Sequence record: MZ189261.1 | Length of the DNA stretch: 64,000 nt | From: Escherichia phage S143_2 | Reading direction: 5' to 3' (one strand) | Shown: positions 1 through 64,000 of the stretch, piece by piece | Layout of the letters: the number at the start of each line of letters is the position of its first letter | Numbering within the stretch: position 1 is the first letter of the stretch | Program-made: the position numbers and the translations under genes | Notes under the pieces: model-generated | What the model saw: only the letters and a program-made list of their open reading frames with translations | Database searches by the model: none | What the model was told of the DNA's origin: nothing

Positions 1-154
1 TATCGAAATATTTCGTAGCCTGACTTTCCGGACAATGAGCAAACAGTGATGGTTTATATTCTACTTCACGAGTACGTTCACGGCCATTAGAATCGATGTA
101 ACGTTCAAAAATTGAATCACCAATCTGTTCAACCGTTAAGTAAAATTCTTTCAT
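1..154 (-). CDS. 43: DNA polymerase gp43, N-terminal fragment (gene continues past window start)
   Basis: ATG at 154 on minus strand; translation MKEFYLTVEQIGDSIFERYIDSNGRERTREVEYKPSLFAHCPESQATKYFD matches recalled RB69-type B-family polymerase N-terminus. Confidence 0.85.
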   Translation of the reverse strand, partial: MKEFYLTVEQIGDSIFERYIDSNGRERTREVEYKPSLFAHCPESQATKYFD

Positions 155-213
155 TTAATTTCCTTTAGACGAGTTATTGTCTTTTGTTTGTTGATGAACT
201 TATTATACTCCAA

Positions 214-231
214 ATGGGACCGAAGTCCCAT
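214..231 (-). other. stable stem-loop with UUCG tetraloop (AUGGGAC-UUCG-GUCCCAU) just 3' of regA
   Basis: perfect 7-bp inverted repeat around a cgaa/uucg loop, 5 nt after regA stop; no U-run. Confidence 0.4.
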
Positions 232-235
232 TGCT

Positions 236-604
236 TTAATTACCAATTGTATATTTTGCTTTCAAAGTCCAGTCATCTTTCTGTTTAAAAGAGATAACAC
301 GGAAGTTATTAGTCAGGCTAAATAGATCTTCACGAGCAGAGTCTTCAATAACAATCAATCCCCAGTCTTCAAGCAACTGGGCAATCGAATCACGTCGCTG
401 ATAGTCTTCACCATCAATATCAACCTGACGCCCGTCCATACGCAGCATTTCTTTAAAGTGGACGATATAGTACTTACCTTGCTTTTGGAGGATATGACAA
501 GACTGGTAAAGGACTTTATCCTTGTTATTAGCGATGCCCATACGGGTCAAAGTCTCTTTGACTTTCAGAAAATCTTCAGGGTTCTTCAATTTAATTTCAA
601 TCAT
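236..604 (-). CDS. regA: RegA translational repressor
   Basis: 122-aa product MIEIKLKNPEDFLKVKETLTRMGIANNKDKVLYQSCHILQK resembles T4 RegA; synteny 62-regA-43; track start at 613 is 3 codons upstream. Confidence 0.85.
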   Translation of the reverse strand: MIEIKLKNPEDFLKVKETLTRMGIANNKDKVLYQSCHILQKQGKYYIVHFKEMLRMDGRQVDIDGEDYQRRDSIAQLLEDWGLIVIEDSAREDLFSLTNNFRVISFKQKDDWTLKAKYTIGN

Positions 605-606
605 TT

Positions 607-1170
607 TTACCATTCCAATGCTAATTTTTTAAATTGTTTTTGTTCTTTCACATTTTTTGTAACTTCTTTGAGAAACTCATCAGTGACCATGGCCTTCAGT
701 TCTTTAAGGACTATTGGCAACTTGTTATTTTTTTCAAGGAGCCTCTTATACTCGGTAGCATCATTCATGTTGATTGTGTAATGTTTCATCAACAGTTTGA
801 TAACTAGTAACTCTGAAGTGTCTTCGACTAGTTTAGCCCATTTAGAGAATCGACGTCCACGCGGAATTGCAGCCATCATATAGTTGAAGTGCGCTTCATC
901 ACTTAATTCAGAACCGACTAAGTTCATCATGTAAACGGCTGGCATACATTCTGGGAACTGGGATAATGAGTTCTCAACCATAAATTTTGAGTAGTCGACC
1001 TGAGCAATTGACATAGATTTCTTTTCATTAATAGCATTAATGATTTTAAAGAATTCATTCTCAGGTTTTTCTTTAAACATATCAGCACATTTTTGAATCG
1101 CATCGGCGTCATTAGACTTCCATGCAATTTGGTGCTCGTTAAGCCGGACGTCATCATCGAATAAGTTCAT
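607..1170 (-). CDS. 62: clamp loader small subunit gp62
   Basis: 187 aa, same size as T4 gp62; located between gp44 and regA. Confidence 0.8.
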
Positions 1171-1171
1171 A

Positions 1172-2134
1172 TTATTTCCAAGTCAGTTCGCAGGTCAGTT
1201 GAAGAAGCATATACATAACATGTAATTCAATATTACTTGCTAATCCATGAAACTTATTGTTTTCGCCTGCAATTTCATAAAGCGAAATAATACTTTTACC
1301 AGGTGCAACTTGGTCATAACATTCTGAAACTAATTTATCGATGAACCATGAATAATCTGCGGCATATTTTGGAGCTAATGCACGAAGCTGTTTGATATCT
1401 TTGTTCTTCATTGCTTCGATAACATCAGAGACTGTGCCACGGTCATTAGTTACGATAGACAGAATACCTGCATCAAGAACACCTTTAGACGAGTACTGGT
1501 CTAATTGTCCAATTGTACGACGAAAGTCCGGGAAGTTCTTTTTAACCAGAGCTGCAACAACTTTCATATCAGCGATTTCGATATTTTCGTTCTTACAGAT
1601 TTCAACCATACGATGAATCATTTTCTTCATCATCGAGATTTTATCTTCTTCGGTTGGACGTCCGAATTCGATAACTCGACAACGACTACGTAATGGTTCA
1701 ATAATTCCATCGATGTTGTTAGCAGTAATAATAATAGAACAGTTACTAGAGAATTCTTCCATAAACGTACGAAGGTGACGTTGTGATTCGGCGAGGCCAC
1801 TACGGTCAAATTCATCAATAACAATAACTTTAGGCTTGCCTTCCATTGAGACTGAACGAGCGAATGCAGTTAACGGACCACGCACAAAATCAATCTTACA
1901 ATCAGAACCGTTGACGAACATCATTTCGGCATTGATATCATTACATAATGCTTTTGCTACGGTTGTTTTACCTGTACCAGGAGAAGGAGAGTGCAAAATA
2001 ATATGAGGAAGTTTTCCTTTAGATACTAAAGACTTGAATGTTTCATGGTCATACGCAGGCAGAATACATTCGTCAATGGAAGAAGGACGATATTTCTGTT
2101 CTAGAATGTGTTCTTTGGAATTGATAGTAATCAT
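1172..2134 (-). CDS. 44: clamp loader ATPase gp44
   Basis: 320 aa; Walker A GTGKTT; AAA+ clamp-loader architecture; synteny. Confidence 0.9.
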
Positions 2135-2209
2135 GTAATTTTCCTCATTATCATTAAACTGGAGGATTTCTCCTCCATAATCGTATCACAATAAACGTAA
2201 AGCTTTGAC

Positions 2210-2896
2210 TTAGAAGTCGTGAGTAGAATCGGCTTCCATCGCAATAACATAACTTACTTGAGAGCTTTCAAACTTGGCTGCAACTTTATCACCAGCTCCC
2301 CACAACATTACTTTATAGTTACCTGGCTGGATTTTCATATTAGCCATATTGATTACGAAGTTAAAGTTGTTAGAACCATCATAATCGGTAAGAGTCAAAG
2401 AATACTTAGGACGAGTTAGTCCAGAATCTTCAACTTTATTATAGCCGTTGATAACAATTTTACCATCTTTATTTGTAATAGCAATTGTATCAATCTGAAG
2501 ACCACGTGAAACTCGAAGCAATTGTTGAAGGTCTTCAGCTTTAATTTCAGTAATCACAGAAGCCACTGGGAATTGAATTGGCTTATTAGGAAAAACAATG
2601 GTGCTCTTGTCAGCGGCAGGCCAATAAACCGTGGAACGTGTATCTGCAATTTTAATATTGCCATCGGTGTGCATTGAAATTTCAGCATCATCAGACACTA
2701 GACTCAAAATGCTTAAGAAGCTATTCAAATCATAAAGTGCTACGTCAAAATCAATTTCATCAGAGATATTTGCTTCCGCATAAGTGGTGCCATTAACTGC
2801 ACGAGTCATAATAAATTTACCTTGACTCAGCAGAATGCCTGAGTTAATAGAGGCAAAGTTTTTCAGAATAGCGATAGTATCTTTAGACAGTTTCAT
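2210..2896 (-). CDS. 45: sliding clamp gp45
   Basis: 228 aa from ATG at 2896 (MKLSKDTIAILKNFASINSGI...); track start 2911 is a TTG; matches T4 gp45 sequence and length. Confidence 0.9.
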   Translation of the reverse strand: MKLSKDTIAILKNFASINSGILLSQGKFIMTRAVNGTTYAEANISDEIDFDVALYDLNSFLSILSLVSDDAEISMHTDGNIKIADTRSTVYWPAADKSTIVFPNKPIQFPVASVITEIKAEDLQQLLRVSRGLQIDTIAITNKDGKIVINGYNKVEDSGLTRPKYSLTLTDYDGSNNFNFVINMANMKIQPGNYKVMLWGAGDKVAAKFESSQVSYVIAMEADSTHDF

Positions 2897-2938
2897 TTTA
2901 TTTCCTTTCAAGACAATTCAAAGTTTATAACAAATTTA

Positions 2939-3355
2939 TTATGCAGCAACCATCTGCTTTTTAATAGCTTCAGGCAGTGATTCAATATATTCTGGAATTT
3001 TAGAAGCAACAATTTCGCCAGCTGCAATTAGTTGTTCGTCGGCATCAACACAGTAGAAATCTTCCAGACGCTCAGAACCGTCTTTATCAAGAACGATTTT
3101 TCCGCCAGCTTCAATAGAATCTTTATAGTGCTTACGCATCAGATGAATCCACATATCAGATACATCGTTATCAATAAAACCATAAATCATAAAACGAGTT
3201 TCTTGTGGCAAAGATTGGAGTTTTTTAGCACTTGCGTCATCACAATGCAGGACCCATGCTTTACGAACACGATTATGGTTATGTGGGTTAGCGTCAGTAC
3301 GGATAGAAGTAACTTTCAGATCAGCAGCAGTGAAACCTTTAGCAGTAGTAAACAT
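2939..3355 (-). CDS. rpbA: RNA polymerase binding protein RpbA-like
   Basis: 138-aa ORF immediately upstream of gene 45 as in T4; assignment by position and size only. Confidence 0.55.
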   Translation of the reverse strand: MFTTAKGFTAADLKVTSIRTDANPHNHNRVRKAWVLHCDDASAKKLQSLPQETRFMIYGFIDNDVSDMWIHLMRKHYKDSIEAGGKIVLDKDGSERLEDFYCVDADEQLIAAGEIVASKIPEYIESLPEAIKKQMVAA

Positions 3356-3367
3356 ATTATTTCTCTC

Positions 3368-3568
3368 TTATTCGTAGAAGTCGGTAACTGTCCATGCGGA
3401 ATTGCGATTAGACATTATTTTATTATACTCATCTTTAAAAGCAGATTTGAGCATTTGTTCAGTAACAATATGTTCTTCACCTGAAAACGTATTGGTCAAA
3501 ACATATTTTTTAATTTCAGGGACAACAAGAAGATGTTGTCCGGTTGAATACTCCATGTTGTTCTCCAT
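3368..3568 (-). CDS. hypothetical protein (T4 45.2 position)
   Basis: 66-aa ORF between gene 46 and rpbA. Confidence 0.45.
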   Translation of the reverse strand: MENNMEYSTGQHLLVVPEIKKYVLTNTFSGEEHIVTEQMLKSAFKDEYNKIMSNRNSAWTVTDFYE

Positions 3569-3610
3569 TTAATTTGATGTGGTCATTATAACCACATCGT
3601 GTTAAAGCGT

Positions 3611-5299
3611 TTATGAAACAGTCATTACCGTAAATCGTCCAACTTTGCTCATCTGAAGATGTTGTCCATAACGTTGAGGGTCATGGTCTCGATGAGAGAT
3701 AATGAACACATTAGTATTTTGTAAACTTCCAAGAATGGTATCTATAGCCTTAACAGCCTCAGAATCGACAGCACCATCAAAAACCTCATCAAGAATCAGA
3801 GTGTTGATTTTAACACCAGAGACCTTTTCAGCAATATCTCGCCATGTAAACAACAATGCGATATCGATACGTGCCTTTTCACCTTGACTAAATGAAGCAT
3901 AACTAAAATCTTCACGACCACGTGATTTTATAGATTCATTGAATTCTTCGTCAATAGAAAACACGTAATCAGCTTCCATGATTTTAAGATAATAGTTAAT
4001 CTGCTTGTTGAACAGAGGCACATATTTTTTAATGATAGCACCTTTAATACCAGAATCTTTTAACATATCTGTGATAATACCACGATGGTATTTTTCAAGA
4101 ACGATATCAGATTTTGTTTTAATGATTTTATCAAGTTCTTTTTGAAGCAAAGCTATCTCATCAGCATGGTCGATAAATTCCGCCGAGGCTTGTTCTATTG
4201 CAGCTTTAACTTTCTTAGCTTTATCAATAGTGGCAATCATTGCTTGTTTTTTGGTACGAATATCAGATGCAAGGTCCTGTTTAGTCTTAACATTAGCTCT
4301 ATATTCGTCCACTAGGACACTCAGATTATCTCTGTGGCAGGTAAGTTGCTCGAATGAGTGATTACATTCATGAAGCTTATCGGTAATCTTAGAGACAATA
4401 GGATCACCCTGGTGCAACTGTGATGCACAAGTAGGACATGTACCACCATCATGATACATCTTAATAACTTTGTTATATGAGTCAATTTTAGATTTAATCA
4501 AGAATGCTTCTTGTCCGATCTTGTTGAACGCCTCAGTAGGGTCTTCGTCAAGAACGATATTAAGTAGACGCTCGTTAGCTTCTTCGATTTCTGCTTTTAA
4601 TGAACGAGCTTCTTTGGCTAGGTCGTCATACATATTCTGTAGACGCGCTACATTATCACCAGATAATTTCTTTTGACGTTCGATATTCTCGTTATAAATC
4701 TTAATTTGTTGGATAATACCATCTTTCTTGGCATCGAGAACTTGTCCCTGGGAATTAAGTTCTCGAACTTGAGACTTATTGATTTTATCCATTTCAGCGA
4801 GTGTGCCGACTTCTAAAAGGTCTTCGACAAGTTTTCTACGAGCAGGGGTGCTAAGAGCCATGAAAGGGGTATACCCTGCCGTCCCAAGCACAACGATTTG
4901 TTTAAAAGACGCGTATGACATTCCGATGCTACGTTCAAATTCTTCTTGGAAGTCACGACTGCTGGCAGATTCATCAAGACGAACACCGTCAACGGAGATT
5001 TCGAAAATATTGGGCTTTTGGCCACGTTTAATGAAGTATTTTTTACCATCGAATTCCATCCAAAGCTCAACTAAGAGCTCTTTCTTGTTCGTGCTATTAA
5101 TGATTTGCCCTTTCTTAACATCACGAAATGGTTTACCGAAAAGTCCGAAAGTAATGGCTTCTAACATCGTAGATTTACCACCACCATTTTTACCGGTGAT
5201 TAATGTCTTTTGGACTTTATCTAATTGGATATCAATAGGATTCCCACCTACCGACATGATGTTTTGATAACGAACACGATTTAATTTAAATGATTTCAT
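3611..5299 (-). CDS. 46: recombination nuclease ATPase subunit gp46 (Rad50/SbcC-like)
   Basis: 562 aa; Walker A GKNGGGKST; long coiled-coil middle; CxxC hook (CPTC); T4 gp46 is 560 aa. Confidence 0.9.
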   Translation of the reverse strand: MKSFKLNRVRYQNIMSVGGNPIDIQLDKVQKTLITGKNGGGKSTMLEAITFGLFGKPFRDVKKGQIINSTNKKELLVELWMEFDGKKYFIKRGQKPNIFEISVDGVRLDESASSRDFQEEFERSIGMSYASFKQIVVLGTAGYTPFMALSTPARRKLVEDLLEVGTLAEMDKINKSQVRELNSQGQVLDAKKDGIIQQIKIYNENIERQKKLSGDNVARLQNMYDDLAKEARSLKAEIEEANERLLNIVLDEDPTEAFNKIGQEAFLIKSKIDSYNKVIKMYHDGGTCPTCASQLHQGDPIVSKITDKLHECNHSFEQLTCHRDNLSVLVDEYRANVKTKQDLASDIRTKKQAMIATIDKAKKVKAAIEQASAEFIDHADEIALLQKELDKIIKTKSDIVLEKYHRGIITDMLKDSGIKGAIIKKYVPLFNKQINYYLKIMEADYVFSIDEEFNESIKSRGREDFSYASFSQGEKARIDIALLFTWRDIAEKVSGVKINTLILDEVFDGAVDSEAVKAIDTILGSLQNTNVFIISHRDHDPQRYGQHLQMSKVGRFTVMTVS

Positions 5300-5550
5300 A
5301 TGTATTCTCTTCGAATGAAGTCCTCTACATATTTTAACATGTCATCCCTATCAGCAAAATATTCATCTAGTTCTGCATACATAACAACACCTGGTGCGTA
5401 CTCACAGGTAACATACATTGTTCCAAAGAAACGAGGAGTTGATTCCTCGTAATTCTCAGTCCATTCAACGATACCAATATAACCGTCACCAATACTAAAT
5501 TCATGACGATGGATTTCATAATCAGTCTTCGTCATTATACGCGTCCTCAA
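5296..5550 (-). CDS. hypothetical protein (between 47 and 46)
   Basis: 84-aa ORF with ATGA-type overlap to gp46. Confidence 0.5.
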   Translation of the reverse strand: MRTRIMTKTDYEIHRHEFSIGDGYIGIVEWTENYEESTPRFFGTMYVTCEYAPGVVMYAELDEYFADRDDMLKYVEDFIRREYI

Positions 5551-5779
5551 TACATGCTTCAGCCATTTTAAGAATAGAGCCAGGAGTATCGTTGTCCATT
5601 ATATTAAAGCTAAATTCGATAGCCCAGTCGGTGCAGACATGAACTGCTTTAACTTCATTGCCTTCAATGCGTAATGGCTCAATCCAATACTTGATAGTGT
5701 TCTCGAATCCATCATCATCTTTAATGTCCATTTCAACTTCAAGCCTGAGTCCAGCATTGTTAAATTCATCTAAAGTCAT
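5522..5779 (-). CDS. hypothetical acidic protein (between 47 and 46)
   Basis: 85-aa ORF; overlaps gp47 stop. Confidence 0.5.
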   Translation of the reverse strand: MTLDEFNNAGLRLEVEMDIKDDDGFENTIKYWIEPLRIEGNEVKAVHVCTDWAIEFSFNIMDNDTPGSILKMAEACIEDAYNDED

Positions 5780-6795
5780 TGTGTTGCCTCAATATAAAGT
5801 TCGTTGGAATATTTGACCAGCGCTTCTCTGTCTTCGTCTGAGATATCTGGAATCGCGTCAATATATTCTTTAATGATATCTTGAAGTGATTTAATCTCGA
5901 TTTCCTGGTCGTCATCAGATTCAACACTGTTATCAACTTTAGAAACCATACGAAGAGAGTGAACTACTTTTTCAAGTTCAGATTCAAACTTAGTCAACTC
6001 TGAATCAATTTCTGATACTATAACACGTAAGGCTAGATTAGTATAATCAGAATAATTGATTTTGCCTTTAAACGGATAAGTGATTCGTCGATGCCATGTT
6101 GTTTCATTAGGAATAAATTCCATACGTTCAACATCAGTGTCAAATACCCAGAATCCGCGCGGGTCGTTCTCATCGCCTGCAGTAAGGGTCCATGGTGTCC
6201 CAATATATTTGACGTTAGCAGCTTCAGAGATTGTGTGGAAGTGGCCGGACCAGACTTGTTTATAGGTCTTTAAGAAATCAGGTTCAAGCCCATGAGACTT
6301 CATTCCTTTATAGAAATAAAAGCCATTCAGTTCCCAGTGCCCAACACAATAAGCGGCAGAAGAAGTCTTGATGTGCTCTAAGATTTCACCTGTATTTTCT
6401 TCACACATCCATGGAACGATATCAATCAGACATCCGTCAAAATCTACAGTAGTTGGATGCTCGTAAATAGTAAAGTTTTCAAATTGAGTTAACAATTCAG
6501 AAACAGTGTTAGGTGTTATTGTATTCTTAAACGCCATGTCATGATTTCCTATCGTGACATGAACGTGAATGCCTGCTTTAGAAATCATATCAACGATTTC
6601 ACGATTGAATTCCATTGTACGATGTGTTATTGCTTTACGGACGTCAAACCAATCACCGTACTGAATCCAAGTTTTAATCCCGTGTTTCTTAGAGTATTCA
6701 ATTGCTTGACGAATACCATCACGTTGAATATCTTGAACCCATGGGTCATCTTGTTTGACTCCGATATGGAAGTCGCCTAAGTGCAAAATTTTCAT
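5776..6795 (-). CDS. 47: recombination nuclease subunit gp47 (Mre11/SbcD-like)
   Basis: 339 aa, same as T4 gp47; phosphoesterase motifs (LHLGDFH, GNHD). Confidence 0.9.
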   Translation of the reverse strand: MKILHLGDFHIGVKQDDPWVQDIQRDGIRQAIEYSKKHGIKTWIQYGDWFDVRKAITHRTMEFNREIVDMISKAGIHVHVTIGNHDMAFKNTITPNTVSELLTQFENFTIYEHPTTVDFDGCLIDIVPWMCEENTGEILEHIKTSSAAYCVGHWELNGFYFYKGMKSHGLEPDFLKTYKQVWSGHFHTISEAANVKYIGTPWTLTAGDENDPRGFWVFDTDVERMEFIPNETTWHRRITYPFKGKINYSDYTNLALRVIVSEIDSELTKFESELEKVVHSLRMVSKVDNSVESDDDQEIEIKSLQDIIKEYIDAIPDISDEDREALVKYSNELYIEATQ

Positions 6796-6841
6796 ATTAT
6801 TTCCTCATTAGTTAATTCATTCTATCATCCGTTTATAAAGC

Positions 6842-6873
6842 AAAAAAAAAAAAAGGAACTCCGAAGAGTTCCT
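6842..6873 (-). terminator. rho-independent terminator (minus strand)
   Basis: 8-bp stem GGAACUC/GAGUUCC type with 4-nt loop, followed on minus strand by a 13-nt U run (plus-strand A13 at 6842-6854). Confidence 0.7.
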
Positions 6874-7045
6874 ATCCACATAGTACACCGTACAGAGGCT
6901 CATTTGAACTTTTAAATCGAATGGGCTTGTATGTAATAGTTCCTTCGGCTTTAGCTTTATCATAAGACTCTTTAAAACGTCTCATTCTTTCTGCTTTGCC
7001 TTTACGGATTTTATCGAAATTTTCAGAGGTCAGGTCGTTCGTCAT
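6872..7045 (-). CDS. hypothetical small basic protein (57 aa)
   Basis: ATG at 7045; MTNDLTSENFDKIRKGKAERMRRFKESYDKAKAEG...; below track cutoff; stop overlaps terminator stem. Confidence 0.35.
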   Translation of the reverse strand: MTNDLTSENFDKIRKGKAERMRRFKESYDKAKAEGTITYKPIRFKSSNEPLYGVLCG

Positions 7046-7087
7046 GCATAATCACCTCTCAGAAAATACCTAAATCGATTTCTCTCA

Positions 7088-7306
7088 TCATTTCCACCAT
7101 TTCTTAACTTGAAATGAATCAACCCATACGAGTTGTTTTGGGTCTGCCTTTACAATAGGTGGACAAATTTCTGTAATAGAACCGTCGTGATATTCCTTTT
7201 CAGAGATTTTAACACAAAGAGGACCTCCCAATTTAAGGGTGAACCCTGCGTTCAGCTTCAGACGTTTAAACTTTGTTTGAACTAGCGCCATTAATGATGT
7301 CCTCAA
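7088..7306 (-). CDS. hypothetical protein
   Basis: 72-aa ORF in the interval where T4 carries alpha-glucosyltransferase. Confidence 0.4.
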   Translation of the reverse strand: MRTSLMALVQTKFKRLKLNAGFTLKLGGPLCVKISEKEYHDGSITEICPPIVKADPKQLVWVDSFQVKKWWK

Positions 7307-7589
7307 TAGCCTGACGAGTAGTAACCCACTGGATTTTAATTAACTTGTCATTATATGGTTGTCGTAGAATATCCCGAGATTTCTTAATAGCATATTCGTA
7401 AGCTTCGAAGTTGTTTTGAATTGCTGCTTCTTGAGCATGAGCATAAAGACGGTTTAGTTCAAAACGATTCTTTTTAAGAATCTTTTCGGATTTTTTACGT
7501 GCTTCAGCTTCATTTTTCTTTTGGATTTCTTGTAGCATTTTAGCTACTGCATCTTCTGCTTCTTTATTTTCAATAATCTCGGTAGTCAT
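7266..7589 (-). CDS. hypothetical protein
   Basis: 107-aa ORF downstream of gene 55. Confidence 0.45.
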   Translation of the reverse strand: MTTEIIENKEAEDAVAKMLQEIQKKNEAEARKKSEKILKKNRFELNRLYAHAQEAAIQNNFEAYEYAIKKSRDILRQPYNDKLIKIQWVTTRQAIEDIINGASSNKV

Positions 7590-7590
7590 A

Positions 7591-7806
7591 TTATCTCATT
7601 AAATTAAAATAAAAACGTCCATCCTCTTCAATACAGAACTCATACTCAACCGGAGTCCCATTTATTGAAAATGACACGTCATGTGGGTTCAAAGGGTCGA
7701 TGTCAAAATTAATTTTAAATTCACGACCCAACAGTTTTACCAAATAAGGGATTGCTTCGTCAAAAGGTTCTTCTAAGTAGTTAGAGATGTCAATTGTCAT
7801 CCTCAT
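7591..7806 (-). CDS. hypothetical protein (start uncertain)
   Basis: track ORF 7591..7884 overlaps gene 55 by 95 nt; internal Met ([10 protein letters not shown]) more plausible. Confidence 0.35.
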
Positions 7807-8347
7807 ATAAAAAATCCAAACTAGGCGAATCGCTAACAACTTCCTTCTTTTCAGCCCCAGGAGCTTTATAAGCGGATTCTTCATAATGCGTCATTTTATC
7901 GTAGATGTCTTGAATAAACGTTTCATCTACCAACGCTACCATATCATCGTCATGACTGTCGTAGACATTATGAACGAAGTAACTATATTTCTTTGCAACT
8001 TCCTTACGTTCTTTTTTGATACGTTGGACAAAAGCATTAAAACAAGCTCGAGTTATGTATGCATGTGGGTTATTGTACTTAGTTTCGTCGAAATTATGAA
8101 GTCCCTTAATAGAGGCTTCAATCCCATCTGCAATCATCTCCTGCTTCCAAGACTGGGTATATCCTGAAAAGTTGAAACGTTTGGACAGGCCTTCGGCGAT
8201 AAGCATAATTGCTAAACCGATGGTATCATTCTGACGAATAATTTTGTTTGGGTCTTTATTATTTAAGAGCTCCTTTTTCCACTCGATTATAGCGGCGAGA
8301 AGCTCTTTATTATTCACATAGTTATTTTTAGGTTTTTGTTCAGTCAT
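7790..8347 (-). CDS. 55: late-transcription sigma factor gp55
   Basis: 185 aa, same as T4 gp55; sequence NYVNNKELL...[40 protein letters not shown] matches T4 gp55. Confidence 0.9.
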
Positions 8348-8419
8348 AAGTACCTCTTAGCTCAATTCATAGGTCTATTATATCATAATATTTAGAGACC
8401 TATCTTAAAGCACGAGATA

Positions 8420-8689
8420 CTATCGGAGCAAACAATAAGCCTGAAACACTTTTTCCATTAAACGTTTGAACTCATGGATATCGATATAAAGCTCAGTAAG
8501 ACCGGCATTATAAAGAAAATCTAAAAAGTTCTCATGTGTTTCGTTATAGTCGCCTTCGTTTAATTGAGATACATGAGTTTCCCAAAAACCAACACCTTTA
8601 ACGAATGGAAAATACGTGACTTTCATGTATTCGTCAACATAAAATTCGCCCAGCTTTTCTTCAGTTATACTGATTCGAGTTAATTTCAT
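8420..8689 (-). CDS. hypothetical protein
   Basis: 89-aa ORF. Confidence 0.45.
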   Translation of the reverse strand: MKLTRISITEEKLGEFYVDEYMKVTYFPFVKGVGFWETHVSQLNEGDYNETHENFLDFLYNAGLTELYIDIHEFKRLMEKVFQAYCLLR

Positions 8690-8913
8690 TCTAGTTCCTT
8701 TGCTGCTTCAAGAGCAGCATCCAGCGAATCAAATTGGTCAACGAAATCAATATTCAACGCATCGTCAACCGTAGCATATAACCACCATTGTTTGAATTCG
8801 TATTCTAGAATAAATCCAGGACCTTCAATCTGAGGAAGACCTAGACTATTTGTACCAACTTCGTAACCAGCTAGACGCAGGTCATTAATCAAAGTTTCTG
8901 TTAATACGCTCAT
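8686..8913 (-). CDS. hypothetical acidic protein
   Basis: 75-aa ORF, ATGA overlap with downstream gene. Confidence 0.45.
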   Translation of the reverse strand: MSVLTETLINDLRLAGYEVGTNSLGLPQIEGPGFILEYEFKQWWLYATVDDALNIDFVDQFDSLDAALEAAKELE

Positions 8914-8937
8914 TTTACCGCCTTAACAATTTTAAGG

Positions 8938-9243
8938 TCAACGAATTTTTTTCTTACGTTGATTTTTCATACGACGGATAGTCTTTTCAGAGATTTCATG
9001 TTTCTGATAAGCTTTAGATTCAACACCAAATGCAGCAACGTCAAATTCAGAAAGAATATATTGTACTAGAATTTCACGAATAGAATTACGTCCAATTTTC
9101 TGGTCGTGTTTTTGCATGATTTCATAAAGACGGAATTCCCACGCGTCAAGAACTTGAGGAGTAACAATATTGCCGGATTCCAGAAGAGCAACAACTTTAT
9201 CGAAAGCGAAAGAATTAACTACGTTTTTGATTTTAGTAGACAT
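8938..9243 (-). CDS. hypothetical protein (start corrected to internal ATG)
   Basis: track start 9291 lies inside promoter element; ATG at 9243 preceded by GAGGA. Confidence 0.4.
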   Translation of the reverse strand: MSTKIKNVVNSFAFDKVVALLESGNIVTPQVLDAWEFRLYEIMQKHDQKIGRNSIREILVQYILSEFDVAAFGVESKAYQKHEISEKTIRRMKNQRKKKIR

Positions 9244-9274
9244 ATTATTTTCCTCGGTTATTTTATTATCCAAC

Positions 9275-9310
9275 GAGAGAATTATACTCATCTCTCAAGA
9301 GTTTGTATAT
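9275..9310 (-). promoter_or_regulatory. sigma70-type early promoter with palindrome flanking -10 (module family B)
   Basis: minus strand reads caaactcttGAGAGAtgagTATAATTCTCTCgttggataataaa; near-identical copy at 39872-39906. Confidence 0.5.
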
Positions 9311-9549
9311 TATTTTTTAAGCATGAAAAGTAAGTAATTTGTATCACGTGGAGTAATATCAACACCCATATCAAAGATGCCTTTATAGATTGGGTATTTG
9401 TTTTCGGTTGTATCGAAGCTGAAACTATTTCCATCACAACTAACAGTAATAGCATCTGTTAAAATGTCATACTCAATCCTAACAATTGAATCCCCAATTT
9501 TAACGTCGAGGTGTTTTTTGAATTTGATAAAATCTAATTCTTGGGCCAT
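9310..9549 (-). CDS. hypothetical protein
   Basis: 79-aa ORF. Confidence 0.45.
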   Translation of the reverse strand: MAQELDFIKFKKHLDVKIGDSIVRIEYDILTDAITVSCDGNSFSFDTTENKYPIYKGIFDMGVDITPRDTNYLLFMLKK

Positions 9550-9612
9550 GATATTTTACTCATTTTAAGACGATAGGAAGATAATAACATGTCTTCCTAT
9601 CGTTGTACATTA

Positions 9613-9825
9613 TTAACCGAACTTTTTAGCGCCTTTCCAGCCTTCGTACATAACTGCACAAGTCAATAGTACAGCGTGCTGGCATTCTTTGTATTTGTAA
9701 ACCCAGAACCAGCGTAAGAAGTCTTCATCCTCAACGCCGTTGAGTTTCATATTGGCAAAGAATTCTGCACGTTCTTCACGAAGCTTTTGCGATAACATAG
9801 ATTCAGGATTCATTTTGTGTTCCAC
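9613..9825 (-). CDS. hypothetical protein
   Basis: 70-aa ORF. Confidence 0.4.
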   Translation of the reverse strand: MEHKMNPESMLSQKLREERAEFFANMKLNGVEDEDFLRWFWVYKYKECQHAVLLTCAVMYEGWKGAKKFG

Positions 9826-10037
9826 GCCCCATTTTCATCGATGAACTTAATCCAGTCATTTACAGACCATTTAGTTGTATCACCCTTTGGATTAACATTT
9901 AAAGTGTATAATCCCTGCTTAAAAAGCATTCGTTTGATATTCATAATTTCCTCAACTGTAACGATAACATTCGTTAGCTTTACGTTTGGCTTCAGTATGA
10001 GAAGTATTATAATCATACTCTTCTTTACTGTAAACAT
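9810..10037 (-). CDS. hypothetical protein
   Basis: 75-aa ORF. Confidence 0.4.
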   Translation of the reverse strand: MFTVKKSMIIILLILKPNVKLTNVIVTVEEIMNIKRMLFKQGLYTLNVNPKGDTTKWSVNDWIKFIDENGAWNTK

Positions 10038-10272
10038 CTTTTTTCAACTTACGAACTTCTTTGCGGAGTTGTCGATTCATTTCGTTCTTGACTTCAGAAT
10101 CAACGCCTTTCATACGTTTCCATTTATCTGAGCGGAAGATGTTTTCAACCATGTCTTTGTGGCTAACACCGTCAGGAGCTTTACGCTTACCAAAATAGTC
10201 ATAATCACGAACTTTCAAATCTTTACGACGATATGTTTTACCCATAAGTACCTCAGAGGTTGATCGATACAA
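9952..10272 (-). CDS. hypothetical basic protein (start uncertain)
   Basis: 106-aa Lys/Arg-rich ORF; overlaps neighbour so start probably internal. Confidence 0.35.
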   Translation of the reverse strand: MYRSTSEVLMGKTYRRKDLKVRDYDYFGKRKAPDGVSHKDMVENIFRSDKWKRMKGVDSEVKNEMNRQLRKEVRKLKKDVYSKEEYDYNTSHTEAKRKANECYRYS

Positions 10273-10501
10273 CGCGTTTGATAAAATTCACTTCACTTAC
10301 TGAAAGGTCTTTAAGACCGATTGATTCTAAACGCTGAGTAAGCGTCAACATCGGGATATAATCCCAATGAGTTTTATTTGCTTGATAAGTACGAACGCCA
10401 TTAGCAATTTCAACATGCAAATCGGAAATGGTAATGAATACCGGATGCTCGTCATTAACTTTAAGGGTTAGAACAACCTTCTTTGAATCTAAACTAATCA
10501 T
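10253..10501 (-). CDS. hypothetical protein
   Basis: 82-aa ORF. Confidence 0.4.
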   Translation of the reverse strand: MISLDSKKVVLTLKVNDEHPVFITISDLHVEIANGVRTYQANKTHWDYIPMLTLTQRLESIGLKDLSVSEVNFIKRVVSINL

Positions 10502-10680
10502 GGCTTAATTTCCTTCGCAATTGAACAGAAGATACTACGGTCACAAAGCATTTCACCAATTTCTGGATATTTGATTGAACGGTACCAAACATCCAGGCTT
10601 GAAATTCTGGTTATCCGTACTGCATTACCATTGACAGAATAATACCGGTCAACCTTAATTTCTTTATCTTCAATTGTCAT
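10498..10680 (-). CDS. hypothetical protein (start corrected)
   Basis: ATG at 10680 (MTIEDKEIKV...); region 10681-10846 upstream is non-coding promoter/terminator sequence. Confidence 0.4.
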   Translation of the reverse strand: MTIEDKEIKVDRYYSVNGNAVRITRISSLDVWYRSIKYPEIGEMLCDRSIFCSIAKEIKP

Positions 10681-10809
10681 TTTGTTTTCCTCTATAGCAG
10701 ATGGTTTAATCTTAACATATCTATCGAGGATGTAAACTGTTTTATGAAAAATATTTTTGATTTGAGAGGGGCACAAGGAGATAGTGAAGTGAAGATTCCA
10801 ATGGTTTAT

Positions 10810-10847
10810 ATTAGAAATGAGATAAAGAAGACCAGGCGGCACCTGGT
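10810..10847 (-). terminator. rho-independent terminator after nrdH-like gene
   Basis: 6-bp stem ACCAGG/CCUGGU with 5-nt loop directly after stop codon, followed by U-rich tract on minus strand. Confidence 0.5.
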
Positions 10848-11170
10848 CAATCTTCTATGATATCAGAGTCGTATCCTAATGAAATCAAGGACTTTTTAAA
10901 CTCTGCAATATTCTTTTGTTTCTTATCATTTAAAAATATGACAGGATAACGAATATTAAGTGAAGTGAATCCTGCACGTTTAGCAAGAGATACGATTAAA
11001 GGACGGTCGTATTCAATCTTACCATTATTAGTGAGGACTTTATAAAATGTATAAGGAGCATTGAGCTCCTTTAAAAGTTTTGTAACAGCATAACATCCTG
11101 GACAACGTCCTACTTCTTCAGGGATGCCATAGATTTCAATCTTGTTCTTTAAGTTCGAGTTTTGTTCCAC
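10847..11170 (-). CDS. nrdH: NrdH-like glutaredoxin (start uncertain, possibly GTG at 11170)
   Basis: KIEIYGIPEEVGRCPGCYAVTKLL: beta-strand then CPGC redox motif typical of glutaredoxin fold; no in-frame ATG near domain start. Confidence 0.5.
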   Translation of the reverse strand: MEQNSNLKNKIEIYGIPEEVGRCPGCYAVTKLLKELNAPYTFYKVLTNNGKIEYDRPLIVSLAKRAGFTSLNIRYPVIFLNDKKQKNIAEFKKSLISLGYDSDIIED

Positions 11171-11453
11171 GAGAAATAATTCCTTGGTAAGCCCAATAAG
11201 GAGGATTAACAGAATCCTCACCAGAGTTTTCTTCAGGAAAATAAACCTGGATAACGAAGCCGGATTCATCAAATGTAAAATAAACTGTAGGCAGTTCACC
11301 TAACAATTCGACACGAGCATTAATTTCTTCGAGATCTCGTTCACGTCCAGCCCAAAAACTAGGATTTAGATTACATTCGTAAAAATAATAGTCATTACCG
11401 AACATATCAAACCCCTTCCAACTCTCTACCACGTACCGCTCAAAACTAATCAT
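11136..11453 (-). CDS. hypothetical protein
   Basis: 105-aa ORF immediately upstream of and overlapping the glutaredoxin-like frame. Confidence 0.4.
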   Translation of the reverse strand: MISFERYVVESWKGFDMFGNDYYFYECNLNPSFWAGRERDLEEINARVELLGELPTVYFTFDESGFVIQVYFPEENSGEDSVNPPYWAYQGIISRGTKLELKEQD

Positions 11454-11455
11454 AA

Positions 11456-11671
11456 TTAAGCCTTTTTATCAAGAACAGAATTCAGTTTGTTAGTAATTTT
11501 GTCCAGACGCTCATTGAACTCACTAGAAGATAAACCCTTTTCTGGAGAAATTAAACTAATCACGAAAAATACACCAGTAAAAGGAATAAGAAAAATAGCT
11601 CCAACTGCCATAAACAAAAAGAACGTTACAGTTGTAAGAAAATCAGCTAAACCTTTACGAAATTTGTACAT
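11456..11671 (-). CDS. small membrane protein
   Basis: 71 aa with two hydrophobic helices (FLTTVTFFLFMAVGAIFLIPFTGVFFVISLI). Confidence 0.45.
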   Translation of the reverse strand: MYKFRKGLADFLTTVTFFLFMAVGAIFLIPFTGVFFVISLISPEKGLSSSEFNERLDKITNKLNSVLDKKA

Positions 11672-11781
11672 ATTTACCCTTAATTAACTAAGCATTGATA
11701 ATCATTAAACTATATTGCGAATAAAATTCTGGACCAAAACGAAAAATCATATCATTTATAGTATCCATAATGTAATTCAAT

Positions 11782-12252
11782 TTAATCATGTTTCCACACC
11801 CCATCGGTATTTGACCAAAGTCGCTGATTATCTGATCCTCGCCACAGCTTTTTAGTCGGAAGATTTTTCTCATACTTCCCATCAATAATAACATCAACAT
11901 ATTTAAGCATTTCTAGTTGTTTAATATCTTCAAACTTATATCCTGTCCACAACCAAATGCTTTTATTGGGATAAAGATTTTTTACTGTTTGAGCAATGCG
12001 ATGAATAACATCTCGGTTATCAGGATAGAGAGGGTCTCCTCCGGTTATAGTTAATCCTTCTATATAATCATTATTCAAACATTCAATCAATTGTTCTAGT
12101 GTTTCACCAGTGAATGGAATACCATTTCTAGCATTCCATGTTGATTTATTATAACACCCTTCGCATTTATGCAAACAACCCGTAACGAAAAGAACGACCC
12201 TGCAACCAGGGCCATTCACAAAATCGCAAGGATAAAATCTATCATAATTCAT
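11782..12252 (-). CDS. nrdG: anaerobic ribonucleotide reductase activating protein NrdG
   Basis: 156 aa; radical-SAM CxxxCxxC (CLHKCEGC); directly downstream of nrdD. Confidence 0.9.
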   Translation of the reverse strand: MNYDRFYPCDFVNGPGCRVVLFVTGCLHKCEGCYNKSTWNARNGIPFTGETLEQLIECLNNDYIEGLTITGGDPLYPDNRDVIHRIAQTVKNLYPNKSIWLWTGYKFEDIKQLEMLKYVDVIIDGKYEKNLPTKKLWRGSDNQRLWSNTDGVWKHD

Positions 12253-14066
12253 TGGTGTTTAACCCTATGCATGATTTCTTTATTTTTGCCGAGATTAAAT
12301 CCGCGTTCGTTCGGATTTCCCAAATAACCACAAGTTCTTCTTATTGTGTTCATCTTTTTAGGGTCAGTTTCTCCGCAAACTGAACAAACAAATCCGTTTT
12401 CAGTAGGAGTCATTTCATGGGTACTTCCACATGTAAAACATTTATCTACTGGCATATTAACACCAAAATAATCTAAATGTTGTGCGGCATAATCCCATAC
12501 AGCCTCAAGACCTTTTAAGTTATTTTTCATATCAGGAAGTTCAACATAAGAAATGTGTCCGCCAGTCGCAATGAAATGATATGGGGCTTCGCGAGAAATC
12601 TTTTCAAACGGAGTGATATTTTCTTCTACTGAAACATGGAAACTATTAGTGTACCAGCCTTTATCAGTAACATCCTTTACACTTCCATATTTTTCAGTAT
12701 CAAGTTTACAGAAGCGATAACAAAGGTTTTCAGCAGGTGTAGAATACAAACTAAAAGCAAAACCGGTTCTTTCAGTCCACTGTTTAAGATGAGCATTCAT
12801 TTTAGTTAAAATTTCTTGTCCAATATCACGACCGACAAGAATATTCAATTCGTGAATACCAATGTATCCTAGGGACACTGAACTTCTACCGTTTTTAAAT
12901 AACTCAATTATATCGTCATCAGGTTTAAGACGAACCCCGAATGCACCTTCTTGGTAAAGAATAGGAGCAACAGTCGCTTTAACTCCTTTTAAGGAACTAA
13001 TTCTACACATCAAAGCTTCAAAACACAAATCCATTCGTTCATTGAACAATTCGGCAAATTTCTGTTCATTGAATTGTGTTCCAATATAAGAATCTAACGC
13101 AATGCGAGGAAGATTCAGTGTTACAACACCAAGATTATTGCGTCCATCAAGAATTTCATTACCAGTCGAATCTTTCCATACACTCAAGAAACTACGGCAA
13201 CCCATTGGAGAAACTGGAACTGAAGAACCAGTAATAGCTTTATTATTCTTAACCGAAATAATGTCAGGATACATTCTTTTGCTTGCACATTCTAACGCAA
13301 GTTGTTTAATATCATAGTTCGGATCATCTTTATAAAGATTAACACCTTCTTCAACGAACATAACAAGCTTAGGGAAAATAGGAGTTATTCCATCACGACC
13401 AAGGCCTTTAATGCGGTTTTTAAGAATTGCTTTCTGAATCATTCGTTCAGTCCAGTCGGTTCCTGTACCAAATGTAATTGTTACAAAAGGAGTCTGTCCG
13501 TTTGAACTAAAGAGAGTATTTACTTCATATTCATAAGCTTGGAATGCATCGTATACGTCTTTTTCTGTTTTAGATTGAGCATAATTCAACGCATCAGCGA
13601 TTTGCCATTTTTCTGCATCTTCAACATGTTTAGCGTATGTGCGTTTAACATAAGGAGAAAGAACTTTATCGACATTCGCAAATGTAGTTCCGCCATATTG
13701 GTGTGAAGCAACTTGTGCGGTAATTTGTGCCATAATTGCAGTAGCAACGCCAATAGATTTAGGCGTTTCAATTTGAGCATTGCCTAATTTAAATCCATTC
13801 TCAAGCATCCCCTTTAAATCGACTAAACAGCAATTAGTAAATGGAAGAGCAGGAGAATAATCAATATCATGCATGTGAATGATTCCGCTTTCATGCGCAT
13901 TCATAATAAAAGACGGGACCATATTTTTGGCAATGTGCTTAGACACAATACCAGCCATAAGGTCCCGTTGAGTTGGAAAAACACGAGAATCTTTATTAGC
14001 ATTCTCGTTTAAAAGGTCTTTATTAGTTTTATGAATTAATCCTTCAATTTCTTTTTCAATTTTCAT
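12249..14066 (-). CDS. nrdD: anaerobic ribonucleoside-triphosphate reductase NrdD
   Basis: 605 aa uninterrupted; C-terminal glycyl-radical motif RTCGYLG and Zn-ribbon CFTCG...CSVCG. Confidence 0.95.
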   Translation of the reverse strand: MKIEKEIEGLIHKTNKDLLNENANKDSRVFPTQRDLMAGIVSKHIAKNMVPSFIMNAHESGIIHMHDIDYSPALPFTNCCLVDLKGMLENGFKLGNAQIETPKSIGVATAIMAQITAQVASHQYGGTTFANVDKVLSPYVKRTYAKHVEDAEKWQIADALNYAQSKTEKDVYDAFQAYEYEVNTLFSSNGQTPFVTITFGTGTDWTERMIQKAILKNRIKGLGRDGITPIFPKLVMFVEEGVNLYKDDPNYDIKQLALECASKRMYPDIISVKNNKAITGSSVPVSPMGCRSFLSVWKDSTGNEILDGRNNLGVVTLNLPRIALDSYIGTQFNEQKFAELFNERMDLCFEALMCRISSLKGVKATVAPILYQEGAFGVRLKPDDDIIELFKNGRSSVSLGYIGIHELNILVGRDIGQEILTKMNAHLKQWTERTGFAFSLYSTPAENLCYRFCKLDTEKYGSVKDVTDKGWYTNSFHVSVEENITPFEKISREAPYHFIATGGHISYVELPDMKNNLKGLEAVWDYAAQHLDYFGVNMPVDKCFTCGSTHEMTPTENGFVCSVCGETDPKKMNTIRRTCGYLGNPNERGFNLGKNKEIMHRVKHQ

Positions 14067-14536
14067 TTTAAACTCTTTCTAAGCTGCTTTTTGAATGAAG
14101 CTATTAATTGTGTTTTAGTATCTGATTCATTATATTCAAATCCTCTTTGAAGCATCTCGGTCATCATTTCCTCTTTACCTAGTCTTGAGAACTCTTTAGT
14201 TTTGTCTGGAACAAAATTAGGATGGATATTATTATCAGAATAATCTTGTTTCAAATAAGCGAGAAGAGCTTCAAGCCATTCTAGGTAGTCGACATCACGG
14301 CCTTTAAGACCAGAACGGTTGAACTTATGCTTCATTTGACCTTCTGCTGCGTTGCACAGATTACAGAGTAATCCACGAACTCTACCGGCTTTTGGCCCGT
14401 TTAATTCATGGTCGTGGTCAAGATGGTTACCTTGAACATCAGGGTCTAATTCACGGTGGCAAATAGGACACTTACCGTTCTGTGCATCATAAAATTTTTG
14501 TTTTTCTTCTTTATATTTTGCGCCTGATAATAACAT
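14063..14536 (-). CDS. 49: endonuclease VII (Holliday junction resolvase) gp49
   Basis: 157 aa; near-identical to T4 endo VII (GKCPICHREL...HLDHDHELNGPKAG...CNLCNAAEG). Confidence 0.9.
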   Translation of the reverse strand: MLLSGAKYKEEKQKFYDAQNGKCPICHRELDPDVQGNHLDHDHELNGPKAGRVRGLLCNLCNAAEGQMKHKFNRSGLKGRDVDYLEWLEALLAYLKQDYSDNNIHPNFVPDKTKEFSRLGKEEMMTEMLQRGFEYNESDTKTQLIASFKKQLRKSLK

Positions 14537-14571
14537 GATAAACCCTTACCTTAAATAGATAAGGGTATTTA

Positions 14572-14985
14572 TTAACTTAAACGTCTTTCTAAATATTCAA
14601 TGTATTCTGCGGCTGCTTGCATCAGGTTACCTTCATAGCCGTCGTTATTTTCTTGTCCGGCTAATTTAGCTAAAGCATAAGAAATACGTTCACCTTCGAA
14701 TTCGCCAAGTCCACCATCACAAACTACTTGGTCAATTTCTTCGAGTTCATCTATTGAATGGGATTCCCAGAAGCACCAAAGAGAAGTATCACGGTCATAG
14801 ATGCAAAGTTTCTCACCTGTGTTCAACATCACTTCGATAATGCCATGGTCGCCATAACCATCTTCGGTAGTAGTACCAATTACCTTGATGATCGTATCTT
14901 TCTTTAATTCAGGAAACTTGACTTGTAGTTCTTCATCTTCTTTAACAATCTTGAACCATTTACCGCGAGTTTCAGAAATATTCAT
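14572..14985 (-). CDS. hypothetical acidic protein (start corrected to ATG 14985)
   Basis: 137 aa from MNISETRGKW...; track start 15123 lies in preceding frame. Confidence 0.4.
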   Translation of the reverse strand: MNISETRGKWFKIVKEDEELQVKFPELKKDTIIKVIGTTTEDGYGDHGIIEVMLNTGEKLCIYDRDTSLWCFWESHSIDELEEIDQVVCDGGLGEFEGERISYALAKLAGQENNDGYEGNLMQAAAEYIEYLERRLS

Positions 14986-15285
14986 ATCAATATTCTCTAT
15001 AAAAGTTACGATGAGAACGTTTAGCTTTGCGAAGCTGACGTTTAGTAGGACGAACTGTAAATGGTTGTCCAGAGAAAAAATTCGGATCGGTTTTAATAAG
15101 CAAATACCAATCATGTTTGCCATTTTTTAATAAACGGTACAATAATTTAACTTGCATAATAATCTCTTCCCATTTCCATATCAATTAATTCATTTATTGA
15201 AGGTTCATCATAACACGTTTCTTCGTCGTTGTAAACTGTTTCAACGTCTGGCTCGACAGTCTCCCAACGAGCAGAATACCACGGT

Positions 15286-15642
15286 TTAACCCCGGAGTTT
15301 ATTGAGCTCTTCATAATCAATCCAGGATTCTAGCCCTGACGGTAGGTCACATTCAATGTTCCACAGAAGCTCTTCAATGGCTTGCAGGCGATTATATTCT
15401 TCAACGGTAATGGTAACCATTGGTGCAACCGGTTCTGCCTTTTTAACCATCATATCGTTCATCAGGACGTAAAGGTCATCACGAACGACAGTGTCGTTCC
15501 AACCCCATGATTTGGCTTCGTAAGCTAATGATGAAGGGAGCACATTTAAAACTTCAATAATAGTTGGAGCATCAGGACCAAGTTCATTGGCACAAACTTC
15601 GTATACATCTTGGAAATCTTTAAGATTTAATGAATATGTCAT
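15286..15642 (-). CDS. hypothetical protein
   Basis: 118-aa ORF. Confidence 0.45.
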   Translation of the reverse strand: MTYSLNLKDFQDVYEVCANELGPDAPTIIEVLNVLPSSLAYEAKSWGWNDTVVRDDLYVLMNDMMVKKAEPVAPMVTITVEEYNRLQAIEELLWNIECDLPSGLESWIDYEELNKLRG

Positions 15643-15902
15643 TTAAAATATTCTCGCAGTTGGTCAAATCCACCAATGTGACTTCCATCAGGAGCAAACA
15701 CTTGAGGCATAGTCAATCCGACTTGTGATTCACGTCCAAGCTTAACCAGAAGCTCAGCAATTTTCTCATCATCGAACACACCTTTTTCTGGCATAACATT
15801 AATGAATTCAAATGGCTGTTTCTTAACAGTCAGCAATCGTTTCGCATTATCACAATAAATGCATTTATGAATAGTAGAGTCGTACCCGTACACTTTAAAC
15901 AT
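15639..15902 (-). CDS. nrdC: thioredoxin/glutaredoxin NrdC
   Basis: 87 aa from ATG 15902: MFKVYGYDSTIHKCIYCDNAKRLL... with CxxC; matches T4 NrdC. Confidence 0.85.
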   Translation of the reverse strand: MFKVYGYDSTIHKCIYCDNAKRLLTVKKQPFEFINVMPEKGVFDDEKIAELLVKLGRESQVGLTMPQVFAPDGSHIGGFDQLREYFK

Positions 15903-16308
15903 TATTTTTCCTTTCATCGATTAAATATGCAATGCCAAATACAATACATGTAATAAAACCTGTGATACAGATAGAAACCAACAACACTGTACCAAAGAAC
16001 CAAATAAGGTTATCTTTAGTAGTTTGTTTGATATCCATCTCACGAATTTCTATAGCTATCGTATCACCTTTATTCAGAAGCGTATAAAACGATGGCGATA
16101 CACGCCTGTCAAAAACTCGTCCTTGCTCATCTTTATAGACTGCAATAAATTCTAATTTAGAATATTTTCCTGTAGATTGGCCTGAGATTAATTCCACTAC
16201 CTCCACAGGAATTACTTTAGTTTCCATGTAAGTATTCTGGCTGTTCCAAATGAACGGAACGATGGCAAAAACTAAAGCTGCAATAAAACAACGAAGGCTG
16301 TATCTCAT
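15895..16308 (-). CDS. membrane protein
   Basis: 137 aa; N-terminal and C-terminal hydrophobic helices. Confidence 0.5.
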   Translation of the reverse strand: MRYSLRCFIAALVFAIVPFIWNSQNTYMETKVIPVEVVELISGQSTGKYSKLEFIAVYKDEQGRVFDRRVSPSFYTLLNKGDTIAIEIREMDIKQTTKDNLIWFFGTVLLVSICITGFITCIVFGIAYLIDERKNNV

Positions 16309-16613
16309 TATAATGTTCTCTCAAATTTGTGGAAGCATTTACGGCATTTCAATTTCAAGTTATCGGTGGTCCAGTTAACCAGTTGGACTTGGATAGTTCC
16401 ACATTCCGGACATGGATGTTTTGCTGCCGATTTGGCAGCATTTTCACGTCGTTCAACCATTTTCATTATTTCGTTCCATGCCGGAGGAACGAACTCTTCT
16501 TCACCGTGGATTTTATCTCGCTGAACAAATTCAATCTTTGAACTATCGTCAATAAACTTAACCAAGCCATGATTAGTGCTCATATCAATATCCTCTAAAA
16601 GACGTAGTTTCAT
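16308..16613 (-). CDS. small Zn-ribbon protein
   Basis: 101 aa; CPECG...CRKC four-cysteine motif. Confidence 0.5.
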   Translation of the reverse strand: MKLRLLEDIDMSTNHGLVKFIDDSSKIEFVQRDKIHGEEEFVPPAWNEIMKMVERRENAAKSAAKHPCPECGTIQVQLVNWTTDNLKLKCRKCFHKFERTL

Positions 16614-17563
16614 TATAACACCTCAATGGCATTTCGTAAGCCATCCGCTTTCGCATTCAGAGCTTTTAACGATTTAGTTTGTTCTGCAATCTGGGCTTCG
16701 ACTTCTTTCAGACGAGATTTGAGATATTCGCGTTCTTCTCTTAAGTTATCAACTTTTTCTGCTTTAGGCTCTTTAATAGGCTTAGGTTTATACGTATTAG
16801 GGTTCTTCAGCTTAATTTGAATACGAGAACTGAATAACATTGAACCATTATCTTCAGTTTCGCTGAACATTTCAACAACATCCATAGTCTGTAACATCAT
16901 ACGAAGTTTATAAGACAGCGAACGAACGGTTTTGTTGCGCTTATTAATTTCTTCGGCTTTCATGGTACCGAGATTACGTGAGTAGTAATAAGGAACCTGG
17001 ATATCAATTGACAATGATGCGTTACCATTACCAGTTGGTTTGAATACTGCAGTAACCCAATCTTTAACATGAACTTTATTTGTACGACCATCACCGCCTG
17101 TGAATAATTTACGTGAATGTTTAAAAAGCATATTCACTTGGTTATTGAATTCACAAGCAAATTTATCAGCAAATTTAGTTTCAGGAATGGTAGATAACCA
17201 ATCAGCCAAATGAGTCTTTTTAACATCGTTAATAATAGTAAATTCAACTAAATCAGTTTTAGATGTCACAGATTTAATAAAGCTCGGCTTCATAAAGTTT
17301 TTAATGTTATCACGAGCTACAGTAGAAGATAATAAACGAGAACGTTTGAACCATTGAAGCAGTGTCCCTAATGAATGAGAATACGCATTCTGAGTATCTT
17401 TACAGATATGATTTTCTTGGCCTGTGTATGTACCAAAATCGCGAAGAATACCACTTACTACAACTCGGTGTGGAACATCAAATCCTAATGAACCAGAAGC
17501 ACGTTGGGCATGAACGTTAGCGATAAGACCTGCAAAATAATCAATGTAATGTGAACGTGTCAT
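16613..17563 (-). CDS. hypothetical protein with C-terminal coiled coil (316 aa)
   Basis: first of three tandem ~320-aa ORFs each with own promoter; heptad-rich C-terminus. Confidence 0.55.
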   Translation of the reverse strand: MTRSHYIDYFAGLIANVHAQRASGSLGFDVPHRVVVSGILRDFGTYTGQENHICKDTQNAYSHSLGTLLQWFKRSRLLSSTVARDNIKNFMKPSFIKSVTSKTDLVEFTIINDVKKTHLADWLSTIPETKFADKFACEFNNQVNMLFKHSRKLFTGGDGRTNKVHVKDWVTAVFKPTGNGNASLSIDIQVPYYYSRNLGTMKAEEINKRNKTVRSLSYKLRMMLQTMDVVEMFSETEDNGSMLFSSRIQIKLKNPNTYKPKPIKEPKAEKVDNLREEREYLKSRLKEVEAQIAEQTKSLKALNAKADGLRNAIEVL

Positions 17564-17591
17564 AATATTTTCCTCTCGTTAAGATAGAAAG

Positions 17592-17621
17592 ATTATACTC
17601 CAACCATCCTTGGTTGTAAAC
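17592..17621 (-). promoter_or_regulatory. sigma70-type early promoter with palindromic spacer (module family A)
   Basis: minus strand GTTTACA-accaaggatggttggag-TATAAT; spacer contains perfect palindrome CAACCATCCTTGGTTG. Confidence 0.55.
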
Positions 17622-17625
17622 TGAT

Positions 17626-18585
17626 TTATGATTTTAATGCATTCATTGCGTTAAAAAGTTTAGAGTACTGCAACTGGAGCTTGGTAACTACTTGTTGAGC
17701 ATCACGAAGCTTAGCTTGTGCTTTGTCAAGTTCAACAGACAGTTGGTCCACAGTGGCTTTAATTTGATTATAATAGTAATCTTCGGCCGGAAGAAGGTCA
17801 TTAGAAACATTTAGTTTTACTGCAGACAGTTTGCACACATTTGGCAAACCTTTAAACATTGATTTACCCGAAGTAGAATAAGCACTTAGGACTTCGGCCT
17901 GTTCAATTGGGGTCCCAGTAAGCGATGCTTCAAACAATGCATTTTCCTTTTTAAGATTTTGATAGTATTCAGAGTCTTTGTGCCACCATGGCGCAGGAAC
18001 CTTTTTACCAATAGATACACGAGCCTGGATAGCGATATGGCCCTTATTCTTGATAGGGTCGATAATATTAAGCTCACGAGAATAAATTGCTTTAATCTGG
18101 TGAATATTATCACCTAACACTTCCAACGCTCGGTGGAATACACGAGCAACGTTATCATTCTTAGGTTTATACGTAAGAGTGAACTCGTTCTCACTGATAA
18201 CCATGATTTCCAACTTATCGTAAGTATATTTCAAATGTTTCATGTTAATTGCTTGAGGACGAATACGAGAAGCAATGGCCATCAGATTGTTAAGGTTATT
18301 CCGGAACTGCTTAGCGAAATATTGTCCTTCACCACCAATACAAAAATTACGAAGTTTCTGTTTGGCTAATAAACGGCTGAACTCACCATTTTTAATGAAC
18401 TCTTTAACGGGTGTGTTAGTAACGCATTCAAATTGAGTAAACTTACGAGAAGTAATCCCATAATACGAACAGATTTCCTCAATCTCTTCAGGAGTCTTTA
18501 CAGGCATACGGATAGGATTAGGACCTGGGGTATATGCGTTCGAGGTAAATTCTTTGATAAGTTCTCTACGTGTAATAAAAGCCAT
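17626..18585 (-). CDS. hypothetical protein with C-terminal coiled coil (319 aa)
   Basis: second of tandem trio. Confidence 0.55.
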   Translation of the reverse strand: MAFITRRELIKEFTSNAYTPGPNPIRMPVKTPEEIEEICSYYGITSRKFTQFECVTNTPVKEFIKNGEFSRLLAKQKLRNFCIGGEGQYFAKQFRNNLNNLMAIASRIRPQAINMKHLKYTYDKLEIMVISENEFTLTYKPKNDNVARVFHRALEVLGDNIHQIKAIYSRELNIIDPIKNKGHIAIQARVSIGKKVPAPWWHKDSEYYQNLKKENALFEASLTGTPIEQAEVLSAYSTSGKSMFKGLPNVCKLSAVKLNVSNDLLPAEDYYYNQIKATVDQLSVELDKAQAKLRDAQQVVTKLQLQYSKLFNAMNALKS

Positions 18586-18612
18586 TTTATATTCCTCATG
18601 TTGAAAAATTTA

Positions 18613-18640
18613 TTATACTCCAACCATCCTTGGTTGTACA
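18613..18640 (-). promoter_or_regulatory. sigma70-type early promoter with palindromic spacer (module family A)
   Basis: minus strand TGTACA-accaaggatggttggag-TATAAT; same palindrome as 17601-17616. Confidence 0.5.
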
Positions 18641-19636
18641 TCATTCCTTAAGAAGTTTTACTACCTGAATAAGATTAGCTCGTTCTGTTTTATTTTTACC
18701 GTTTAAGCCTGCTAATCGTGAGATTTCATCGTCAGTCTGTTGAATAGTTACATTAAGTTCGTTAATCAAAGCTTCAAAGTATTTGATTTGCTCAGCATGT
18801 TTTGATTCAAATTTCTGAACTGGAATAACGTCTTGGTTTAGTTCATCAATAAGGTCTTTAAGAGCATCTTCTTGGTTGATATCATATTCAACTTCTTTTA
18901 TTTCTTCAACGAGCTCGTCTTTATATCTAACGTCTTTTAGTCCTGGTGCTGGTCCTGAAATCTCTTCTTTAAGAGTACAAACATATCCAATACGATATCC
19001 AATGCCGTCTCGCTTGATATCAACTTCGTCAATAAATCCACAATGTTTAAGACCAGAGCCGATTAAGTCAAAATATCCTTGACGTCGTCCTTCAAACGTT
19101 ACACGAACTACTAAGACAGTTTTACCTGCAACCTTTTGAAGCTCACATTTATAAAAGTCTGTTGAACCTGAATAACGTGGATGAGTTTTAAAGTTCATCT
19201 GACGATCTAGGCCCATTTGTAAGCGTGCTGATACGGCCATAAAACGTGTTTGGTTCTCGTTAAGATGAGCAACAATCCATTTCAAAGGCATTTTACACTG
19301 TTCACGACCGAACAAATCAGTATATCCTAGATTACGCAGAATGTTGTTAGAGTTAATCATCGACAGAACGTTAAGTTTATTCAGCGCGCTGAAGATTCCA
19401 TCGGCCATTGATTTTCCGTAACCTTTACACGCTTTAATAAGCGCTCGCGGTAGATTAGTATAGATTTCAGACGGCATATGAAAATCAAATTTACTAGTCA
19501 GTAATTGATGAACTTGGATAGCAATTTGCTCATAATTAAGCGCTCTGCGATCATTATGGTCTTTAAACCACACTTTAATCTGTGAAGCACATAAACCGTT
19601 AATTTCATGTTTTACCGCATCAGATGTAATGCTCAT
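18641..19636 (-). CDS. hypothetical protein with C-terminal coiled coil (331 aa)
   Basis: third of tandem trio. Confidence 0.55.
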   Translation of the reverse strand: MSITSDAVKHEINGLCASQIKVWFKDHNDRRALNYEQIAIQVHQLLTSKFDFHMPSEIYTNLPRALIKACKGYGKSMADGIFSALNKLNVLSMINSNNILRNLGYTDLFGREQCKMPLKWIVAHLNENQTRFMAVSARLQMGLDRQMNFKTHPRYSGSTDFYKCELQKVAGKTVLVVRVTFEGRRQGYFDLIGSGLKHCGFIDEVDIKRDGIGYRIGYVCTLKEEISGPAPGLKDVRYKDELVEEIKEVEYDINQEDALKDLIDELNQDVIPVQKFESKHAEQIKYFEALINELNVTIQQTDDEISRLAGLNGKNKTERANLIQVVKLLKE

Positions 19637-19671
19637 AACTATTTCCTCAGATTGAATTGGAACTCAAAACC

Positions 19672-19695
19672 ATTATAACCCTTCCTTGGGTAAAG
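19672..19695 (-). promoter_or_regulatory. sigma70-type early promoter (related to family A)
   Basis: minus strand CTTTAC-ccaaggaagggt-TATAAT upstream of ORF starting 19636. Confidence 0.45.
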
Positions 19696-19698
19696 CGT

Positions 19699-20226
19699 TT
19701 ATGCGTGAACCGTCTTTAAACGTTCTTCAAATTTCCGAAGAGTACTAATACGTTCTGCTTTCTGTTTTGTATAGTTTGCAATACGTTCTGAAGTGAGAGC
19801 GTATCGTTCGTTTACTGTTTCTTTCATGAAGTCAGGGATTTCACGAGAAGCTTTAATTTCATCAAACTTATCGAGTACTGCCTGGTCTTCAGCGATTAAA
19901 TTTTCGTACATCTCGATATCTTTCTTGATAAACTCGATATCTTCCTGGGTTACTTTGGATAAACGAGATGCTTTATCCTTTTTGTACTGCTCGTTAGTTT
20001 CACGAGACCAGAATAATGTACGTTTTTTGTTAGTGTTTTTGTAGACTTCCACAATTCCAACTGAATCGATGATAGCAATCCAATTCCAGCGAGATTTGAA
20101 AATCTGACCTCCGTCCACGGTAATCTCGTTACCATAAGCAACGTCATTAAAGAACTTGCTTTGTGCTTCAGATTTAAATTTACCGTCGTTATAATTTACC
20201 AGGTTGAAAATATCTTTAGCGTTCAT
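19699..20226 (-). CDS. hypothetical protein
   Basis: 175-aa ORF. Confidence 0.5.
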   Translation of the reverse strand: MNAKDIFNLVNYNDGKFKSEAQSKFFNDVAYGNEITVDGGQIFKSRWNWIAIIDSVGIVEVYKNTNKKRTLFWSRETNEQYKKDKASRLSKVTQEDIEFIKKDIEMYENLIAEDQAVLDKFDEIKASREIPDFMKETVNERYALTSERIANYTKQKAERISTLRKFEERLKTVHA

Positions 20227-20239
20227 GTTTTACCTCCAG

Positions 20240-20282
20240 TAGTTGATAGGTCTATAATAACATAACCATAGACCTTGTAAAC
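20240..20282 (-). promoter_or_regulatory. early promoter plus stem-loop module (family C)
   Basis: minus strand GTTTACA-17nt-TATTAT-AGACCTATCAAC; inverted repeat AGGTCTAT/ATAGACCT flanks -10. Confidence 0.5.
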
Positions 20283-20284
20283 AA

Positions 20285-20572
20285 CTAAAAGAAACTTTTT
20301 TCGGTATTTTTTCCACTGAACCAAACAGACTTCGGGATTTTTTGTAATTTTTCAGATTTAAGTTTCTCTTCCTGTTCTTTCTTATATACACTCTTGTCGT
20401 ACTGGAGCATCTCTATGGCATTCTTTTGCAAATGATCTAAGGTAATTAAGGCTTTAGTTTTTCCTTTCAAGGAAGAGTCCTGGCGAACTTCCTCGCTATA
20501 TTGCATCGTAGAACTAACCATACGATGTGCATACAGTTCGACTGCGGCTTTGATTTTTTGCATAAAATCCAT
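20285..20572 (-). CDS. hypothetical protein
   Basis: 95-aa ORF. Confidence 0.4.
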   Translation of the reverse strand: MDFMQKIKAAVELYAHRMVSSTMQYSEEVRQDSSLKGKTKALITLDHLQKNAIEMLQYDKSVYKKEQEEKLKSEKLQKIPKSVWFSGKNTEKSFF

Positions 20573-20710
20573 AACATATCCTCTTTGATTTGTACATCAT
20601 TATTTTTAAATATTTCTATGCCCTCAGTAAGTTCCTAGTGTCCTTCTTTGAGGTAAGCCATATGATTATTCATCTTTATGGCTTTTGTTACCTCAGGACT
20701 TCCTGTAAGC

Positions 20711-21712
20711 TTATTTCAGTAAAGTTACTTCAGAGATTTCCTCCCAACCATCTTTATCAGTTGAAATAAAATCTGCCACATAAAGAGCCGTACGTAATGA
20801 TACATTGCGAAGACGAGATACGTTAGCCTTCATCCAGGACAATGCTTTGTACGTTTCAGCATCAGTCAGACCACGTTTCTGCATCATGTCAGTAGATAAT
20901 ATTACATCTTCAACTCGAACCATAATCTCTTCATTAGAGTGTACTCCAAGATCGAGATATACTGAACGAGATACTAAAGCTTGAAGGTGAGGAGCAAGTT
21001 TCGAACCACGTTCTAACTCTTTATCAATATCAACGTTTGTAATGAAAACGATAGTACCTTCAAACTCAAATTCTTTATCAATACCCTTATCATCGAGATA
21101 AGATGACGCAGTGCTCCAACAAACTTTGCGTTTATCACCGGTATCTAATGCTGCTTTAAGAAGGTTCAAGATGTCCATATCCGAGAATACGTCAACGTCG
21201 TCGATTAAGAGAACGCTGTCTGCATCACGGTTGAGCCAAAGTTGTTCGTAAAGGCCAATACCAGAGATTTTACCATTAATACTTTTGTATTTGATGAAAC
21301 CATTATCATTAGCATTATTAAGTGCTTTATCCAGAGAATACGTCTTACCAATACCTGCTGCACCTGAAATAATGAGTGAACGAATTTTGCCATCGATAAT
21401 ACCATTCGTCATCATGTTCATTACTTTAAAGCGTTTGTTGATACGAGTTTTCATATCTTCAGTGCTTTCAACAACTGCAACTGGTGACGTCTCAACTCCT
21501 TCCATTACGATGTCTGATTTGAAGACCCATACTCCACGTTCAGAACCGTCAATCATAACGAAAATTTTACCATCACCTAAGTGGGAACATTCAGGATTAA
21601 GCTTTGCCGGGAACCAGGTCTTTGTGGCAACATAAGAACCAGAGATTTCGTTATTACGATAGATACCTTTTTTGATTTGAACGTTGAACATTTTATTCTC
21701 CAATTTACTCAT
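20711..21712 (-). CDS. P-loop ATPase (AAA-like)
   Basis: 333 aa; Walker A GAAGIGKT and Walker B LLIDDVD. Confidence 0.6.
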   Translation of the reverse strand: MSKLENKMFNVQIKKGIYRNNEISGSYVATKTWFPAKLNPECSHLGDGKIFVMIDGSERGVWVFKSDIVMEGVETSPVAVVESTEDMKTRINKRFKVMNMMTNGIIDGKIRSLIISGAAGIGKTYSLDKALNNANDNGFIKYKSINGKISGIGLYEQLWLNRDADSVLLIDDVDVFSDMDILNLLKAALDTGDKRKVCWSTASSYLDDKGIDKEFEFEGTIVFITNVDIDKELERGSKLAPHLQALVSRSVYLDLGVHSNEEIMVRVEDVILSTDMMQKRGLTDAETYKALSWMKANVSRLRNVSLRTALYVADFISTDKDGWEEISEVTLLK

Positions 21713-21720
21713 TTCGTTTC

Positions 21721-21758
21721 GATAGGTCTATAATAACATGTTTAAAGCAAAAGTAAAC
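21721..21758 (-). promoter_or_regulatory. early promoter module (family C)
   Basis: minus strand GTTTAC-17nt-TATTAT-AGACCTATC directly upstream of ATPase gene. Confidence 0.45.
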
Positions 21759-21760
21759 AA

Positions 21761-21979
21761 TTATTTGCGACGAGATTTTTTGGTAAGAGGTTGAAAGAAC
21801 ACTGCTTTACCGGCTGGGGTTAAGGTGACTCGTAATGCATTACCGATTCCTAAGGATGCTTTAACTAGACCTTTAGCTTTCAGTTCACCGAATGCTTGAC
21901 GTTGGTCTGCGTCACGAGTGTTAACCATAAGACCTTTATCACCTGCTTCACGAATCATTTCTAACATTTTGGTTTTCAT
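21761..21979 (-). CDS. hypothetical protein (start corrected to ATG 21979)
   Basis: 72 aa MKTKMLEMIREAGDKG...; track start 22036 lies in promoter module. Confidence 0.4.
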   Translation of the reverse strand: MKTKMLEMIREAGDKGLMVNTRDADQRQAFGELKAKGLVKASLGIGNALRVTLTPAGKAVFFQPLTKKSRRK

Positions 21980-22066
21980 TTTGTTCTCCTCTTGTTTTGA
22001 TAGGTCTATAGTATCATATCCTAAAAGCATGTACACTACTTTTTAAAAATATTTTAACCCCCTAAA

Positions 22067-22082
22067 GGGACCCGAAGGTCCC
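22067..22082 (-). other. stable stem-loop with UUCG tetraloop (GGGACC-UUCG-GGUCCC)
   Basis: perfect 6-bp stem; located 5 nt after stop of gene 22088..22369. Confidence 0.45.
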
Positions 22083-22087
22083 CACAT

Positions 22088-22369
22088 TTACTTATCGCAC
22101 TTAGCAACATAATTAGGCATATCACAGAATACGGAGCGAGTAACTACTCGGCCCTTTGACCATGCTTCAGTTGCTTGTCCGGCCGTGCTATTAATATAGC
22201 TTGATCTAATGTTCTCAATACCCTGAGAATGTGATGCATTTACCGAACCATTAGAAGGCCCAGAAGACTGGTTACCACCAGCTCCTGCACTACCACCAGC
22301 AGCACCCGTGGTAGCACCAACAGAGAATGCCATCATTACTGCGAATAAACCAATTACTAATTTTTTCAT
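22088..22369 (-). CDS. secreted Gly/Ser-rich protein
   Basis: 93 aa; N-terminal signal peptide MKKLVIGLFAVMMAFSVGA; low-complexity G/S/A linker; two C-terminal Cys. Confidence 0.5.
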   Translation of the reverse strand: MKKLVIGLFAVMMAFSVGATTGAAGGSAGAGGNQSSGPSNGSVNASHSQGIENIRSSYINSTAGQATEAWSKGRVVTRSVFCDMPNYVAKCDK

Positions 22370-22400
22370 ATTTACCTCAAGTTAATGGTTATTTATCTAC

Positions 22401-23390
22401 TTATTTATAGTAAGAATTATGATTTTCGAGATAGACTTGTTCAAGGAAGTCATCCCAGAAACTCATATCTACTTTTTGTTGCATACCGTTCTTGGCAGCT
22501 TGTTCTGACGCATGTTCAACTTGGTCAACGATATCTTCTAGGAATTCTTGTACAGTTTTAAAAGTATGTTTACCAAGCTTAACATCGAGAATAAATGGAG
22601 CATCCTGAAGTGGGTAAACCAGGTCGCCTGTTTTGTAAATTTCCAATAATTGAAGTCCACCACGGCATGCATGACTCAATGCTTTCCAGTCAATACCTTC
22701 GTTAGCTTCTGCTTTACGAGCACGTTCGCCATAGTTCTCTTCTAGTTTAACAAGGATGGCATTGAACTCTTTATTGGTTAACGTGTCTTGGAATTTACGG
22801 TCTAACAGATTATAGAATGTTTGCTTACCTGTTTTCTCGTTTTCGGTTTCAACCCATGAAGCAAATTCACCTACAGGCAGAACATTCTTCATATGTGATA
22901 AACGAATTACTGCACCATTATCAAAGTATTGTCCCCATTCATTAGAACGTTTAAGGGCTTGACGAAGAACAGCCAGTCGAGAACCCTTGACACCGTATTT
23001 AGAAGCTTGCTTACGGACATACCCTAAATAAGATTTCATGTTAGTGGTATAGAAACGAGACCTGTTATCTTGAATATACTTCCATACATCAGGCAAATCA
23101 GATTTAACTACTAGACTTGGTGGAGTGTGAAGCATATCTAATGCGACGGTTTCACCATCCGCAGCTAGTTTAAAGAAATATTTGAGACTATACAACTCAT
23201 GGTCCACGTCGTCTTTTGTGTTCTTAGAAGATGTGTTATTCGTGTTCTTGCTCATATGTTCTTTAACGTTACCGGTCAAAATATCACGAGCATGAGGGAC
23301 ATAAATTTCTTTAAAATCGACGTCAGATTCAGGAGTAGACGTTCCATAAAGGTGGCTACCAAAGTAGCCTTTCATAATTGTTTTCATCAT
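22401..23390 (-). CDS. nucleotidyltransferase-fold protein (pol-beta-like NTase)
   Basis: 329 aa; N-terminal GSHLYGTSTPESDVDF (G[SG]-x9-13-DxD) followed by helical C-terminal region. Confidence 0.5.
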   Translation of the reverse strand: MMKTIMKGYFGSHLYGTSTPESDVDFKEIYVPHARDILTGNVKEHMSKNTNNTSSKNTKDDVDHELYSLKYFFKLAADGETVALDMLHTPPSLVVKSDLPDVWKYIQDNRSRFYTTNMKSYLGYVRKQASKYGVKGSRLAVLRQALKRSNEWGQYFDNGAVIRLSHMKNVLPVGEFASWVETENEKTGKQTFYNLLDRKFQDTLTNKEFNAILVKLEENYGERARKAEANEGIDWKALSHACRGGLQLLEIYKTGDLVYPLQDAPFILDVKLGKHTFKTVQEFLEDIVDQVEHASEQAAKNGMQQKVDMSFWDDFLEQVYLENHNSYYK

Positions 23391-23860
23391 TTAGCCTTAT
23401 ATTCAAGAGTAGGACAGACTTTTTCTTTACGAGCTTTAAGGTATTCACCTATTAATGATTTCTTACGTTCAATAGGCCCAAGTCCATTTTTAATTCGTTC
23501 TTGGTTTTGCGCAATGAGCTCAATTTCTTTATAATATTTTCTGTCGTTATATTTGTCTAACAGCCAAGACGGACCAATTATCAATCCGGCAGAAATAAAA
23601 GCCATGACTGCTACCATTAAAATGCCTACACCAATTGAGGCCGGAACTAATGTCCATAGACTGCTAAAAACAAAGAATTTAGTTAAAATTTCCTGGCCAA
23701 TGATTGTGACTGCTGCTAAAATCGCAAATACAATAATTGAAACAGCCAATACAGGGATTAACGTTTTCCAAAAATAAGCACACAACGTTTTCGGACGATT
23801 CCATGTACTATTGAACGCGGCATAAATTTTAAAGTGCCAAGAGTTTTCATTGATAATCAT
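23387..23860 (-). CDS. membrane protein
   Basis: 157 aa; three predicted TM helices. Confidence 0.5.
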   Translation of the reverse strand: MIINENSWHFKIYAAFNSTWNRPKTLCAYFWKTLIPVLAVSIIVFAILAAVTIIGQEILTKFFVFSSLWTLVPASIGVGILMVAVMAFISAGLIIGPSWLLDKYNDRKYYKEIELIAQNQERIKNGLGPIERKKSLIGEYLKARKEKVCPTLEYKAK

Positions 23861-23869
23861 AATAATTCC

Positions 23870-24400
23870 TTATTTCAAAGTTGGGATAATGGAATCGAGA
23901 TAAGCTTTAAGAGCTACAGCTTCGTCTTTGGTAAATGTAGTAACATGTGAACGTAAATCATCATTTTGGCGAATAGTTACGACATCACCATCTTCATAAG
24001 AATTCATGACTGCCAAAGTCGTGGTATAGTTTGGAGCTATTGGATTAATAATGTAAGCACCACGACTGATACCCCATTTAAGTTTAGCCTTTTCAGGTGG
24101 TTCGGATTCCAAGAATTCTTTCACCTTAGCAACGAATGTTTTCCAGTTATCGATAGAAAGGCATTTGTCTTCAGTTTCGATATTAGCACCGTTATAAAGC
24201 CCATGATAAAAACGAGCCTGAAGGTCTCCACCAATATTAATTGCCGATGCATGACCAGGCGGATTGAGTTTCAAAATCTCGTCTAGTTCCATAGGACAAA
24301 TAGTAATACCATCATCTTCCTGAGTCAGAACGTATACATTACCACGTTTTTCGATAGTCAAATCACCGAACAGTTCGGTTGTTTCAATTACAGTTTTCAT
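23870..24400 (-). CDS. hypothetical protein (start corrected to ATG 24400)
   Basis: 176 aa from MKTVIETTELF...; track start 24412 is TTG. Confidence 0.5.
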   Translation of the reverse strand: MKTVIETTELFGDLTIEKRGNVYVLTQEDDGITICPMELDEILKLNPPGHASAINIGGDLQARFYHGLYNGANIETEDKCLSIDNWKTFVAKVKEFLESEPPEKAKLKWGISRGAYIINPIAPNYTTTLAVMNSYEDGDVVTIRQNDDLRSHVTTFTKDEAVALKAYLDSIIPTLK

Positions 24401-24401
24401 A

Positions 24402-24581
24402 TTATTCACCAATTAAAGTTTCAACAAAATTCACCAAATCATTCTGACGAGAATCAACTTGTTTTTCATAAAAGTCTCCACAGTCATTTACTGCATGATA
24501 AGCTACATCATTTAAATCTGAATCAGCTTCACGTAAGTCATGGATAAGGTCCATCAATTTATTAGCTTGTTCACGGGTCAT
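24402..24581 (-). CDS. hypothetical small acidic protein (59 aa)
   Basis: ATG at 24581; MTREQANKLMDLIHDLREADSDLNDVAYHAVNDCGDFYEK...; below track cutoff. Confidence 0.3.
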   Translation of the reverse strand: MTREQANKLMDLIHDLREADSDLNDVAYHAVNDCGDFYEKQVDSRQNDLVNFVETLIGE

Positions 24582-24704
24582 TTTACCATACTCGTTTCAA
24601 TAAGATTCACTATGCCGTTTACCATGTTATAAGTAAACATCGGATAATTGTATTGTACTACAACATAAGCGATAAGCAAAAGTTTCATTTTGTTCTCCGT
24701 TTGT

Positions 24705-24736
24705 TTTGATAGGACTACTATAACATAGTCCTACCA
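24705..24736 (-). promoter_or_regulatory. early promoter plus stem-loop module (family C)
   Basis: minus strand GTTTAC-atcttggTAGGACTATgtTATAGTAGTCCTATCAAAAC. Confidence 0.5.
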
Positions 24737-24745
24737 AGATGTAAA

Positions 24746-24982
24746 CTACCGATTGTGTTTTAAATGTTGATAAAGTTCTTCAACTTGTTTAGGGTCCAAA
24801 ACAATTAGGTCATTTTCTTGGCGAAGATAAATCCATCCCTTATCCCCAGGACCATTTTTACAAAACATCACCGTCGTCATATCGTCATCTTCAGCGCTTT
24901 CAGGTAAAAGTTCAAGTACACCGTCTTCAGATTTTCCAGTATAATCGTAAAGCATAATATCCTCACATAATCTCGTTAACAT
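24746..24982 (-). CDS. hypothetical protein
   Basis: 78-aa ORF. Confidence 0.4.
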   Translation of the reverse strand: MLTRLCEDIMLYDYTGKSEDGVLELLPESAEDDDMTTVMFCKNGPGDKGWIYLRQENDLIVLDPKQVEELYQHLKHNR

Positions 24983-25142
24983 ACATTTGCAATTCGGAGT
25001 GGGCTTCGGCCATCTTTTTCATAGCTCTGTTAATGTCGATGTCTCCATCTTCGCAACCATGAGCATTTTCCCAATCAGATACCGCATTAGCGTACTCTTC
25101 AATCAAAAACATTAACTTAGAAATTTTTTCTTTACGTGACAT
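24963..25142 (-). CDS. hypothetical protein (start corrected to ATG 25142)
   Basis: 59 aa MSRKEKISKL...; preceded by GAGGAG. Confidence 0.4.
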   Translation of the reverse strand: MSRKEKISKLMFLIEEYANAVSDWENAHGCEDGDIDINRAMKKMAEAHSELQMYVNEIM

Positions 25143-25148
25143 AACGTT

Positions 25149-25198
25149 CTCCTCTAGTAAGTAAGGACTACTATAACACAACCTGAGGAGAAGTAAAC
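25149..25198 (-). promoter_or_regulatory. early promoter module with SD-complementary upstream arm
   Basis: minus strand GTTTAC-ttCTCCTCaggttgtgt-TATAGT-...-GAGGAG-aacgttATG; CTCCTC can pair with SD GAGGAG. Confidence 0.5.
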
Positions 25199-25243
25199 TG
25201 ATAGATGCCAAAAAGCCCCAACCATAAGGAAGGGGCTAGTAAA

Positions 25244-25546
25244 TTAGATAGATGTAGGCTCTAATTTTATTTTCATGAACTCGGCAAATTGTCTGGCAGT
25301 TTTTATGCCTTGTTCATGACATTCAAATGCATCATCACAGGGGCTATTTTTGTAATGCTTTGCCATATACTTATAGAATTTTTCAGAATTCTCTACATTT
25401 TGAATTTCAAACAAAGTATATACGTTTTTAATCCCTGATTCCATAAAGTTATCAAAATATGGGTCGGTGTACGCAGTACCAACGATAGGAGTTGTTGCTG
25501 CAAAAAACCCCAGCATCGCCATGACAGCTATCGCTCTTAAGGCCAT
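25244..25546 (-). CDS. rI: lysis inhibition regulator rI (periplasmic antiholin-binding)
   Basis: 100 aa; signal-anchor then DPYFDNFMESGIKNVYTLFE... closely resembles T4 RI. Confidence 0.8.
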   Translation of the reverse strand: MALRAIAVMAMLGFFAATTPIVGTAYTDPYFDNFMESGIKNVYTLFEIQNVENSEKFYKYMAKHYKNSPCDDAFECHEQGIKTARQFAEFMKIKLEPTSI

Positions 25547-25558
25547 ATAGGCCTCCTG

Positions 25559-25771
25559 TTAATTTTGGCCAGTATTTATTTTTCGCCTTTGGACGGCCTT
25601 AACATCTGTGAGGTATTTTTCCAGCTTGCGCTTGCGTGTATAATCAGCTTTAGAACCAGTTTGACGGATATCCTCGTTTAAATGAGAAATAGAATGTCCT
25701 AATTCTCTTCGGATTTCATCCAATTGGGCTACAGTAAGATTACGAAGTTGTCTTTCGTTTAATTGCTGCAT
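25559..25771 (-). CDS. hypothetical protein
   Basis: 70-aa ORF between tk and rI. Confidence 0.4.
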
Positions 25772-25798
25772 ATATACCTCTTGGTTAGATATTAGTAT

Positions 25799-26380
25799 TT
25801 ATAACAACCCTGTCAAATCATTCCAATGCTTCCGGCATAATGACACATATCTATCAGTATCACCAATTTCAATTTGACTGCCATCTGTAATTGGAAGTCC
25901 GTCTTCCGTGACTCTAGCTACCATTGTGGCCTTTTTACCACAATGACAGACACCTTTAAGTTCAACAAGCTTATCGGCAATAGCCATTAATGCTTGAGAA
26001 CCTTCAAATAGATTACCTTTAAAATCTGTTCGTAGTCCATATGCCATTACCGGCACATTGTATACGTCAACAATACGACTAAGTTGATACACCTTTTCAG
26101 TAGTTAAGAATTGAGCTTCGTCAACAAATACACAATGAATATCCTTTTGTGCTGCAGCCCATTTATAGAATTCAAAGATATCCATGTCTTTTGTAATTAT
26201 ATTGGCGTCCTGACGAATACCAATACGAGAGACTATTTCACCTTTTGAATCGCGAGTATCAATAGCCGGTTTAAGAACTAATACACCCATGCCACGTTCT
26301 TTATAGTTATGAGCGGCAGTAAGTAATGAAGCAGACTTACCAGCGTTCATAGCGGCATATGTAAAAATTAAACTAGCCAT
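25799..26380 (-). CDS. tk: thymidine kinase
   Basis: 193 aa; P-loop NAGKSASLL; C-terminal Zn cluster CHCG...C; T4 Tk same length. Confidence 0.9.
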   Translation of the reverse strand: MASLIFTYAAMNAGKSASLLTAAHNYKERGMGVLVLKPAIDTRDSKGEIVSRIGIRQDANIITKDMDIFEFYKWAAAQKDIHCVFVDEAQFLTTEKVYQLSRIVDVYNVPVMAYGLRTDFKGNLFEGSQALMAIADKLVELKGVCHCGKKATMVARVTEDGLPITDGSQIEIGDTDRYVSLCRKHWNDLTGLL

Positions 26381-26570
26381 AAGAGTCCTTAGTTAAATTT
26401 TCTAAATATGTTTCTAAATCATTTTCAGCTTTATCGATAGATTTTACTAATTCGTAGTATGTTTCAGCATCTCCATAATCCGAAGCCAATTCAAAAGATA
26501 AATCTCGTTCTAAACTAATAATTTCGCTGATTAAAAATCGTATTTCATTCTTTTGTTCGCGAGTAATCAT
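26373..26570 (-). CDS. hypothetical protein
   Basis: 65-aa ORF. Confidence 0.4.
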   Translation of the reverse strand: MITREQKNEIRFLISEIISLERDLSFELASDYGDAETYYELVKSIDKAENDLETYLENLTKDSYG

Positions 26571-26773
26571 AAGGAATTTATATAATCAATAAGTTCTTGT
26601 TCTTTATCGTCGAAATCTTTACACAGTTCTTCGTATTCGTCGGTATTAAAAGGACCGCATTCATCGCAAACTTTTTCCAATTCACTATTTTTATCCATAA
26701 CTTCGTGAATAAGAGAAAATAGTATGTCTTTTTGTTCTTTACTTAAACTCATAACCATGTAACCTTTAAGCAA
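26567..26773 (-). CDS. hypothetical acidic protein
   Basis: 68-aa ORF. Confidence 0.4.
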   Translation of the reverse strand: MLKGYMVMSLSKEQKDILFSLIHEVMDKNSELEKVCDECGPFNTDEYEELCKDFDDKEQELIDYINSL

Positions 26774-26976
26774 TATTCTTCTACATGTTGTTTACGACCT
26801 TTCTTATCAATAAAGGTATATTCAACGAATGTTCCGATGTAGTCTTTATCTACATCATGTGGACTATTAATTGGACATTTAGTACGACAAATGCGTTCCC
26901 ATTGACGAATAATTACTGCTTTATTTTTAGGATCAAACGGATGTGGGTAATGCACATTCATAATAATGGTTCCCAA
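26749..26976 (-). CDS. hypothetical protein
   Basis: 75-aa ORF. Confidence 0.4.
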   Translation of the reverse strand: MGTIIMNVHYPHPFDPKNKAVIIRQWERICRTKCPINSPHDVDKDYIGTFVEYTFIDKKGRKQHVEEYCLKVTWL

Positions 26977-27455
26977 TCAACAATCACAATTTCTAGTTTA
27001 GTGGAATATGTATCAAGAATTTCTTCAATGATATCCCAGTTTCCACCACCTATACCTGCACCAATTCTTGGCATATAAATTACAGGCTTTGTTATCTTAT
27101 TTTTTCCGAATTCATTTAATTCTATTATACAATTCGTTAAAGCATAGTACTCAAAATTAGGTCCCGGCTCAAACTGTGTATAAAGATTAAAGCAATAAGC
27201 TTTATGGGTCTTAAAATATTTTTCATAAACCGAATAAGTCCCGAGTTTAGACTCGTCTCCGAATTCGGTTTGAAGTTTATCGGCTTCTAGAATTTTTGGA
27301 TAAGCCTTTGCTAATTGTCCTGCCACACCGGCGCCCATTGTATGAAAACAATTACACCCATGAGCTATATTATTACCTTTAGAAAACAGGGCGACAATAT
27401 CGCCCTTGATATAGTTTTTAATCACTTGCTGCAAGTCCTCTAGTATAAGAGTCAA
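26958..27455 (-). CDS. macro-domain protein (ADP-ribose binding/hydrolase fold)
   Basis: 165 aa; GDIVALFSKGNNIAHGCNC...MGAGVAGQLAKA resembles macro-domain Gly-rich diphosphate-binding loop (compare viral X-domain GGGVAGAL). Confidence 0.55.
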   Translation of the reverse strand: MTLILEDLQQVIKNYIKGDIVALFSKGNNIAHGCNCFHTMGAGVAGQLAKAYPKILEADKLQTEFGDESKLGTYSVYEKYFKTHKAYCFNLYTQFEPGPNFEYYALTNCIIELNEFGKNKITKPVIYMPRIGAGIGGGNWDIIEEILDTYSTKLEIVIVDWEPLL

Positions 27456-27765
27456 CTAGACGGTCCACCATAGAATTGCATGCTGCCTTATCTTTAGGTT
27501 CCGCCACCGAGCATTCTAATATTTGCCATTTTTTATAGTATCTTTTAATTAAGGTAGACGCCTTGAACCTACTAGACGCCCCATCTTTTTCTCCGTCTTT
27601 ATACGCATATAACAATTTTTGTGAAAAATCTACTTTACACTCTTGACTTTTACCACAATAATCAGACGCCGTTCTGTTTGTATACTCCGTTACATCAGTA
27701 TATGTAGTATTAGCAAGAGCGCTAAATGAAACCAAGCCAACTATTAAAGCCAACATTTTGGTCAT
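27418..27765 (-). CDS. secreted Cys-containing protein (115 aa; occupies T4 vs position)
   Basis: N-terminal signal peptide MTKMLALIVGLVSFSALA; 5 Cys. Confidence 0.5.
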   Translation of the reverse strand: MTKMLALIVGLVSFSALANTTYTDVTEYTNRTASDYCGKSQECKVDFSQKLLYAYKDGEKDGASSRFKASTLIKRYYKKWQILECSVAEPKDKAACNSMVDRLVDSYTRGLAASD

Positions 27766-28304
27766 TCTTTTATTTCCAGTAGTTTATTTGATTTAAGGTA
27801 ATTAGCCTTTTCTAGGACTTCAGAAGCATATTTACTTCCAGCACTTGTCTTCCATCCCGCATTATATGAGGATATAGCTTTTCTTATATCCCCGTTATGT
27901 ATATTTAACCAATAAGAAAATTCGATATAAGCCCATCTGGCTGAATTAGACCGCTTAGATAGCATTTTCTTAATTTGGGCATCAGTCATATTATAACCAA
28001 GCTGGTTAATTCTTGCCCTCATTGTTGGTAGATAATTTTGGAACATTCCATACGCATGGTGACCTTTCTTATTTTTAAGATTAATACCGGCAGATGATTC
28101 CTGCCATAGTATTGCGGCCATTATGTATCCAAGTCCTTTCTTATGCATATTTTCATGCGTTTTAAATTTTCCATCCTTAGAAAACTGTTCCCCAAACTGA
28201 TAAGCATAATTCAAGTTATCGAGTTGGACATTACTAAAAGTATGCTCGGAGCTATGTGCTGATAACGAAAGAGCAAATAGACCAGCGAGTAGTGCTTTTC
28301 TCAT
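27762..28304 (-). CDS. secreted lytic transglycosylase (SLT domain)
   Basis: 180 aa; signal peptide; SLT family motifs ILWQESSAG (catalytic ES), GMFQ, SYNAGW. Confidence 0.6.
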   Translation of the reverse strand: MRKALLAGLFALSLSAHSSEHTFSNVQLDNLNYAYQFGEQFSKDGKFKTHENMHKKGLGYIMAAILWQESSAGINLKNKKGHHAYGMFQNYLPTMRARINQLGYNMTDAQIKKMLSKRSNSARWAYIEFSYWLNIHNGDIRKAISSYNAGWKTSAGSKYASEVLEKANYLKSNKLLEIKE

Positions 28305-28312
28305 GTTTACCT

Positions 28313-28771
28313 CTAGATTTTAATCACTGCTTTAGAAGCTTTTCCTGGTAGTCGTTTACTGTTAATAATAGCCATTCTGCATTGAAGAGTCTTCATTTTG
28401 AATGCTGGATTTTCGCGACAAACTGTAAGTCCTAACCAAAGATTTCCATCAGTTATTTCTAAACGGCCTGGACGATATTCGACACCTTCGACAAAATCTT
28501 CATCAACATCTGGACGTGCCGGCATTGATAAAAATTCTGCAACTTCTTTAACATGATTTTTTACTTTACGAAATAATTCAAAAACGTAGTTCTCATCTAT
28601 TTCTCTCTGGATAGCACGATCTAAGAGATGTTGAGAATACTTGATATGAAAGCCTGGTAGTCCAAGAGACTTTGCAGCATCTTTTATACCGGCATTTATT
28701 TTGCGGAACTCCGTTTCAAAGATTCGACGGAGTTTATTACGGCGGATAAAAACGTCAGAATTGATAGTCAT
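28313..28771 (-). CDS. regB: RegB endoribonuclease
   Basis: 152 aa; MTINSDVFIRRNKLRR...KYSQHLLDRAIQREIDENYVFELF...GRLEITDGNLWLG matches T4 RegB. Confidence 0.85.
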   Translation of the reverse strand: MTINSDVFIRRNKLRRIFETEFRKINAGIKDAAKSLGLPGFHIKYSQHLLDRAIQREIDENYVFELFRKVKNHVKEVAEFLSMPARPDVDEDFVEGVEYRPGRLEITDGNLWLGLTVCRENPAFKMKTLQCRMAIINSKRLPGKASKAVIKI

Positions 28772-28779
28772 TTTGATTT

Positions 28780-28828
28780 CTCCTCTAGTTGACAGGTCTA
28801 TAGTAACACAACTAGAGGAGAAGTAAAC
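28780..28828 (-). promoter_or_regulatory. early promoter with 12-bp perfect inverted repeat sequestering regB SD
   Basis: minus strand GTTTAC-ttCTCCTCTAGTTGtgttactatagacctgtCAACTAGAGGAGaaatcaaaATG; arms 28780-28791 and 28809-28820. Confidence 0.6.
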
Positions 28829-28832
28829 TACT

Positions 28833-29048
28833 TTATTGATAAAATGGAGTTAAAGCCCAAGATTCTTTAGATACCATATCGGCGAAATGCCTCATCTCTT
28901 CGATTTGGCGACGACGCTGGTCAGCATAGTCTTCTTCGCCTTCTTCCTTACAATCTTCAAGGTCTTCTTCAAGATACTTTAAGTATTCACTACAAATTTT
29001 GTTGACCTTTTCTTGAAAGTCCAATAACCCAGTAATAGTAGAAGCCAT
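28833..29048 (-). CDS. hypothetical acidic protein
   Basis: 71-aa ORF. Confidence 0.4.
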   Translation of the reverse strand: MASTITGLLDFQEKVNKICSEYLKYLEEDLEDCKEEGEEDYADQRRRQIEEMRHFADMVSKESWALTPFYQ

Positions 29049-29314
29049 TAGTATTTTTCCTCAGGTCGAAATACTGCACGACATGCCCACATGCTGGCTT
29101 CTTTTAGATGTTGCTTAGCATACTTAAGAGCCTGCACTGCATCCATATCTTCTTTGGTTTGTTGCTCTGATTCATTTTCTTTCAAGATATATGCTTCTTC
29201 AATCAGAGCATCAAACATCAATCCAAGACGGACTTCTGCGTCTTTAATAGCGTTCACTTTACTGATTTTATCATCGGTATGTGGCTTGTAGCCTTTGATG
29301 TCTTCAATCGACAT
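29048..29314 (-). CDS. hypothetical protein (89 aa, start at internal ATG)
   Basis: track ORF 29048..29482 overlaps neighbour; MSIEDIKGYKPHTDD... from ATG 29314. Confidence 0.35.
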   Translation of the reverse strand: MSIEDIKGYKPHTDDKISKVNAIKDAEVRLGLMFDALIEEAYILKENESEQQTKEDMDAVQALKYAKQHLKEASMWACRAVFRPEEKY

Positions 29315-29528
29315 AAGGAATTTCCTCATCGGTGGCAAGGTCATATTCGACCAATTGGATAGGCTCATTAATACCATATCCGCGTACAGTGATATCGGTT
29401 GACGGATATTTTCCAGTAATATCACCCGTTCTAAATGCTTCAATGAATGATTGCTCGCCTGAGCAACTAAACCAGGCGGCAAAACATTTTAAAACATCTT
29501 CAGACCCTTCTATAATCAATTTAGCCAT
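29304..29528 (-). CDS. hypothetical protein
   Basis: 74-aa ORF. Confidence 0.4.
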   Translation of the reverse strand: MAKLIIEGSEDVLKCFAAWFSCSGEQSFIEAFRTGDITGKYPSTDITVRGYGINEPIQLVEYDLATDEEIPYVD

Positions 29529-29890
29529 TATAGACTCTCAGTAAAGGTACGAGCTATAACGTCGCGCTGCTGTTCTGGAGTCAGAGAGTTAAAGCGAACT
29601 GCATAACCGGATACACGGATGGTCAGCTGCGGATATTTTTCTGGATGCTTAACTGCATCTTCCAGAATTTCACGACGCAGAACGTTAACGTTCAGGTGTT
29701 GACCACCTTCAATTTTAACTTTAGGTTGATGTTCAATTTCAATTTCACGGGCATTCAAACCGTAGAAAATTTCCGGGTCTACAATAGCGTCTTCTTTAAA
29801 AGTCTTAGAGACGATAATCCGGGCTTGAGTACCGTCTTCAAAATAAATAGTGCCTTTATGTGCACCTTCAAGAATTTGATATGCTTTCAT
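29528..29890 (-). CDS. autonomous glycyl radical cofactor (GrcA/YfiD-like)
   Basis: 120 aa; C-terminal ~60 aa ([60 protein letters not shown]) nearly identical to E. coli GrcA glycyl-radical domain. Confidence 0.85.
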
Positions 29891-29896
29891 ATAACC

Positions 29897-30253
29897 TCAA
29901 TTAGAAAATAAATTTATCCAAGATTTTTCTTTAATCAAAAATGGGTCGGAATTAAACGCCATTAAACTTTGAGTGATTAATCCCTTAAATGGCCCATCAA
30001 TAAATTCCATTTTGAAATGCGGAATACTAGTCATCAACCGTGCATTAGGAGCAGTACAAAGAACCTGCTGCCCTGCGAACGGACCTTTAGTCAAACGATA
30101 TCGTTTAGGTTTAAAATGGTAAATCTCATAATTTTCTACAAGAGCCCTTTTATTGCATACTGGGCTGTTATAACAATACTCAAAAACTTCAATAGTGGTC
30201 ATCATTGCATTCCAATCACAAAAAATTGAGGACGAGCAATACCGCCGATGCAA
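29897..30253 (-). CDS. hypothetical protein (start uncertain)
   Basis: 118-aa ORF, overlaps upstream gene. Confidence 0.4.
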   Translation of the reverse strand: MHRRYCSSSIFCDWNAMMTTIEVFEYCYNSPVCNKRALVENYEIYHFKPKRYRLTKGPFAGQQVLCTAPNARLMTSIPHFKMEFIDGPFKGLITQSLMAFNSDPFLIKEKSWINLFSN

Positions 30254-30741
30254 TATTTGCTTTTGCAGCAGTGCTGTACTGATTTAATATGGACATTGTA
30301 AATCTTATCCATATCAGGAGCTTTAATAGGCTCGTCAATTATATACAGAATACGAGAAAGCGTTAATCCACGGAATTTAGAACCTTCATTACCAATAAAA
30401 CTACGGACAGAATCAGTAAATAAACGGAATCGAATATCATCGCTAGAATAACGAGAAAATTCTTTTTTAATGTTGCCAGCAGAAATTTTAGCATAAGCTG
30501 AAGTATTAGAAAGAACAATAACTGTTCCACCATCGAGCAGCCAATTAGCGGCAAAATTAGTTACTGCAGTTGATTTACCAGATTGTCTGCCACCATCTAA
30601 ACGAAGTGTACAGTACTGCTTGAGTACGTCTTCAAATGGTGGGGCATAACCGTTCTTACAAATTTCTTCTACTCTAGCATCAGAATGGTGTGTAAAAGCA
30701 TTCATCAGGGATAGATAAGGTCCAGTTAAAAATGTTCTCAT
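30202..30741 (-). CDS. small P-loop NTPase
   Basis: 179 aa; Walker A GGRQSGKST, Walker B-like LYIIDEP. Confidence 0.45.
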   Translation of the reverse strand: MRTFLTGPYLSLMNAFTHHSDARVEEICKNGYAPPFEDVLKQYCTLRLDGGRQSGKSTAVTNFAANWLLDGGTVIVLSNTSAYAKISAGNIKKEFSRYSSDDIRFRLFTDSVRSFIGNEGSKFRGLTLSRILYIIDEPIKAPDMDKIYNVHIKSVQHCCKSKYCIGGIARPQFFVIGMQ

Positions 30742-30914
30742 TTAGTTTCTCTTAAGGTTGGGGCCATTCCGTGGCACATGTTAGGTCCTTCGACTCGCTA
30801 TGTAAACCCATTACCGCACTTGGGCTCGACCTTATTACAGGTTGGAAAAGGTACATCACTCAGAGGACTCGACGTTCATAAGGAGAGGTTGCGTTTCCCT
30901 TTATTAGGCAAGAA

Positions 30915-31244
30915 TTATACTCTAGGCTTTTGAGCTTGTTTGGTATTGGATTCCCATGCGGCTTTGGTAATTTTGTTAGCGGCATAACCAAAGGCACTAG
31001 ATAGAACACCTTTAGAGTTGAATACATCCAATCCAATAAGTACACCGGCTGTGTTAAATTTAGGAGCAAAGTACGCATTAGTTTTAGAAAGAGCTTTTTT
31101 CAATTCAGGGTCTTGAACCAAGCCATCAAAAACGCCTTTACTATTTACTTTATATGTTACTTTGGGATTTTTAGCTTCTTCGATAGCAGCTTTCTGTTCC
31201 GCAGATAATGTAACTTCAGTGATAAACTCTTGATATGTTTTCAT
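30915..31244 (-). CDS. internal protein (CTS-bearing), IPII-like position
   Basis: 109 aa; N-terminal MKTYQEFITE capsid targeting sequence. Confidence 0.6.
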   Translation of the reverse strand: MKTYQEFITEVTLSAEQKAAIEEAKNPKVTYKVNSKGVFDGLVQDPELKKALSKTNAYFAPKFNTAGVLIGLDVFNSKGVLSSAFGYAANKITKAAWESNTKQAQKPRV

Positions 31245-31282
31245 ATGTTTCCTTTAAATGTAAATAGGCCTAAGTATCGGCC

Positions 31283-31861
31283 TTAATTACCACGGGCTGC
31301 ATTAGCAACGGCATAAGCGTACTGAACATTAGCGTCTTTAAACGTACCTTTAGAGGTATCTATTTCTGCCTTAAAGCCGCCTTTAGCCATAACATCGGCA
31401 AATTCTTTACGGAAGGCCATTGCATCAAGACCTTTCCATGATGATTTATGCTTGGCAAATTCAAGACCTGCGAAGTTGACAGCTTTAGCCAATTTATTAT
31501 CAATGACCCATTTACCGGCTTTAGGCACAAACTTCGGTCCTTTTTGTTTAGAGAACAGTTTTAAATTCCAGCGACGAAGATCACTGTCGGCTTTAACAAA
31601 AGCTGCGTCTAAGTTACTAGCAACAACATCTTCAATATGAGCAAATTTAAGTCCGTCAACTTCAATATTTAGATCGTTACGCCAGCGAAGTCCTTCCCAA
31701 GCGAAGGCTTTAAAATCAGAAGCCTTTGTGGCTAGATATCGTTCAATTGGAGCAGTTTTAGGGTCAAAGCCGTTTCCACCACGATAAGTCCACTCGTCCT
31801 TATTAATGCCTTGAGCTTTTCCTGCAAAGGCCTCGGCGATAAATTCTTTATACGTTTTCAT
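31283..31861 (-). CDS. ipIII: internal protein III-like (CTS-bearing)
   Basis: 192 aa (T4 IPIII 194 aa); N-terminal MKTYKEFIAE. Confidence 0.6.
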   Translation of the reverse strand: MKTYKEFIAEAFAGKAQGINKDEWTYRGGNGFDPKTAPIERYLATKASDFKAFAWEGLRWRNDLNIEVDGLKFAHIEDVVASNLDAAFVKADSDLRRWNLKLFSKQKGPKFVPKAGKWVIDNKLAKAVNFAGLEFAKHKSSWKGLDAMAFRKEFADVMAKGGFKAEIDTSKGTFKDANVQYAYAVANAARGN

Positions 31862-31887
31862 TTTTGTTCCTATTGTTTTAATTTATG

Positions 31888-32202
31888 TTATTCTTTAGGG
31901 AAGTTTTTAGAGTATGCGTCGTAAAGTTTATTGCCGATGCGACGGAAGACTTTAGCTGCAAAACGGTTTTCAGGGTTTTTAATCATGATTTGCATCATGT
32001 AAGTTCCTGCGTCCGAAAGAGCTTCTTCATAGTACCCATTAATTTCTTTAAGAGTCCTACGTTTACCACCAGGACCATCAACAGTAATTTTCCATTTACC
32101 TGTAGAAGTGCGGCTCGGTGGCTCAACTTGTTCAATCCAAATATAACCACCTTCAACGCGTTGGTTGGCTGATTCTGCAATAAATTCTTTATACGTTTTC
32201 AT
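31888..32202 (-). CDS. internal protein (CTS-bearing)
   Basis: 104 aa; MKTYKEFIAE leader. Confidence 0.6.
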   Translation of the reverse strand: MKTYKEFIAESANQRVEGGYIWIEQVEPPSRTSTGKWKITVDGPGGKRRTLKEINGYYEEALSDAGTYMMQIMIKNPENRFAAKVFRRIGNKLYDAYSKNFPKE

Positions 32203-32214
32203 TTTTTGTTTCCT

Positions 32215-32263
32215 TGTTTGTTTTGATAGAGTAATTATACCATATTAATACTTAAGCGTAAAC
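32215..32263 (-). promoter_or_regulatory. early promoter module (family C variant)
   Basis: minus strand GTTTAC-gcttaagtattaatatgg-TATAAT-tactctatcaaaac upstream of IP gene. Confidence 0.45.
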
Positions 32264-32266
32264 TGT

Positions 32267-32527
32267 TTAAGCTTTACCGCCAGAAATAATTCCGAAGTTG
32301 TTAAAATCGTATCCAATATCGTCAACATCTACTTTAGGGCTTGCTACAACATAAGCAATTTCACTACGTTTTGCATAGGTGTTGATTTCTTTACCATCGC
32401 CACCTAAGAAAAAATACCCATTACGTTTTAATGAGCCAAAGTCTTCCGCATCACCAATGAAAGCTTTAACTTTAAATTTGGGGCTTTTGGCATCTGCTTC
32501 AGAGATAAATTCTTGGTACATTTTCAT
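32267..32527 (-). CDS. internal protein (CTS-bearing)
   Basis: 86 aa; MKMYQEFISE leader. Confidence 0.55.
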   Translation of the reverse strand: MKMYQEFISEADAKSPKFKVKAFIGDAEDFGSLKRNGYFFLGGDGKEINTYAKRSEIAYVVASPKVDVDDIGYDFNNFGIISGGKA

Positions 32528-32533
32528 TTTTCC

Positions 32534-32947
32534 TTAGTAAATTGATTTACCATAGTATTTGTACCAAGTAGGGCGCTGAGCAATTTTTTCATCTAAGCGT
32601 GCTTGACTTATCGCAATGGACGCTTCGGACGGGACATAATTATTACGAAATTCGGCAGGGATGTCGGAAATATCCTGGACAGTCGTGTCCTTGATTTTGA
32701 AACCACGTTTCAAGCATTCAGCGATTAGCTCGATTTGTCGTAAACGTAAAAATTCAAGTTTGTCGTAAAAGAATGTTACGTGACCTGTGCCTAAGATAAA
32801 TGTTGGAGAGATTTTAAAATCCTTTACACGTTTACCGTTTTGAACATGTTTACGGACTGCACCAAATACGCGTGGTAATTCACGATACTCAGCCATAAGA
32901 TGTTGGTCGGTCAGTTCAGAAACAAGTGTTAAATTGATACGAGTCAT
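32534..32947 (-). CDS. denV: endonuclease V (pyrimidine dimer DNA glycosylase) DenV
   Basis: 138 aa from ATG 32947: [35 protein letters not shown]... matches T4 DenV. Confidence 0.9.
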
Positions 32948-33005
32948 AAGTTCCTCCAAGTAGTTGATGAATGTATAGTATCAAAGTCCTTGGAGGAAGT
33001 AAACA

Positions 33006-33287
33006 CTATTTTTCTGAAGCGCCTGAAATATATTTTTCAAGACGTTGTTTCATCAGCGAGCCGTTCTTAGCGATTTCTTCCGGTTTATCGCACATACGCA
33101 ACAAGGCTTCAAGCTTAACGATATCGCTGGTACGTTCAAATTTGCGAGTATCTATCTTACTAGCAAGTTCAGAAATACGTGCTAATAGACTTTCAGCTTC
33201 AACCAAAGCTGCACCTAGCTTAGTTGCAAATGTGTCAGTAGCTTCGTTAAGAATAGATTCTGATAAAAATTCACTATATGTTTTCAT
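33006..33287 (-). CDS. internal protein (CTS-bearing)
   Basis: 93 aa from ATG 33287; [10 protein letters not shown] leader. Confidence 0.55.
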
Positions 33288-33772
33288 ATATACGCTTTCC
33301 AAGTTCCTGTTTTAAATGTTGAGATTACGCGTTTCGCGCGATTAGGTGTCTGACGATACCATTTAGATTGGGCTAGATTTACTGCCGCTTCGTCCCAACG
33401 TTTCTGTTGAAGCATACGAAGAGAATTAGTAAAACCAGCGACGCCTGCTACACCCATTTGGAAGACCATATTGACCAATGCACATCGACGAACTGCATCT
33501 AAAGAATCGTATACCGGTTTAAGTTTAGCATTACCCAAGATTCCGCGAACAGCTTTATCAACGTCTTCATTAAATAACTTTTCAGCCTCATCAAGGGTAA
33601 TTGTACCGTTGCATTTACGTCCGATCATTCTGTCAAGTTCAGCTTTAGCTACGGCTAAAGACGGGTTCTTTGTTACTAAATGACCTATGCCAATCGTCCA
33701 AAAGCCTTCAGTGTCTTTGTATAAAGTCAGTCTAAGACCTTCGTCATTACGAAGCATTTCAAATATATTCAT
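33284..33772 (-). CDS. e: lysozyme (endolysin), gene e
   Basis: 162 aa from ATG 33772: [32 protein letters not shown]...; matches T4 lysozyme incl. catalytic E11/D20/T26 context. Confidence 0.9.
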
Positions 33773-33806
33773 AATACCTCCCACGTTTATAGGAGGTATT
33801 TATTAC

Positions 33807-34280
33807 TTATAGGATGGTAGTGAGCACCTTATATAATGATTTGCCCATTACATATTCCCATTGAGAAGGTTTAATTAAAGCGAATGCATCAAATTCAGGA
33901 ATCTGTCGTCCGTCTGGGAATGTATGATAGGAATTACAAACACTGTTTCTGAATTGCTCGTGCTCTACAGGGATGGTATATAGGAACAGATGAATATTCT
34001 TATTGTCTGAGTAATGATGTTCACCTAGGTCTTTCAGGAAGGCAGGGTCATATTGTGTAAACCCAGTTTCTTCTTCGCATTCACGAATAGCGGCTTCGAT
34101 AGGAGATTCGCCGGGCTCGACACGACCTTTAGGAATATCCCACCGATGAGCTAAAGAACCTTTAGGACGAGAACCAGTTACACGCCCCATGAATAATTCT
34201 TTATCTTCGGTAAGGAAAATAATACCAGCTGATAGTTCTTTCACTTTATTTTTCTTACTCATCATCTCAAATTCCTGCAT
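33807..34280 (-). CDS. nudE: Nudix hydrolase NudE
   Basis: Nudix box GRVEPGESPIEAAIRECEEETGF; start probably at internal MMSKKNK. Confidence 0.85.
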   Translation of the reverse strand: MQEFEMMSKKNKVKELSAGIIFLTEDKELFMGRVTGSRPKGSLAHRWDIPKGRVEPGESPIEAAIRECEEETGFTQYDPAFLKDLGEHHYSDNKNIHLFLYTIPVEHEQFRNSVCNSYHTFPDGRQIPEFDAFALIKPSQWEYVMGKSLYKVLTTIL

Positions 34281-34753
34281 TCGGTAATAAAACGTTCAAC
34301 TTCATTATTCTTGGCCTTTATCTTGTCTTTATGTTCTTGTAAACTACTTTTAATAAGATTAATAATGATGGCGGTGGTGCCGCCGCCAATGATGCCACCA
34401 ACAACACTTATGATAATAGATGCTAATAAGATAGCAATAATATCAACAAAACCTAAAGAACTCACCTTAGTACTGAAAAACCATATAGACGGTACAAATA
34501 TAATCCATCCTGTTATCCATTGGCACTTATTGAAAAACTTTTCAAGCTCAGCTTGAGTTGTTTGTATTACTTCATCGATAGGTTGATATCCATTAATGTA
34601 TCTGTTCACGATAATACCTGCTGGCTGGTCGATTTTAAATTCTTGGCAAATACGTTTCACTAAGTAGGATGGACAGGATGTCCAATCTACTGAATAGTAT
34701 GAAATACCTTCATTGCCATCGTCTATATTAGACCAATATGTTTTGTTAATCAT
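34262..34753 (-). CDS. membrane protein with C-terminal ERFITECR motif
   Basis: 163 aa; TM helices; Gly-rich stretch; C-terminus ...EVERFITECRNLR. Confidence 0.5.
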   Translation of the reverse strand: MINKTYWSNIDDGNEGISYYSVDWTSCPSYLVKRICQEFKIDQPAGIIVNRYINGYQPIDEVIQTTQAELEKFFNKCQWITGWIIFVPSIWFFSTKVSSLGFVDIIAILLASIIISVVGGIIGGGTTAIIINLIKSSLQEHKDKIKAKNNEVERFITECRNLR

Positions 34754-35439
34754 TACCAGCCTTCCATAGGGAATTCCAGATAAACTTGAGCATTGACACG
34801 AATTTCATTGGTAATCTTTTTAACTCGGTCTGTATTACGAGATACACGTCCGAACCAACGCCATCCATTACTAATTGCACGAGAACCAGTGTGCCATGTT
34901 TGCCAATCAAACTGAAGAAGAGTACGATCTGGAGCTTCCCATTTCTCTAGTTCACCTTTTTCAATTTTTTCGAGGACTTCTTTGTGCCACTGGCGATAGA
35001 TAAGTTCGCCATCAGGAATCTGACTGAACTCTGCAGTTCCTGTTGCAAAATGAGTAGGACACACATCAGCGTTAACAAGACCAAGAATATGTTCAGACAA
35101 ATAGCGAGGATTGTCATAATCAGGTTGTCCTGCAGTAATAAAGTGTTGACCGACTGGAATATCTGGGCGAGGAACATCATCATGGTGATATCCAGGAATA
35201 GCAGGATACCAACCGGGCATCAGCATGTGAACTCGTGAATCAAATACTACATCCGAGTCTTTCCAATCGTCAGGAAGATTTTGGATAAAGCTACGAGTAA
35301 TCGGGCCACCATTATCAAAAGCAAAATTCAAATCGCAGTTAAAGAACATAGGCTCGTTTTTAATCTGGTCGTTTTTAATCGCATGAGCAAAACCACCTAC
35401 TGCACGAGCTTGGCTATTAAACACTTTAGAACTATTCAT
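34753..35439 (-). CDS. hypothetical His/Asp-rich protein
   Basis: 228 aa; possible metal-binding residues (YHHDD, CPTHF); no confident family. Confidence 0.5.
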   Translation of the reverse strand: MNSSKVFNSQARAVGGFAHAIKNDQIKNEPMFFNCDLNFAFDNGGPITRSFIQNLPDDWKDSDVVFDSRVHMLMPGWYPAIPGYHHDDVPRPDIPVGQHFITAGQPDYDNPRYLSEHILGLVNADVCPTHFATGTAEFSQIPDGELIYRQWHKEVLEKIEKGELEKWEAPDRTLLQFDWQTWHTGSRAISNGWRWFGRVSRNTDRVKKITNEIRVNAQVYLEFPMEGW

Positions 35440-35440
35440 A

Positions 35441-35746
35441 TTATTTTCCTCGACATTCTTTAATGAAATTTTCTAGATTGGTAGATTCAATAGCTTTTTT
35501 ACGAGCTTCTGCGTGTTCTTCTTCAGACAATTTACATTTATAATTGACCCAGACATTATGGTCGAAACTAGTCGTGGCATATAATAACAATGCTCCAACG
35601 AATAGCAAAAACGGTGATAAGAATACGAAACCAGGAACACCATCCATATCGTAGGCCTTTTGTAATACTGCAACAGAAAGAGCTGCGTAAAAAGGTGATG
35701 CAAATATTGTTAAAAGACCGATTCGGTTGGTTTCTGTTAATTTCAT
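35441..35746 (-). CDS. membrane protein with C-terminal ENFIKECR motif
   Basis: 101 aa; two TM helices; C-terminus ...NLENFIKECRGK. Confidence 0.5.
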   Translation of the reverse strand: MKLTETNRIGLLTIFASPFYAALSVAVLQKAYDMDGVPGFVFLSPFLLFVGALLLYATTSFDHNVWVNYKCKLSEEEHAEARKKAIESTNLENFIKECRGK

Positions 35747-35764
35747 AATATTCTCCTCATGTTT

Positions 35765-35804
35765 TAATAGGACTACTATATCATAGTCCTATAATTGTGT
35801 AAAC
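35765..35804 (-). promoter_or_regulatory. early promoter plus stem-loop module (family C)
   Basis: minus strand GTTTAC-acaattaTAGGACTATgaTATAGTAGTCCTATTAAAAC. Confidence 0.5.
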
Positions 35805-35816
35805 AGTTTTGTGAAG

Positions 35817-36773
35817 TTATTTGAAAGGTTTTACCATATGGAAATTTTGTTTGAAACGTTTGACGTAATCATCATGTCCTAAGCTTTGGTACATACTTAC
35901 TACTTTGCTGTAGTTTTCCCAGGCATACTCACGGAACCAACCAGAGGTGATGCTTGTACAGACTTTTTCCAATGCCATCATAAAACTGGCTTCAGGGTTA
36001 ATTTTAAAGTCATTAGGAATTTGAGAACGTTCTAATGCTAGTACACATGATTCTTCGTATACACCGGCCAATTTGACCATTTCTGGTAACGATTCAAACT
36101 TCTCGCGTGAGGTCATGACTTCAGAACCGTCTTTCATATAAAATGTATACGCTGGACGGTCTGTTAGTGCAATGGCTTCATGAATAGTATCATGGTCATA
36201 CGTATAGATGTCATCTTTAAAGAACGCACTTTTAGAAGTGTCAAGAACTGGGTGAGCATAGTTCAAGGTTTCTTTCTGGCGTTTCAGCATAATTTCAGTA
36301 AGTTCATCGTTCAGTGTAACACCTTTACCACGAAGATACTGAATATGGTTCATAGTCTTTAAAAAGAATGGATTATTTTTCTTGAAACGATGAGACAACT
36401 TAATTGCAAGACATATCTCAGGAGTTGCCCAGTAAAACCCGTTCAAACGGTCTTTAGTCAAATTTTTCTTGGCGTATTTTAAAAGGTCATAAGAAGACGT
36501 GAAATCTTCAGGAGTGAGTTCACCTACTAATTCACGGACATTAGTGATTGCCGGAACAATATATGCTTCAAAATGAGTTTCGCGTCCATTATGGAAGCAT
36601 TTGAAAACTTGGACATCAGGGTTATCTTGATGAACATATACACCCATCATTTGATTTTTGAATGCATTCCAAGAACCTTGGTCTGCAATAAAGTCCCAGT
36701 CACTATTTTTGATAGCGTTAGAATCAATAAGACCATGATAGTGAAGTGCACGAGAACCAATAACTAACATCAT
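35817..36773 (-). CDS. nucleotidyltransferase-fold protein (second copy)
   Basis: 318 aa; N-terminal GSRALHYHGLIDSNAIKNSDWDF (G[SG]...DxD). Confidence 0.45.
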   Translation of the reverse strand: MMLVIGSRALHYHGLIDSNAIKNSDWDFIADQGSWNAFKNQMMGVYVHQDNPDVQVFKCFHNGRETHFEAYIVPAITNVRELVGELTPEDFTSSYDLLKYAKKNLTKDRLNGFYWATPEICLAIKLSHRFKKNNPFFLKTMNHIQYLRGKGVTLNDELTEIMLKRQKETLNYAHPVLDTSKSAFFKDDIYTYDHDTIHEAIALTDRPAYTFYMKDGSEVMTSREKFESLPEMVKLAGVYEESCVLALERSQIPNDFKINPEASFMMALEKVCTSITSGWFREYAWENYSKVVSMYQSLGHDDYVKRFKQNFHMVKPFK

Positions 36774-36801
36774 AATATTTTCCTCGGATTAATTCATTAA
36801 C

Positions 36802-37053
36802 TTAAATTTCACGACATGCGATATCATATTCATCCCAGAGGTCATCGTGTGAAGCCTCTACCAATGGAACGATTGTACCATTTATGTCTTCATTATAAGG
36901 GCAAATTGTACAGTGCGCATCTTCGAATCGGATACCTTTGTGTTCAGATTTTTTATAACGCATATCGAATATCTTTGCAAATTTTTCACGAGTAATGGTT
37001 TTACCAACCACTTTGGTTCCGATACTTTCGTAATAAATCATTGTGGACTCCAT
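36802..37053 (-). CDS. hypothetical protein
   Basis: 83-aa ORF. Confidence 0.4.
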   Translation of the reverse strand: MESTMIYYESIGTKVVGKTITREKFAKIFDMRYKKSEHKGIRFEDAHCTICPYNEDINGTIVPLVEASHDDLWDEYDIACREI

Positions 37054-37057
37054 TTAA

Positions 37058-37099
37058 TTTGATAGGACTACTATAACATAGCCCTATCTTGTTGTAAAC
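37058..37099 (-). promoter_or_regulatory. early promoter plus stem-loop module (family C)
   Basis: minus strand GTTTAC-aacaagaTAGGGCTATgtTATAGTAGTCCTATCAAAT. Confidence 0.5.
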
Positions 37100-37103
37100 T
37101 GTT

Positions 37104-37301
37104 TTAGCAAGAATAACTAGACGATACCCAGCCTTGAACAGTGATACTATTGTGGGATAATGAGATCGCGTCCTGGAGATTCAGACCTGCGTTATCTTCA
37201 ATCCATAACGTAACTTCTTCGCGTTCTTCTGTTGCAATTTGGAACAGGTTTTCCAGAGCAGCTACTGCCGTACGTACAGCACAATCTAATTCACGAGACA
37301 T
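37104..37301 (-). CDS. small protein ending W-V-SSSYSC (paralog C)
   Basis: 65 aa; C-terminus QGWVSSSYSC. Confidence 0.5.
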   Translation of the reverse strand: MSRELDCAVRTAVAALENLFQIATEEREEVTLWIEDNAGLNLQDAISLSHNSITVQGWVSSSYSC

Positions 37302-37310
37302 ATGGTTTCC

Positions 37311-37583
37311 TTAGCAAGTGTGAGAAGATGCGATCCAACCACCAGTTTCGAGGCTTAGGTTGTAGTCGTATTGGTAAACGTCGGCCCATTCAGCATAGCC
37401 GTTTTTTGTACAACGTTCAAGGTCGGCTTTAAGCTGTCCGGGTGAATGATATGTTCCACCCATACCATAAGCTGGATACAAGTCGAATGTTGTGTTTTGT
37501 TTATCAGCAATTTCTTTGGCAGCCTCAATAGCTGCATAGATTTTTGCTACAGCTTCAGCCAATTCGGTTTGTTCTTTAGACAT
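37311..37583 (-). CDS. small protein ending W-I-ASSHTC (paralog B)
   Basis: 90 aa; shares N-terminal helix and YG.G.TY core with 37593..37898. Confidence 0.5.
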   Translation of the reverse strand: MSKEQTELAEAVAKIYAAIEAAKEIADKQNTTFDLYPAYGMGGTYHSPGQLKADLERCTKNGYAEWADVYQYDYNLSLETGGWIASSHTC

Positions 37584-37592
37584 AGTGATTCC

Positions 37593-37898
37593 TTAGCACA
37601 ACGCAGAAGACGAAACCCAAGCACCTTCAGTAATAACGTAACCGTTACCTTCACGCTTAACATCGCCACCATTATTTTCAATTTCATCTTTCATCCACTG
37701 GGATACGATTTCACCCTTAGGATAATAAGTACGACCGCTACCATAATCACCTACAGAAAATGATACGGCATATTGGTCTGCGATCTTTGTTGCTTCTTCT
37801 TCGATACGTTCAGCTTGATTCAGAAGTTTATAAATTGCGTCTGAAGCGGATTTGGCATCATTAAACTCTGGTACTTTAATTTCAATAATCTTACTCAT
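37593..37898 (-). CDS. small protein ending W-V-SSSALC (paralog A)
   Basis: 101 aa; C-terminus EGAWVSSSALC. Confidence 0.5.
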   Translation of the reverse strand: MSKIIEIKVPEFNDAKSASDAIYKLLNQAERIEEEATKIADQYAVSFSVGDYGSGRTYYPKGEIVSQWMKDEIENNGGDVKREGNGYVITEGAWVSSSALC

Positions 37899-38254
37899 TT
37901 TCTACATTCCTTAATAAAGTTTTCGATTGTTTCATTTTCACGTCTAGCTAGGAGTTCATTATAACTAATCATTTGAGAAGCGTAAACCTTTTTATTTTTC
38001 TTGTTATGGTTTATAAAGTCGTAGTAAAAATAGACTACAGTACAAAAGGATGCGATGGATGCAAAGGCTTGGGTATACCGTAAGTCCTGCCATTGGTCTG
38101 TGAATCCACCAGTGTTCCCTATAAATCCTAACACAACGCCGTCAATAAGAAATCCAACTAATCCAAAGGCAAATCCCATGCCAATACTCATAATAAAAAT
38201 TAGAATGTTCTCACCAAGAGAAGGCCATACGGTTAAGAGTTGAGGCTTTTGCAT
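37895..38254 (-). CDS. membrane protein with C-terminal ENFIKECR motif
   Basis: 119 aa; multiple TM helices; C-terminus ...TIENFIKECRK. Confidence 0.5.
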   Translation of the reverse strand: MQKPQLLTVWPSLGENILIFIMSIGMGFAFGLVGFLIDGVVLGFIGNTGGFTDQWQDLRYTQAFASIASFCTVVYFYYDFINHNKKNKKVYASQMISYNELLARRENETIENFIKECRK

Positions 38255-38658
38255 CTTATTTCCTTAACGAATTCCATAGCTTCTTCATATTCATACTTTT
38301 TAACAGCTTCATCATACTGAGCTTGGGCTTTTGCGCACTGAACTTTCCATTCTCTTAATCGGGCTCTGTGATGACGGCCTTGGTGCCAATATCCTGCCCA
38401 ATTAATAGGCATTAATAAAAACGGTACAATAAGTGGTGCGACGAACATTAATGAAAACGCTGCATCAGACGATATAACTTTATTGGAATCTAAAACAGCT
38501 CCTATAATCATAAAGATTAAAAACGCTAAAGCTAAAATAGGGCCAAATAGTACTTCATTTGGGATTAATTTACGCTTGTATTCATACGCCCAGGGCTTAC
38601 TTGGCATGTATAGGGTTGGCTTTGACATATTCTCTACATTCCATAATAAATTGCTCAA
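38233..38658 (-). CDS. membrane protein with variant C-terminal motif (EFVKEIRC)
   Basis: 141 aa; two TM helices. Confidence 0.5.
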   Translation of the reverse strand: MSNLLWNVENMSKPTLYMPSKPWAYEYKRKLIPNEVLFGPILALAFLIFMIIGAVLDSNKVISSDAAFSLMFVAPLIVPFLLMPINWAGYWHQGRHHRARLREWKVQCAKAQAQYDEAVKKYEYEEAMEFVKEIRCKSLNS

Positions 38659-39214
38659 GGATTAAATTGTTAGTGAAATTAGGACTAACAACCATGGTTT
38701 CATAAAGCGCATCAATAGCACTTAAAGCATCAACTCTTTTAAGCAAAGGCTTGCCTTCATACATAGTTTCAGAATCGACGATTAAAGTGAAGTAGTATTT
38801 TTTATTATTGACCAGAACTTCTGTATCAATATAAAACATGTTAGACCTTAAAAGCTTGTCTCTAAAGCCTATGTAATCATCTGAACGTTCACTGATATAG
38901 TCCCATTCAGTGTTTAAACAACAAACAGACCACGTAGGAGCAACGAAATCAGTGAATCTAATATCATGGTCTGCAACTAGTTTAGCAATAGCTCCGATAT
39001 CATGAATCATAATACCTGGGGCTAATAAAGATTTTCGGTTATTTGCATATTCAGTTGTCTCATAAGAAGACGACCAGTACCATTTACGTCCAGTTGCAAC
39101 ATATCGTAATGAATCAACTAAAGACGTAGGTGGATTTACCTTATCTCGGAACTCTTCGAACATTGAGTCAATATCATTATTTTGGTTTCGCATGTTAACT
39201 CCTTTATTATCCAA
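38597..39214 (-). CDS. hypothetical protein with EQFIMECR motif near C-terminus (start uncertain)
   Basis: track ORF overlaps upstream gene; probable start MRNQNNDIDS. Confidence 0.4.
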   Translation of the reverse strand: MDNKGVNMRNQNNDIDSMFEEFRDKVNPPTSLVDSLRYVATGRKWYWSSSYETTEYANNRKSLLAPGIMIHDIGAIAKLVADHDIRFTDFVAPTWSVCCLNTEWDYISERSDDYIGFRDKLLRSNMFYIDTEVLVNNKKYYFTLIVDSETMYEGKPLLKRVDALSAIDALYETMVVSPNFTNNLILEQFIMECREYVKANPIHAK

Positions 39215-39242
39215 AAGGAGGACCGGAGTCCTCCGTATTATT

Positions 39243-39836
39243 TTATTTCAAAGAGTTAATATATTCTTGTACATCAGCAGAAGTGGTTTCGACACCAGCT
39301 GGAGTACCATTGAACGTTTCAACACGAGTCAGAGTGTCTTCGATATCAACCTTAGTCAGTGCAGCGATTTCAATTACATCATCAGCCGTAGAGATACCAA
39401 GGGCATTAGCTGCTCGAGTTTCACGAATGTATTCGAGTTTGATTGCCAGATTCTGACGAGCATCGTCAAGTTCAACAACCTTACGAGCAATTTCAATTCG
39501 CATAGCGGCATACCCGTCAGCTTTTGTATTAAGTTGTTCGGCAGTTCGACGATACAGAAGACCAAGCTTGGCATGCATGGTAACATCTTGTCCTTCAGCC
39601 AGGAGCTTACGAATTTCACGTTCCTTAGAAGCGGCTTGCTTATTCTTTTCAATAACAAGTTCGCGAATACGTTTTTCTTCATTAATAGATTTAACAGAAG
39701 CCGTTTTTAGTTCTTTGATTTGGGTAATCAACTTATCTGCAGCTGCGTTATACTGTTCTTCGACAGTCAGATTTTTAGCCATAGCAGTACCCAGTTTAGT
39801 GCGGATGAATTCAACAAGTTTCTTCAGTGTGTTCAT
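39243..39836 (-). CDS. coiled-coil protein, possibly PspA/IM30-like (tentative)
   Basis: 197 aa from ATG 39836; long amphipathic coiled coil; weak resemblance to PspA family. Confidence 0.35.
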
Positions 39837-39871
39837 ATTATTACCTTTCAATTGGTGGTTTATTATCCAAC

Positions 39872-39906
39872 GAGAGCATTATACTCTGCTCTCAAGAGTT
39901 TGTAAA
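39872..39906 (-). promoter_or_regulatory. sigma70-type early promoter with palindrome flanking -10 (module family B)
   Basis: minus strand TTTACA-aactcttGAGAGCagag-TATAAT-GCTCTCgttggataataaa; paralog of 9275-9310. Confidence 0.55.
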
Positions 39907-40134
39907 TTATTTTTTAATCAAATTGACATAAAACTCGGCGTCTTCCGGGTGCATGCCTTCGCAGTATTCTTCAACCATGAACTTCTTAACAGCTTCATAA
40001 GGACCACTCAGATTAAGCTCAGTTGTCCAGAACTTGGAATCTTGGACTGAATCGATACGAACTTCAGGGTGTCGGTTGCGAATAACTTCTTCGGTGTATT
40101 CATAATCAACGACATCAATACTAACTTTAGCCAT
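39907..40134 (-). CDS. hypothetical acidic protein
   Basis: 75-aa ORF. Confidence 0.4.
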   Translation of the reverse strand: MAKVSIDVVDYEYTEEVIRNRHPEVRIDSVQDSKFWTTELNLSGPYEAVKKFMVEEYCEGMHPEDAEFYVNLIKK

Positions 40135-40180
40135 TTTATTTTCCTCTTGATTTGATGTGATTACTATAACATAAACTTAC

Positions 40181-40345
40181 TTAGATGTAAATTATTTCAA
40201 CGTCACCTTTAGCTGCTTTATAACCTTCAGCCCAAGATACAACAGAGTTTTTATCCGAGGATTCAAATTCAGGCATTGGACTTTCACCAATATTCACACA
40301 GTATGTTTCTTCATTTTCGTCAAACCAAATAATTAAAGTAGTCAT
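40181..40345 (-). CDS. hypothetical small protein (54 aa)
   Basis: ATG at 40345; MTTLIIWFDENEETYCVNIGESPMPEF...; below track cutoff. Confidence 0.3.
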   Translation of the reverse strand: MTTLIIWFDENEETYCVNIGESPMPEFESSDKNSVVSWAEGYKAAKGDVEIIYI

Positions 40346-40412
40346 TTTGTTTACTCCACTGTAGTTGATAAGTCTATAGTATCACCATCCTTGGTGCTTG
40401 TACATCATTATT

Positions 40413-40718
40413 TTATTTTTTCCAACTTAACAACTTGTAGTGTCCTTCATTCATACGTGGTTTATCCCAAGAAATACTAATATACGATTCACTGTCAATA
40501 GAAGTCGCCGGGTTTTTCTCTACCGTAAGACCTTCACTTTCCAGCCATTCAATAGTATTTGCGCATAAATCTGAAGAACACCTCATCGGAAACCGGCAAG
40601 ATTTTTCACCTTTAGCTGCAGTGTTATACATCTTTTCTAAAATACGCTTTTGCACGTTTTTAAAAATAGTTTCAGCAGATTCTTCAGATTTTTTATTCAG
40701 TTCGGTATAAAGACTCAT
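40413..40718 (-). CDS. hypothetical protein
   Basis: 101-aa ORF. Confidence 0.45.
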   Translation of the reverse strand: MSLYTELNKKSEESAETIFKNVQKRILEKMYNTAAKGEKSCRFPMRCSSDLCANTIEWLESEGLTVEKNPATSIDSESYISISWDKPRMNEGHYKLLSWKK

Positions 40719-40804
40719 AACATTTTCCTCATGTTTTTATAGGTCTATAGTAACACATCTAGGGAAGAAGTAAACAACTTTTTCAGTAAGTTATAGACCC
40801 CCTA

Positions 40805-40824
40805 ATGGGGACCGAAGTCCCCAT
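40805..40824 (-). other. stable stem-loop with UUCG tetraloop (AUGGGGAC-UUCG-GUCCCCAU)
   Basis: perfect 8-bp stem 4 nt after stop of 40828..41454. Confidence 0.45.
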
Positions 40825-40827
40825 TCT

Positions 40828-41454
40828 TTACTTACGAGTTTTTGCATACTGAGCAGCGTCAGCAGCCAAACGACCTGCCTGACGAAGTTTTTCTTTAATC
40901 GCATCGTGAAGTGGTTGAGTATACTTCAAACCTTCGATAGTCAAATAAAGACGATAAAGGTCTGGGGTGTCAAGGTTGTTGATATGTTGGCCATTACGAA
41001 GAATATTGAATTCACGAACGAGTGAAGATGTATCAGATTCAATATCACGAACAAGCGAAGATAGTTGTTTATATTTTTTTTCCAGGCTAGAAGTATCAAA
41101 CTTAAGAGCAGGAGCTTTAGGAGTTGCTTTTACTTCCGGCTTAGGCTCAGGTTTTGCTACTGCTTTAGGGGTCGCAGGTTTAGGAGTGGTAGGAGCAGGT
41201 TTCACTTTAGGCGAACCCGATTTAGCAGAAACACCACCACTAACAATATCTTTGAATGCTTTAGAAGCTCTGTAATATTCTTTTTGGCTGGAAGTGTCGA
41301 TACCGTACATGGCTTGAACGTTTTTGAAAAACTCTGTACTAGTTTTTGTACCAGAAATAGCATCGTAAGCAGCTTGCCATTTCTCTTTTGTCATACGTAC
41401 ACCGGCTTCGGTGATTACTTCCGTTTCGGCTAAAAATTCATTAAAAGTATACAT
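40828..41454 (-). CDS. Pro/Lys-rich protein with degenerate CTS-like leader
   Basis: 208 aa; N-terminus MYTFNEFLAE resembles CTS; central PKPATPKAVAKPEPKPEVKATPKAP low-complexity linker. Confidence 0.5.
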   Translation of the reverse strand: MYTFNEFLAETEVITEAGVRMTKEKWQAAYDAISGTKTSTEFFKNVQAMYGIDTSSQKEYYRASKAFKDIVSGGVSAKSGSPKVKPAPTTPKPATPKAVAKPEPKPEVKATPKAPALKFDTSSLEKKYKQLSSLVRDIESDTSSLVREFNILRNGQHINNLDTPDLYRLYLTIEGLKYTQPLHDAIKEKLRQAGRLAADAAQYAKTRK

Positions 41455-41498
41455 TGATGGTCCTTAGAAAGTAGGTTTATTGTTTACTATATTTATAC

Positions 41499-41526
41499 AA
41501 AAAAGCCCCAACCTTTCGGAAGGGGC
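41499..41526 (-). terminator. rho-independent terminator (minus strand)
   Basis: interrupted GC-rich hairpin (GCCCC..CC-uuuc-GG..GGGGC) followed by U6 on minus strand. Confidence 0.55.
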
Positions 41527-41829
41527 TATATACCTTGTCGGGGTTCCACCTACTAAGGCAAGTGTTTGTACGAAACGCCGGGGTTCGAACCCGGTTATTA
41601 AGCAGTTGACGCTACTCAATATTTTTAAAAGGCCATATCTCGACCATATCCGAACGTTCCGTCAAAAACGCTACTCGGCTTACGGCAAAGATATTTCCTC
41701 GAATCGATAATTCGGTGCGCCGTTTCTGCTGTGGTGTAAGGGGATATTAACAAATCGTAAAGATTTATTAAGACCAGTCCTTACTCAGGGAACATCAGTC
41801 CGACGACTTACCGGTAGCGACCCGGCTTC

Positions 41830-42174
41830 TTATTTTGGCATATCATCAATTTGCTCTCGACGCCGACGCCATAGATTAATCGCTTCATTAACACATTCGG
41901 CGTTTGGTATATGACGGCAATAATATAATGATTCGCGTTTCTGGAACCGATGTTGCAATGGGATTTCGTTTAAAAGGTCTTTACGGTCAAAGTATTCAAA
42001 ACTAGTTAACCCGGAACGGTTTTTAATGAACTTCCAATGACCGAATTCATTTTGAACATAGATGTAATCTGCGTGTTGGTATAACAAATTAATCAATCGG
42101 TCTGAAATAACTGTATCATGTTCGTTAAAATAAAACGTTAAATCATGAACTACTAAGTAAACATTACCTTTCAT
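41830..42174 (-). CDS. hypothetical protein (start corrected to ATG 42174)
   Basis: 115 aa from MKGNVYLVVHD...; track start 42222 would overlap tRNA-Arg. Confidence 0.45.
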   Translation of the reverse strand: MKGNVYLVVHDLTFYFNEHDTVISDRLINLLYQHADYIYVQNEFGHWKFIKNRSGLTSFEYFDRKDLLNEIPLQHRFQKRESLYYCRHIPNAECVNEAINLWRRRREQIDDMPK

Positions 42175-42192
42175 ATTTTCCTCACTTAAAGT

Positions 42193-42269
<77 letters not shown>

Positions 42270-42273
42270 TATT

Positions 42274-42348
42274 TGGCGGACGTGATAGGATTCGAACCTA
42301 TAACCAATCGCTTAACAGGCGATCGCTCTGCCATTGAGCTACACATCC
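42274..42348 (-). tRNA. tRNA-Asn (anticodon GUU)
   Basis: 75-nt cloverleaf; anticodon stem ATCGC/GCGAT, loop CUGUUAA; T-arm GGTTCGAATCC; encoded CCA. Confidence 0.8.
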
Positions 42349-42352
42349 AAAT

Positions 42353-42439
42353 TGGTGGGGAGTGATGGAGTCGAACCACCCGAGTCGCAATGACAATGGA
42401 TTTACAGTCCACACCGCTACCTCTACGGGATAACTCCCC
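42353..42439 (-). tRNA. tRNA-Tyr (anticodon GUA)
   Basis: 87 nt with long variable arm; anticodon loop CUGUAAA; acceptor GGGGAGT/ACTCCCC; encoded CCA. Confidence 0.75.
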
Positions 42440-42451
42440 TAATTCATAATT

Positions 42452-42526
42452 TGGTGGCCCTGGGTGGAATTGAACCACCATCTGGCGATTATGAGTCGCT
42501 TGCTTGAACCTTCCAGCTACAGGGCC
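42452..42526 (-). tRNA. tRNA with CAU anticodon (Met or Ile2)
   Basis: 75-nt cloverleaf; anticodon loop CUCAUAA; position after Thr corresponds to T4 tRNA-Ile. Confidence 0.75.
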
Positions 42527-42527
42527 T

Positions 42528-42604
42528 TGGTGCTGATTGACGGAATCGAACCGCCGACCTTCTCATTACAAGTGAGTTGCTCTACCTACTGAGCTAAATC
42601 AGCA
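42528..42604 (-). tRNA. tRNA-Thr (anticodon UGU)
   Basis: 77-nt cloverleaf; anticodon loop CUUGUAA; T-arm GGTTCGATTCC. Confidence 0.8.
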
Positions 42605-42608
42605 AAAC

Positions 42609-42698
42609 TGGCGGAGGCGATAGGATTTGAACCTATGAGTCGCCGGAGCGACTGCCGGTTTTCAAGACCGGTGCATTAAACCACTCTGCCACGCCTCC
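42609..42698 (-). tRNA. tRNA-Ser (anticodon UGA)
   Basis: 90 nt with long variable arm; anticodon loop CUUGAAA; acceptor GGAGGCG/CGCCTCC. Confidence 0.8.
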
Positions 42699-42700
42699 AG

Positions 42701-42774
42701 TCTCCATACAAGGATTTGAACCTTGGGCCTCCTGATCCCAAATCAGGCGCTCTACCAAACTGAGCTACACGGAG
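42701..42774 (-). tRNA. tRNA-Pro (anticodon UGG)
   Basis: 74 nt; anticodon loop UUUGGGA; T-arm GGTTCAAATCC; CCA not encoded. Confidence 0.75.
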
Positions 42775-42784
42775 TAAATTAAAT

Positions 42785-42858
<74 letters not shown>

Positions 42859-42863
42859 AAATT

Positions 42864-42950
42864 TGGTGCGAGAAGTGGGACTCGAACCCACAAGGAAATC
42901 ATTCCGCAGCATTTTAAGTGCTGTGCCTTTACCAATTTGGCCATTCTCGC
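42864..42950 (-). tRNA. tRNA-Leu (anticodon UAA)
   Basis: 87 nt with long variable arm; anticodon loop CUUAAAA. Confidence 0.8.
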
Positions 42951-42951
42951 G

Positions 42952-43024
42952 CTGGGAATAAAGGACTCGAACCTTTGCATCCTGGAATCAAAATCCAGTG
43001 CCTTACCAACTTGGCTAATTCCCA
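42952..43024 (-). tRNA. tRNA-Gln (anticodon UUG)
   Basis: 73 nt; anticodon loop UUUUGAU; T-arm GGTTCGAGTCC; CCA not encoded. Confidence 0.75.
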
Positions 43025-43121
43025 ATTATTAACAAAGGCTCTCTAACAAGAACCCTTGATGATAGAGGGTATTAATCAGTGCGATATGAGTTAATAATAA
43101 CAAATAATTCTTAAAGCATAT

Positions 43122-43415
43122 TTACCATTTATGATAATACATATTTACGATGCAGTCAAGACCCAAAGGATTCTTGAAAATATCATATTCAAGAGGACCT
43201 TTTTCCGTTTCAATAAAGAAATCAAAATTTACTGTATTAAATTTACGGTCTTCCTTCACTAATTTAACTTGAGAAGATGAACGGTCAATGTAAACCTTTT
43301 CAACTTCAAAACATGTTAAAATGCCATAATCATCAATCAAGGCTTTAGCCGCGTCTTGATCATATTTATATCCATTTTCAATAGACGATACTTTAGCATA
43401 AAGAATCATTATCAA
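43122..43415 (-). CDS. hypothetical protein
   Basis: 97-aa ORF upstream of tRNA cluster. Confidence 0.45.
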   Translation of the reverse strand: MIMILYAKVSSIENGYKYDQDAAKALIDDYGILTCFEVEKVYIDRSSSQVKLVKEDRKFNTVNFDFFIETEKGPLEYDIFKNPLGLDCIVNMYYHKW

Positions 43416-43810
43416 CCTTCATCAACAATAGTATGAGTATGAGCATTTACAATTTGCCACCAATCAAAGCGATTAGAACCATACATCAGGTTGTTCTCAT
43501 TTTCTTTGATAATGTCACGGAGTTCATCTTCAGTAGCGGCTTTCGCTATTAAATCAGCATATCCACCGCGAGGATAATAATTATCACCTGCAAAAAGTAA
43601 AAAGTTCGGTTTAATATTATTGAACTCTTCAAGAGTAATAACTTTTCCTGTCGGTTGAACAATCTCTACATATTTATATCCTAATTTTTGAGCAGCATCT
43701 ACTGCTTCAAGCAAAGTATCATGAGCCCATCCAATTTGACAACCTGGCTTTTCAGATGGATTAGCCTGATAATCCGCGTACACTTTATACATTCTATTCA
43801 CCTTTTGCAA
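43412..43810 (-). CDS. hypothetical protein
   Basis: 132-aa ORF. Confidence 0.45.
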   Translation of the reverse strand: MQKVNRMYKVYADYQANPSEKPGCQIGWAHDTLLEAVDAAQKLGYKYVEIVQPTGKVITLEEFNNIKPNFLLFAGDNYYPRGGYADLIAKAATEDELRDIIKENENNLMYGSNRFDWWQIVNAHTHTIVDEG

Positions 43811-43979
43811 TTTTATCCATAACGATAGCGATTAAGCCGATTAGAAATGCTACTACCAATGAGATAGAATTTTCGGTTGTTGTCAGTAGTCCACAAATGA
43901 ATCCTACAAACATCGAAAAACTAAAAGCCATTGAAGCAATTACTACAGCAACATTACGAATCAGTTCAGCGCGTTTCAT
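43794..43979 (-). CDS. small membrane protein
   Basis: 61 aa, two hydrophobic helices. Confidence 0.45.
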   Translation of the reverse strand: MKRAELIRNVAVVIASMAFSFSMFVGFICGLLTTTENSISLVVAFLIGLIAIVMDKIAKGE

Positions 43980-44048
43980 TTTATTCTCCTCGGTAGTTGA
44001 TAGGGTAATAGTATCACTACCCTATCTAAAAGTAAACGGTTTTATAAA

Positions 44049-44357
44049 CTATTTTATTCCGCGTGATGCAATCGTATTCTGCCGTTTAACGCCAGTTTGT
44101 TTAAAGTTATGATTGTCAAGTTGATCGGTACGAGCAACTCCGAATGATGATTTAATCTTAGCTTTAGATCCTTTAGTTATAGAAATAAACATCTCGGGAG
44201 CCCCTTTCTTAAAGTCCGAAGCAATTACTTCAACACCGTTCTTAGCAAGTGACCTCAGAATTGCTTCCGCGTACTCATCATCAAGACCCGCTTGAGTATG
44301 AATAACGAATGTCTTTGGTGCAGCCGCTTCATTGATAAATTCTTTATAGGTTTTCAT
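44049..44357 (-). CDS. internal protein (CTS-bearing), IPI-locus
   Basis: 102 aa; MKTYKEFINE leader; early promoter module upstream. Confidence 0.6.
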   Translation of the reverse strand: MKTYKEFINEAAAPKTFVIHTQAGLDDEYAEAILRSLAKNGVEVIASDFKKGAPEMFISITKGSKAKIKSSFGVARTDQLDNHNFKQTGVKRQNTIASRGIK

Positions 44358-44417
44358 TTTATTTTCCTAATTAATTTTGATGAGATAATAATACCACAAC
44401 CCTATTTAAAAGTAAAC

Positions 44418-44690
44418 TCATTTTAAATAAATTGCGTATTTTTTATAACCCGCCGACTCATGACGAAGACCCTTATCATTAGCAAAACGCTCAATGTTGT
44501 TAATTTGATTCTGGTCAAGTTCAGAGATGTCAAACACGAAAAAGTTACGTTTGTTACCAACTGTTACATAGTCAGTTAAATCAATATCATATAGGTAATT
44601 GATGTCAGCAATCAAAGTCTTGACAGCTTTGCTAATTTTTACTTTTTCGTTAAAAGTAGCTTCATTGATAAATTCTTTATAGGTTTTCAT
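44418..44690 (-). CDS. internal protein (CTS-bearing), IPI-locus
   Basis: 90 aa; MKTYKEFINE leader. Confidence 0.6.
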   Translation of the reverse strand: MKTYKEFINEATFNEKVKISKAVKTLIADINYLYDIDLTDYVTVGNKRNFFVFDISELDQNQINNIERFANDKGLRHESAGYKKYAIYLK

Positions 44691-44704
44691 TTTATTTACT
44701 TGAG

Positions 44705-44754
44705 GTCGTTTATTTGATAGGACTACTATAACATAGTCCTACAGGTGTGTAAAC
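44705..44754 (-). promoter_or_regulatory. early promoter plus stem-loop module (family C)
   Basis: minus strand GTTTAC-acacctgTAGGACTatgt-TATAGT-AGTCCTATCAAATAAAC. Confidence 0.5.
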
Positions 44755-44767
44755 TGTTTTGTAAAAA

Positions 44768-45453
<686 letters not shown>

Positions 45454-45457
45454 TTTA

Positions 45458-46192
45458 TTACCTTAAGATTGTTTCAATTTTAGAATAAAGCTCTTCTAAA
45501 GAGCCGTCGTTTGTAATAACTAAATCGCCTTCTTCAATAGGCAACCCAGCTTCTGTAATATGTTTATCGGTGGATTCCGTACCAGAGCGAACCACATGAA
45601 TAACTGTAGCACCCATCGCTCTAGCGGTTTCCATTTCATGGACTTGGCGGGTATCGGTCACAACGTAGTAATCGAAATCGCTTCCAATATAATCCATATA
45701 GTTTAATGCAAAAAGTTTAACCCAATACATACGGTCAAATAAATTAACGACAACATCCGTACCGAGGGCTTGCATAAGACGGCGGATTGACCATGTGTCG
45801 TTGATATTATTTATAGCTTCGCGCAGGGCTTCATATGGTTTAATATCTAGATACGAATATCCACCTTCTAACGATGATAATACTTTAACATTATTAATTG
45901 GTAAATATTGACTTTGCAAATAAATTAGCGCTTCTTCCAATAATTCAATAACATCCAACTTATTGAGATTTAATGGTGTTTCACGGTCGTATCCAATGCC
46001 TTCAAAGTATTCGTATTTCAACTCTGTGAATACATCAGGATTTTCAGCATGCCTACGTTCCCAGGCTATTGCTAGAGCGTCTTTAATCGGATATGCCAAT
46101 TGATATTTTACTGATTTAAAGTTTGAATTGATGTAATCAGCAGTAGTATCTTTGCCACTACGTTTGATGCCACTTAAAAAGATTAGCTCCAT
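45458..46192 (-). CDS. 1: deoxynucleoside monophosphate kinase gp1
   Basis: 244 aa; P-loop GIKRSGKDT; T4 gp1 is 241 aa. Confidence 0.9.
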   Translation of the reverse strand: MELIFLSGIKRSGKDTTADYINSNFKSVKYQLAYPIKDALAIAWERRHAENPDVFTELKYEYFEGIGYDRETPLNLNKLDVIELLEEALIYLQSQYLPINNVKVLSSLEGGYSYLDIKPYEALREAINNINDTWSIRRLMQALGTDVVVNLFDRMYWVKLFALNYMDYIGSDFDYYVVTDTRQVHEMETARAMGATVIHVVRSGTESTDKHITEAGLPIEEGDLVITNDGSLEELYSKIETILR

Positions 46193-46245
46193 AGGTTTTC
46201 CTCATATAATTTATGAGTGATTATAACATACGGAGCTAGAAGCGA

Positions 46246-46830
46246 TTAACGCAAGGAAGGGTGCCTAGAAATGGATTTAGATTCGACAGCTTGGAGTGGT
46301 TGTTGAGATACAATGACTTCGCCATCCTTTTCTATCGTCATATACGCGTAGTGAATAGTTGCTACGCACGTAACGGCAGGATCAGAATCTTCAGTGTAAC
46401 TAAATTCAATTTCGCTCAAATCAGAAATCCATGGTTTATAGAAATTTGCCGTCAAAACGACTTCAGTCTTATTGTTGTTTAAAATGTGCAAAGTAACAAA
46501 CTCAGGACCATCGGAGTGGGCCGTATTATGCCCGGTTATATAGTTATTAGTGCTGAGCATCCATTTATACATGTTCATCCAGGACGTCATGTCTTCATCA
46601 ACTATAAATCGTACAATAAAAGGGTCATATTCAAATGTAGTGCCTGCGCGCATTGCACGTCCTAACCCCATTGTGCCTGTCACAGTTTCAACAACAGGAA
46701 TTCTCACACCAGGTAGTGGAGCCGTTTGGGCATTGAGCACAAAACCTGAAGTTCGTGTACTATCCGGGATATCCACAACAAAGTTTGTTATATTTGTTTG
46801 GTTAAAAATCTGTCTCGCTGGACGAGTCAT
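46246..46830 (-). CDS. 3: tail completion/sheath stabiliser gp3 (start at ATG 46830)
   Basis: synteny 4-2-3-1; track start 46836 is GTG; longer than T4 gp3 (176 aa) so C-terminal extension or different start possible. Confidence 0.7.
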   Translation of the reverse strand: MTRPARQIFNQTNITNFVVDIPDSTRTSGFVLNAQTAPLPGVRIPVVETVTGTMGLGRAMRAGTTFEYDPFIVRFIVDEDMTSWMNMYKWMLSTNNYITGHNTAHSDGPEFVTLHILNNNKTEVVLTANFYKPWISDLSEIEFSYTEDSDPAVTCVATIHYAYMTIEKDGEVIVSQQPLQAVESKSISRHPSLR

Positions 46831-46932
46831 AAGCACCTCAAAAACGCTTTAATAAAAATGCAGTATAATGGTTTTAGGTCTCTTCCATTAATCCGGTTCA
46901 ACAGAATACCAGAAGAACGGAAGAGAATAGAA

Positions 46933-47754
46933 TTAAGATTTCCAAACAGTATTCGCAGAGAAACGTTTTCCTTTTGACATAAACTGCTGAGTAGGTAACA
47001 TGATTATGTTAGCCCAGTCTTTAGGAGCGATTTCTGTTATTGTTCCTCTAATGTGGCCTGGCAGGTATGCTTTAATCATTTTGTCAGCACCTTGAAATCC
47101 TTTCACCTTGCTCCAGTCTATCTTCAACTTTGTGTTATTAGTAATAGTAGTTGTGCTAGCATATTGCTTCAGCAATTCTTCAAGAAACTGTTGTCGTGCT
47201 TTAGGTGGGATATAGTGCAAGTTTAACCCGTACATCAAATTATGTTTACCTAATCCTAAATAAATAATCAAAGGATATCGGTCCCAGTACGGCAGAGTAT
47301 CTTTATGTTTAGCATCATAAACGTAAGTATAAATTTTGCCTGGCGTAGGCTTGACTACTTTATGACCTTTTACACTTTTCTTAATTGTTTCAACGAACCA
47401 CTTAGATGATTTGTTGTTTACTGCTGCGCCTTCATTTCTAATCTTTTCTCGTATTGAACTGCGAAACGAGTTTATCATCAGAAGTTGACGTTCTTGCTTA
47501 TTGAGTTTATTTTTAGGTTTAGATTCAAGCGTTTCAATTTTCTGTGCAGTCTTAATAGATGATGCATATCTAGACATTGCAGATGTAAACGACGAGTATT
47601 TTATTCCTTTTGATTCTGCAAATGCTTTTGCAGTGATTCCTTTCTCTTTAGCTTTCTTGTATTCTAATCCTATCTCAATCCATTTTCTTTCATTCATAGA
47701 CTGAGCAATCTTAGGGGCTTGTACGCCTTCAGATATAATTTGGAATATGCTCAT
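46933..47754 (-). CDS. 2: DNA end protector gp2
   Basis: 273 aa (T4 gp2 274 aa); synteny. Confidence 0.85.
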
Positions 47755-47756
47755 AA

Positions 47757-48206
47757 TTACCCCTTGTATCCGAGTTTCCTAAGTCCGTCTTCGGTTAGAA
47801 CTCGAAATTTTATATTTCTCTTTTCTGCGACAGCAGAAGCAGCTTTCCATTTGTCGCAGTTCACAGACCAGGTGTATATTTCATTCATATAACGTTTCTT
47901 TGCTGCGGTAGTAAGATTTGCAGGCTTAATAGGTGGCTGAGTTTCTTTCTTTGGTTTTATTTCTACAAAGAACTCTTGACCTGATGCATCTTTCATCCAT
48001 ATGTCCATATAGTATCGACGTTTCTTACCTTCAGCATTACAAAAATATGGAATTACTGCCGTTTCGCTGCCCCATGCAATAATTTCTGGATTTTTATCCA
48101 ACCATTCGAAAAAGAATTTTTCCCAGTTTGAACGATACGTTATTTTGGTATGGTCTCCACGGTATTTTTTTAAATTTTTCGGGACCCATTTACCAGAGTA
48201 GGCCAT
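47757..48206 (-). CDS. 4: head completion protein gp4
   Basis: 150 aa from ATG 48206 ([11 protein letters not shown]...), preceded by AAGGAGG; T4 gp4 is 150 aa. Confidence 0.85.
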
Positions 48207-48217
48207 GTTGTCCTCCT

Positions 48218-48225
48218 TATAAATA
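48218..48225 (+). promoter_or_regulatory. late promoter TATAAATA (for gene 53 operon)
   Basis: exact T4 late consensus TATAAATA 43 nt upstream of gene 53 start. Confidence 0.6.
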
Positions 48226-48232
48226 GTATTAT

Positions 48233-48240
48233 TATTTATA
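48233..48240 (-). promoter_or_regulatory. late promoter TATAAATA (for gene 4)
   Basis: exact TATAAATA on minus strand 27 nt upstream of gene 4 ATG. Confidence 0.6.
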
Positions 48241-48267
48241 CCAATTTCATATTGGAAGGAGACTATT

Positions 48268-48843
48268 TTGTTATTTACATTCTTCGACCCAATAGGATAT
48301 AGTGCTAAAACAGTTGATAAGAATGCACCTACTATTCCTATGACAGACATATTTCGTAACTATAAAGAGTACTTTAAACGTGTTGCTGCCAATTATAGAT
48401 TACGTTCTTATTATATTAAAGGCTCTCCACGTCCTGAAGAACTAGCAAACATAATTTATGGCAACCCTCAATTATACTGGGTCCTTTTGATGTGTAATGA
48501 TAACTATGATCCGTATTATGGTTGGATTACATCTCAGGAAGCAGCGTATCAAGCTTCTATTCAGAAATATGCTAATGCTGGCGGAGACCAAGTTCTTTAT
48601 CATATTAATGAAAATCGTGAGAAATTTTACAATTTGGTTTCATATCCGGATGAGCCATTAGTATGGTATGATAAAGGCGATAAAGCTCGTAAGTATCCAC
48701 AATATAAAGGACCTTTAGCTGCAGTAGATACTTATGAAGCGGCAGTATTAGATAATGAAAAACTTCGTAAAATAAAAATTGTTGCAAAAGAAGATATAAA
48801 CTCGTTTATCACAGATTTGATTCGTGAGATGGAGATTGCATAA
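48268..48843 (+). CDS. 53: baseplate wedge protein gp53
   Basis: 191 aa; LFTFFDPIGYSAKTVDKNAPTIPMTDIFRNYK matches T4 gp53; initiator is TTG with AAGGAG 7 nt upstream. Confidence 0.9.
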   Translation: MLFTFFDPIGYSAKTVDKNAPTIPMTDIFRNYKEYFKRVAANYRLRSYYIKGSPRPEELANIIYGNPQLYWVLLMCNDNYDPYYGWITSQEAAYQASIQKYANAGGDQVLYHINENREKFYNLVSYPDEPLVWYDKGDKARKYPQYKGPLAAVDTYEAAVLDNEKLRKIKIVAKEDINSFITDLIREMEIA

Positions 48844-50576
48844 TGGAAATGATTAGCAGTAGCCTTAATTGGTTCGTTGGTGTTGTCGAGGACAGAATGG
48901 ACCCATTAAAACAAGGGCGAGTTCGAGTTCGAGTCGTTGGTCTTCATCCGGCGCAGAGAACACAAGGTGATGTACAAGGTATTCCTACAGAAAAACTTCC
49001 ATGGATGACTGTTATTCAACCTATTACGTCTGCATCAATGTCAGGTATTGGTGGTTCTGTTACAGGTCCTGTTGAAGGAACTCGAGTATATGGTCATTTC
49101 TTAGACAAATGGAAAACAAACGGGATTGTACTTGGTACATATGGCGGAATAGTACGTGAAAAGCCTAATAGACTTGAAGGTTTTTCAGACCCGACAGGTC
49201 AGTATCCGCGACGTTTAGGTAATGATACGAACGTATTAAACCAAGGTGGTGAAGCTGGTTATTATTCGAACTCTAACGTAATTCAAGATAACAACTTGGA
49301 TTACGGTATAAACCCAGATGATACAGATTTAGCAAATATTCCAGAAGATGACGACCCTAATTTTACAATAACAGAAATGTTACGTCGTGATGAAGGTCTT
49401 CGTGATAAAGTGTATTGGGACCATCTCGGGTATCCTACAGTAGGTATTGGACACCTTATCGTAATGGAAAAGACCCGAGATATGTCTCGAATTAATAAAT
49501 TGTTATCTGATCAAGTAGGGCGTGAAGTAACAGGAAATCCTGGAACTATTACATTAGAAGAAGCAACAGCGTTATTTGAGAAGGACCTTGCTAAGATGCA
49601 GAAAGACATTCGTTCTAATTCTAAAGTAGGTCCTGTTTATGCTAAAATGAACAGATCTCGTCAAATGGCATTAGAAAACATGTGCTTCCAGATGGGCGTT
49701 GGTGGTGTAGCAAAATTCAATACTATGCTTAAAGCAATGGCCACAGGTGATTGGAAAACCGCATACAAATCTGGACGCGATTCGTTATGGTTCCAACAGA
49801 CTAAAGGGCGTGCTTCACGTGTAACAACAATTATTTTAACTGGTAACATGGAATCATATGGCGTTCCTGTTAAAACACCACCTTCACCAGGAGTTGGTGC
49901 TGATTTAGTTACTAGAAATACCGATCCAGAAGACCCGGCTGGTCCTCCTGTTCCGTTAGATTCACGTATCCTTTTTAAAGAACCTGAATCAAGTTATCGT
50001 GGTGAATATCCATACGTTCATGCTATGGAAACAGAAAGCGGTCATATCCAAGAATTTGACGATACTCCAGGTAATGAACGTTATCGCTTAGTTCATCCAA
50101 CAGGGTCATATGAGGAAGTTTCTCCGTCTGGGCGTCGTACTCGTAAAACTGTAGAAGACCTTTTTGACATCACTAATGGCGATGGGAACTTCTTGATTTC
50201 TGGTGATAAACTTGTTAACGTTGGTGCTAATGAAATATATTATAACATGGCAGACCGCCTCCATCAAATAGACGGCAATGACACAATCTTTATTCGTGGT
50301 AACCAATCTAAAACTGTTGAAGGCGATGGAACTCTTTACGTTAAGGGTAATATCAAAATAGTTGTTGACGGAAATGCAGATATTCTTGTTAAAGGTGATG
50401 CTAAAACTCAGGTCGAAGGGAATCATGATTACACAGTCAACGGAAACGTTAAATGGACTGTTAATGGTAATGTTGATATGACTGTTGCCGGTGATTGGGC
50501 AGAAACAATGTCTACAATGAGCTCAGTAGCTTCAGGACAATACACTGTTGACGGATCTCGTATTGATATTGGGTAA
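48843..50576 (+). CDS. 5: baseplate hub and tail lysozyme gp5
   Basis: 577 aa; OB-fold N-term, lysozyme domain (EMLRRDEGLRDKVYWDHLGYPTVGIGHL), C-terminal VxGxxxxx beta-helix repeats. Confidence 0.95.
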   Translation: MEMISSSLNWFVGVVEDRMDPLKQGRVRVRVVGLHPAQRTQGDVQGIPTEKLPWMTVIQPITSASMSGIGGSVTGPVEGTRVYGHFLDKWKTNGIVLGTYGGIVREKPNRLEGFSDPTGQYPRRLGNDTNVLNQGGEAGYYSNSNVIQDNNLDYGINPDDTDLANIPEDDDPNFTITEMLRRDEGLRDKVYWDHLGYPTVGIGHLIVMEKTRDMSRINKLLSDQVGREVTGNPGTITLEEATALFEKDLAKMQKDIRSNSKVGPVYAKMNRSRQMALENMCFQMGVGGVAKFNTMLKAMATGDWKTAYKSGRDSLWFQQTKGRASRVTTIILTGNMESYGVPVKTPPSPGVGADLVTRNTDPEDPAGPPVPLDSRILFKEPESSYRGEYPYVHAMETESGHIQEFDDTPGNERYRLVHPTGSYEEVSPSGRRTRKTVEDLFDITNGDGNFLISGDKLVNVGANEIYYNMADRLHQIDGNDTIFIRGNQSKTVEGDGTLYVKGNIKIVVDGNADILVKGDAKTQVEGNHDYTVNGNVKWTVNGNVDMTVAGDWAETMSTMSSVASGQYTVDGSRIDIG

Positions 50577-50579
50577 TAT

Positions 50580-51095
50580 ATGGCACAAATACTTCCTTTA
50601 AATACCGACTTAGGAGAAGACATGGAAGGGGCGTCTATTGACGTCCTTTTTACTCCACAGTTAGAAACAACCGAAACTTTAGTGTCAATAAATATAACAG
50701 ATTATGAACCGACACAAGGCATTACGGTGGATGGTAACCGTTTATATGGAACATATGAAAGTGTGTTTAGCTTTTCTTCAGATGCATTGAAATACCGATT
50801 AAATGATGATTTTGAAACCGCATCTTCATGGGATGATTTACCAAAAGATGAATCTACACAGTTATATTTGTGGAGAGCTCCTCAGAATCTTCGTAAAGTG
50901 TTTAGTTATACGGTTGAAATGATTTATAACTACCAAGAAGAAAGTTCATCAGGCGGTTCTAGAAGTGACTCTGGTACAGAACCTCCACCGGCTCCAGTAC
51001 AAAAAACTCTTACTAAGGTTTATACAAAAACTATAGTAGGAAATTGGAGCAAATGGGCTCATCAATTACGAAACTATGTTTATGTGAGGCCGTGA
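50580..51095 (+). CDS. hypothetical protein (gene 5.1 position)
   Basis: 171-aa ORF between 5 and 5.4. Confidence 0.5.
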
Positions 51096-51097
51096 AA

Positions 51098-51391
51098 ATG
51101 TCAGGCTTAAGTTACGACAAGTGCGTTACAACAGGTCATGAAGCATGGCCTCCTACTGTAATAAATGCTTCCCAATCTAAAGTATTCACCGGCGGTATTC
51201 CTGTTCTTGTGGCAGGAGACCAAATAACACCCCATACAGAAATTAAAAAACCATACGAGACTCATGGAGGTGTTACTGAACCTCGTACATCTAAAGTATA
51301 CGTCACCGGTAAAAAGGCTGTTCAAATGGCTGACCCAATTTCATGCGGGGATACTGTTTCTCAGGCCTCGTCAAAAGTCTTTATAAAATAG
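51098..51391 (+). CDS. 5.4: PAAR-repeat spike tip protein gp5.4
   Basis: 97 aa from ATG 51098 ([19 protein letters not shown]...); size equals T4 gp5.4; track start 51044 extends upstream. Confidence 0.7.
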
Positions 51392-51399
51392 GAATTAAA

Positions 51400-53373
51400 A
51401 TGGCAAACACTCCTGTAAATTATCAATTAACCCGAACAGCGAATGCTATTCCCGAGATTTTTATCGGGGGCACATTTGCCGAAATCAAACAGAACATTAT
51501 TGAATGGCTCAATGGGCAGAATGAATTTCTTGATTATGATTTTGAAGGTTCACGCTTAAACGTATTGTGCGACCTTTTAGCATATAACACTCTTTACATC
51601 CAACAGTTCAGTAATAGTGCAGTGTATGAAAGTTTTATGCGTACTGCAAACTTGCGTAGTTCTGTTGTACAAGCGGCTCAAGATAACGGATATCTGCCTT
51701 CATCTAAATCAGCAGCACAAACAGAAATTATGCTCACATGTACGGATGCATTAAATAGAAACTATATCACCATTCCGCGTGGCACTCGTTTCTTAGCATA
51801 CGCTAAAGATACTTCTGTTAACCCGTATAACTTTGTTTCTACTGAAGATGTCATTGTAGTTAAAGACAAAAATAACCAATATTTCCCACGTCTTCGATTA
51901 GCTCAGGGACGTATTGTTCGTACTGAATTAACATTTGATAAATTAAAACCTATCATTATTCGTGATAAGAACATTGACCGTAATTTAGTTAAGTTGTACG
52001 TTGATGGAGCAGAATGGATTAACTGGACACGTAAGTCGATGGTTCACGCTGGTTCTACGTCAACGATCTATTATATGCGTGAAACAGTTGATGGGAACAC
52101 CGAATTTTATTTTGGTGAAGGCGAAATCTCTATTAACACGTCAGAAGGTGCGTTAACGTCTAACTATATTGGTGGCCTTAAACCTGTTCAGGGTTCTAAA
52201 ATCGTAATTGAGTATATTTCTACTAATGGCGCAGATGCTAACGGTGCTGTAGGATTTTCTTATGCTGATACATTAGCTAATATCACGGTAATCGATATTA
52301 ACGAGAACCCTAGCAATAACCCAGACTTTGTTGGGGCCGACGGCGGTGGTGACCCTGAAGATATTGAACGTATCCGCGAATTAGGCACAATTAAACGCGA
52401 AACTCAACAACGTTGTGTAACCGCTTCCGACTATGACACATTCGTCTCTGAGCGGTTTGGTTCTATTATTCAAGCAGTTCAAACATTCACAGATTCGTCT
52501 AAACCTGGGTATGCATACATTGCTGCTAAGCCTAAATCTGGATTGTATTTGACTTCTGTCCAACGTGATGATATCAAAAACTATTTGAATGATTATAACT
52601 TAGGGACTATTACACCTGTTGTTATTTCGCCTGATTATTTGTTTATCAAAATGAATATCAAAGTTACATACGCGTTGAATAAACTCCAAGAATCAGAACA
52701 ATATCTTGAAGGGCAGATTATTAATAAAATTGACCGTTATTATATTGAAGATGTAGAAATTTTTAACTCATCGTTTGCAAAATCTAAAATGCTAACTTAT
52801 GTCGATGATGCAGATATTTCTATTATTGGTTCTTCAGCTACTATTCAAATGGTTCGCGAAGTACAAAACTTCTATAAAACGCCTGAGGCCGGTATTAAAT
52901 ACAATAATCAGATTAAAGATAGATCGATGGAATCTAATATATTCTCGTTTGATTCGCACAGACCTAATCCAGAAAATGCAAACGAAACTATTAAATACGG
53001 TGTTCGCATAGTATCTTCCGACCGTAATGACCGTGGCATAGGTCAAGTTATTATTGGTCCATTTGCAGACGGTGATGTTGTTGAAAACGAAAATATACAA
53101 CCTTATACAGGTAATGATTTTAATAAACTTACTGTTACTGACGGACGAAACAAATACTATTCAATTGGTGAAGTGAATTATCCTGCCGATTCGATTTATT
53201 GGAACATTGCTAAAATTGACCTCACTTCAGACCGTTTTGAAGTTCAAACAATTGAACTTTATTCCGACCCTGCAGATGATATTATTTTTACAAAGGATGG
53301 TTCTTTAATCGTATTCGAAAATGACTTACGTCCTCAGTACTTAACTATAGATTTGGAGCCTATTTCACAATGA
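51400..53373 (+). CDS. 6: baseplate wedge protein gp6
   Basis: 657 aa from ATG 51400: MANTPVNYQLTRTANAIPEIFIGG matches T4 gp6. Confidence 0.95.
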   Translation: MANTPVNYQLTRTANAIPEIFIGGTFAEIKQNIIEWLNGQNEFLDYDFEGSRLNVLCDLLAYNTLYIQQFSNSAVYESFMRTANLRSSVVQAAQDNGYLPSSKSAAQTEIMLTCTDALNRNYITIPRGTRFLAYAKDTSVNPYNFVSTEDVIVVKDKNNQYFPRLRLAQGRIVRTELTFDKLKPIIIRDKNIDRNLVKLYVDGAEWINWTRKSMVHAGSTSTIYYMRETVDGNTEFYFGEGEISINTSEGALTSNYIGGLKPVQGSKIVIEYISTNGADANGAVGFSYADTLANITVIDINENPSNNPDFVGADGGGDPEDIERIRELGTIKRETQQRCVTASDYDTFVSERFGSIIQAVQTFTDSSKPGYAYIAAKPKSGLYLTSVQRDDIKNYLNDYNLGTITPVVISPDYLFIKMNIKVTYALNKLQESEQYLEGQIINKIDRYYIEDVEIFNSSFAKSKMLTYVDDADISIIGSSATIQMVREVQNFYKTPEAGIKYNNQIKDRSMESNIFSFDSHRPNPENANETIKYGVRIVSSDRNDRGIGQVIIGPFADGDVVENENIQPYTGNDFNKLTVTDGRNKYYSIGEVNYPADSIYWNIAKIDLTSDRFEVQTIELYSDPADDIIFTKDGSLIVFENDLRPQYLTIDLEPISQ

Positions 53374-56300
53374 CAGTAAAAGCGCCAGCAGTCACAAGTC
53401 TCAGAATATCCAAGTTGTCCGCTAACCAAGTTCAAATACGCTGGGATGACGTTGGTGCTAATTTCTACTATTTCGTAGAAATCGCTGAGACTAAAACGGC
53501 GGATGGGGAAATAATTCCACCTGCCAGCTACAGATGGATAAATTTAGGATATACTCCTAATAGCAACTGGTTCGAAAGTAGCTTAGACCCATTAACTTCT
53601 TATATTATTCGTGTATCAACTGCCGCCGAAGGCTTCGAGAGATCTGATTGGGTATATACCGAAATATTTGAATCATTTCAGACTAACGCGTATACATTTC
53701 AACATATGATTGAAATGCAATTGGCTAACACTTTTATTAGAGAAAAATTTACAAATAACAACACGGCTTATGTCGATTTTAATAAAGACACTATAATGGC
53801 AGCTCTAATGAATGAATCATTCCAATTTAGCCCTGCTTATGCGGATATTTCATCTATTAAAAATTTCATTATTGGCGAAAATGAGTATCATGAAATTCAA
53901 GGTTCTATTCAACAGGTGTGTCATGATATAAACCGTGTTTATTTGATGGAATCCGAAGGAATTCTTTATTTGTTTGAACGGTATCAGCCTGTGGTTAAAG
54001 TCTCTAATGATAAGGGACAAACCTGGAAATCGGTTAAATTGTTTAATGACCGTGTAGGGTACCCTGTATCAAGAACAGTGTATTACCAGACAGATTATAC
54101 CACGTATGTTCTTGGGTATGATAAATTATTTTACGGCCGTAAATCAACTGACGTTCGTTGGTCTGCTGATGATGTGAGATTTAGTTCTCAAGATATAACA
54201 TTTGCTAAAATTGGTGACCAGTTAAATTTAGGATTTGATGTAGAAATATTTGGTAACTACGCATCATTACCTGCTAACGTATCACGTATTGCAGAAGCTA
54301 TCGTTTGCAATGACGATTACGTATATGTTGCTGCTCGAGATAAAGTTCGGTTTATTAAAACTAGTAATGCCCCTATTGATTCAGACCCGTTATCTCCGAC
54401 ATATTCCGAACGTTTGTTTGAACAAGAAACATTTAACATCACAGGTAACCCTAAGGCAGTTTGCTATAAAATGGATTCTGTCGGTGGTAAAATATTTGCA
54501 CTGATTATCGGTGAAGTTGTTAATCTTAACGATGACCCGAGGACCACTCCTATTGTTGATTCTGCTGATAAAGGTGTTTACGTTCTAGACCATGATGCTG
54601 GCACATTTAAACGTGTGTTTGGTAATACTGAAGAAGAACGTCGCCGTATTGAACCAGGGTACACCAGTATGTCTACTGATGGTGTTGAGTTATCTATTTC
54701 ATCTAGTAATTTTAAATTTCTAGAATCGGATATTGTTGGTGACCCAAAAACACAAGTCAAGTATGGTTTAATCGGTGCTGTTAAATATGAGTATCCTCGT
54801 GAATGGCTGGCTGATAAACATTATCATATGATGGCATTTATTTCAACTGAAGACTCTCAATGGGAATCGTTCACTCCCCAACCAATGGAATACTATGCTG
54901 AGCCATTCTTTAGTTATTCTAGAAAGTCTGGTACTCGTTGTTGGATTAATAACTCAGACAAGGCCGTTGTAATTTATTCTGATTTACTTTACACTAAAGT
55001 TATTGAGAATCGTCCGCTTAGTTCTTCAGATCGAGAAGTTCATGAATATTGGAAGGATGGCGACTGTACAATAGTGATGCCTAACGTAGATTTCACCGGA
55101 TTTAAAAAATATGCATCCGGCATGATTTTCTATAAAGCATCAGGTGAGATTATTTCTTATTATGATTTTAGTTATCGTGTTAGAGATAACGTTTCTATAA
55201 TTTGGAAGCCTACTAATATATTCTTAACAGCATCGTTACAAAACCAAGAAAAAGATACCACATGGACTCCTGTAGAAGAGAACGGTATTGCAGACCCAGA
55301 TTTACGTCCATTGCTCACTACAATGATGCCAGAGTCTTATCTTTTAGATAATACAAACTTCGAAGCATTCTGCGAGGCTTATATTCAGTATCTTTCTGAC
55401 GGTTATGGGACCCATTATAACAACCTTTTGAATCTTATTAAAAATCAATATCCGCGAGAAGAACATGCGTGGGAATACTTATGGTCTGAGATTTATAAAC
55501 GAAACATTTACTTAAACGCCGAAAAACGCGATTTAGTGTCTCGTTTCTTTGAATCAAGAAGTTATGACTTCTATTCAACTAAAGGAACTGAAGCATCATA
55601 TAAATTCTTGTTTAAAGTGCTTTATAACGAAGATGTTGAAATTGAAATTGAATCTAGTTCCGGGACTGAATATGATATCATCATTGAATCTGATTCGTTG
55701 ACAGAAGATTTGGTCGGACAGACCATATACACCGCGACAGGACGTTGTAATGTGACGTATATCGAGAGAAGTTACTCTAAAGGTAAATTACAATGGACCG
55801 TAACAATTCACAACCTATTAGGTCGTTTAATCCAAGGACAGGAAGTTAAAGCTGAAAGACTCCCTGGTTTTGAAGGTGAAATTGTTCGTGGTATTAAAGG
55901 TAAGGAGCTTTCTCAGAACAACATCGATTACATAAATCGTGGTAGAGCATACTACGTAATGAAGATTAAATCTAAACTTCCATCATCTCGTTGGAAATCA
56001 GACGTATTACGTTTTGTTCATCCAGTTGGATTTGGATTTATCGCAATTACCCTTCTCACAATGTTTATTAACACCGGATTAACACTTAAACATGTTGAAA
56101 CCATTATTAATAAATACAAAAACTATAAGTGGGATTCTGGATTACCAACTAAATATGCAGACCGAGTGGCTAAATTAGACCCACAAGGAAATGTTGAGTT
56201 TAACCCTATTACAGGTGAAGCGATATATGAAATAGGCCCTATGGCTGGTCAAGATTATCCATTGCCTGAAGATTATAACGCTGAAAACAATAACTCCATA

Positions 56301-56468
56301 TTTCAAGGTCAACTTCCATCGGAACGACGTAAACTGATGAGCCCATTATTTGATGCGTCTGGAACAACATTCTCTAGATTTAGAGATTTGGTTGAACAGC
56401 GGTTAATCGATAATGTAGGAAATCCAAGAGACCCCGTGAATCCACCACAGGTTAAATTAGATGAATGA
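53370..56468 (+). CDS. 7: baseplate wedge protein gp7
   Basis: 1032 aa, identical length to T4 gp7; synteny. Confidence 0.95.
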   Translation: MTVKAPAVTSLRISKLSANQVQIRWDDVGANFYYFVEIAETKTADGEIIPPASYRWINLGYTPNSNWFESSLDPLTSYIIRVSTAAEGFERSDWVYTEIFESFQTNAYTFQHMIEMQLANTFIREKFTNNNTAYVDFNKDTIMAALMNESFQFSPAYADISSIKNFIIGENEYHEIQGSIQQVCHDINRVYLMESEGILYLFERYQPVVKVSNDKGQTWKSVKLFNDRVGYPVSRTVYYQTDYTTYVLGYDKLFYGRKSTDVRWSADDVRFSSQDITFAKIGDQLNLGFDVEIFGNYASLPANVSRIAEAIVCNDDYVYVAARDKVRFIKTSNAPIDSDPLSPTYSERLFEQETFNITGNPKAVCYKMDSVGGKIFALIIGEVVNLNDDPRTTPIVDSADKGVYVLDHDAGTFKRVFGNTEEERRRIEPGYTSMSTDGVELSISSSNFKFLESDIVGDPKTQVKYGLIGAVKYEYPREWLADKHYHMMAFISTEDSQWESFTPQPMEYYAEPFFSYSRKSGTRCWINNSDKAVVIYSDLLYTKVIENRPLSSSDREVHEYWKDGDCTIVMPNVDFTGFKKYASGMIFYKASGEIISYYDFSYRVRDNVSIIWKPTNIFLTASLQNQEKDTTWTPVEENGIADPDLRPLLTTMMPESYLLDNTNFEAFCEAYIQYLSDGYGTHYNNLLNLIKNQYPREEHAWEYLWSEIYKRNIYLNAEKRDLVSRFFESRSYDFYSTKGTEASYKFLFKVLYNEDVEIEIESSSGTEYDIIIESDSLTEDLVGQTIYTATGRCNVTYIERSYSKGKLQWTVTIHNLLGRLIQGQEVKAERLPGFEGEIVRGIKGKELSQNNIDYINRGRAYYVMKIKSKLPSSRWKSDVLRFVHPVGFGFIAITLLTMFINTGLTLKHVETIINKYKNYKWDSGLPTKYADRVAKLDPQGNVEFNPITGEAIYEIGPMAGQDYPLPEDYNAENNNSIFQGQLPSERRKLMSPLFDASGTTFSRFRDLVEQRLIDNVGNPRDPVNPPQVKLDE

Positions 56469-57465
56469 TTCAAGTGTTATCTATCGTGCAATAGTTACAT
56501 CAAAATTTAGAACAGAGAAAATGCTGAATTTTTATAATTCAGTTGGGGATGGAGATGATAAGAACTCCATTTATATTACGTTTGGACGTTCAGAGCCTTG
56601 GGCGTCAAATGAAAATGAGGTGGGCTTCGCCCCACCTTATCCTACAGATTCTGTTCTTGGTGTTACTGATATGTGGACCCATATGATGGGCACCGTTAAA
56701 GTTTTACCTTCAATGTTAGATTCTGTTATTCCTAGACGTGATTGGGGAGATGTGCGATATCCAGACCCTTACACGTTTAGAATTAACGATATAGTCGCAT
56801 GTAATACTGCTCCGTACAACGCGACAGAAGTTGGAGCTGGTTGGTTAATTTACCGTTGTTTAGATGTCCCTGACGTAGGGCTCTGTTCAATAGAATCTTT
56901 AGATAATAAAGATGAATGTCTTAAATTGGGTGGTAAATGGACTCCGTCTGTTCGTTCTATGTCTCCTCCTGAAGGCAGAGGCGATGCTAATGGGGTTATC
57001 GAAACCGGTGATGGATATATTTGGGAATATCTTTATGAGATTCCTGCTGATGTGTCAATTAACCGTTGCACTAACGAATATCTTGTAGTTCCATGGCCGG
57101 AAGAAATTAAAGAAGACCCCACCCGTTGGGGATATGAAAATAACTTAACTTGGCAACAAGATGACTACGGTTTGATTTACCGTGTTAAAGCTAATACGAT
57201 GCGGTTTAAAGCATATTTTGATTCTGTTTATTTCCCTGAGGCAGCTTTGCCTGGTAACAAGGGTTTTAGACAGATATCAATTATCGCAAACCCGTTAGAA
57301 GCTAAGAAAAATCCAAATGACCCTAATGTTAAAGCAGAAAAGGATTATTACGACCCTAGAGACCTGCAACGTCATTCCGGTGAAATGATTTATATGGAAA
57401 ACCGACCACCTGTTATTATGGCAATGGACCAAACAGAAGAAATTAACATTTTGTTTATGTTTTAA
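56461..57465 (+). CDS. 8: baseplate wedge protein gp8
   Basis: 334 aa, same as T4 gp8; 8-nt overlap with gene 7. Confidence 0.95.
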   Translation: MNDSSVIYRAIVTSKFRTEKMLNFYNSVGDGDDKNSIYITFGRSEPWASNENEVGFAPPYPTDSVLGVTDMWTHMMGTVKVLPSMLDSVIPRRDWGDVRYPDPYTFRINDIVACNTAPYNATEVGAGWLIYRCLDVPDVGLCSIESLDNKDECLKLGGKWTPSVRSMSPPEGRGDANGVIETGDGYIWEYLYEIPADVSINRCTNEYLVVPWPEEIKEDPTRWGYENNLTWQQDDYGLIYRVKANTMRFKAYFDSVYFPEAALPGNKGFRQISIIANPLEAKKNPNDPNVKAEKDYYDPRDLQRHSGEMIYMENRPPVIMAMDQTEEINILFMF

Positions 57466-57468
57466 TTA

Positions 57469-57493
57469 GGGAGCCTTCGGGCTCCCATTTTTG
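57469..57493 (+). terminator. rho-independent terminator after gene 8
   Basis: GGGAGCC-UUCG-GGCUCCC hairpin followed by AUUUUUG. Confidence 0.75.
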
Positions 57494-57497
57494 TATC

Positions 57498-57505
57498 TAT
57501 AAATA
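57498..57505 (+). promoter_or_regulatory. late promoter TATAAATA (for gene 9)
   Basis: exact late consensus 32 nt upstream of gene 9 ATG. Confidence 0.65.
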
Positions 57506-57537
57506 GAATATAATATCGGACAACAAAAGGCAGAATT

Positions 57538-58410
57538 ATGGCATTTTTTAAGCAAACTCCTAAACAATTAATCGATACCGGCGAAATTGGTAATGCCTCA
57601 ACAGGTGATATCTTATTCGACGGTGGTAATAAAATAAATGACGATATCAACGCTATTTACAATGCATTTGGCGATCAACGTAAAATGGCCGTAGCAGATG
57701 GAACCGGACCTACAGGTCAAACTATTCATGCCACAGGTTATTATCAAAAAGGAAAGGCGGTCGATTATCAAACTCCTATTAAACCAGGCACTATGCATGA
57801 TATTGATGCTTCTGACGGTGGTGTGATTGTTATTATTGACCGTCCTGAATTAGGTGACTCTGTAGAATTCATAAACTCTAATGGGTCTATTTCTGTTAAC
57901 AATCCTTTAAGTATCCAAGTAACCGATGGTTCGATTAAAGGTGTTCTTAATAATCTTGTTATTTCCACCCCTTATACTCATGTTGTTCTTCGTTGTGTTG
58001 AACTTAATGGGCAGACTTCAGTATGGAATTATTCTACTGATAGCATGTTTGGGCAGAAAGAATCTCCTGTCGATGGGACTTGGAGTCTTACAGGAAACAC
58101 AGTTTCTATTCCTCTGTTTTATCGCACAGATTATAACATGGCTAAATTGCTTGTTACATGTCAATCCGCTGACGGTAGAAAAATAAAAACATGTGAAATA
58201 AATATTCTAATAGATACAATTAACTCAGAAGTTCTTTCTACCGAATTTGCAGTAATGCGAGTTGGTAATGTAGATGAAACCGACGAGATTGCTAATATTA
58301 GCTTTAGTATTATTAACAACTTTGCTACTATGACGATTACATCCGATATTATTGGATTACGTTCGGCAGTTAAAATTATCTCAACTCAGAAAATTGGGGT
58401 CGCTCAATAA
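57538..58410 (+). CDS. 9: baseplate wedge tail-fibre connector gp9
   Basis: 290 aa (T4 gp9 288 aa); synteny. Confidence 0.95.
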   Translation: MAFFKQTPKQLIDTGEIGNASTGDILFDGGNKINDDINAIYNAFGDQRKMAVADGTGPTGQTIHATGYYQKGKAVDYQTPIKPGTMHDIDASDGGVIVIIDRPELGDSVEFINSNGSISVNNPLSIQVTDGSIKGVLNNLVISTPYTHVVLRCVELNGQTSVWNYSTDSMFGQKESPVDGTWSLTGNTVSIPLFYRTDYNMAKLLVTCQSADGRKIKTCEINILIDTINSEVLSTEFAVMRVGNVDETDEIANISFSIINNFATMTITSDIIGLRSAVKIISTQKIGVAQ

Positions 58411-60215
58411 TGAAACAAAATATTAAAATTGGTAACGTCGTTGATGACGGACAAGGCGATTACCTTCGTCGAGGTGGCGAAAAAATAAATGAGAACTTTG
58501 ACGAAATCTATTATGAATTAGGTGATGGTGAAGTTCCTTATGCCGCTGGTGCATGGAAGACTTATGATGCGGCTGATGGTCTTAATCTTAAGGCTGCTTG
58601 GGGTAAATCTTATGCAATTAATACTACTTCTGGGCGAGTTTCGGTAAATCTTCCTAAAGGGACAATTGCAGACTATAATAAAGTTATTCGTGCCCGTGAC
58701 GTATTTGCAACTTGGAACATTAACCCTGTTACTTTAATTCCGGCAAACGGAGACACGATTAAAGGTTCTTCATCTCCGGTGGAAATTAACGTTCAGTTCT
58801 CTGATTTAGAATTAGTTTATTGTGCTCCTGGACGTTGGGAATACATCAAGAACAAACAAATTGACAAAATAGTTAGCTCTGACATTAGTAACGTTGCTCG
58901 TAGAGAATATCTGGTTGAAACCCAAGGTCAGACCGATTTCATGGATGTTTTTAACGGGACCTCTTATAACGTTAACAACATTCGCGTAAAACATCGTGGC
59001 AACGAATTGTACTATGGTGATGTATTCAGTGATAACAGTGATTTTGGTTCTCCAGGCGCTAATCCTGGTGAACTGGTTGCACTTGATGGATTTAATATTA
59101 GATTACGCCAACCATGTAATGTTGGCGACACTGTACAAATTGAGACATTCTTAGATGGTGTTTCTCAGTGGCGTAGTTCATATACTCGTCGCCAAGTTCG
59201 CATTTTAGATAGTAAATTGACTGCTAAAAAATCTATTGACGGAAGTATTTACGTCACTGATTTGAGTACGTTCCGGTCTATTCCATTTACAGCATTTGGT
59301 ATTAATCCTACGGAACCACCTAACCCTAATTCGTTAGAAGTTCGCTTCAATGGTATTCTCCAAGAATTAGCTGGTACTGTTGGAACTCCTATTTTCCGTT
59401 GTGAAGGTGTGGATGCTGATTCTGAAGAGTCATGCGCTAATCTCGGTGGGACATGGACTCAATCATATACAGATTATGCGATTGAATATACTGATAATAT
59501 CCCTAGCGCAATTCTGTTTGACCGTCAATTTGAAGACCAAGACATTATTACCATCACATGGTTTAATAACGATTTAGGAACTCTTCTTGAAATGGACGAA
59601 ATCCTTGATGTCGCTGATGAGAAATATGTTTCTCAAGGGTCTAACATTGAAATTACTGGTGACGTTGCATTAACCGATTTCGATAAAATTGGATGGCCTA
59701 ATGTAGAACCTGTTCCTAAGTATGAACGTGAATTCTCGACTATCTCAGCAATATTTGATACAATTTATCCTGTCGGGACTATTTACGAAAATGCGGTTAA
59801 CCCTAATAATCCGGCCACTTATTTAGGTTTTGGTTCGTGGAAAATTTGGGGACAAGGCAAAGTATTAGCAGGTTGGAATGACGACGAGTCGGATCCTAAT
59901 TTTGCATTAAATAATAATGACCTTGACGTCAATGGTAACCCTACTCATACCGCAGGTGGGACCGTTGGTGTAACAACCATCACATTAGAAAATGCTGATT
60001 TACCAGCTACACAAACCGATGAAAAGGTTCTTATTTCTGATGATAATGGTACAGTAATTATAGGCGGTTGTCAATATGACCCAGATGAAGAAGGTCCTAT
60101 TTACACTAAATATCGTGAAGACCATGCAAAGACTAATGGATCTCATGTTCCAGCGCGTTCTATAACTAATATTCAGCCATCTATAACTGTATACCGTTGG
60201 GTAAGGATTGCATAA
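58410..60215 (+). CDS. 10: baseplate wedge/short-fibre attachment gp10
   Basis: 601 aa (T4 gp10 602 aa). Confidence 0.95.
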
Positions 60216-60874
60216 TGACTGTACTTAATACAAAGGCGGGAGTTATTTCCCGTCATGCTGATTTTTTGAATTACAGAAAAAATCCAGCTCAAATTGATGT
60301 TTTAAACAACCAAGCTGTAGGTTCCGTGACTATTTCTCAGTTAGCTCGCGGTTTTTATGATGCTAACGTAGAATCTGCAATAAACGATGTCCATAATATG
60401 GCACGAGCTGATATTGGTACTGTTGTCACAAACACTTCAGGCGTATCGCCTGAAGGTACAGCACAAGTTGATTATTGGACTTTTTCTGGTGATGTTCTCG
60501 ACGATACTTTGGCCCCTGGAACGCCGGTCGTTATTAACGTATTTGGACTTGCTGTTAAAGCAACAATTGGTATGACTGATAACGAATTAACGGCACAAGT
60601 TCGTATAGCTTTACAAGAAGCCATTGCTAATCAAATCGCTATTTCTTCTTATAAAGACCATCCGACCGAAGGTAATAAACTTCAGGTGACATATTTAGAT
60701 AACCAACGTCATGTGTTGCCAACATATGCTTCGTTTGGTGTAACAATTTCGCAAGAAATTTTGTCTGAAGCAAAATCCGGATACGGAACATGGAATTTAT
60801 TGGGTGCCCAAACGGTTACTCTTGATAACCATAGCACTCCTACCGTTTTCTACCACTTTGTGAGAGCCTCATGA
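60215..60874 (+). CDS. 11: baseplate wedge protein gp11
   Basis: 219 aa from ATG 60215 ([18 protein letters not shown]...), matches T4 gp11; track start 60197 is TTG. Confidence 0.9.
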
Positions 60875-62454
60875 GTAATAACAATACATACCAACACGTT
60901 TCAAACGAATCCATTTACGTTGAATTCGACCCTACGGGGTCGAATTTTCCAGATACAGTCACTAATGTCCAAGCCGCATTAGCTGCTATTTCTCCTTCAG
61001 GTGTTAATGGTGTACCGGAAGCAACAACTACTACACCAGGAATTATTCAAATAGCTACTCCACAAGAAGTTATTGATGGATTAGATAATAGTAAAGCTGT
61101 TACTCCGGCAACACTGAATGCTCGTCTACAATATCCTAATGCAACCGAAACTCAATATGGCTTAACTCGTTATGCGACTGAAGATGAAGCAGTAACCGGA
61201 GCTATTGACGATGCATCAATTACTCCGCTTAAATTAAATCAAAAAATAGACAATGTATTTCAGACAAAAGTGTCGACAGAAGCAACAAATGGTGTAATTA
61301 AAATTTCAACTTCTGCCGCGGCATTAGCTGGTTCTGACGATACAACGGCAATGACTCCGTTAAAAACGCAACAATTAGCAATTAAACTTATTTCGCAAAT
61401 TGCTCCAAATAATAGTGACGCCACCGAATCTATTACAGGTGTTGTTCGTTTGGCTACAGTTGCTCAAGCACAACAAGGCACCCTGCGTGAAGGCTATGCA
61501 ATTTCACCTTATACCTTTATGAATTCAGTAGCATCAGAAACTAATAAAGGTGTCGTTAAACTAGGGACACAGACTGAAGTAAATAGTAACAACTCTTCAG
61601 TTGTAGTGACCGGCGCAACATTAAACGGACGTGGGGCTACAACTTCTTTACGTGGAGTTGTTCGTTTAACTACACAAGCCGGTAGCCAATCAGGTGGTGA
61701 TGGTTCTTCTGCCCTTGCTTGGAATGCTGATGTTATCCACCAACGAGGTGGACAAACTATTAATGGCACGCTTCGCATTAATAATACGTTGACGGTTGGT
61801 TCTGGTGGAGCTAATATAACTGGTAATGTCAATATGACCGGTGGTTATATTCAAGGCAATCGTATTGTGACTCAAAATGAATTAGACCGAATTCTTCCAG
61901 TTGGCGCTATTACAATGTGGGCTGCAGATAGTTTACCGAGTTCTGACTGGCGCTTCTGTCATGGTGGGACCGTTTCTGCTTCAGAATGCCCGGTATATGC
62001 TTCCAGAATTGGGACACGATATGGTGGTAGTTCTTCTAACCCAGGCTTGCCTGATATGCGTGGATTATTTGTTCGCGGCTCAGGTCGTGGTAACCATTTA
62101 ACTAACCCTAATGTTAATGGTAATGACCAATTCGGTAAGCCTCGTCTGGCGGTAGGTTGTACCGGTGGATATGTTGGTGAAGTGCAAAAACAACAGATGT
62201 CATATCATAAGCATGCTGGTGGTTTTGGTGAATATGACGATTCCGGTGCATTTGGTAATACTCGTCGTTCAAACTTTGTTGGTACTCGTAAAGGACTTGA
62301 CTGGGATAACCGTTCGTATTTTACTAACGAGGGATATGAAATTGATCCGGCGTCTCAGCGTAACTCTAGATATACCATGAATCGTCCAGAATTAATTGGA
62401 AATGAAACTCGCCCATGGAATATTTCTTTAAACTATATCATTAAGGTAAAATAA
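60871..62454 (+). CDS. 12: short tail fibre gp12
   Basis: 527 aa, same length as T4 gp12. Confidence 0.95.
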
Positions 62455-63902
62455 TGACTGATATAACTCTGGTAGATTTACCATATGTTGACGGCCCGCC
62501 AGACGCGGGTCAGAGCCGTATTGAATGGATTAAAAACGATGAAGAAATAACAGGTGCTGACACAAAATACGGTTCTGAAGGTGTAATGAACCGTCCTATT
62601 GTTGAAGTTCAACGTAACGTAGAAGCGTTAGATGTTAATATTAAAACTATAGCATCTTCTTTGAATACGGCCAATGAAGATATCAAAGTTATTCAAGGTA
62701 TTTTAGATGTTTCCGGGGATGTTGATGCTCTTGCACAGATAGGCCAGAACACCCAAGATATCGATGTCATTAAAGTCACAGTTCAAACCCATGCTAGTGA
62801 ATTGAATGATTTGAATAAACATATTGATGCGAATACTGATGATATTGGCGTTTATAATCAGGAAACAGATTCAGTTTATAGAACTGTTCGTAACGACCTG
62901 CTTTGGATTAAAAATGAATTAGGACAATATACCGGTCAAGATATTAATGGGGTTCCTACTCCAGGAAATGATAGCACTGGTATGAAACGCCGTATTATGA
63001 CTAATAGCTCCGTGATTGTTGACCACGGTGTTCGATTAACTGATTTAGAAACTAAATTTGCTGATTCTGACGTCGGCTCTTTAACTAATGAAGTCGAACA
63101 CTTACGCGAAGAAATGGGGCCTCGCACTTCTTTCACTACTCCAGTATTTAGTCGTCTTTCCGGTATTGATTTAACTTTGTCGCGTCAAAATGCTGACTTA
63201 GATGGCATTAAACAGTCTATTGGGTATCCTAATACGACTTCTATTATTACTACAACTAATGCGAATAGTTCAGCAATAAACGACATTAATCTTGAGCTCA
63301 ATCAATCGGGTGGTATTAAACCTCGTTTGACCACAGTAGAAACTGCCATTGGCGCCGATGATTTGCCTACTACAATCCAAGGACGTATTAAACTCAATAC
63401 TGATGCTATCGGAGCATTGAACACTGTTGTCGGCTCTGATTCTTCGTCAGGATTGCGTTTTAATGTGTCATGGTTAAATAACGTAGTCGGTGTTGACGCT
63501 TCAGGTGGGAAACCGGAACCAGAAGGCTCTTTGCTTTATCGTACTAGAGCGCTTGAAGGATCTATCGGTGAGATGAGTAACGACATTCAGAACATTCAAA
63601 CTGATGTTGGGACTAATACCACAGGGGTTAAGGGTTCTGTAAACACATTAAATACTCTTATAAACGGCACCAACCCAAATGGTTCGACTGTTGAAGAACG
63701 TGGTATATTGCCTACAGTTAAAAGTCATGATACGACAATTAATGGTTTAACTTCTAGAATTGCTACTCTTGAAACTGATTTGGCCGCTGCAGAAGCTGAA
63801 ATCCAAACTCTTAAGGACGCTGGATATATTGAAGATGCTCCTTCAGACGGTAAATTCTATGTTCGCAAAGACGGTGCATGGGTTGAACTTCCTACAGCTT
63901 AA
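62454..63902 (+). CDS. wac: fibritin (whisker antigen control)
   Basis: 482 aa; coiled-coil repeats and C-terminal foldon GYIEDAPSDGKFYVRKDGAWVELPTA. Confidence 0.9.
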   Translation: MTDITLVDLPYVDGPPDAGQSRIEWIKNDEEITGADTKYGSEGVMNRPIVEVQRNVEALDVNIKTIASSLNTANEDIKVIQGILDVSGDVDALAQIGQNTQDIDVIKVTVQTHASELNDLNKHIDANTDDIGVYNQETDSVYRTVRNDLLWIKNELGQYTGQDINGVPTPGNDSTGMKRRIMTNSSVIVDHGVRLTDLETKFADSDVGSLTNEVEHLREEMGPRTSFTTPVFSRLSGIDLTLSRQNADLDGIKQSIGYPNTTSIITTTNANSSAINDINLELNQSGGIKPRLTTVETAIGADDLPTTIQGRIKLNTDAIGALNTVVGSDSSSGLRFNVSWLNNVVGVDASGGKPEPEGSLLYRTRALEGSIGEMSNDIQNIQTDVGTNTTGVKGSVNTLNTLINGTNPNGSTVEERGILPTVKSHDTTINGLTSRIATLETDLAAAEAEIQTLKDAGYIEDAPSDGKFYVRKDGAWVELPTA

Positions 63903-63908
63903 TGAAAA

Positions 63909-63922
63909 GGGCCTTCGGGCCC
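63909..63922 (+). other. stem-loop with UUCG tetraloop after wac (weak terminator)
   Basis: GGGCC-UUCG-GGCCC 7 nt after wac stop; no strong U-run. Confidence 0.45.
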
Positions 63923-63934
63923 TAAAGGATTTAT

Positions 63935-64000
63935 ATGTCAGGTTATAATGCACAAAACCCTAAAGAATTAAAGGATGTAATATTACGTCGTTTAGGCGCT
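63935..64000 (+). CDS. 13: neck protein gp13, N-terminal fragment (continues past window end)
   Basis: MSGYNAQNPKELKDVILRRLGA matches T4 gp13 N-terminus. Confidence 0.85.
   Translation, partial: MSGYNAQNPKELKDVILRRLGA

Follow-up and report, generated by a model that had tools for sequence, protein, structure and literature searches.

Tandem arrays of small acidic phage proteins with a conserved C-terminal cysteine are linked to the gene of a probable nucleotide-transferring enzyme

In the MntA-HepT pair (MNT-HEPN, a type VII toxin-antitoxin) and in GlnD-PII, a small protein, dedicated to an enzyme of nucleotidyltransferase fold, is covalently AMPylated or UMPylated by that enzyme on one invariant residue. 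The acceptor is a tyrosine, placed in a loop or in an active-site motif, and the partners are HEPN RNases or PII signal proteins. In HypE, of [NiFe]-hydrogenase maturation, the final residue is an invariant cysteine, and an ATP-dependent step leaves an activated group on its thiol; in AviCys-forming peptides, the substrates of LanD/EpiD, a terminal S-x-x-C with free carboxylate is the motif of the AviCys ring. By analogy with the first two systems, the mechanism that we would propose for the phage locus analysed here is covalent NMP transfer to a small partner. However, the candidate acceptor is a Ser-Ser...Cys C-terminus and not a tyrosine, the small proteins have no similarity to HEPN RNases or PII, and no sequence relation of their partner protein to MNT or GlnD was detected. 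HypE may serve as a precedent for a terminal cysteine that acts as a chemical handle, but it is a PurM-type ATPase of ~330 aa ending in PRIC, whereas our proteins are acidic, of ~90 aa and without sequence or fold similarity to it, and a HypF-like partner is absent. As in RiPP arrays, several paralogous small genes lie ahead of a single, putatively modifying enzyme. Here, in contrast, it is the C-terminal tail that is conserved and the N-terminal domain that is folded (pLDDT 94), in place of a leader with a hypervariable core; the spacing from Ser to Cys varies, and RiPP maturation genes (dehydratase, flavin decarboxylase, protease, exporter) are not conserved near the module in 43 diverse loci.

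The locus also resembles MenA1/MenT1 and AbiEi/AbiEii (DUF1814) in having a small upstream gene followed by that of a bi-lobed enzyme of ~200-300 aa, in an hG[GS]...DhD signature that has a longer spacer and an Arg four residues before the first Asp, and in a helical lobe where a conserved Lys has hydrophobic neighbours on both sides (PMC3985639, PMC10435456). It differs from them in being borne by lytic phages and not by a cellular defence locus, in having one to six partner paralogues, and in the invariant Cys-terminal tail of those partners, which MenA and AbiEi lack. Within the catalogued families the window proteins are plain members of PHROG 899/4882 and of Pfam DUF7277/DUF7275, entries that carry no function.

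The window, by which we mean the whole 64-kb stretch of DNA that was analysed, comes from a Mosigvirus of the RB69/JS09-like kind and contains three adjacent small ORFs on the minus strand, of 101, 90 and 65 aa, here called p1, p2 and p3. The first, p1 (37593..37898, minus strand), is an acidic protein of pI 4.6 and of the RB69ORF139c type, with orthologues found across 394 phage records; an N-terminal helix and a YGSGRTYYP hairpin precede its tail, GAWVSSSALC. The acidic p2 (37311..37583, minus strand; RB69ORF137c type) has a YGMGGTY hairpin and the tail GGWIASSHTC, and p3 (37104..37301, minus strand; RB69ORF136c type) is without the YGxGxTY hairpin and ends in QGWVSSSYSC. The list of ORFs thus bears out the initial annotation, which had placed the three here with Cys as the last residue of each, and so do the YGxGxTY core in two of them (YGSGRTY in p1, YGMGGTY in p2) and the N-terminal helix, which AlphaFold predicts for residues 15-43 of p1 and 3-29 of p2. 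On the minus strand the tails themselves run W-V-S-S-S-A-L-C in p1 (37596..37619; codons TGG GTT TCG TCT TCT GCG TTG TGC, then TAA), W-I-A-S-S-H-T-C in p2 (37314..37337) and W-V-S-S-S-Y-S-C in p3 (37107..37130, with an AGT codon for the third Ser). Across all six frames of the window W-x-[SA]-S-S turns up six times, followed by x-x-C-stop in the trio only, and p1, p2 and p3 are the only ORFs of more than 60 aa in the window that end in Cys. Between p1 and p2 lies the 9-nt junction GGAATCACT (37584..37592, minus strand), which keeps the two ORFs in one frame and whose TAA, together with GGA, serves p2 as Shine-Dalgarno sequence; the p2-p3 junction GGAAACCAT (37302..37310, minus strand) is also of 9 nt and has the same build. 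We considered read-through into a polyprotein and rejected it, since the single frame reflects TAA plus 9 nt as a duplicated ribosome-binding spacer and the genes overlap out of frame in other phages.

How far are the three proteins related beyond chance, as the initial annotation had supposed? Pairwise BLASTP supports a relation between p1 and p2 (E 2e-4 over 54 residues, including the YGxGxTY core), between p1 and p3 (E 1e-3) and between p2 and p3 (E 5e-4). Matches to phrog_899 are clear for p1 (E 1.3e-22) and p2 (E 1.9e-18), covering only the C-terminal profile positions 134-221 of 221, and p3 matches phrog_4882 (E 7.7e-37). When the p3 type is aligned by HHalign with the p1/p2 types, the probability is 93.7% (E 1.9e-7, 62 co-linear columns), but only 0.9% is left when the alignment goes without the last 10 residues. 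Shared ancestry of the p3 body thus lacks support, and what p3 demonstrably has in common with p1 and p2 is the tail, its position in the array and a similar layout. Searches of Pfam, NCBIfam and PADLOC with the small proteins return noise only. The order of p1, p2, p3 and a fourth paralogue type is identical across several phage genera, so the array must be old, and dN/dS of orthologues against a Dhakavirus is 0.14-0.28, with dS saturated. To judge from these comparisons, purifying selection and not rapid diversification acts on this ancient array, and the earlier suggestion of diversification under selection finds no support as it stood.

The terminal motif, defined here as W-x-[S/A/P]-S-S-x-x-C in which the Cys closes the protein, and carried by all three window ORFs, marks a widespread phage family; the initial annotation had proposed a search for it in other phages. 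The family profile matches 126 clusters (50% identity), nearly all matches reaching the final residue, with hosts that range from Enterobacteria to Ralstonia, Pseudomonas and Aeromonas, plus jumbo-phage contigs. Cys is terminal in 115 of 122 representatives, and in these 115 W(-8), S(-5), S(-4) and the C are invariant; 81 of the 122 have no further Cys. Among the distinct copies in the fetched loci, 185 of 191 end in Cys, counting three with 1-3 residues beyond it, and 141 have the canonical form; in minority variants 0 to 3 residues separate S-S from Cys. No part of this very divergent family, whose members are strongly acidic (median pI 4.5, net charge -8), is better conserved than the tail. 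Its serines use all six of their codons, its Cys uses both, and any of the three stops may follow, with TCN/AGY switches at the serines (AGY in 21/128 and 37/128 copies) and TGC/TGT at 80/48, and this synonymous variation implies conservation at the level of the protein and not of the DNA. Some members have a second, internal W-x-S-S-x-C motif within the acidic linker. Given such copies elsewhere and the tail-only overlap of the p3 profile, the tail appears to behave as a portable unit. Two giant proteins, P0062 and P0068, are also matched by the family profile, but the matches are sums of weak repeat matches and we do not count these proteins as members.

AlphaFold models of p1 (pLDDT 87.7) and p2 (pLDDT 94.3, pTM 0.82) show the small proteins as a compact predicted domain, a helix with a three-stranded sheet. 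The tail is predicted to lie within the folded domain and not as a free peptide; in p2 it forms strand 81-85 and then a helical turn, 86-89. The conserved residues G40, G42, Y45, W83, S86, S87 and C90 map, in this confidently predicted domain, to the hairpin loop and to the final strand and turn beside it. Foldseek with the p1 model finds no match in the PDB at E <= 0.001, a fold search of BFVD returns uncharacterised family members only, and sequence-profile searches of the PDB with the small proteins yield only designed helical bundles, owing to the composition of the helix. The beta-grasp fold and the C-terminal Gly-Gly of ubiquitin-like and ThiS-MoaD sulfur carriers are not found in the small proteins.

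The most informative feature of the locus, absent from the initial annotation, is a partner gene on the same strand, 331 nt downstream of p3. It encodes a putative enzyme of 318 aa and of the RB69ORF134c type (35817..36773, minus strand), whose only Pfam matches are DUF7277 and DUF7275 (E 1e-78 and 1e-28). The linkage is near-obligate in both directions and extends across unrelated phage lineages. When loci are anchored on the small proteins, the partner lies downstream in 35 of 37, and the other two end at a contig edge, so that all 35 informative loci have it; when they are anchored on the partner, at least one HMM-detected Cys-tailed ORF lies upstream in 73 of 80, and the seven misses include five with divergent Cys tails and one without an upstream flank. 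Only one of the 257 small ORFs is not upstream of and co-directional with the partner. The pair is also found in another genome neighbourhood (Aeromonas phiAS4), in Ackermannviridae and in Otagovirus, and distant relatives of the partner without the KVCTSITSGWFRE motif lack Cys-tailed neighbours too. No third conserved gene family was found near the module across 43 diverse loci. Array and partner thus appear to form a conserved two-component module of large lytic phages, essentially confined to phages and arranged as one to six co-directional small acidic genes and then one gene of ~300 aa with DUF7277 and DUF7275.

What kind of enzyme might the partner be? Its N-terminal DUF7277 domain contains IGSRAL...SDWDF, and by inspection against the published pattern this has the polymerase-beta motif, hG[GS] and then DhD/DhE; the motif likewise fits the description of AbiEii, hG[GS]x15DhD, where motif II includes an Arg (PMC3985639). 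As a consensus it reads IGSxAL-x(8-14)-R-x-P-x-D-x-D, with a long spacer between motifs I and II, and the R of R-x-x-x-D-x-D is replaced by K/N in T4-like members, the window protein among them. G6, S7, D25 and D27 are invariant in 24 diverse and 4 distant members; the invariant residues further include K125, H128, H194, D195, H198, E240, E241, E248, R249, K270 and R281, and the C-terminal DUF7275 domain has the invariant motifs LKxSHR, YDHDxIH, VLALER and KVCTSITSGWFREYAWENY. A candidate for the third catalytic carboxylate, E69 (IxExEIAW), is invariant in 8 close members and is consensus, not invariant, in the 24-member alignment, and this region is much shorter in distant relatives. Two GenBank records label partner homologues 'putative nucleotidyltransferase'. 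Profile searches of Pfam, NCBIfam, PADLOC and the PDB with three alignments (A4, A6 and the N-terminal A7) gave no nucleotidyltransferase match and, beyond DUF7277 and DUF7275 in Pfam, no match at all, so that it is short motifs from which we assign the partner, probably, to the nucleotide-transferring enzymes. We dropped a guess that the 'H...HD' of DUF7275 marks an HD phosphohydrolase, as searches of the PDB, Pfam and NCBIfam gave no HD link. We also rejected a Cys-Cys relay through Cys272 of the partner: 120 of 124 enzymes have this residue, yet the four without it are paired with Cys-tailed proteins all the same.

We tentatively propose, at somewhat less than an even chance, that the small proteins are dedicated substrates of the partner enzyme and that the tail is the acceptor site. 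The partner would be a nucleotidyltransferase of the DNA-polymerase-beta type, with G-S...R-x-x-x-D-x-D binding the metal and the NTP, and the small proteins would be the proteins that it is dedicated to modify. Their tail would offer two Ser hydroxyls, a Cys thiol and a free terminal carboxylate, and could be recognised and covalently modified by the partner, through nucleotidylylation of Ser or Cys, say, or through adenylation of the terminal carboxylate. Each paralogue might then, by way of its own variable body and acidic linker, supply a different downstream activity early in infection. The presence of several paralogues per single enzyme fits many substrates served by one enzyme. Of the 'modified or metal-binding C-terminus' in the initial annotation, it is the first half that gains indirect support, from the invariance of the tail at the protein level, the internal repeats and the linkage to an enzyme-like protein with a nucleotidyltransferase-type signature. 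It is a more doubtful possibility that the whole is a protein-tail modification system, in which a phage nucleotidyltransferase-like enzyme would convert the Ser-Ser...Cys-COOH of small acidic effectors and so switch them on or target them early. The conversions that could be considered are nucleotidylylation, carboxylate activation with cyclisation, and a thiol-linked adduct. Against the substrate reading, the tail in the models packs as a strand and a helical turn and would be less accessible than typical acceptor loops; the variable spacing from S-S to Cys argues against a chemistry of fixed ring size; the nucleotidyltransferase assignment is motif-based, with no profile match; and the array is often parted from its partner by several hundred bases in which unrelated ORFs and promoter-like sites lie.

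These same observations must be weighed under other readings. The main rival, which we think rather unlikely, is toxin-antitoxin-like or regulatory: an AbiEii/MenT-like enzyme would act on RNA (e.g. tRNA 3' ends) in host shut-off or repair, and the small proteins, not being substrates, would be stoichiometric inhibitors or specificity subunits that fill its positively charged nucleic-acid cleft, the tail plugging the active site as a pseudo-substrate. The gene order does mirror that of MenA1 (68 aa)/MenT1 and AbiEi/AbiEii (PMC10435456, PMC3985639). The low pI and strong negative charge given above are as expected for nucleic-acid mimics, and RNA ligase 2 or tRNA clusters lie close to the module in several phages. 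However, neither the AbiEii Pfam model (PF08843, at E <= 5) nor the PADLOC models (at E <= 1), a defence library that presumably includes AbiE, match the partner, and by inspection motif IV (+DxxD) of DUF1814 is not evident among its consensus and invariant columns. Coupling of the genes is loose, with a median gap of 346 nt between array and partner, more than 500 nt in 43 of 116 loci and 100 nt or less in only 29. One to six divergent paralogues with an invariant, nucleophile-rich tail would be unusual, antitoxins normally co-varying with their toxin, and in lytic phages the logic of addiction is inapplicable.

We regard it as improbable that the small proteins are instead effectors on host targets (anti-defence decoys, sponges, or metal- or cofactor-binding proteins), with the partner in the same pathway but not modifying them. 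The Gly-rich hairpin and the Ser-Ser...Cys-COOH tail would then form a ligand or metal site, and the partner would make or remove the ligand. A terminal Cys with free carboxylate is a good metal ligand, accessory regions of small early phage genes are a common location of counter-defence genes, and the trio does sit in such a region, with early/middle promoter-like sites upstream; in the models, moreover, the clustering of conserved residues in the hairpin loop and the last strand and turn would be compatible with a small binding pocket. Yet the p3 type and other short variants keep the tail without the Gly-rich hairpin, so that a hairpin-tail pocket is not universal, known sponge and anti-defence folds find no match in the PDB or BFVD, and a physical relation between enzyme and partner would account better for the near-obligate adjacency than a mere common pathway. 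Could the tail, finally, simply follow from a signal in the nucleotides at the junctions, such as a ribosome-binding site or a terminator, or could the ORFs not be genes at all? TAAGGA directly follows p1 and p2, and nearby ORFs do have a common C-terminal peptide, ..ENFIKECR(G)K, since their last codons double as the Shine-Dalgarno sequence and the start of the following gene. However, p3 and many orthologues keep the tail without a gene directly downstream, the family is conserved over the whole host range given above, the dN/dS values and the confident AlphaFold models speak for real proteins, and the synonymous codon variation at the tail effectively refutes this reading, to which we give hardly any credence.

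We found no literature on these families under the ORF names, the DUF and PHROG numbers, C-terminal cysteine phage nucleotidyltransferases, or phage nucleotidyltransferase with tRNA, and no record of the linkage, of the terminal motif, or of an experiment on PHROG 899/4882 or DUF7277/DUF7275. The gene linkage is a new result, and it suggests a phage system of two parts that has yet to be described. Hundreds of sequenced phages have the pair, among them phages of Escherichia, Klebsiella, Enterobacter, Acinetobacter, Aeromonas, Pseudomonas and Ralstonia and in jumbo-phage contigs, and many of the phages that carry it are under development for therapy. A Trp, a Ser-Ser and a terminal Cys that are kept despite divergence below 30% identity make a rare and chemically suggestive signature, and with its near-obligate linkage to one enzyme a 'hypothetical protein' becomes part of an enzyme-partner hypothesis that can be tested. 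Should the tail indeed be modified, a C-terminal protein modification of a new type, with its own carrier-protein family, and a further class of phage effectors would be added to those known; should the small proteins act to restrain a MenT-like enzyme, lytic phages would be using toxin-antitoxin-type logic for takeover or RNA repair.

The region of the trio is an accessory stretch of small early genes whose function is unannotated. In this window the interval between array and partner holds one ORF and two promoter-like sites; more generally, with an interval that frequently reaches several hundred bases and contains unrelated ORFs and promoter-like sites, co-expression is not assured. The ORF, of 83 aa (36802..37053, minus strand; RB69ORF135c type, phrog_3723), probably stands outside the module, since it is found in close relatives only and there is no third family across the 43 loci. 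Promoter-like sites were located by a consensus scan, in which the total number of sites is not above that in shuffles. One of them, TTTACA-17-TATAGT (37070..37098, minus strand), is a consensus match directly after p3 and may allow the partner to be transcribed separately from the trio. Another, TTTACG-17-TATAAT (37958..37986, minus strand), lies ~60 nt upstream of p1 within an e.3-like ORF, and at the equivalent position the SA79RD record has an annotated T4 middle-type promoter.

Our analysis indicates that the three adjacent minus-strand ORFs p1 (37593-37898, 101 aa), p2 (37311-37583, 90 aa) and p3 (37104-37301, 65 aa) are one half of a near-obligate, phage-specific two-gene module, the other half being a 318-aa protein (35817-36773, 331 nt after p3; Pfam DUF7277 and DUF7275, phrog_2141) that we call the enzyme after the role proposed for it. 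A protein of ~310 aa follows the array in every fetched related locus of other T4-like genera, and on IMG/VR contigs we tested the linkage from either side. Starting from the enzyme, at identities down to 38% and with contigs of 350-390 kb included, 73 of 80 loci carry one or more same-strand Cys-tailed ORFs upstream; five of the seven misses have divergent tails (..SRYTSSC, ..SSWVQSSC, ..NWDSSTC, ..WSSSSAHC and ..DWDSSSANC), one is without its upstream flank and one is without a visible Cys-tailed ORF. Starting from the small proteins, retrieved via their YGMGGTY motif, we find the enzyme downstream in 35 of 37 loci (E <= 1e-72), and in the remaining two the contig ends directly behind the array. 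Of the 257 small ORFs present in 116 loci, 256 lie upstream of the enzyme and co-directional with it; the median gap between array and enzyme is 346 nt, and the small ORFs number one in 34 loci, two in 49, three in 9, four in 23 and six in one. The largest array (IMG/VR 3300044693_000036; locus L081, 413-1898 and 3116-3418) places five Cys-tailed ORFs, overlapping or adjacent, upstream of the enzyme and one downstream, the only downstream copy among the 257. No third conserved gene family was found across 43 diverse loci. The pair occurs across many Straboviridae genera, in a Ralstonia Ackermannviridae phage and in Pseudomonas Otagovirus; in Aeromonas phiAS4 it sits in another neighbourhood, with nrdD and nrdC genes on either side, and in Providencia PSTCR6 the record origin falls within the enzyme. 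The enzyme family is present in 733 phage records and, among 185,579 species genomes, in only 5 contigs, all of them from metagenome bins, and is thus essentially phage-only.

The window comes from a Mosigvirus, an RB69/JS09-like T4-type coliphage, and over 36800-38300 it shares 99.4% identity with Escherichia phage HY126 and 98% with many other phages. Related records call p1, p2 and p3 'hypothetical protein' and place them between e.2-like and e.3-like genes; the annotators' similarity notes match p1 to RB69ORF139c, the JS98 orthologue of p2 to ORF137c, and p3 to ORF136c. The three proteins end in GAWVSSSALC, GGWIASSHTC and QGWVSSSYSC, respectively, and the ORF list and a six-frame scan bear out the initial annotation in making Cys the final residue of each. 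In the 64-kb window W-x-[SA]-S-S occurs six times and is followed by x-x-C-stop in three of the six, those of the trio only, which also supplies the only Cys-ending ORFs longer than 60 aa. A 70-aa minus-strand ORF at 26376-26585, which has no Cys tail, matches the family profile weakly (E 0.016, region ..ASDYGDAETYYE..), probably by chance. The p2-type ORF region is labelled 'tail completion protein' or 'major capsid protein' in NC_018855.1 (HX01) and MT150133.1 (IME540), and an e.4-like neighbour 'sulfurtransferase' in the F27 and JK36 records; judging by context, these labels look like annotation errors.

Searching the family profile against 1.84 billion representative proteins (E <= 1e-3) returned 126 clusters, nearly all of 65-140 aa, with matches that reach the final residue. 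Among 122 representatives of pairwise identity <50%, 115 are Cys-terminal, and all 115 have Trp at position -8 and Ser at -5 and -4, with Ser, Ala or Pro at -6; in 81 of the 122 there is no Cys besides that of the tail. In the fetched loci Cys stands at the end or <=3 residues from it in 185 of 191 distinct copies, W-x-x-S-S-C being among the minority tails. The proteins are acidic (median pI 4.5, net charge -8), and some members have a second W-x-S-S-x-C inside an acidic linker. A divergent subfamily, mostly missed by the family HMM or else weakly detected, combines an internal W-x-S-S-x-C-Y-G-E with a terminal W-x-x-S-S-C that lacks the two-residue spacer (fetched phage loci L008 2791-3024, L012 2740-3057, L038 3700-3951, L076 3357-3674 and L047 3537-3956); the tail motif can therefore duplicate, and its spacing is not fixed. 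In 128 distinct tails all six Ser codons are used at S(-5) and S(-4) (AGY in 21 and 37 of the 128), 80 tails encode Cys by TGC and 48 by TGT, and each of the three stop codons is represented. Since these codons vary, conservation of the tail is at the protein level, and a nucleotide-level artefact is excluded as its source.

How closely are the three ORFs related? They had been taken for paralogues, and this holds for p1 and p2, which BLASTP aligns across 54 residues (E 2e-4) covering the tail and YG(S/M)G(R/G)TY, the Y-G-x-G-x-T-Y core correctly ascribed to two of the ORFs; both also match phrog_899, and their sequences point clearly to kinship. The match of p3 is a separate family, phrog_4882, and its co-linear alignment to the p1/p2 profile falls from 93.7% probability to 0.9% once the last ten residues are removed, so that p3 has tail, layout and position in common with p1 and p2 and is at most a putative homologue of them in its body. 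The loss of signal with those ten residues already points to the tail as the functional unit. Confident AlphaFold models (p1, pLDDT 87.7 from 13 sequences; p2, pLDDT 94.3 and pTM 0.82 from 123 sequences) predict a long N-terminal helix, the YGMGGTY beta-hairpin, a variable insert, a last strand bearing the Trp and, ahead of the terminal Cys, S-S-x-x as a short helical turn. As the tail is placed in the last strand and helical turn, it is predicted to belong to the folded domain and to be no floppy peptide.

The paralogue types p1, p2 and p3, together with a fourth that ends ..GFWFSSSMSC and is not in the window, follow one another in the same sequence in Mosigvirus, Dhakavirus, Marfavirus and others, so the array is ancient, with members gained and lost over time. 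The diversifying selection proposed initially is contradicted by dN/dS against a Dhakavirus, which at saturated dS is 0.14 for p1, 0.24 for p2, 0.28 for p3 and 0.08 for the enzyme, values indicative of purifying selection. The trio ORFs share one frame and are separated by TAA plus 9 nt; a read-through device was rejected, the junction being a duplicated TAAGGA-spacer-ATG, and in other phages ORF copies overlap. Promoter-like sites, recognised by consensus match only, stand 60 nt upstream of p1 (TTTACG-17-TATAAT, at a place where a related record annotates a T4 middle-type promoter) and behind p3; they suggest that expression is pre-replicative and that the enzyme may be transcribed on its own. 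Two membrane-like ORFs near the trio also end alike (..ENFIKECRGK and ..ENFIKECRK), because their last codons, AA(A/G)GAATGT(C/A)GA..AAA, embed the next gene's initiation region with its AAGGA Shine-Dalgarno. ORFs with such embedded signals lie on the minus strand at 35441-35746, 37895-38254 and 38233-38658, with an ATGA stop/start overlap with p1 at 37895, and the e.4-like ORF holds AAGGAAATAAGATG, which serves the following ORF as RBS and start. This explanation, valid for the ENFIKECR(G)K endings, fails for the Cys tail.

In 24 diverse members of the enzyme family G6, S7, D25, D27, K125, H128, K139, T140, R165, H194, D195, H198, E240, E241, E248, R249, K270, S274, G278 and R281 are invariant. 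The N-terminus reads (I/V)GSxAL, then 8 to 14 residues, then R-x-P-x-D-x-D-(I/F), which at the level of the motif matches the pol-beta nucleotidyltransferase signature hG[GS]...DhD, and homologues carry the label 'putative nucleotidyltransferase' independently in two GenBank records. Dy et al. describe a longer spacer and a motif-II arginine as specific to AbiEii/DUF1814 (PMC3985639), and the family consensus has both, T4-like members such as the window protein having K or N in place of the Arg. Membership in DUF1814 is unsupported: with three enzyme alignments as queries, profile searches of Pfam, NCBIfam, PADLOC and PDB matched no nucleotidyltransferase. Four very distant relatives still keep G6, S7, A9, D25, D27, K125, H128 and K139. 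The distant, shorter relatives in Vibrio KVP40, Streptomyces Wakanda, Gordonia ClubL and roseophage DSS3_VP1 lack both the otherwise invariant KVCTSITSGWFRE(Y/F)AWENY and any Cys-tailed neighbours, a hint that this motif and the tail belong together. A different ~100-aa acidic, aromatic-rich ORF adjoins each of KVP40.0037, Wakanda gp195 and ClubL gp16 (KVP40.0036, locus L137 2360-2656; Wakanda gp196, L135 3594-3893; ClubL gp17, L136 3600-3890). Weak mutual similarity connects these ORFs (KVP40 vs Wakanda, BLASTP E 0.007); they have no relation to the Cys-tailed family (HHalign 0.5%) and may be an alternative partner family.

The tail is invariant, nucleophile-rich and at the exact C-terminus, and several paralogues accompany a single enzyme. 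We tentatively favour, with somewhat less than even confidence, a reading in which the enzyme would act as a nucleotidyltransferase, the small proteins would serve as its dedicated substrates, and the tail would be both recognised and the acceptor site. In MntA-HepT and GlnD-PII an enzyme of nucleotidyltransferase fold modifies a small dedicated partner, and in HypE a terminal Cys is a chemical handle; these are precedents only, none being related to the window proteins. The main rival takes MenA1/MenT1 (PMC10435456) as its model: the enzyme would be a nucleotidyltransferase directed at RNA, and the acidic small proteins would inhibit or guide it, their tail plugging it as a pseudo-substrate. 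Gene order, the acidity of the small proteins and the occasional RNA ligase 2 and tRNA neighbours would fit such an arrangement, whereas the loose coupling of array and enzyme genes, the several paralogues per enzyme and a contact motif that is invariant rather than co-varying speak against it, and we consider it unlikely. That the small proteins are ligand- or metal-binding effectors sharing a pathway with the enzyme seems quite improbable.

Under either leading explanation the module would be of a known kind, in which a small partner is dedicated to a nucleotidyltransferase-like enzyme; new here are its phage setting, the partners in arrays and the invariant tail. Both families are catalogued without assigned function, and literature searches turned up nothing about either of them, the terminal motif or the linkage. 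To our knowledge no known system has an invariant Trp-x-Ser-Ser-Ser-x-x-Cys C-terminus, and a new C-terminal modification system is possible, if on balance doubtful.

As to genomic neighbours, RNA ligase 2 directly follows the enzyme in Ralstonia RSP15 (locus L006 5803-6825) and in DSS3_VP1 (L138 265-1810) lies ~1 kb before it, adjoining a phosphoesterase; in three other phages tRNA clusters lie 1.5-5 kb from the module (L001 11748-11999, L004 1-349, L136 4847-6112). These neighbours could reflect an RNA-end function of the enzyme or mere clustering in accessory regions. Finally, the invariant C-T-S-I-T-S-G-W of the enzyme (residues ~270-288, window 35950-36010), whose Cys is kept in 120 of 124 homologues, reads in reverse as W-G-S-T-I-S-T-C and resembles a W-x-S-S-x-x-x-C tail; the likeness may be coincidental, or may hint at antiparallel strand pairing of the enzyme motif with the tail.

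Follow-up and report, generated by a model that had tools for sequence, protein, structure and literature searches.

The closest described systems to the gene analysed here are Vipp1 (IM30) of cyanobacteria and chloroplasts, bacterial PspA and the ESCRT-III proteins. In known PspA/Vipp1 family members, the helices α4-α5 are required for the contacts that hold the polymer together. No lytic phage has been studied better than bacteriophage T4, and still no function is assigned to about a third of its proteins. The established role of PspA is to keep the inner membrane tight when the cell is under stress (PMC4556811). Here, we analysed a gene located in a 64,000-nt stretch of DNA from Escherichia phage S143_2 (MZ189261.1; the window), whose product had been proposed from the letters alone to be a long coiled-coil protein weakly resembling PspA/IM30. 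We identify it as the counterpart of T4 e.6 and find that e.6 very probably belongs, by homology, to the PspA/IM30(Vipp1)/ESCRT-III superfamily.

Results

The gene and its flanking signals

We assign this gene as the Mosigvirus orthologue of T4 e.6. Its product is 88% identical, at equal length, to T4 e.6 (NP_049742, UniProt P39224; T4 69312-69905) and likewise 88% identical to the e.6 proteins of T2 and RB32, while many Mosigvirus genomes encode a protein that is 100-99% identical and the DNA of the region is 97-99% identical to that of Mosigvirus phages such as HX01, SSE1 and JS09. Records using T4-style names (RB32, PEi20, JS98) label the homologues e.6. The original prediction of a helical protein of 197 aa with a promoter ahead of its gene agrees with what we observe: the ORF is exact, the predicted structure is almost wholly helical, and a sigma-70-like sequence, which is a consensus match only, lies around 40 nt 5′ of the start codon (Table 1). 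A longer version of the ORF starting with TTG at 39851 was also considered and rejected as unsupported, because every homologue starts at the methionine of an M-x-x-L-K-K sequence.

Table 1. Coordinates of the e.6 orthologue and of the signals around it (window positions).
Feature	Position	Strand	Description
CDS, e.6 orthologue	39243..39836	minus	197 codons plus stop; ATG 39836-39834, TAA 39245-39243
Shine-Dalgarno, GAAAGG	39844..39849	minus	7 nt 5′ of the ATG; read from sequence
Putative sigma-70-type (T4 early-type) promoter, TTTACA-17 nt-TATAAT	39878..39906	minus	Consensus scan, 11/12 matches
GC-rich stem-loop, GGAGGAC-UCCG-GUCCUCC, then UUUUGG	39217..39234	minus	8 nt past the stop codon

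The same layout of promoter and hairpin is seen when the upstream and downstream regions of T4 and RB32 e.6 are compared with the window. A GC-rich stem-loop also lies no more than about 25 nt from the stop codon in all eight of the other e.6-family loci compared, namely those of T4, RB32, Aeromonas phages CC2 and AS-gz, Enterobacter phage PF-CE2, Serratia phage 3M, Salmonella phage KE31 and one metagenomic contig. The stem-loop, which separates e.6 from e.5, may be either terminator-like or an mRNA-stabilising hairpin. Because it has its own promoter and its own 3′ stem-loop, e.6 can be considered a unit by itself.

Spread of the family and gene neighbourhood

A tblastn search found homologues, almost all of them full-length, in 1,101 of 50,697 phage records, and the carriers span two phage families, T4-type (Straboviridae) and Vi1-type (Ackermannviridae). 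We built a shallow profile (A1) from 22 close relatives of Tevenvirinae type and used it to search 1.84 billion representative proteins exhaustively with HMMER. Only 45 proteins were retrieved at E≤1e-3, of which the full-length ones measure about 195-209 aa and the remainder are fragments, and no canonical PspA was among them; hence, as far as such searches trace it, the e.6 family is small and closed, and its traceable members are phage-encoded. Canonical PspA, by contrast, is all but missing from the 50,697 phage records, with two unannotated metagenomic contigs as its only occurrences. The window protein matches PHROG 1203 along its whole length (E 1.7e-86 over 1-197), a group described as being of 'unknown function'. 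The annotations of T4 e.6 and of proteins close to it likewise read 'conserved hypothetical' or 'unknown function', and none of the homologue records gives a supported function.

As in T4, e.6 is flanked by a tRNA cluster (10 tRNAs, 42193-43024) and by e.5/e.4/e.3. The gene had been described as lying next to a block of membrane proteins, which is correct in so far as e.4 (two predicted TM segments) and e.3 (one or two) are nearby, but does not apply to the adjoining e.5, which has no predicted TM segment and lies beyond the stem-loop. These three genes accompany e.6 in Tevenvirinae only; in Aeromonas phages, Pseudotevenvirus and Ackermannviridae the downstream genes differ and have no homologue in common. 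Across six lineages, neither tblastn nor all-against-all BLASTP revealed a conserved partner gene, nor a conserved membrane anchor among e.5, e.4 and e.3. Since no neighbour is kept across lineages, we dropped the idea of a functional link between e.6 and the neighbouring membrane proteins. Similarly, no PspB-, PspC- or LiaI-type partner and no pspF was found near e.6, the neighbours being free of Pfam PSP-partner domains. The Kuttervirus homologues of e.6 have unrelated TM proteins downstream, an observation that is suggestive at most.

Homology of the e.6 family to PspA and Vipp1

Searched alone, the window protein gave no PF04012 (PspA_IM30) match in Pfam at E≤10, where nothing beyond weak noise (spectrin, NifQ, HAUS6) came up, and no match at all in the PDB by phmmer. 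With the shallow profile A1, Synechocystis Vipp1 (sll0617) appeared in the PDB at E 1.5-3, already in a collinear alignment (6-138 to 6-140). We then used a family alignment of 42 sequences (A2), which adds distant full-length representatives from the exhaustive search, with identity down to 17%. In an hmmsearch of A2 against 177,635 PDB sequences, Synechocystis Vipp1 was retrieved with E=4e-5, residues 1-146 being aligned to 1-147; the Vipp1 entries span E 4e-5 to 1e-3, and Vipp1/PspA entries make up eight of the best nine matches, the ninth being prefoldin alpha (E 8.8e-4).

Individual members of the family also reach the Pfam model. PF04012 is matched by 5 of the 42, and its gathering score of 33.9 is exceeded by two divergent members, namely P0063 (39.0 bits, E 8.9e-10) and P0057 (35.1 bits), with a match that covers profile positions 2-143 (of 220). 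No other Pfam family has its gathering score passed by any of the 42 members. Ackermannviridae-type phages (Kuttervirus and relatives) are the source of P0063, and judged from its alignments this bridging member is a true e.6 relative: it matches A1 with E 3.3e-17, it matches the window protein in BLASTP with E 1e-12 over 172 aa that include the family-specific C-terminus, and by tblastn it reaches the e.6 gene of JS98 directly. The PspA/LiaH models of NCBIfam gave nothing significant with any of the 42 members (one LiaH match had E 0.005), and the same scan returned coiled-coil noise that included SMC and prefoldin.

A comparison of profiles by hhalign, using A2 and an alignment of PspA plus Vipp1 (A3), gave a probability of 91.3% (E 9.3e-7, score 47.3) over 168 columns starting from residue 1. 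A3 is shallow (Neff 1.6), because the search with E. coli PspA gave, among the 120 matches listed, only enterobacterial sequences with at least 86% identity, and a deeper alignment on the PspA side would probably raise the score. The absence of a PspA-family hit, therefore, is true of the single sequence and false of the family profile. The original prediction had spoken of short stretches resembling PspA, which understates the case: with the family profile, the resemblance to PspA/Vipp1 is collinear over about 146-170 residues from residue 1.

Controls and limits of the homology

Long helical hairpins have little structural complexity, and coiled coils readily give spurious matches. We therefore used reversed and shuffled controls, which preserve coiled-coil composition. 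The A2 HMM scored 29.0 bits (--max) with a Vipp1 fragment comprising residues 1-152, as compared with -3.1 bits for reversed Vipp1 and a mean of -2.9 (sd 2.3, maximum 7.2) for 500 shuffles. In hhalign, reversed profiles remained below 1% probability, and 30 column-shuffled versions of A3 gave probabilities of 2.0% at most and scores of 20.6 at most. When the 13 most divergent members were removed, the profile gave 15.1 bits (E 0.13), which is still above all 500 shuffles, and hhalign aligned it from end to end (2-203 to 1-218) with a probability of 38%. Because this reduced profile falls below the threshold, the statistical significance hinges on the divergent branch of the family. E. coli PspA itself scored only 4.7 bits with A2 and, therefore, in terms of profile scores the e.6 family is nearer to the Vipp1/IM30 type than to E. 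coli PspA.

N-terminal helix, conserved positions and C-terminus

PspA and Vipp1 start with the amphipathic helix α0, and a conserved, cationic helix of this kind is predicted for e.6. The hydrophobic moment (μH) of the first 18 residues is 0.43 in the window protein, 0.42-0.49 in E. coli PspA and 0.54-0.61 in Vipp1. The first 22 residues carry a net positive charge in all 42 family members (+1 to +5, mean +3.4), and the remaining residues sum to a net negative charge (mean -5.7, n=42). The N-termini of divergent members (MGILSRIKEF..., MSIFQRLKSIF..., MNIFKRLFRLF..., MNIFKRLFRLFEA...) closely resemble those of PspA (MGIFSRFADIV) and Vipp1 (MGLFDRLGRVV).

Residues 1-80 align to PspA/Vipp1 without gaps, and reading of this alignment indicates that the best-conserved positions of the family (I40, L43, R/K44 and E53) coincide with positions that are invariant in PspA/Vipp1. 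The sequence alignments also place the turn of the α1-α2/α3 hairpin in register with that of Vipp1/PspA. Directly after the turn, a highly conserved segment of 10 residues pairs with 'LAREALARKK' of PspA/Vipp1; as read from the alignment, the 'AK/R..L..R/K' segment at this place is in register with Vipp1, as is I40/L40. Further on, the hhalign extension puts a 12-residue segment of e.6 on 'LDEAMARFESF' of PspA, with 'TLTRVETF' falling on 'AMARFESF'. In a permissive hhalign run only, which aligns e.6 and PspA from one end to the other, the terminal 10 residues of e.6 fall on 'ISEQLAQLKAK' of PspA, with a shortened α4/α5. This suggests, with low confidence, that the C-terminus of e.6 corresponds to a complete but shortened α4/α5.

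Predicted structure and fold searches

AlphaFold2 models derived from A1 and A2 have mean pLDDT values of 75.7 and 78.4, respectively. In the A2 model, α0 (2-22) is followed by α1 (25-80), a five-residue turn (81-85) and α2/α3 (86-145); the hairpin has pLDDT values of 85-96, and the A1 model concurs on both long helices. The C-terminal region (146-197) of the A2 model contains short, low-confidence helices at 152-159, 166-173 and 186-196, with pLDDT of about 47-82, and is far shorter than the α4-α5 part of PspA.

When 350,542 PDB chains were searched with Foldseek, Vipp1 took ranks 1-8 with the A1 model and 1-9 with the A2 model, in each case with a probability of 1.00, a modest best E value (7e-4) and TM scores of about 0.45-0.55. 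The archaeal ESCRT-III protein CdvB2 came next after Vipp1, and E. coli PspA(1-144) appeared at rank 44-48. Among viral structures in BFVD, members of the e.6 family were retrieved first, including those of Citrobacter, Serratia, Erwinia and Klebsiella phages; the first match outside the family was a Snf7 protein of a giant virus (Megaviridae; E 2.9e-3), and rank 11 was occupied by a protein of Acinetobacter phage ME3 annotated as PspA/IM30. Given how simple the fold of a helical hairpin is, these model-based matches corroborate the sequence evidence and do not amount to independent proof.

Expression during T4 infection

Proteome and transcriptome data of T4 infection place e.6 in the class of early RNA and middle protein (Wolfram-Schauerte et al. 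2022, PMC9697503). According to Table S3 of that study, the LFQ intensity of T4 e.6 (P39224) is about 0 at 0 min, 2.6-9.6e8 at 3 min, 1-2.4e9 at 5 min and 4.6-6.5e9 at 20-30 min. Its protein can be seen from 1-3 min onwards, well ahead of the structural proteins, and is one of the more abundant among the early and middle T4 proteins that we examined in this data set; in the same table, e.5 and e.4 reach about 1e8, e.7 about 5e7 and NudE about 1.3e9. Expression that is both high and early fits a stoichiometric, structural role. The table also provides the values of the host: PspA remains flat between 0 and 30 min (2.6-3.7e8), PspB is at about 1e7 and PspC is not detected. Going by these data, T4 infection leaves the Psp system of the host uninduced. 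The e.6 signal is some 20 times that of host PspA, with the caveat that LFQ intensities allow only a rough comparison between proteins.

Discussion

The PspA/IM30 resemblance of this protein, originally a weak call, is borne out as very probable homology by the family profile, hhalign, Pfam and Foldseek. Given a deep family alignment, profile comparison with PspA/Vipp1 is positive, both in hhalign (91.3%) and against Vipp1 in the PDB (E=4e-5), and structure prediction points in the same direction, with an AlphaFold2 hairpin whose top Foldseek matches in the PDB are all Vipp1 (probability 1.00). What might such a protein do? We lean slightly towards the view that e.6 is a compact, divergent and phage-specific PspA/Vipp1-like protein that stabilises the inner membrane. 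Within this explanation the superfamily placement is the firm part, and the stabilising role, which is proposed by analogy, could go either way. The role is made more plausible by the predicted cationic amphipathic α0, by the early and very high expression and by the fact that host PspA is not induced. If e.6 is a relative of PspA/Vipp1, T4-type phages may carry a membrane-stabilising protein of their own.

A model of how e.6 might work would be as follows. Through α0, e.6 would bind the cytoplasmic face of the inner membrane, and the hairpin would drive its self-assembly into a polymer covering the membrane. This polymer would limit the leakage of ions and protons and preserve the proton-motive force, so that the infected membrane stays energised. 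For PspA and Vipp1, membrane binding, polymerisation and leakage control of this kind are established (for example PMC4556811). In the case of e.6, such protection would act after DNA injection, in superinfection and when the envelope is damaged or a defence system inflicts damage. Why would a phage provide this protein itself? One possible explanation, which we propose here, is that the shut-off of host gene expression blocks the sigma-54/PspF-dependent Psp response, so that the phage would need its own protein because PspA cannot be induced. Carried further, Straboviridae and Ackermannviridae phages might encode a miniature membrane-repair polymer of the PspA/ESCRT-III class that replaces the disabled phage-shock response. 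We advance this wider reading tentatively and hold it to be rather doubtful; according to it, the polymer would be made within minutes and in large excess over host PspA, and would guard against the damage done by injection, against superinfection ('lysis from without') and against abortive-infection effectors that puncture membranes.

An alternative is that e.6 is homologous to PspA/Vipp1 and is used to manipulate the host, not to repair membranes. It might co-assemble with host PspA or displace it, mimic PspA toward PspF, PspBC or defence components on which PspA docks, or remodel membranes for lysis timing, lysis inhibition or vesicle formation. The homology evidence serves this alternative as well as it serves the explanation that we prefer. 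T4 shuts off host transcription anyway, however, and silencing PspF would gain the phage little. Host-takeover and anti-defence proteins are typically expressed early and very strongly, as e.6 is, and a C-terminus that diverges from cellular PspA would suit altered partners; yet the sequence indicates no specific partner, and a family that is more Vipp1-like than host PspA (4.7 bits) argues against close molecular mimicry. A CBASS cyclase is reported to be kept inactive by conjugation to PspA and freed upon infection (PMC11153139), so that PspA can sit in an immune circuit open to a mimic. Against this, the cationic α0 found in 42 of 42 members suits direct binding to the membrane. Altogether, we regard manipulation of the host as unlikely.

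Could the likeness to PspA instead be compositional or convergent, e.6 being a generic phage coiled-coil scaffold, adaptor or chaperone-like factor? Several results would agree with this: the single sequence has no significant match in Pfam or the PDB, the profile restricted to Straboviridae is sub-threshold, the other weak Pfam matches of family members are assorted (HAUS6_N, CCDC90 and BAR_3, for example), and SMC and prefoldin noise in NCBIfam is accompanied by prefoldin alpha (E 8.8e-4) among the PDB matches. Nevertheless, PF04012 is the sole Pfam family whose gathering score any member passes, the matches run collinearly from residue 1 and keep the hairpin turn in register, and controls of preserved composition, reversed or shuffled, stay at background. 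Moreover, both AlphaFold2 models retrieve Vipp1 first among 350,542 chains, and divergent N-termini such as MGILSRIKEF... and MNIFKRLFRLFEA... resemble the α0 of PspA/Vipp1. Taking all this together, we consider a generic coiled coil to be quite improbable. That e.6 is a virion or host-range component has a negligible probability, for this idea is backed by database labels alone, which come without evidence while other records call the same protein hypothetical, and it is contradicted by the early-type promoter with no late-promoter TATAAATA motif visible upstream, by the early RNA of T4 e.6 and the presence of its protein from 1-3 min, before structural proteins, in the infection data (PMC9697503), and by the lack of similarity to tail or fibre families in Pfam, PHROGs and fold searches.

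Many GenBank and UniProt records name orthologues of e.6 'host specificity protein' or 'tail completion protein'. We rejected both labels because they have no support and because the expression of e.6 in the data of PMC9697503 is early; the first in particular looks unfounded and merits correction. Placement in the superfamily turns an anonymous ORF into a directly testable hypothesis, namely that virulent phages themselves maintain the integrity and energisation of the inner membrane of their host. This bears on long-standing questions about the resealing and energisation of T4-infected cells following injection and superinfection, and on the ways in which phages could resist defence systems that kill by permeabilising membranes. 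Our literature search found no paper linking e.6, or T4-like and Vi1-like phages (Straboviridae, Ackermannviridae), to PspA/ESCRT-III. If the wider reading of a membrane-repair polymer is true, e.6 would be the first viral protein of the PspA branch with a defined function and would represent a previously unrecognised principle of counter-defence. With its 197 aa, e.6 would, moreover, count as an unusually compact natural member of the superfamily, one that could help to define the minimal requirements of PspA-type assembly. By analogy with its relatives, the mechanism appears plausible, and it is easily testable in the T4 model system.

How does e.6 compare with the systems already known? With T4 e.6 and PHROG 1203 the window gene shows no difference of substance, the locus and the layout of promoter and hairpin being alike. 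ESCRT-III proteins (archaeal CdvB/CdvB2, Snf7 of eukaryotes and giant viruses) share the hairpin fold with e.6 and are retrieved after Vipp1 in both the PDB and BFVD. Unlike Vipp1, they give no match at the sequence level, and no Vps4-type ATPase or MIM-like partner appears in the annotations of the e.6 loci examined; ESCRT-III acts in membrane scission, a role that we do not propose for e.6. With bacterial PspA (PF04012), e.6 shares the superfamily and the order of helices. It differs from E. coli PspA in that the window protein fails PF04012 and has no pspBC-, pspF- or liaI-type neighbour, and e.6 carries no sign of the regulatory role that PspA exerts by binding PspF. Also, PspA is induced by stress, whereas the expression of e.6 is constitutive, early and driven by a phage promoter.

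The best match of e.6, by sequence profile and by structure alike, is Vipp1/IM30 (Synechocystis sll0617; cyanobacteria and chloroplasts; PDB 7o3w, 6zvr, 8qfv, 9eom). Like Vipp1, e.6 has a predicted N-terminal amphipathic helix that is followed by an α1-α2/α3 hairpin with its turn near 80-85. Unlike Vipp1, which has 267 aa, it consists of 197 aa, without the α6 extension and with a far shorter α4-α5, and the identity between both is only about 15-19%. It is, in addition, encoded by a virus under an early phage promoter. What appears to be new is a compact, virus-encoded, partner-less and early-expressed form of the known PspA fold and family.

A stem-loop downstream of e.6

In each of the nine loci read, namely the window, T4 (L010) and seven further e.6-family loci (L001, L003 and L005-L009), which together cover Straboviridae and Ackermannviridae, the e.6 homologue is followed within about 25 nt of its stop codon by a GC-rich stem-loop. 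The loop is often UUCG- or GNRA-like, and the structure is kept although the neighbouring genes vary between loci. This hairpin may terminate transcription or stabilise the mRNA, with a link to the high expression of e.6. As regards the abundance of the protein, T4 e.6 reaches a peak label-free (LFQ) signal of about 5-6.5e9 in the T4 proteomics data of Table S3 of PMC9697503. In the same table, the signal of host PspA is about 20 times lower than that of e.6, and the signals of the neighbouring gene products e.5, e.4 and e.7 are roughly 50 times lower, bearing in mind that LFQ values of different proteins are only roughly comparable, and the level of host PspA stays flat throughout T4 infection.

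Features around e.6 homologues in the window and in other loci
Feature	Locus	Position	Strand	Basis
318-aa protein, DUF7277 + DUF7275, function unknown	window	35817-36773	-	Pfam E 1e-27 and 1e-78; PHROG 2141
Three tandem small paralogous ORFs, directly downstream of e.3	window	37104-37898	-
GC-rich stem-loop after e.6 stop codon	window	39217-39234	-	sequence reading
75-aa Phage_FRD3 protein, directly upstream of e.6	window	39907-40134	-	Pfam E 1e-38
Sigma-70-like promoter of Phage_FRD3 gene, TTTACA-17-TATAGT + extended TG	window	40163-40191	-	sequence match
GC-rich inverted repeat directly beyond 3' end of PHROG 2280 gene	window	40804-40825	reported on +
208-aa protein, function unknown	window	40828-41454	-	PHROG 2280
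Cluster of 10 tRNA genes	window	42193-43024	-
GC-rich stem-loop, T4 e.6 locus	L010	about 2280-2310
T4 e.6	L010	2313-2906
TM protein + small hydrophobic protein after e.6 homologue	L005	4503-5386
TM protein + small hydrophobic protein after e.6 homologue	L003	7391-8124

Annotation of the family and related phage proteins

In GenBank/UniProt, 'host specificity protein' or 'tail completion protein' is the name given to many e.6 orthologues (for example the database records H33, H35 and H37, and A0A5Q2F7S5 of the structure library BFVD). No support was found for either label, and both look like propagated misannotations. BFVD also holds a 229-aa protein of Acinetobacter phage vB_AbaM_ME3 that is annotated PspA/IM30 (A0A172Q0S7). 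Because this protein is separate from the e.6 family and not a member of it, phages may have acquired PspA-class proteins on more than one occasion.

Gene neighbourhood

In Kuttervirus-type loci, two genes come directly after the e.6 homologue. The first encodes a 186-239-aa protein that carries a TM helix at its N-terminus, the second a small hydrophobic protein (55-60 aa), and neither product has any sequence relation to T4 e.4 or e.3. This arrangement could represent an analogous membrane partner, or it could be a coincidence.

Downstream of e.3 in the window, the three tandem paralogues (65, 90 and 101 aa) have in common an MS(K/R) N-terminal start and an invariant C-terminal ending, G-W-(V/I)-(S/A)-S-S-x-x-C; the 101-aa copy matches PHROG 899, of unknown function. 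On the upstream side, the PHROG 2280 protein consists of two helical parts joined by a long Pro/Lys/Ala-rich low-complexity linker (PKVKPAPTTPKPATPKAVAKPEPKPEVKATPKAP). The tRNA cluster comprises Arg, Asn, Tyr, Met/Ile-type CAT, Thr, Ser, Pro, Gly, Leu and Gln genes, and the T4 homing endonuclease gene segB is not evident within it. Compared with T4, the Phage_FRD3 gene of the window occupies the position that e.7 holds in T4.

Follow-up and report, generated by a model that had tools for sequence, protein, structure and literature searches.

The gene at 40828-41454 on the minus strand of Escherichia phage S143_2 (MZ189261.1) probably specifies a T4-type internal head protein that has escaped annotation, that is, a protein made late, directed to the capsid by an N-terminal capsid targeting sequence (CTS), processed by the prohead protease gp21, packaged and injected. 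The source phage is a T4-like coliphage of the genus Mosigvirus, and all positions given here are those of the window, by which we mean the whole stretch of 64,000 nucleotides (64 kb) that was analysed. The open reading frame (ORF) runs from an ATG start to a TAA stop and specifies 208 amino acids (23.1 kDa, pI 9.5). Its product is 100% identical to ASD53948.1, a "hypothetical protein" of Escherichia phage ST0, and 71 records contain copies that are at least 90% identical. The ORF is conserved in 138 phage records from at least eight genera (full-length in 130 of the 138), and it is therefore a real gene. Two short elements at the beginning of the protein are central to the assignment:

41425..41454, minus strand: candidate variant CTS, MYTFNEFLAE, residues 1-10, ending in an L-x-E protease motif
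41407..41424, minus strand: putative second protease-type site, TEVITE (I-T-E/A), residues 11-16

Seven proteins of the window carry a canonical CTS of the form MKT(M)Y.EF[IL].E (starts at 44690, 44357, 33287, 32527, 32202, 31861, and 31244), and with the gene studied here the window holds eight CTS-type genes. The N-termini of 1075 start sites, each followed by 50 codons or more, were scored against these seven. MYTFNEFLAE obtained a score of 24.4 (z = 4.4) and ranked 8 of 1075, just below the seven canonical CTSs themselves (35–40), and the next best start site reached 14.7. It has six of ten residues in common with MKTYKEFIAE, in the length and register of the T4 CTS, and departs from the seven CTSs of the same phage in having Tyr for Lys2, Phe for Tyr4, and Thr after Glu10, a place taken by Ala, Ser or Val in the others. 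In T4 IPIII, as mapped with mutants, targeting depends mainly on residues 4 and 7, and processing on residues 8 and 10; gp21 cuts after [L/I]-x-E (PMC9026906). The decapeptide has Phe4 (the residue of T4 IPI), Phe7, Leu8, and Glu10, with Lys2 not kept, and its L8-A9-E10 fits the protease motif. For four of the seven canonical proteins the best PHROG match is "internal head protein" or "internal virion protein", and for the one starting at 32527 such a match comes second. The IPIII orthologue of the window (31283-31861) is a gene separate from the one described here. Phage ST0, which has the identical protein, gives matches to Peptidase_S77 (gp21; E = 2.9e-107) and T4_CASP (gp22; E = 1.4e-89); both genes adjoin the portal and major capsid genes and lie outside the 64-kb window. 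As a separate observation, the three minus-strand ORFs at 30915-31244 (MKTYQEFITE), 31888-32202 (MKTYKEFIAE), and 32267-32527 (MKMYQEFISE), whose CTS is perfect or nearly so and whose best PHROGs are 3966 and 35655 ("unknown function"), probably encode further internal proteins without annotation.

Over its full length the gene product belongs to PHROG 2280 ("unknown function"; E = 1.4e-57, with residues 1-203 aligned to positions 1-178 of the 178-column profile), a family with members in Mosigvirus, Dhakavirus, Tequatrovirus, Karamvirus, Kanagawavirus, Winklervirus, Tegunavirus, Marfavirus, and Jiaodavirus. Its members include JS98 orf135, RB69 ORF149c/148c, HP3 gp116 and gp117, fD1 Gp140, and fHe-Yen9-01 gp153 and gp154. 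Like the S143_2 protein they have a CTS, a helical N-domain, a Pro/Lys/Ala-rich spacer, and a helical C-domain, and usually occupy a slot between the tRNA/rnaC cluster and e.8. JS98 orf135, 66% identical overall, begins with MKTYNEFLNE, and 13 of its first 16 residues are those of the window protein 33006-33287, which matches PHROG 3499 "internal head protein". The HP3 gp117 and RB69 ORF149c type begins with MKTYAEFLTE, fD1 Gp140 and HP3 gp116 with MKSYTQFLNE, and the forms of Karamvirus, Kanagawavirus, Marfavirus, Tegunavirus, and Jiaodavirus follow M[LI]x[FY]x[ED][FI][LI]xE. The N-terminus of the JS09 clade, to which the S143_2 protein belongs, is the least canonical in the family; its nearest forms, MITFNEFLNE and MINFNEFLAE, occur in other members, and thus it stays inside the family range. 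When profiles were aligned with hhalign, the group of the S143_2 protein matched the HP3 type with a probability of 91% over 165 columns and fD1 Gp140 with 90% over 149 columns (22% identity), and fD1 g140 matches PHROG 2280 at E = 4.2e-60.

Nearly all family members possess a second motif, [LIVM]-x-E-[AS]-G, at a distance of 4–8 residues from the first, which in the S143_2 protein reads ITE16/AG. The ITE/A site matches the cleavage context of IPI and the Alt site ITE-6, and several other head-protein propeptides are removed by gp21 in two cuts. A propeptide of 16 residues would probably be removed here in two cuts as well, and because the second site ITE16/A is conserved, Ala17 is likelier to be the mature N-terminus than Thr11.

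The remainder of the protein divides into three parts, as seen in an AlphaFold2 prediction made from a 14-sequence alignment (mean pLDDT 73):

41227..41406, minus strand: predicted helical N-domain, residues 17-76 (helices 23-31, 39-50, and 57-72; pLDDT 80–87)
41107..41226, minus strand: predicted disordered Pro/Lys/Ala-rich spacer, residues 77-116 (pLDDT about 30 over residues 74-113)
40831..41106, minus strand: predicted three-helix C-domain, residues 117-208 (helices 122-153, 164-177, and 180-206)

Two motifs of the N-domain, RMTKxKW and MYGIDTSSQKEYY, are conserved in the alignment. Of the 40 residues of the spacer, 11 are Pro, 9 are Lys, and 8 are Ala; it contains four [ST]PK motifs and a PK-rich stretch, PKPATPKAVAKPEPKPEVKATPKAP, at residues 91-115, and its length differs among orthologues, with indels even between close ones. 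The C-domain is the most conserved part of the protein and is predicted with pLDDT above 90 over residues 120-206. The predicted mature protein (residues 17-208) would have a mass of about 21.2 kDa and a pI of about 9.7–9.8, compared with 20.2 kDa and pI 9.6 for the IPIII orthologue of the window. The initial annotation had described the N-terminus as resembling, without matching, the CTS consensus, followed by a low-complexity PK-rich linker, and had left the choice between a diverged packaged protein and an unrelated protein with a flexible linker. The resemblance is above chance by the ranking given above, the linker was found at residues 77-116, and its flexibility is borne out by the predicted disorder. 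Between the two readings the first is favoured by the CTSs of the family, the mapped residues Phe4, Phe7, Leu8, and Glu10, the late promoter, and the family member found in fD1 virions.

It is rather unlikely that the gene specifies a late cytoplasmic protein that is never packaged, with a decayed relic of a CTS at its N-terminus in the JS09 clade and a late role in, for example, assembly, lysis timing or superinfection control. Such a relic would agree with an N-terminus that is off the phage's own consensus at positions 2, 4, 5, and 8 and has Thr after Glu10, and the mature domains are unlike those of any known virion protein; yet the four functionally mapped CTS positions are kept, close forms of the decapeptide are present in other family members, and the second E/A site is conserved. 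In the Mosigvirus orthologues read (P0001 with 112 member sequences, P0014, and phage moskry) MYTFNEFLAE is invariant while the linker gains indels, and a distant member of the family is present in virion preparations, which again speaks for a packaged protein. This last point comes from Yersinia phage fD1, in which g140 (67942-68415, 157 aa) is marked "PPAP", the label for products detected by LC-MS/MS in virions purified by ultracentrifugation, and has no similar T4 protein (Table S3, PMC8309999). The same study called 113 products particle-associated, including MotA, Ndd, and topoisomerase (PMC8309999), and is thus an unspecific list; Gp140 is moreover a distant relative, and its detection supports the packaging of the family weakly. 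In the accessible part of a virion study of the Jiaodavirus ValerieMcCarty, all "hypothetical" proteins appear at low peptide counts.

The following elements surround the coding region:

41499..41527, minus strand: intrinsic terminator, AGCCCC/GGGGCU stem followed by a U run (stem 41527-41504, U run to 41499)
41490..41497, minus strand: putative T4-type, gp55-dependent late promoter octamer TATAAATA, an exact match, 35 nt before the ATG
41461..41465, minus strand: Shine-Dalgarno sequence AAGGA, 6 nt before the ATG, as read from the sequence
40804..40825, minus strand: 9-bp GC-rich stem with a UUCG loop, 2 nt past the stop codon, without a U run

Both hairpins had been picked out in the initial annotation, as a minus-strand terminator upstream (41499-41526) and a UUCG stem-loop directly downstream (40805-40824), and both hold up against shuffled sequences: the upstream hairpin with its U run folds at -16.5 kcal/mol (z -3.0) and the downstream stem, at 40825-40804, at -15.5 kcal/mol (z -2.1). 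Ten tRNA genes are clustered upstream of the gene (42193-43024). Copies of two T4 stable RNAs stand between tRNA-Arg and the gene, namely rnaD (species 2; 41833-41714, minus strand, 86.8% identity) and rnaC (species 1; 41569-41707, minus strand, 97.8% identical to T4 over 139 nt). Because the hairpin and the gene follow the tRNA cluster and the rnaD and rnaC copies, the upstream terminator closes the tRNA/rnaD/rnaC transcription unit, and the gene cassette has its left border there; JS98, RB69, HP3, and T4 possess the same hairpin.

The late-promoter consensus covers positions -13 to -6, and its first T is poorly conserved among relatives (PMC1524935). The window contains nine exact copies of TATAAATA, and the octamer by itself is unremarkable in AT-rich DNA, so that its weight as a candidate promoter lies solely in its conserved position in orthologues. 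It is found, exact or varied at the first base, 27–35 nt before the ATG in JS98, PG7, fHe-Yen9-01, PKO111, Marfa, Kosakonia 305, and Entb_45, in each case preceded by a terminator hairpin; RB69 and HP3 have only AATAAATA, farther upstream of the gene. A hairpin directly past the stop codon is present in every orthologue, with a T run after several, and the UUCG hairpin of S143_2 would mark or stabilise the 3' end of the transcript and is the right border of the cassette. The octamer is kept in its position and hairpins stand on both sides, and thus by its sequence motifs the gene is a self-contained late transcription unit. The UUCG hairpin (40804-40825) was also called by the terminator scan on the plus strand, where CTTTACTTAC comes after it; it may serve both strands, but the plus strand has no gene in the vicinity.

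Compared with RB69, the window is 91% identical upstream and 97% identical downstream of the gene, and the identity breaks exactly at 41490/41491, which is at the promoter, and at 40732/40733, which is 14 nt before the ATG of the next gene. In place of window positions 40733-41490, RB69 (locus L010, 12883-14072) has a PHROG 2280 allele of the HP3 type together with e.8, and the window has no e.8 gene beside the gene studied. Identity to the Tequatrovirus HP3 is 93% in the RB69 segment and about 79% in its flanks, which suggests a recent exchange between genera. Tandem paralogues are seen in Yersinia phage fHe-Yen9-01 (locus L006, 2501-3070 and 3080-3616, beginning MLQYNEFLKE and MLEYSEFLKE) and in HP3 (locus L011, 902-1375 and 1501-2064, beginning MKSYTQFLNE and MKTYAEFLTE), and fD1 has the Gp140-type paralogue only, the HP3 gp117 type being missing. 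The gene is absent from T4, in which tblastn gave no match at E <= 10 and the slot is a 284-bp gap without an ORF. Compared with the intact 187-aa HP3 gp117, the PHROG 2280 copies are split by a frameshift in RB69 (ORF149c/ORF148c; L010, 13429-13991) and in G4500 (a CDS pair; locus L012, 1501-2063), and these are either pseudogenes or sequencing errors.

Domains are exchanged as well as whole alleles. C-domains of at least three unrelated kinds follow the same CTS, N-domain, and spacer, and conversely the same C-domain also occurs with another N-domain; other C-domains are present in Entb_45, PKO111, P0023, and P0026, and other N-domains in P0025, P0027, and Gp140. In Klebsiella phage PKO111, a Jiaodavirus (locus L009, 2495-3079), the interval from head gene 24 to the annotated gene that comes next holds an unannotated ORF of 194 aa, MKFKDFLTEEELFEAAPGRMTKSKW..., with an N-domain as in the S143_2 protein and a different C-domain. 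Its cassette is arranged as terminator, TATAAATA, ORF, and terminator, beside head genes 23 and 24. On these genome comparisons the gene behaves as an exchangeable accessory cassette, and domain swapping and allele replacement would fit an effector in an arms race.

This pattern bears on a second alternative, in which the protein is targeted by its CTS as an accessory of the prohead core, aiding head assembly or DNA condensation (the latter through a DNA-binding spacer putatively like a histone H1 tail) with no role in the next host. The head-gene neighbours of the PKO111 relative are in its favour, as are the strongly basic character and four [ST]PK motifs of the protein and the slowed head assembly and polyheads of T4 IPIII mutants (PMC9026906). 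We consider this alternative unlikely, since the gene is absent from T4 and frameshifted in RB69 and G4500, the last two both isolated phages, and its N- and C-terminal domains are swapped between genera at a locus with allele replacement; gene loss, domain swaps, and allele replacement are typical of accessory arms-race genes and not of assembly factors. That the ORF arises by chance or is a mis-called gene, for which only the low-complexity middle section could be cited, is practically negligible, being refuted by its full-length conservation in 130 of 138 records and its match to PHROG 2280 (E = 1.4e-57), and contradicted by a confident two-domain fold, a ribosome-binding site, and a promoter.

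For an injected internal head protein, the following course of events can be proposed. Late in infection the gene would be transcribed as a unit of its own between hairpins, with TATAAATA as its promoter. During prohead assembly MYTFNEFLAE would act as a CTS and bind to the gp22 scaffolding core, after which gp21 would cut behind Glu10 (LAE/T) and probably also behind Glu16 (ITE/A). A basic protein of about 21.2 kDa (pI about 9.8), with two helical domains and an extended Pro/Lys spacer, would thereby be left in the DNA-filled head. It would be ejected into the cell with the DNA, where it would most likely serve as an early, host-specific factor of counter-defence or take-over. From CTS binding onward these steps are inferred for the protein at hand, above all its function after injection. 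Counter-defence specific to the host would be the most likely function because of the analogy with IPI* and IPIII and the arms-race pattern of the family. IPI* blocks GmrSD, and IPIII is needed on E. coli ECOR17, where it works even without its CTS. Internal proteins are the first phage proteins in the host cytoplasm, and the two studied in T4 (IPI* and IPIII) defeat host defences; the family described here would add candidates for injected anti-defence factors.

It is tempting, if doubtful, to go further and regard PHROG 2280 as a modular delivery chassis, in which a constant CTS with its double cleavage site, together with the Pro/Lys spacer, brings helical domains that can be interchanged into the capsid, and which moves as a unit between T4-like genera. 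If this were true, each combination of domains would neutralise a different first-response defence of the host, the spacer would allow each of the two domains to fold independently once the protein had passed through the tail, and the unit of terminator, late promoter, ORF, and hairpin would be the late-gene counterpart of PeSL cassettes. The latter, or "morons", of T4-type phages (Arbiol et al. 2010, PMC2839356) likewise consist of a single accessory gene with its own promoter and stem-loops, lie in hyperplastic regions, and are swapped as a unit. They differ in having an early sigma-70 promoter in contrast to the putative late TATAAATA type read from the sequence here.

The likeness to T4 IPIII, IPII, and IPI begins with the targeting peptide, which in each case has 10 N-terminal residues in the same register and ends in [LI]-x-E. 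The mature proteins are similarly small and basic (about 21 kDa and pI about 9.7 predicted for the S143_2 protein, about 20 kDa and pI 9.6 for the IPIII orthologue of the window), and the genes are alike in late expression, predicted for the S143_2 gene from its promoter motif, and in being non-essential, patchily distributed, and placed in a plastic region around tRNA genes. In contrast to the T4 proteins, the S143_2 protein carries Tyr2 and Phe4 instead of Lys2 and Tyr4, would probably undergo a second cut that gives a 16-residue propeptide, and has two domains with a Pro/Lys spacer not found in IPI*, IPII or IPIII. It has no detectable homology to them beyond about residue 25, and the mature part showed none to T4 IPI, IPII or IPIII. 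Kinship with IPIII (PHROG 5341) was considered and is not claimed, because hhalign against the IPIII orthologue of the window aligned residues 1-26 only, covering the CTS and some 15 residues after it (GINKDEW against RMTKEKW), with a probability of 36%. A tblastn match of the C-domain to the rIII protein of an Aeromonas phage (E = 6) was taken as noise.

Other searches were equally silent on function. Pfam gave no domain (best match SIX1_SD, E = 0.21), the PDB sequence search found nothing, and structure and fold searches returned no functional homologue. NCBIfam gave only low-complexity matches to the proline-rich regions of PspC and TonB, the latter at 16.8 bits against a cutoff of 315. The rigid (Glu-Pro)/(Lys-Pro) spacer of TonB is also rich in Pro and Lys, predicted to be non-globular, and variable in length; this likeness is compositional only and implies neither homology nor a shared function. 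An exhaustive search of 1.84 billion proteins recovered 13 cluster representatives only; each of them is a phage-like member of this family, and homologues from cells were not among them.

The kind of protein proposed here is already known and no concept is changed by it. What is new is the assignment, as probable internal proteins, of a two-domain family that is "hypothetical" in every record seen. The double cleavage site would be new too, as would a CTS that tolerates variation beyond the consensus MKTY, such as M[YLI]x[FY]xEF[LI]xE; the wider range would be useful for annotation and for T4-based protein-packaging vectors.

The flanks of the gene yielded some further observations. An Rfam scan of 40300-43200 returned tRNAs only, apart from sub-threshold matches over the tRNA genes, and was silent on rnaC and rnaD since Rfam has no family for either; we know of no function for these two stable RNAs. 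An ORF at 41830-42222 (minus strand; PHROG 3355) has a longest form of 130 aa from a TTG start, whose 5' end overlaps tRNA-Arg (42193-42269) and whose 3' end abuts the rnaD-like RNA; the ST0 record has a shorter CDS of 114 aa. On the other side, directly past the UUCG hairpin, there is an early-promoter-like site at 40747-40775 (minus strand) with GTTTAC, a 17-nt spacer, and TACTAT, which was missed by the consensus scan because only 8 of 12 positions match. It precedes an ORF of 101 aa (40413-40718, PHROG 18312), and a similar GTTTAC(A/T)...TACTAT pattern follows the gene in JS98, Kosakonia 305, and Entb_45.

Follow-up and report, generated by a model that had tools for sequence, protein, structure and literature searches.

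A tRNA-like hairpin in a stretch of DNA that holds no evident gene raises the question of what is made there: a broken tRNA, a small protein or an RNA in its own right. We addressed this question for a locus of Escherichia phage S143_2 (MZ189261.1), of which a 64,000-nt stretch (the window) was analysed. A preliminary description, made from the sequence, had marked positions 41529–41829 as a single candidate small stable RNA without naming its strand, and had suggested either a counterpart of the two small stable RNAs of phage T4 or a degenerate tRNA. The species 1 and species 2 RNAs of T4 have been known since the 1970s. Comparison with T4 bore out the first suggestion: the minus strand of 41532–41835 is about 93% identical to T4 across the annotated rnaD (species 2 RNA) and rnaC (species 1 RNA) genes, with nhmmer E values to T4 of 5e-39 for rnaC and 2.3e-22 for rnaD, and a sequence search with the same stretch matched some 800 phage records. 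The source phage is a T-even phage of the Mosigvirus type, and the best matches to 41400–42250 were Escherichia phages F27 and moskry (~98.7% identity). Both the strand and the T4 gene order (tRNA cluster, rnaD, rnaC, terminator) are kept. A small stable RNA was therefore rightly suspected, but as two RNAs and a trailer on the minus strand instead of one. We conclude that 41499–41833 (minus strand) is very probably the distal end of a tRNA operon, made up of rnaD and rnaC orthologues, a trailer hairpin and an intrinsic terminator. Judged by sequence similarity, the feature is thus of an already known kind; what is added here is a covariation-backed architecture for rnaC and its kissing loop.

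Coordinates were derived by pairwise alignment with T4 (AF158101) and coordinate mapping; the ends of rnaC follow the T4 annotation, with an uncertainty of ~1 nt. All features lie on the minus strand. Ten tRNA genes detected with ARAGORN and Rfam (42193–43024) are located upstream of the rnaD orthologue, which spans ~120 nt (41714–41833; aligned to T4 rnaD at AF158101 71053–71171). An A/U-rich spacer, GAAUUA (41708–41713), also 6 nt long in T4, separates it from the 139-nt rnaC orthologue (41569–41707), which has three differences from T4 rnaC; the first base of the spacer occupies the place of the A in the ACCA encoded by T4. Downstream of rnaC, folding predicted a 3′ trailer hairpin (41546–41565) that is conserved with T4, where record X03016 carries the annotation ‘pot. 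stem-loop structure’ under the match. The predicted intrinsic terminator of the tRNA operon, AGCCCCUUCCGAAAGGUUGGGGCU followed by UUUUUU (41499–41527), was read from the sequence and folded. It has the form AGCCCC...GGGGCU plus a U run from 41527 down to 41499, and a simple terminator scanner missed it because of its internal U.U mismatches; the equivalent site of phage G9062 is annotated as a terminator. In T4, transcription is reported to traverse all of the tRNA cluster and to stop past the species I gene, yielding one precursor for the tRNAs and both RNAs (PMC2330249).

To define the structure of rnaC, homologues were gathered from GenBank phages, IMG/VR and metagenomes, a covariance model was built, and the sequences were aligned both by the model and independently by MAFFT, which was not fitted to the model. 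The set comprises 27 distinct sequences from 11 named genera and two unassigned phages, all enteric T4-like, and includes Mosigvirus, Tequatrovirus, Gaprivervirus, Karamvirus, Kanagawavirus, Kagamiyamavirus, Tegunavirus, Moonvirus, Gelderlandvirus and Marfavirus together with Erwinia phage COW86c and Citrobacter phage Ursula. Rfam holds no family for rnaC or rnaD, and searching it with the whole window at gathering thresholds and with 41400–42250 at E ≤ 10 returned tRNAs and chance matches (NsiR1, isrK) only; the NsiR1 match merely covers the terminator hairpin. Against the family model built here, the rnaC of S143_2 scored 180.9 bits.

Comparative analysis shows rnaC with the predicted architecture of a four-way junction, consisting of a 7-bp acceptor-like stem, a canonical T-arm, a long arm of ~70 nt and a 10-bp hairpin (hairpin 2); the consensus also contains an A-rich linker between the long arm and hairpin 2. 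RNAalifold found compensatory changes in 16 of 46 pairs. Among 23 sequences, 95.6% of cells were paired, compared with 37–44% when the partners were slid by 1–3 columns, and double changes occurred in 29 of 53 pairs, a result matched by none of 500 shuffles. The MAFFT alignment of all 27 distinct sequences behaved alike (93.7% paired versus 34–46% after sliding).

The individual elements were supported to different degrees. In the acceptor-like stem, the 5′ strand CGAUUCG (41700–41706) is predicted to pair with CGUUUCG (41571–41577); most homologues carry a tandem U.U in the middle of the 7 bp, pair 3 covaries between A-U and G-C (9 versus 18 sequences), and positions 4 and 5 are Watson–Crick in Tegunavirus, which makes the stem fully Watson–Crick there. 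The hairpin CCGGG-GTTCGAA-CCCGG first noticed on the plus strand is indeed present at 41578–41594, but the T-loop consensus of tRNA better fits the minus-strand reading, CCGGG-UUCGAAC-CCCGG, with a 5-bp stem and a 7-nt loop. This T-arm is directly continuous with the 3′ acceptor strand and is 100% paired, with covariation at two of its five pairs (the third pair being G-C, U-A or A-U). The long arm (41630–41699) occupies the place of the tRNA D and anticodon arms and is composed of an AGG...CCU base, three internal loops and an apical hairpin. Its helices 3–5 are 98–100% paired, with compensatory changes in 18 of 22 pairs, and it exists as two unrelated sequence types of the same length, the T4 type and the PEi20-like type of Gelderlandvirus, Marfavirus and Moonvirus. 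Covariation is silent on the 3-bp AGG/CCU helix because this helix never varies. Hairpin 2 (41596–41621) has a 10-bp stem, nine pairs of which covary, and the 6-nt loop CGUCAA.

Folding, another check named at the outset, agreed with a structured minus strand: both RNAs are more stable than dinucleotide shuffles, rnaC at −49.6 kcal/mol (z = −4.3; none of 200 shuffles as stable) and rnaD at −34.4 kcal/mol (z = −2.2). Conservation across 11 named genera and two unassigned phages, combined with the many compensatory base-pair changes, indicates selection on the locus as a structured RNA, and this bears on two other readings. One is that the locus is a decayed tRNA gene, or two, a functionless pseudogene in which the T-arm alone survives. 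The neighbourhood of a tRNA array, the perfect T-arm and the acceptor-like stem of 7 bp speak for this reading, as do the aberrant tRNAs that tRNA finders have sometimes called at rnaC in GenBank records. A relic, however, would sit poorly with full-length conservation in the 27 distinct homologues from 11 named genera and two unassigned phages, with 20–29 compensatory pairs that include those of the non-tRNA arms, with a length fixed at 139–142 nt, and with the accumulation of a stable RNA in T4 (PMC9697503). Nor is rnaC specially similar to any of the ten tRNAs of the phage: a search among them for a parent gave local scores of 5–9, with none standing out. The degenerate-tRNA alternative is therefore unsupported; the covariation largely refutes it, and we regard it as very improbable.

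The other reading takes the stretch to encode small proteins, as ‘hypothetical protein’ annotations in many GenBank records would have it. Coding sequences are annotated here in several records, and mechanical ORFs of 42–76 aa overlap the stretch. Against this, no frame through the rnaC segment is open in all 27 homologues. Close relatives differ by 1-nt indels in the rnaC segment, and the substitutions follow base pairing and not codons. We consider a protein-coding role hardly credible. In public records rnaC is often annotated as hypothetical proteins and few label it as rnaC; in PG7 (locus L160, 647–741) and G9062 (locus L161, 573–668) it appears as an aberrant 95–96-nt ‘tRNA-Met’ or ‘tRNA-???’. 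Recognizing rnaC and rnaD prevents their mis-annotation as hypothetical proteins or odd tRNAs.

The two hexaloops of rnaC add a further contact to the junction. The apical loop of the long arm, UUGACG (41660–41665), is the exact reverse complement of the hairpin 2 loop, CGUCAA (41606–41611), and a helix between them forms 6 of 6 pairs in all 27 distinct rnaC sequences; the loops are also complementary in each of 13 further homologues from IMG/VR and metagenomes. In Marfavirus the loops read UUGGCG/CGCCAA, a compensatory change from A-U to G-C, and in Tegunavirus UUGAUG/CAUCAA, a compensatory change from C-G to U-A. These double changes affect different positions in two separate lineages and provide two independent covariation events in support of the kissing loop. 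We estimate that, had the loops evolved independently, an exact match in one loop for a change in the other would be expected about once in 18 cases; with two compensated events and no uncompensated change, chance is an unlikely explanation (~0.003 by our own estimate). In the stems that carry the loops, covariation is strong (5 of 5 and 9 of 10 pairs), which argues that the hexamers are true loops and their contact a kissing interaction. Together, these comparisons indicate that UUGACG and CGUCAA form a kissing-loop contact.

Whether this contact closes within one molecule or joins two was judged from the geometry of the RNA. Complementary loops are retained in both unrelated long-arm types, with arm lengths fixed to within 1–4 nt, and the spacings are 40–41 nt from the acceptor to loop 1, 48–52 nt from loop 1 to loop 2 and 11 nt from loop 2 to the T-stem. 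That these distances are nearly fixed even where the arm sequence has been replaced favours an intramolecular contact. Alternatively, the loops could pair between molecules to give head-to-tail dimers or multimers, a possibility that we take seriously but hold to be doubtful. Covariation proves pairing and is silent on whether it occurs within or between molecules, and the long arm (~25 bp) greatly exceeds the 10 bp of hairpin 2, so that intramolecular closure would need sharp bends. However, the three conserved internal loops of the long arm could serve as hinges, and the constancy of the arm and linker lengths to 1–4 nt fits a geometric constraint in a single molecule. ColE1 RNA I/RNA II and HIV-1 TAR–TAR* are kissing hairpin complexes with fully complementary loops; rnaC resembles them in having two 6-nt hairpin loops that can pair over their whole length, and differs in carrying both hairpins in one RNA. 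No description of a kissing-loop architecture for rnaC was found in the literature searched.

The remainder of the molecule resembles a tRNA in part. Like a class II tRNA, with its long variable arm, rnaC has a 7-bp acceptor-type stem continuous with a T-arm of 5 bp and 7 nt (UUCGAAY), hairpin 2 lies just 5′ of the T-arm at the position of the long variable arm, and the gene is found inside tRNA arrays with a 3′ trailer of the N-NCA type. In contrast to a tRNA, it lacks a D arm and a 7-nt anticodon loop, has the ~70-nt arm and the 10-bp hairpin with their 6-nt loops instead, contains the tandem U.U in its stem and totals 139 nt. Neither ARAGORN nor Rfam calls a tRNA in 41499–41833, and rnaC gave no match to the Rfam tRNA model RF00005 even at E = 10. 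In joining an acceptor/T-arm module to a non-tRNA body, rnaC is comparable to the tRNA-like domain of tmRNA, to the bacterial Y-RNA-like YrlA and to viral 3′ tRNA-like structures, in which this module lets tRNA enzymes act on a non-decoding RNA; in YrlA the 5′ and 3′ ends form a Ro-binding stem and not an acceptor stem. No tmRNA was detected in the stretch by ARAGORN or Rfam and no tag reading frame was seen, and the tmRNA, Y-RNA-like and viral tRNA-like families had no Rfam match there.

This likeness suggests how rnaC may be matured. The T4 species 1 RNA is an RNase P substrate. The trailer that follows the acceptor strand is U plus (A/U/C)CA, namely UACA in S143_2 and T4, UUCA in Tegunavirus and an encoded UCCA in Marfavirus, and this trailer together with the minihelix points to tRNA-like cutting and trimming. 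In the model that we propose, rnaC and rnaD would be cut from the polycistronic tRNA precursor, and the acceptor/T-arm minihelix would cause host tRNA-maturation enzymes to treat rnaC like a tRNA. We infer that its 5′ end may be made by RNase P and its 3′ end by trimming, possibly with addition of CCA by the CCA-adding enzyme. Such handling would explain both the position of rnaC in tRNA arrays and its stability, while the missing D and anticodon arms would leave it unable to decode. Among the tRNA genes of the operon, tRNA-Pro and tRNA-Gln (42700–42774 and 42951–43024, minus strand) lack an encoded CCA end according to ARAGORN, in contrast to the other eight, and the operon therefore already relies on CCA addition by the host enzyme. 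The tRNA-Tyr gene (42353–42439, minus strand) encodes an unusual class II tRNA whose Rfam tRNA-model score is only 30.2 bits at a threshold of 29, compared with 60–74 bits for the other nine.

For rnaD, the comparison shows a predicted fold in which a 5′ hairpin is followed by a closing stem, and this stem encloses an invariant core together with a central hairpin that can be replaced. The 5′ hairpin (41810–41826) has a 5-bp stem, GCCGG/CCGGU, and the 7-nt loop GUCGCUA; it accounts for the other GC-rich palindrome that had been seen at the locus. It was predicted by folding, and its sequence is invariant, which makes covariation uninformative on its pairing. RNAalifold predicted the closing stem (41715–41807), formed by GUCGUCG (41807 to 41801) with CGGCGCAC (41722 to 41715), which surrounds the invariant core segments GGACUGAUGUUCCCUG and CACAGCAGAAAC and the central hairpin at about 41785 to 41734. 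The 5′ 45 nt and the 3′ 25 nt are invariant among seven homologues, so covariation does not bear on the pairing of most of the core. The central region, by contrast with this core, occurs as three unrelated sequences of 47–54 nt, each of which folds as one hairpin. T4 rnaD has the core in common with S143_2, its central hairpin differing by substitutions and small indels, and the RNA ends in ACC followed by A in T4, G in S143_2 and U in VR25, that is, ACCA in T4 and ACCG in S143_2. At its 5′ end, rnaD overlaps the last 4 nt of the upstream ORF, which contain the stop codon TAA (41830–41832).

A hammerhead ribozyme was considered for the CUGAUG...GAAAC portion of rnaD and rejected: the CUGA.GA motif is absent, position 9 being U; position 7 covaries with the base preceding GAAA and is therefore paired; and no Rfam hammerhead model matched at E ≤ 10. 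In Klebsiella Marfavirus, a short divergent rnaD-like core, AAGUCGUCGAACUGACGUUCCCUG ... CACAGCUUGAAGCGGCGCA, was observed ~440 nt upstream of rnaC. The candidate core of Kpn BM7 (locus L162, 980–1056) is inside an annotated hypothetical CDS, and that of EI (locus L170, 342–418) occupies mostly an intergenic gap and overlaps the start of the next annotated CDS. These cores are without the ACC 3′ end; they suggest that sequence searches may underestimate how widespread the rnaD core is.

The two genes also occur apart. At least seven genera carry rnaC without a full-length rnaD, and Dhakavirus carries rnaD without rnaC, which indicates that the RNAs are not mutually dependent. In Karamvirus, Gelderlandvirus, Kagamiyamavirus, Erwinia phage COW86c and Citrobacter phage Ursula, rnaC stands between tRNA genes, and in Tegunavirus phiR1-RT a tRNA-Trp directly follows it. 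Loop-independent pattern scans, run on IMG/VR and a metagenome collection, recovered no rnaC beyond the enteric T4-like phages, all finds being of the Tevenvirinae type, and no similarity to the E. coli host was detected in 5,426 complete genomes. A structure-specific pattern had 20 matches in GTDB genomes, with ~11 expected by chance, and all failed the covariance model; weak covariance-model matches elsewhere in the loci were ordinary tRNAs in which the T-arm and acceptor alone matched.

Expression of these RNAs has been studied in T4, where RNAC was detected by Northern blot as a discrete stable species of ~140 nt in infected cells (PMC9697503) and a discrete stable rnaD RNA of ~120 nt is known, for T4 only (PMC9697503, PMC3014915). 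Reviews and studies from 2010, 2022 and 2025 describe both RNAs as without known function (PMC3014915, PMC9697503, PMC12685909). During adaptation of a T4-like phage to a semi-permissive host, one convergent SNP arose in rnaD (PMC12685909), which hints at a host-dependent role. It could be argued that the structures lack any role in trans and act only in cis, protecting or processing the 3′ end of the tRNA operon by shielding the precursor from 3′ exonucleases or guiding its cleavage. The RNAs do stand at the operon 3′ end in T4-like and Mosigvirus genomes, just ahead of the terminator, and the operon is a single precursor (PMC2330249). Yet rnaC is placed mid-array in Karamvirus, Gelderlandvirus, Kagamiyamavirus and others, discrete stable mature RNAs accumulate in T4 (PMC9697503), invariant hexaloops and a kissing contact exceed the needs of a protective hairpin, and the convergent SNP in rnaD appeared during adaptation of a T4-like phage to another host (PMC12685909). 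A purely cis-acting role is thus improbable.

We tentatively suggest, at low confidence, that rnaC may mimic a tRNA without decoding and serve as a decoy or sponge, its locked body binding or titrating a tRNA-directed factor of the host or the phage in an accessory and host-dependent capacity. In this view, rnaD may act independently of rnaC as a structured RNA with a swappable hairpin. More speculative still is the complete scheme, in which host machinery would mature the rnaC mimic and perhaps tail it with CCA, the kissing loop would be intramolecular and lock the body in a compact shape, the RNA would titrate or divert a tRNA-directed host factor such as a tRNA-binding enzyme or a defence nuclease that targets tRNA, and rnaD would be a second, independent host-interaction RNA. 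The comparative structure, with its tRNA-like minihelix, two interchangeable long-arm types and covarying loop–loop contact, makes a vague small stable RNA testable, and both rnaC and rnaD merit Rfam families.

Two observations concern the surroundings of the locus. The T4 late-promoter motif TATAAATA occurs on the minus strand at 41490–41497, 43363–43370 and 43671–43678, at a count in the window no higher than chance. The first copy (41497 to 41490) lies directly past the operon terminator and ahead of a 208-aa gene (phrog_2280, start 41454); the other two precede the tRNA cluster, in keeping with the late accumulation reported for these RNAs. On the other side of the two RNA genes, tRNA-Arg abuts rnaD in T4, whereas in S143_2 a 113-aa ORF (phrog_3355; 41830–42175, minus strand) separates tRNA-Arg (end at 42193) from rnaD, and its Shine–Dalgarno sequence begins a few bases past the tRNA. 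For the 113-aa and 208-aa proteins, the only matches were to PHROGs without an assigned function, and Pfam gave none. The place of the 113-aa ORF is empty in T4 and taken by other ORFs in HY03 and sutha, and this variety makes the interval between tRNA-Arg and rnaD look like an insertion hot spot inside the tRNA operon.
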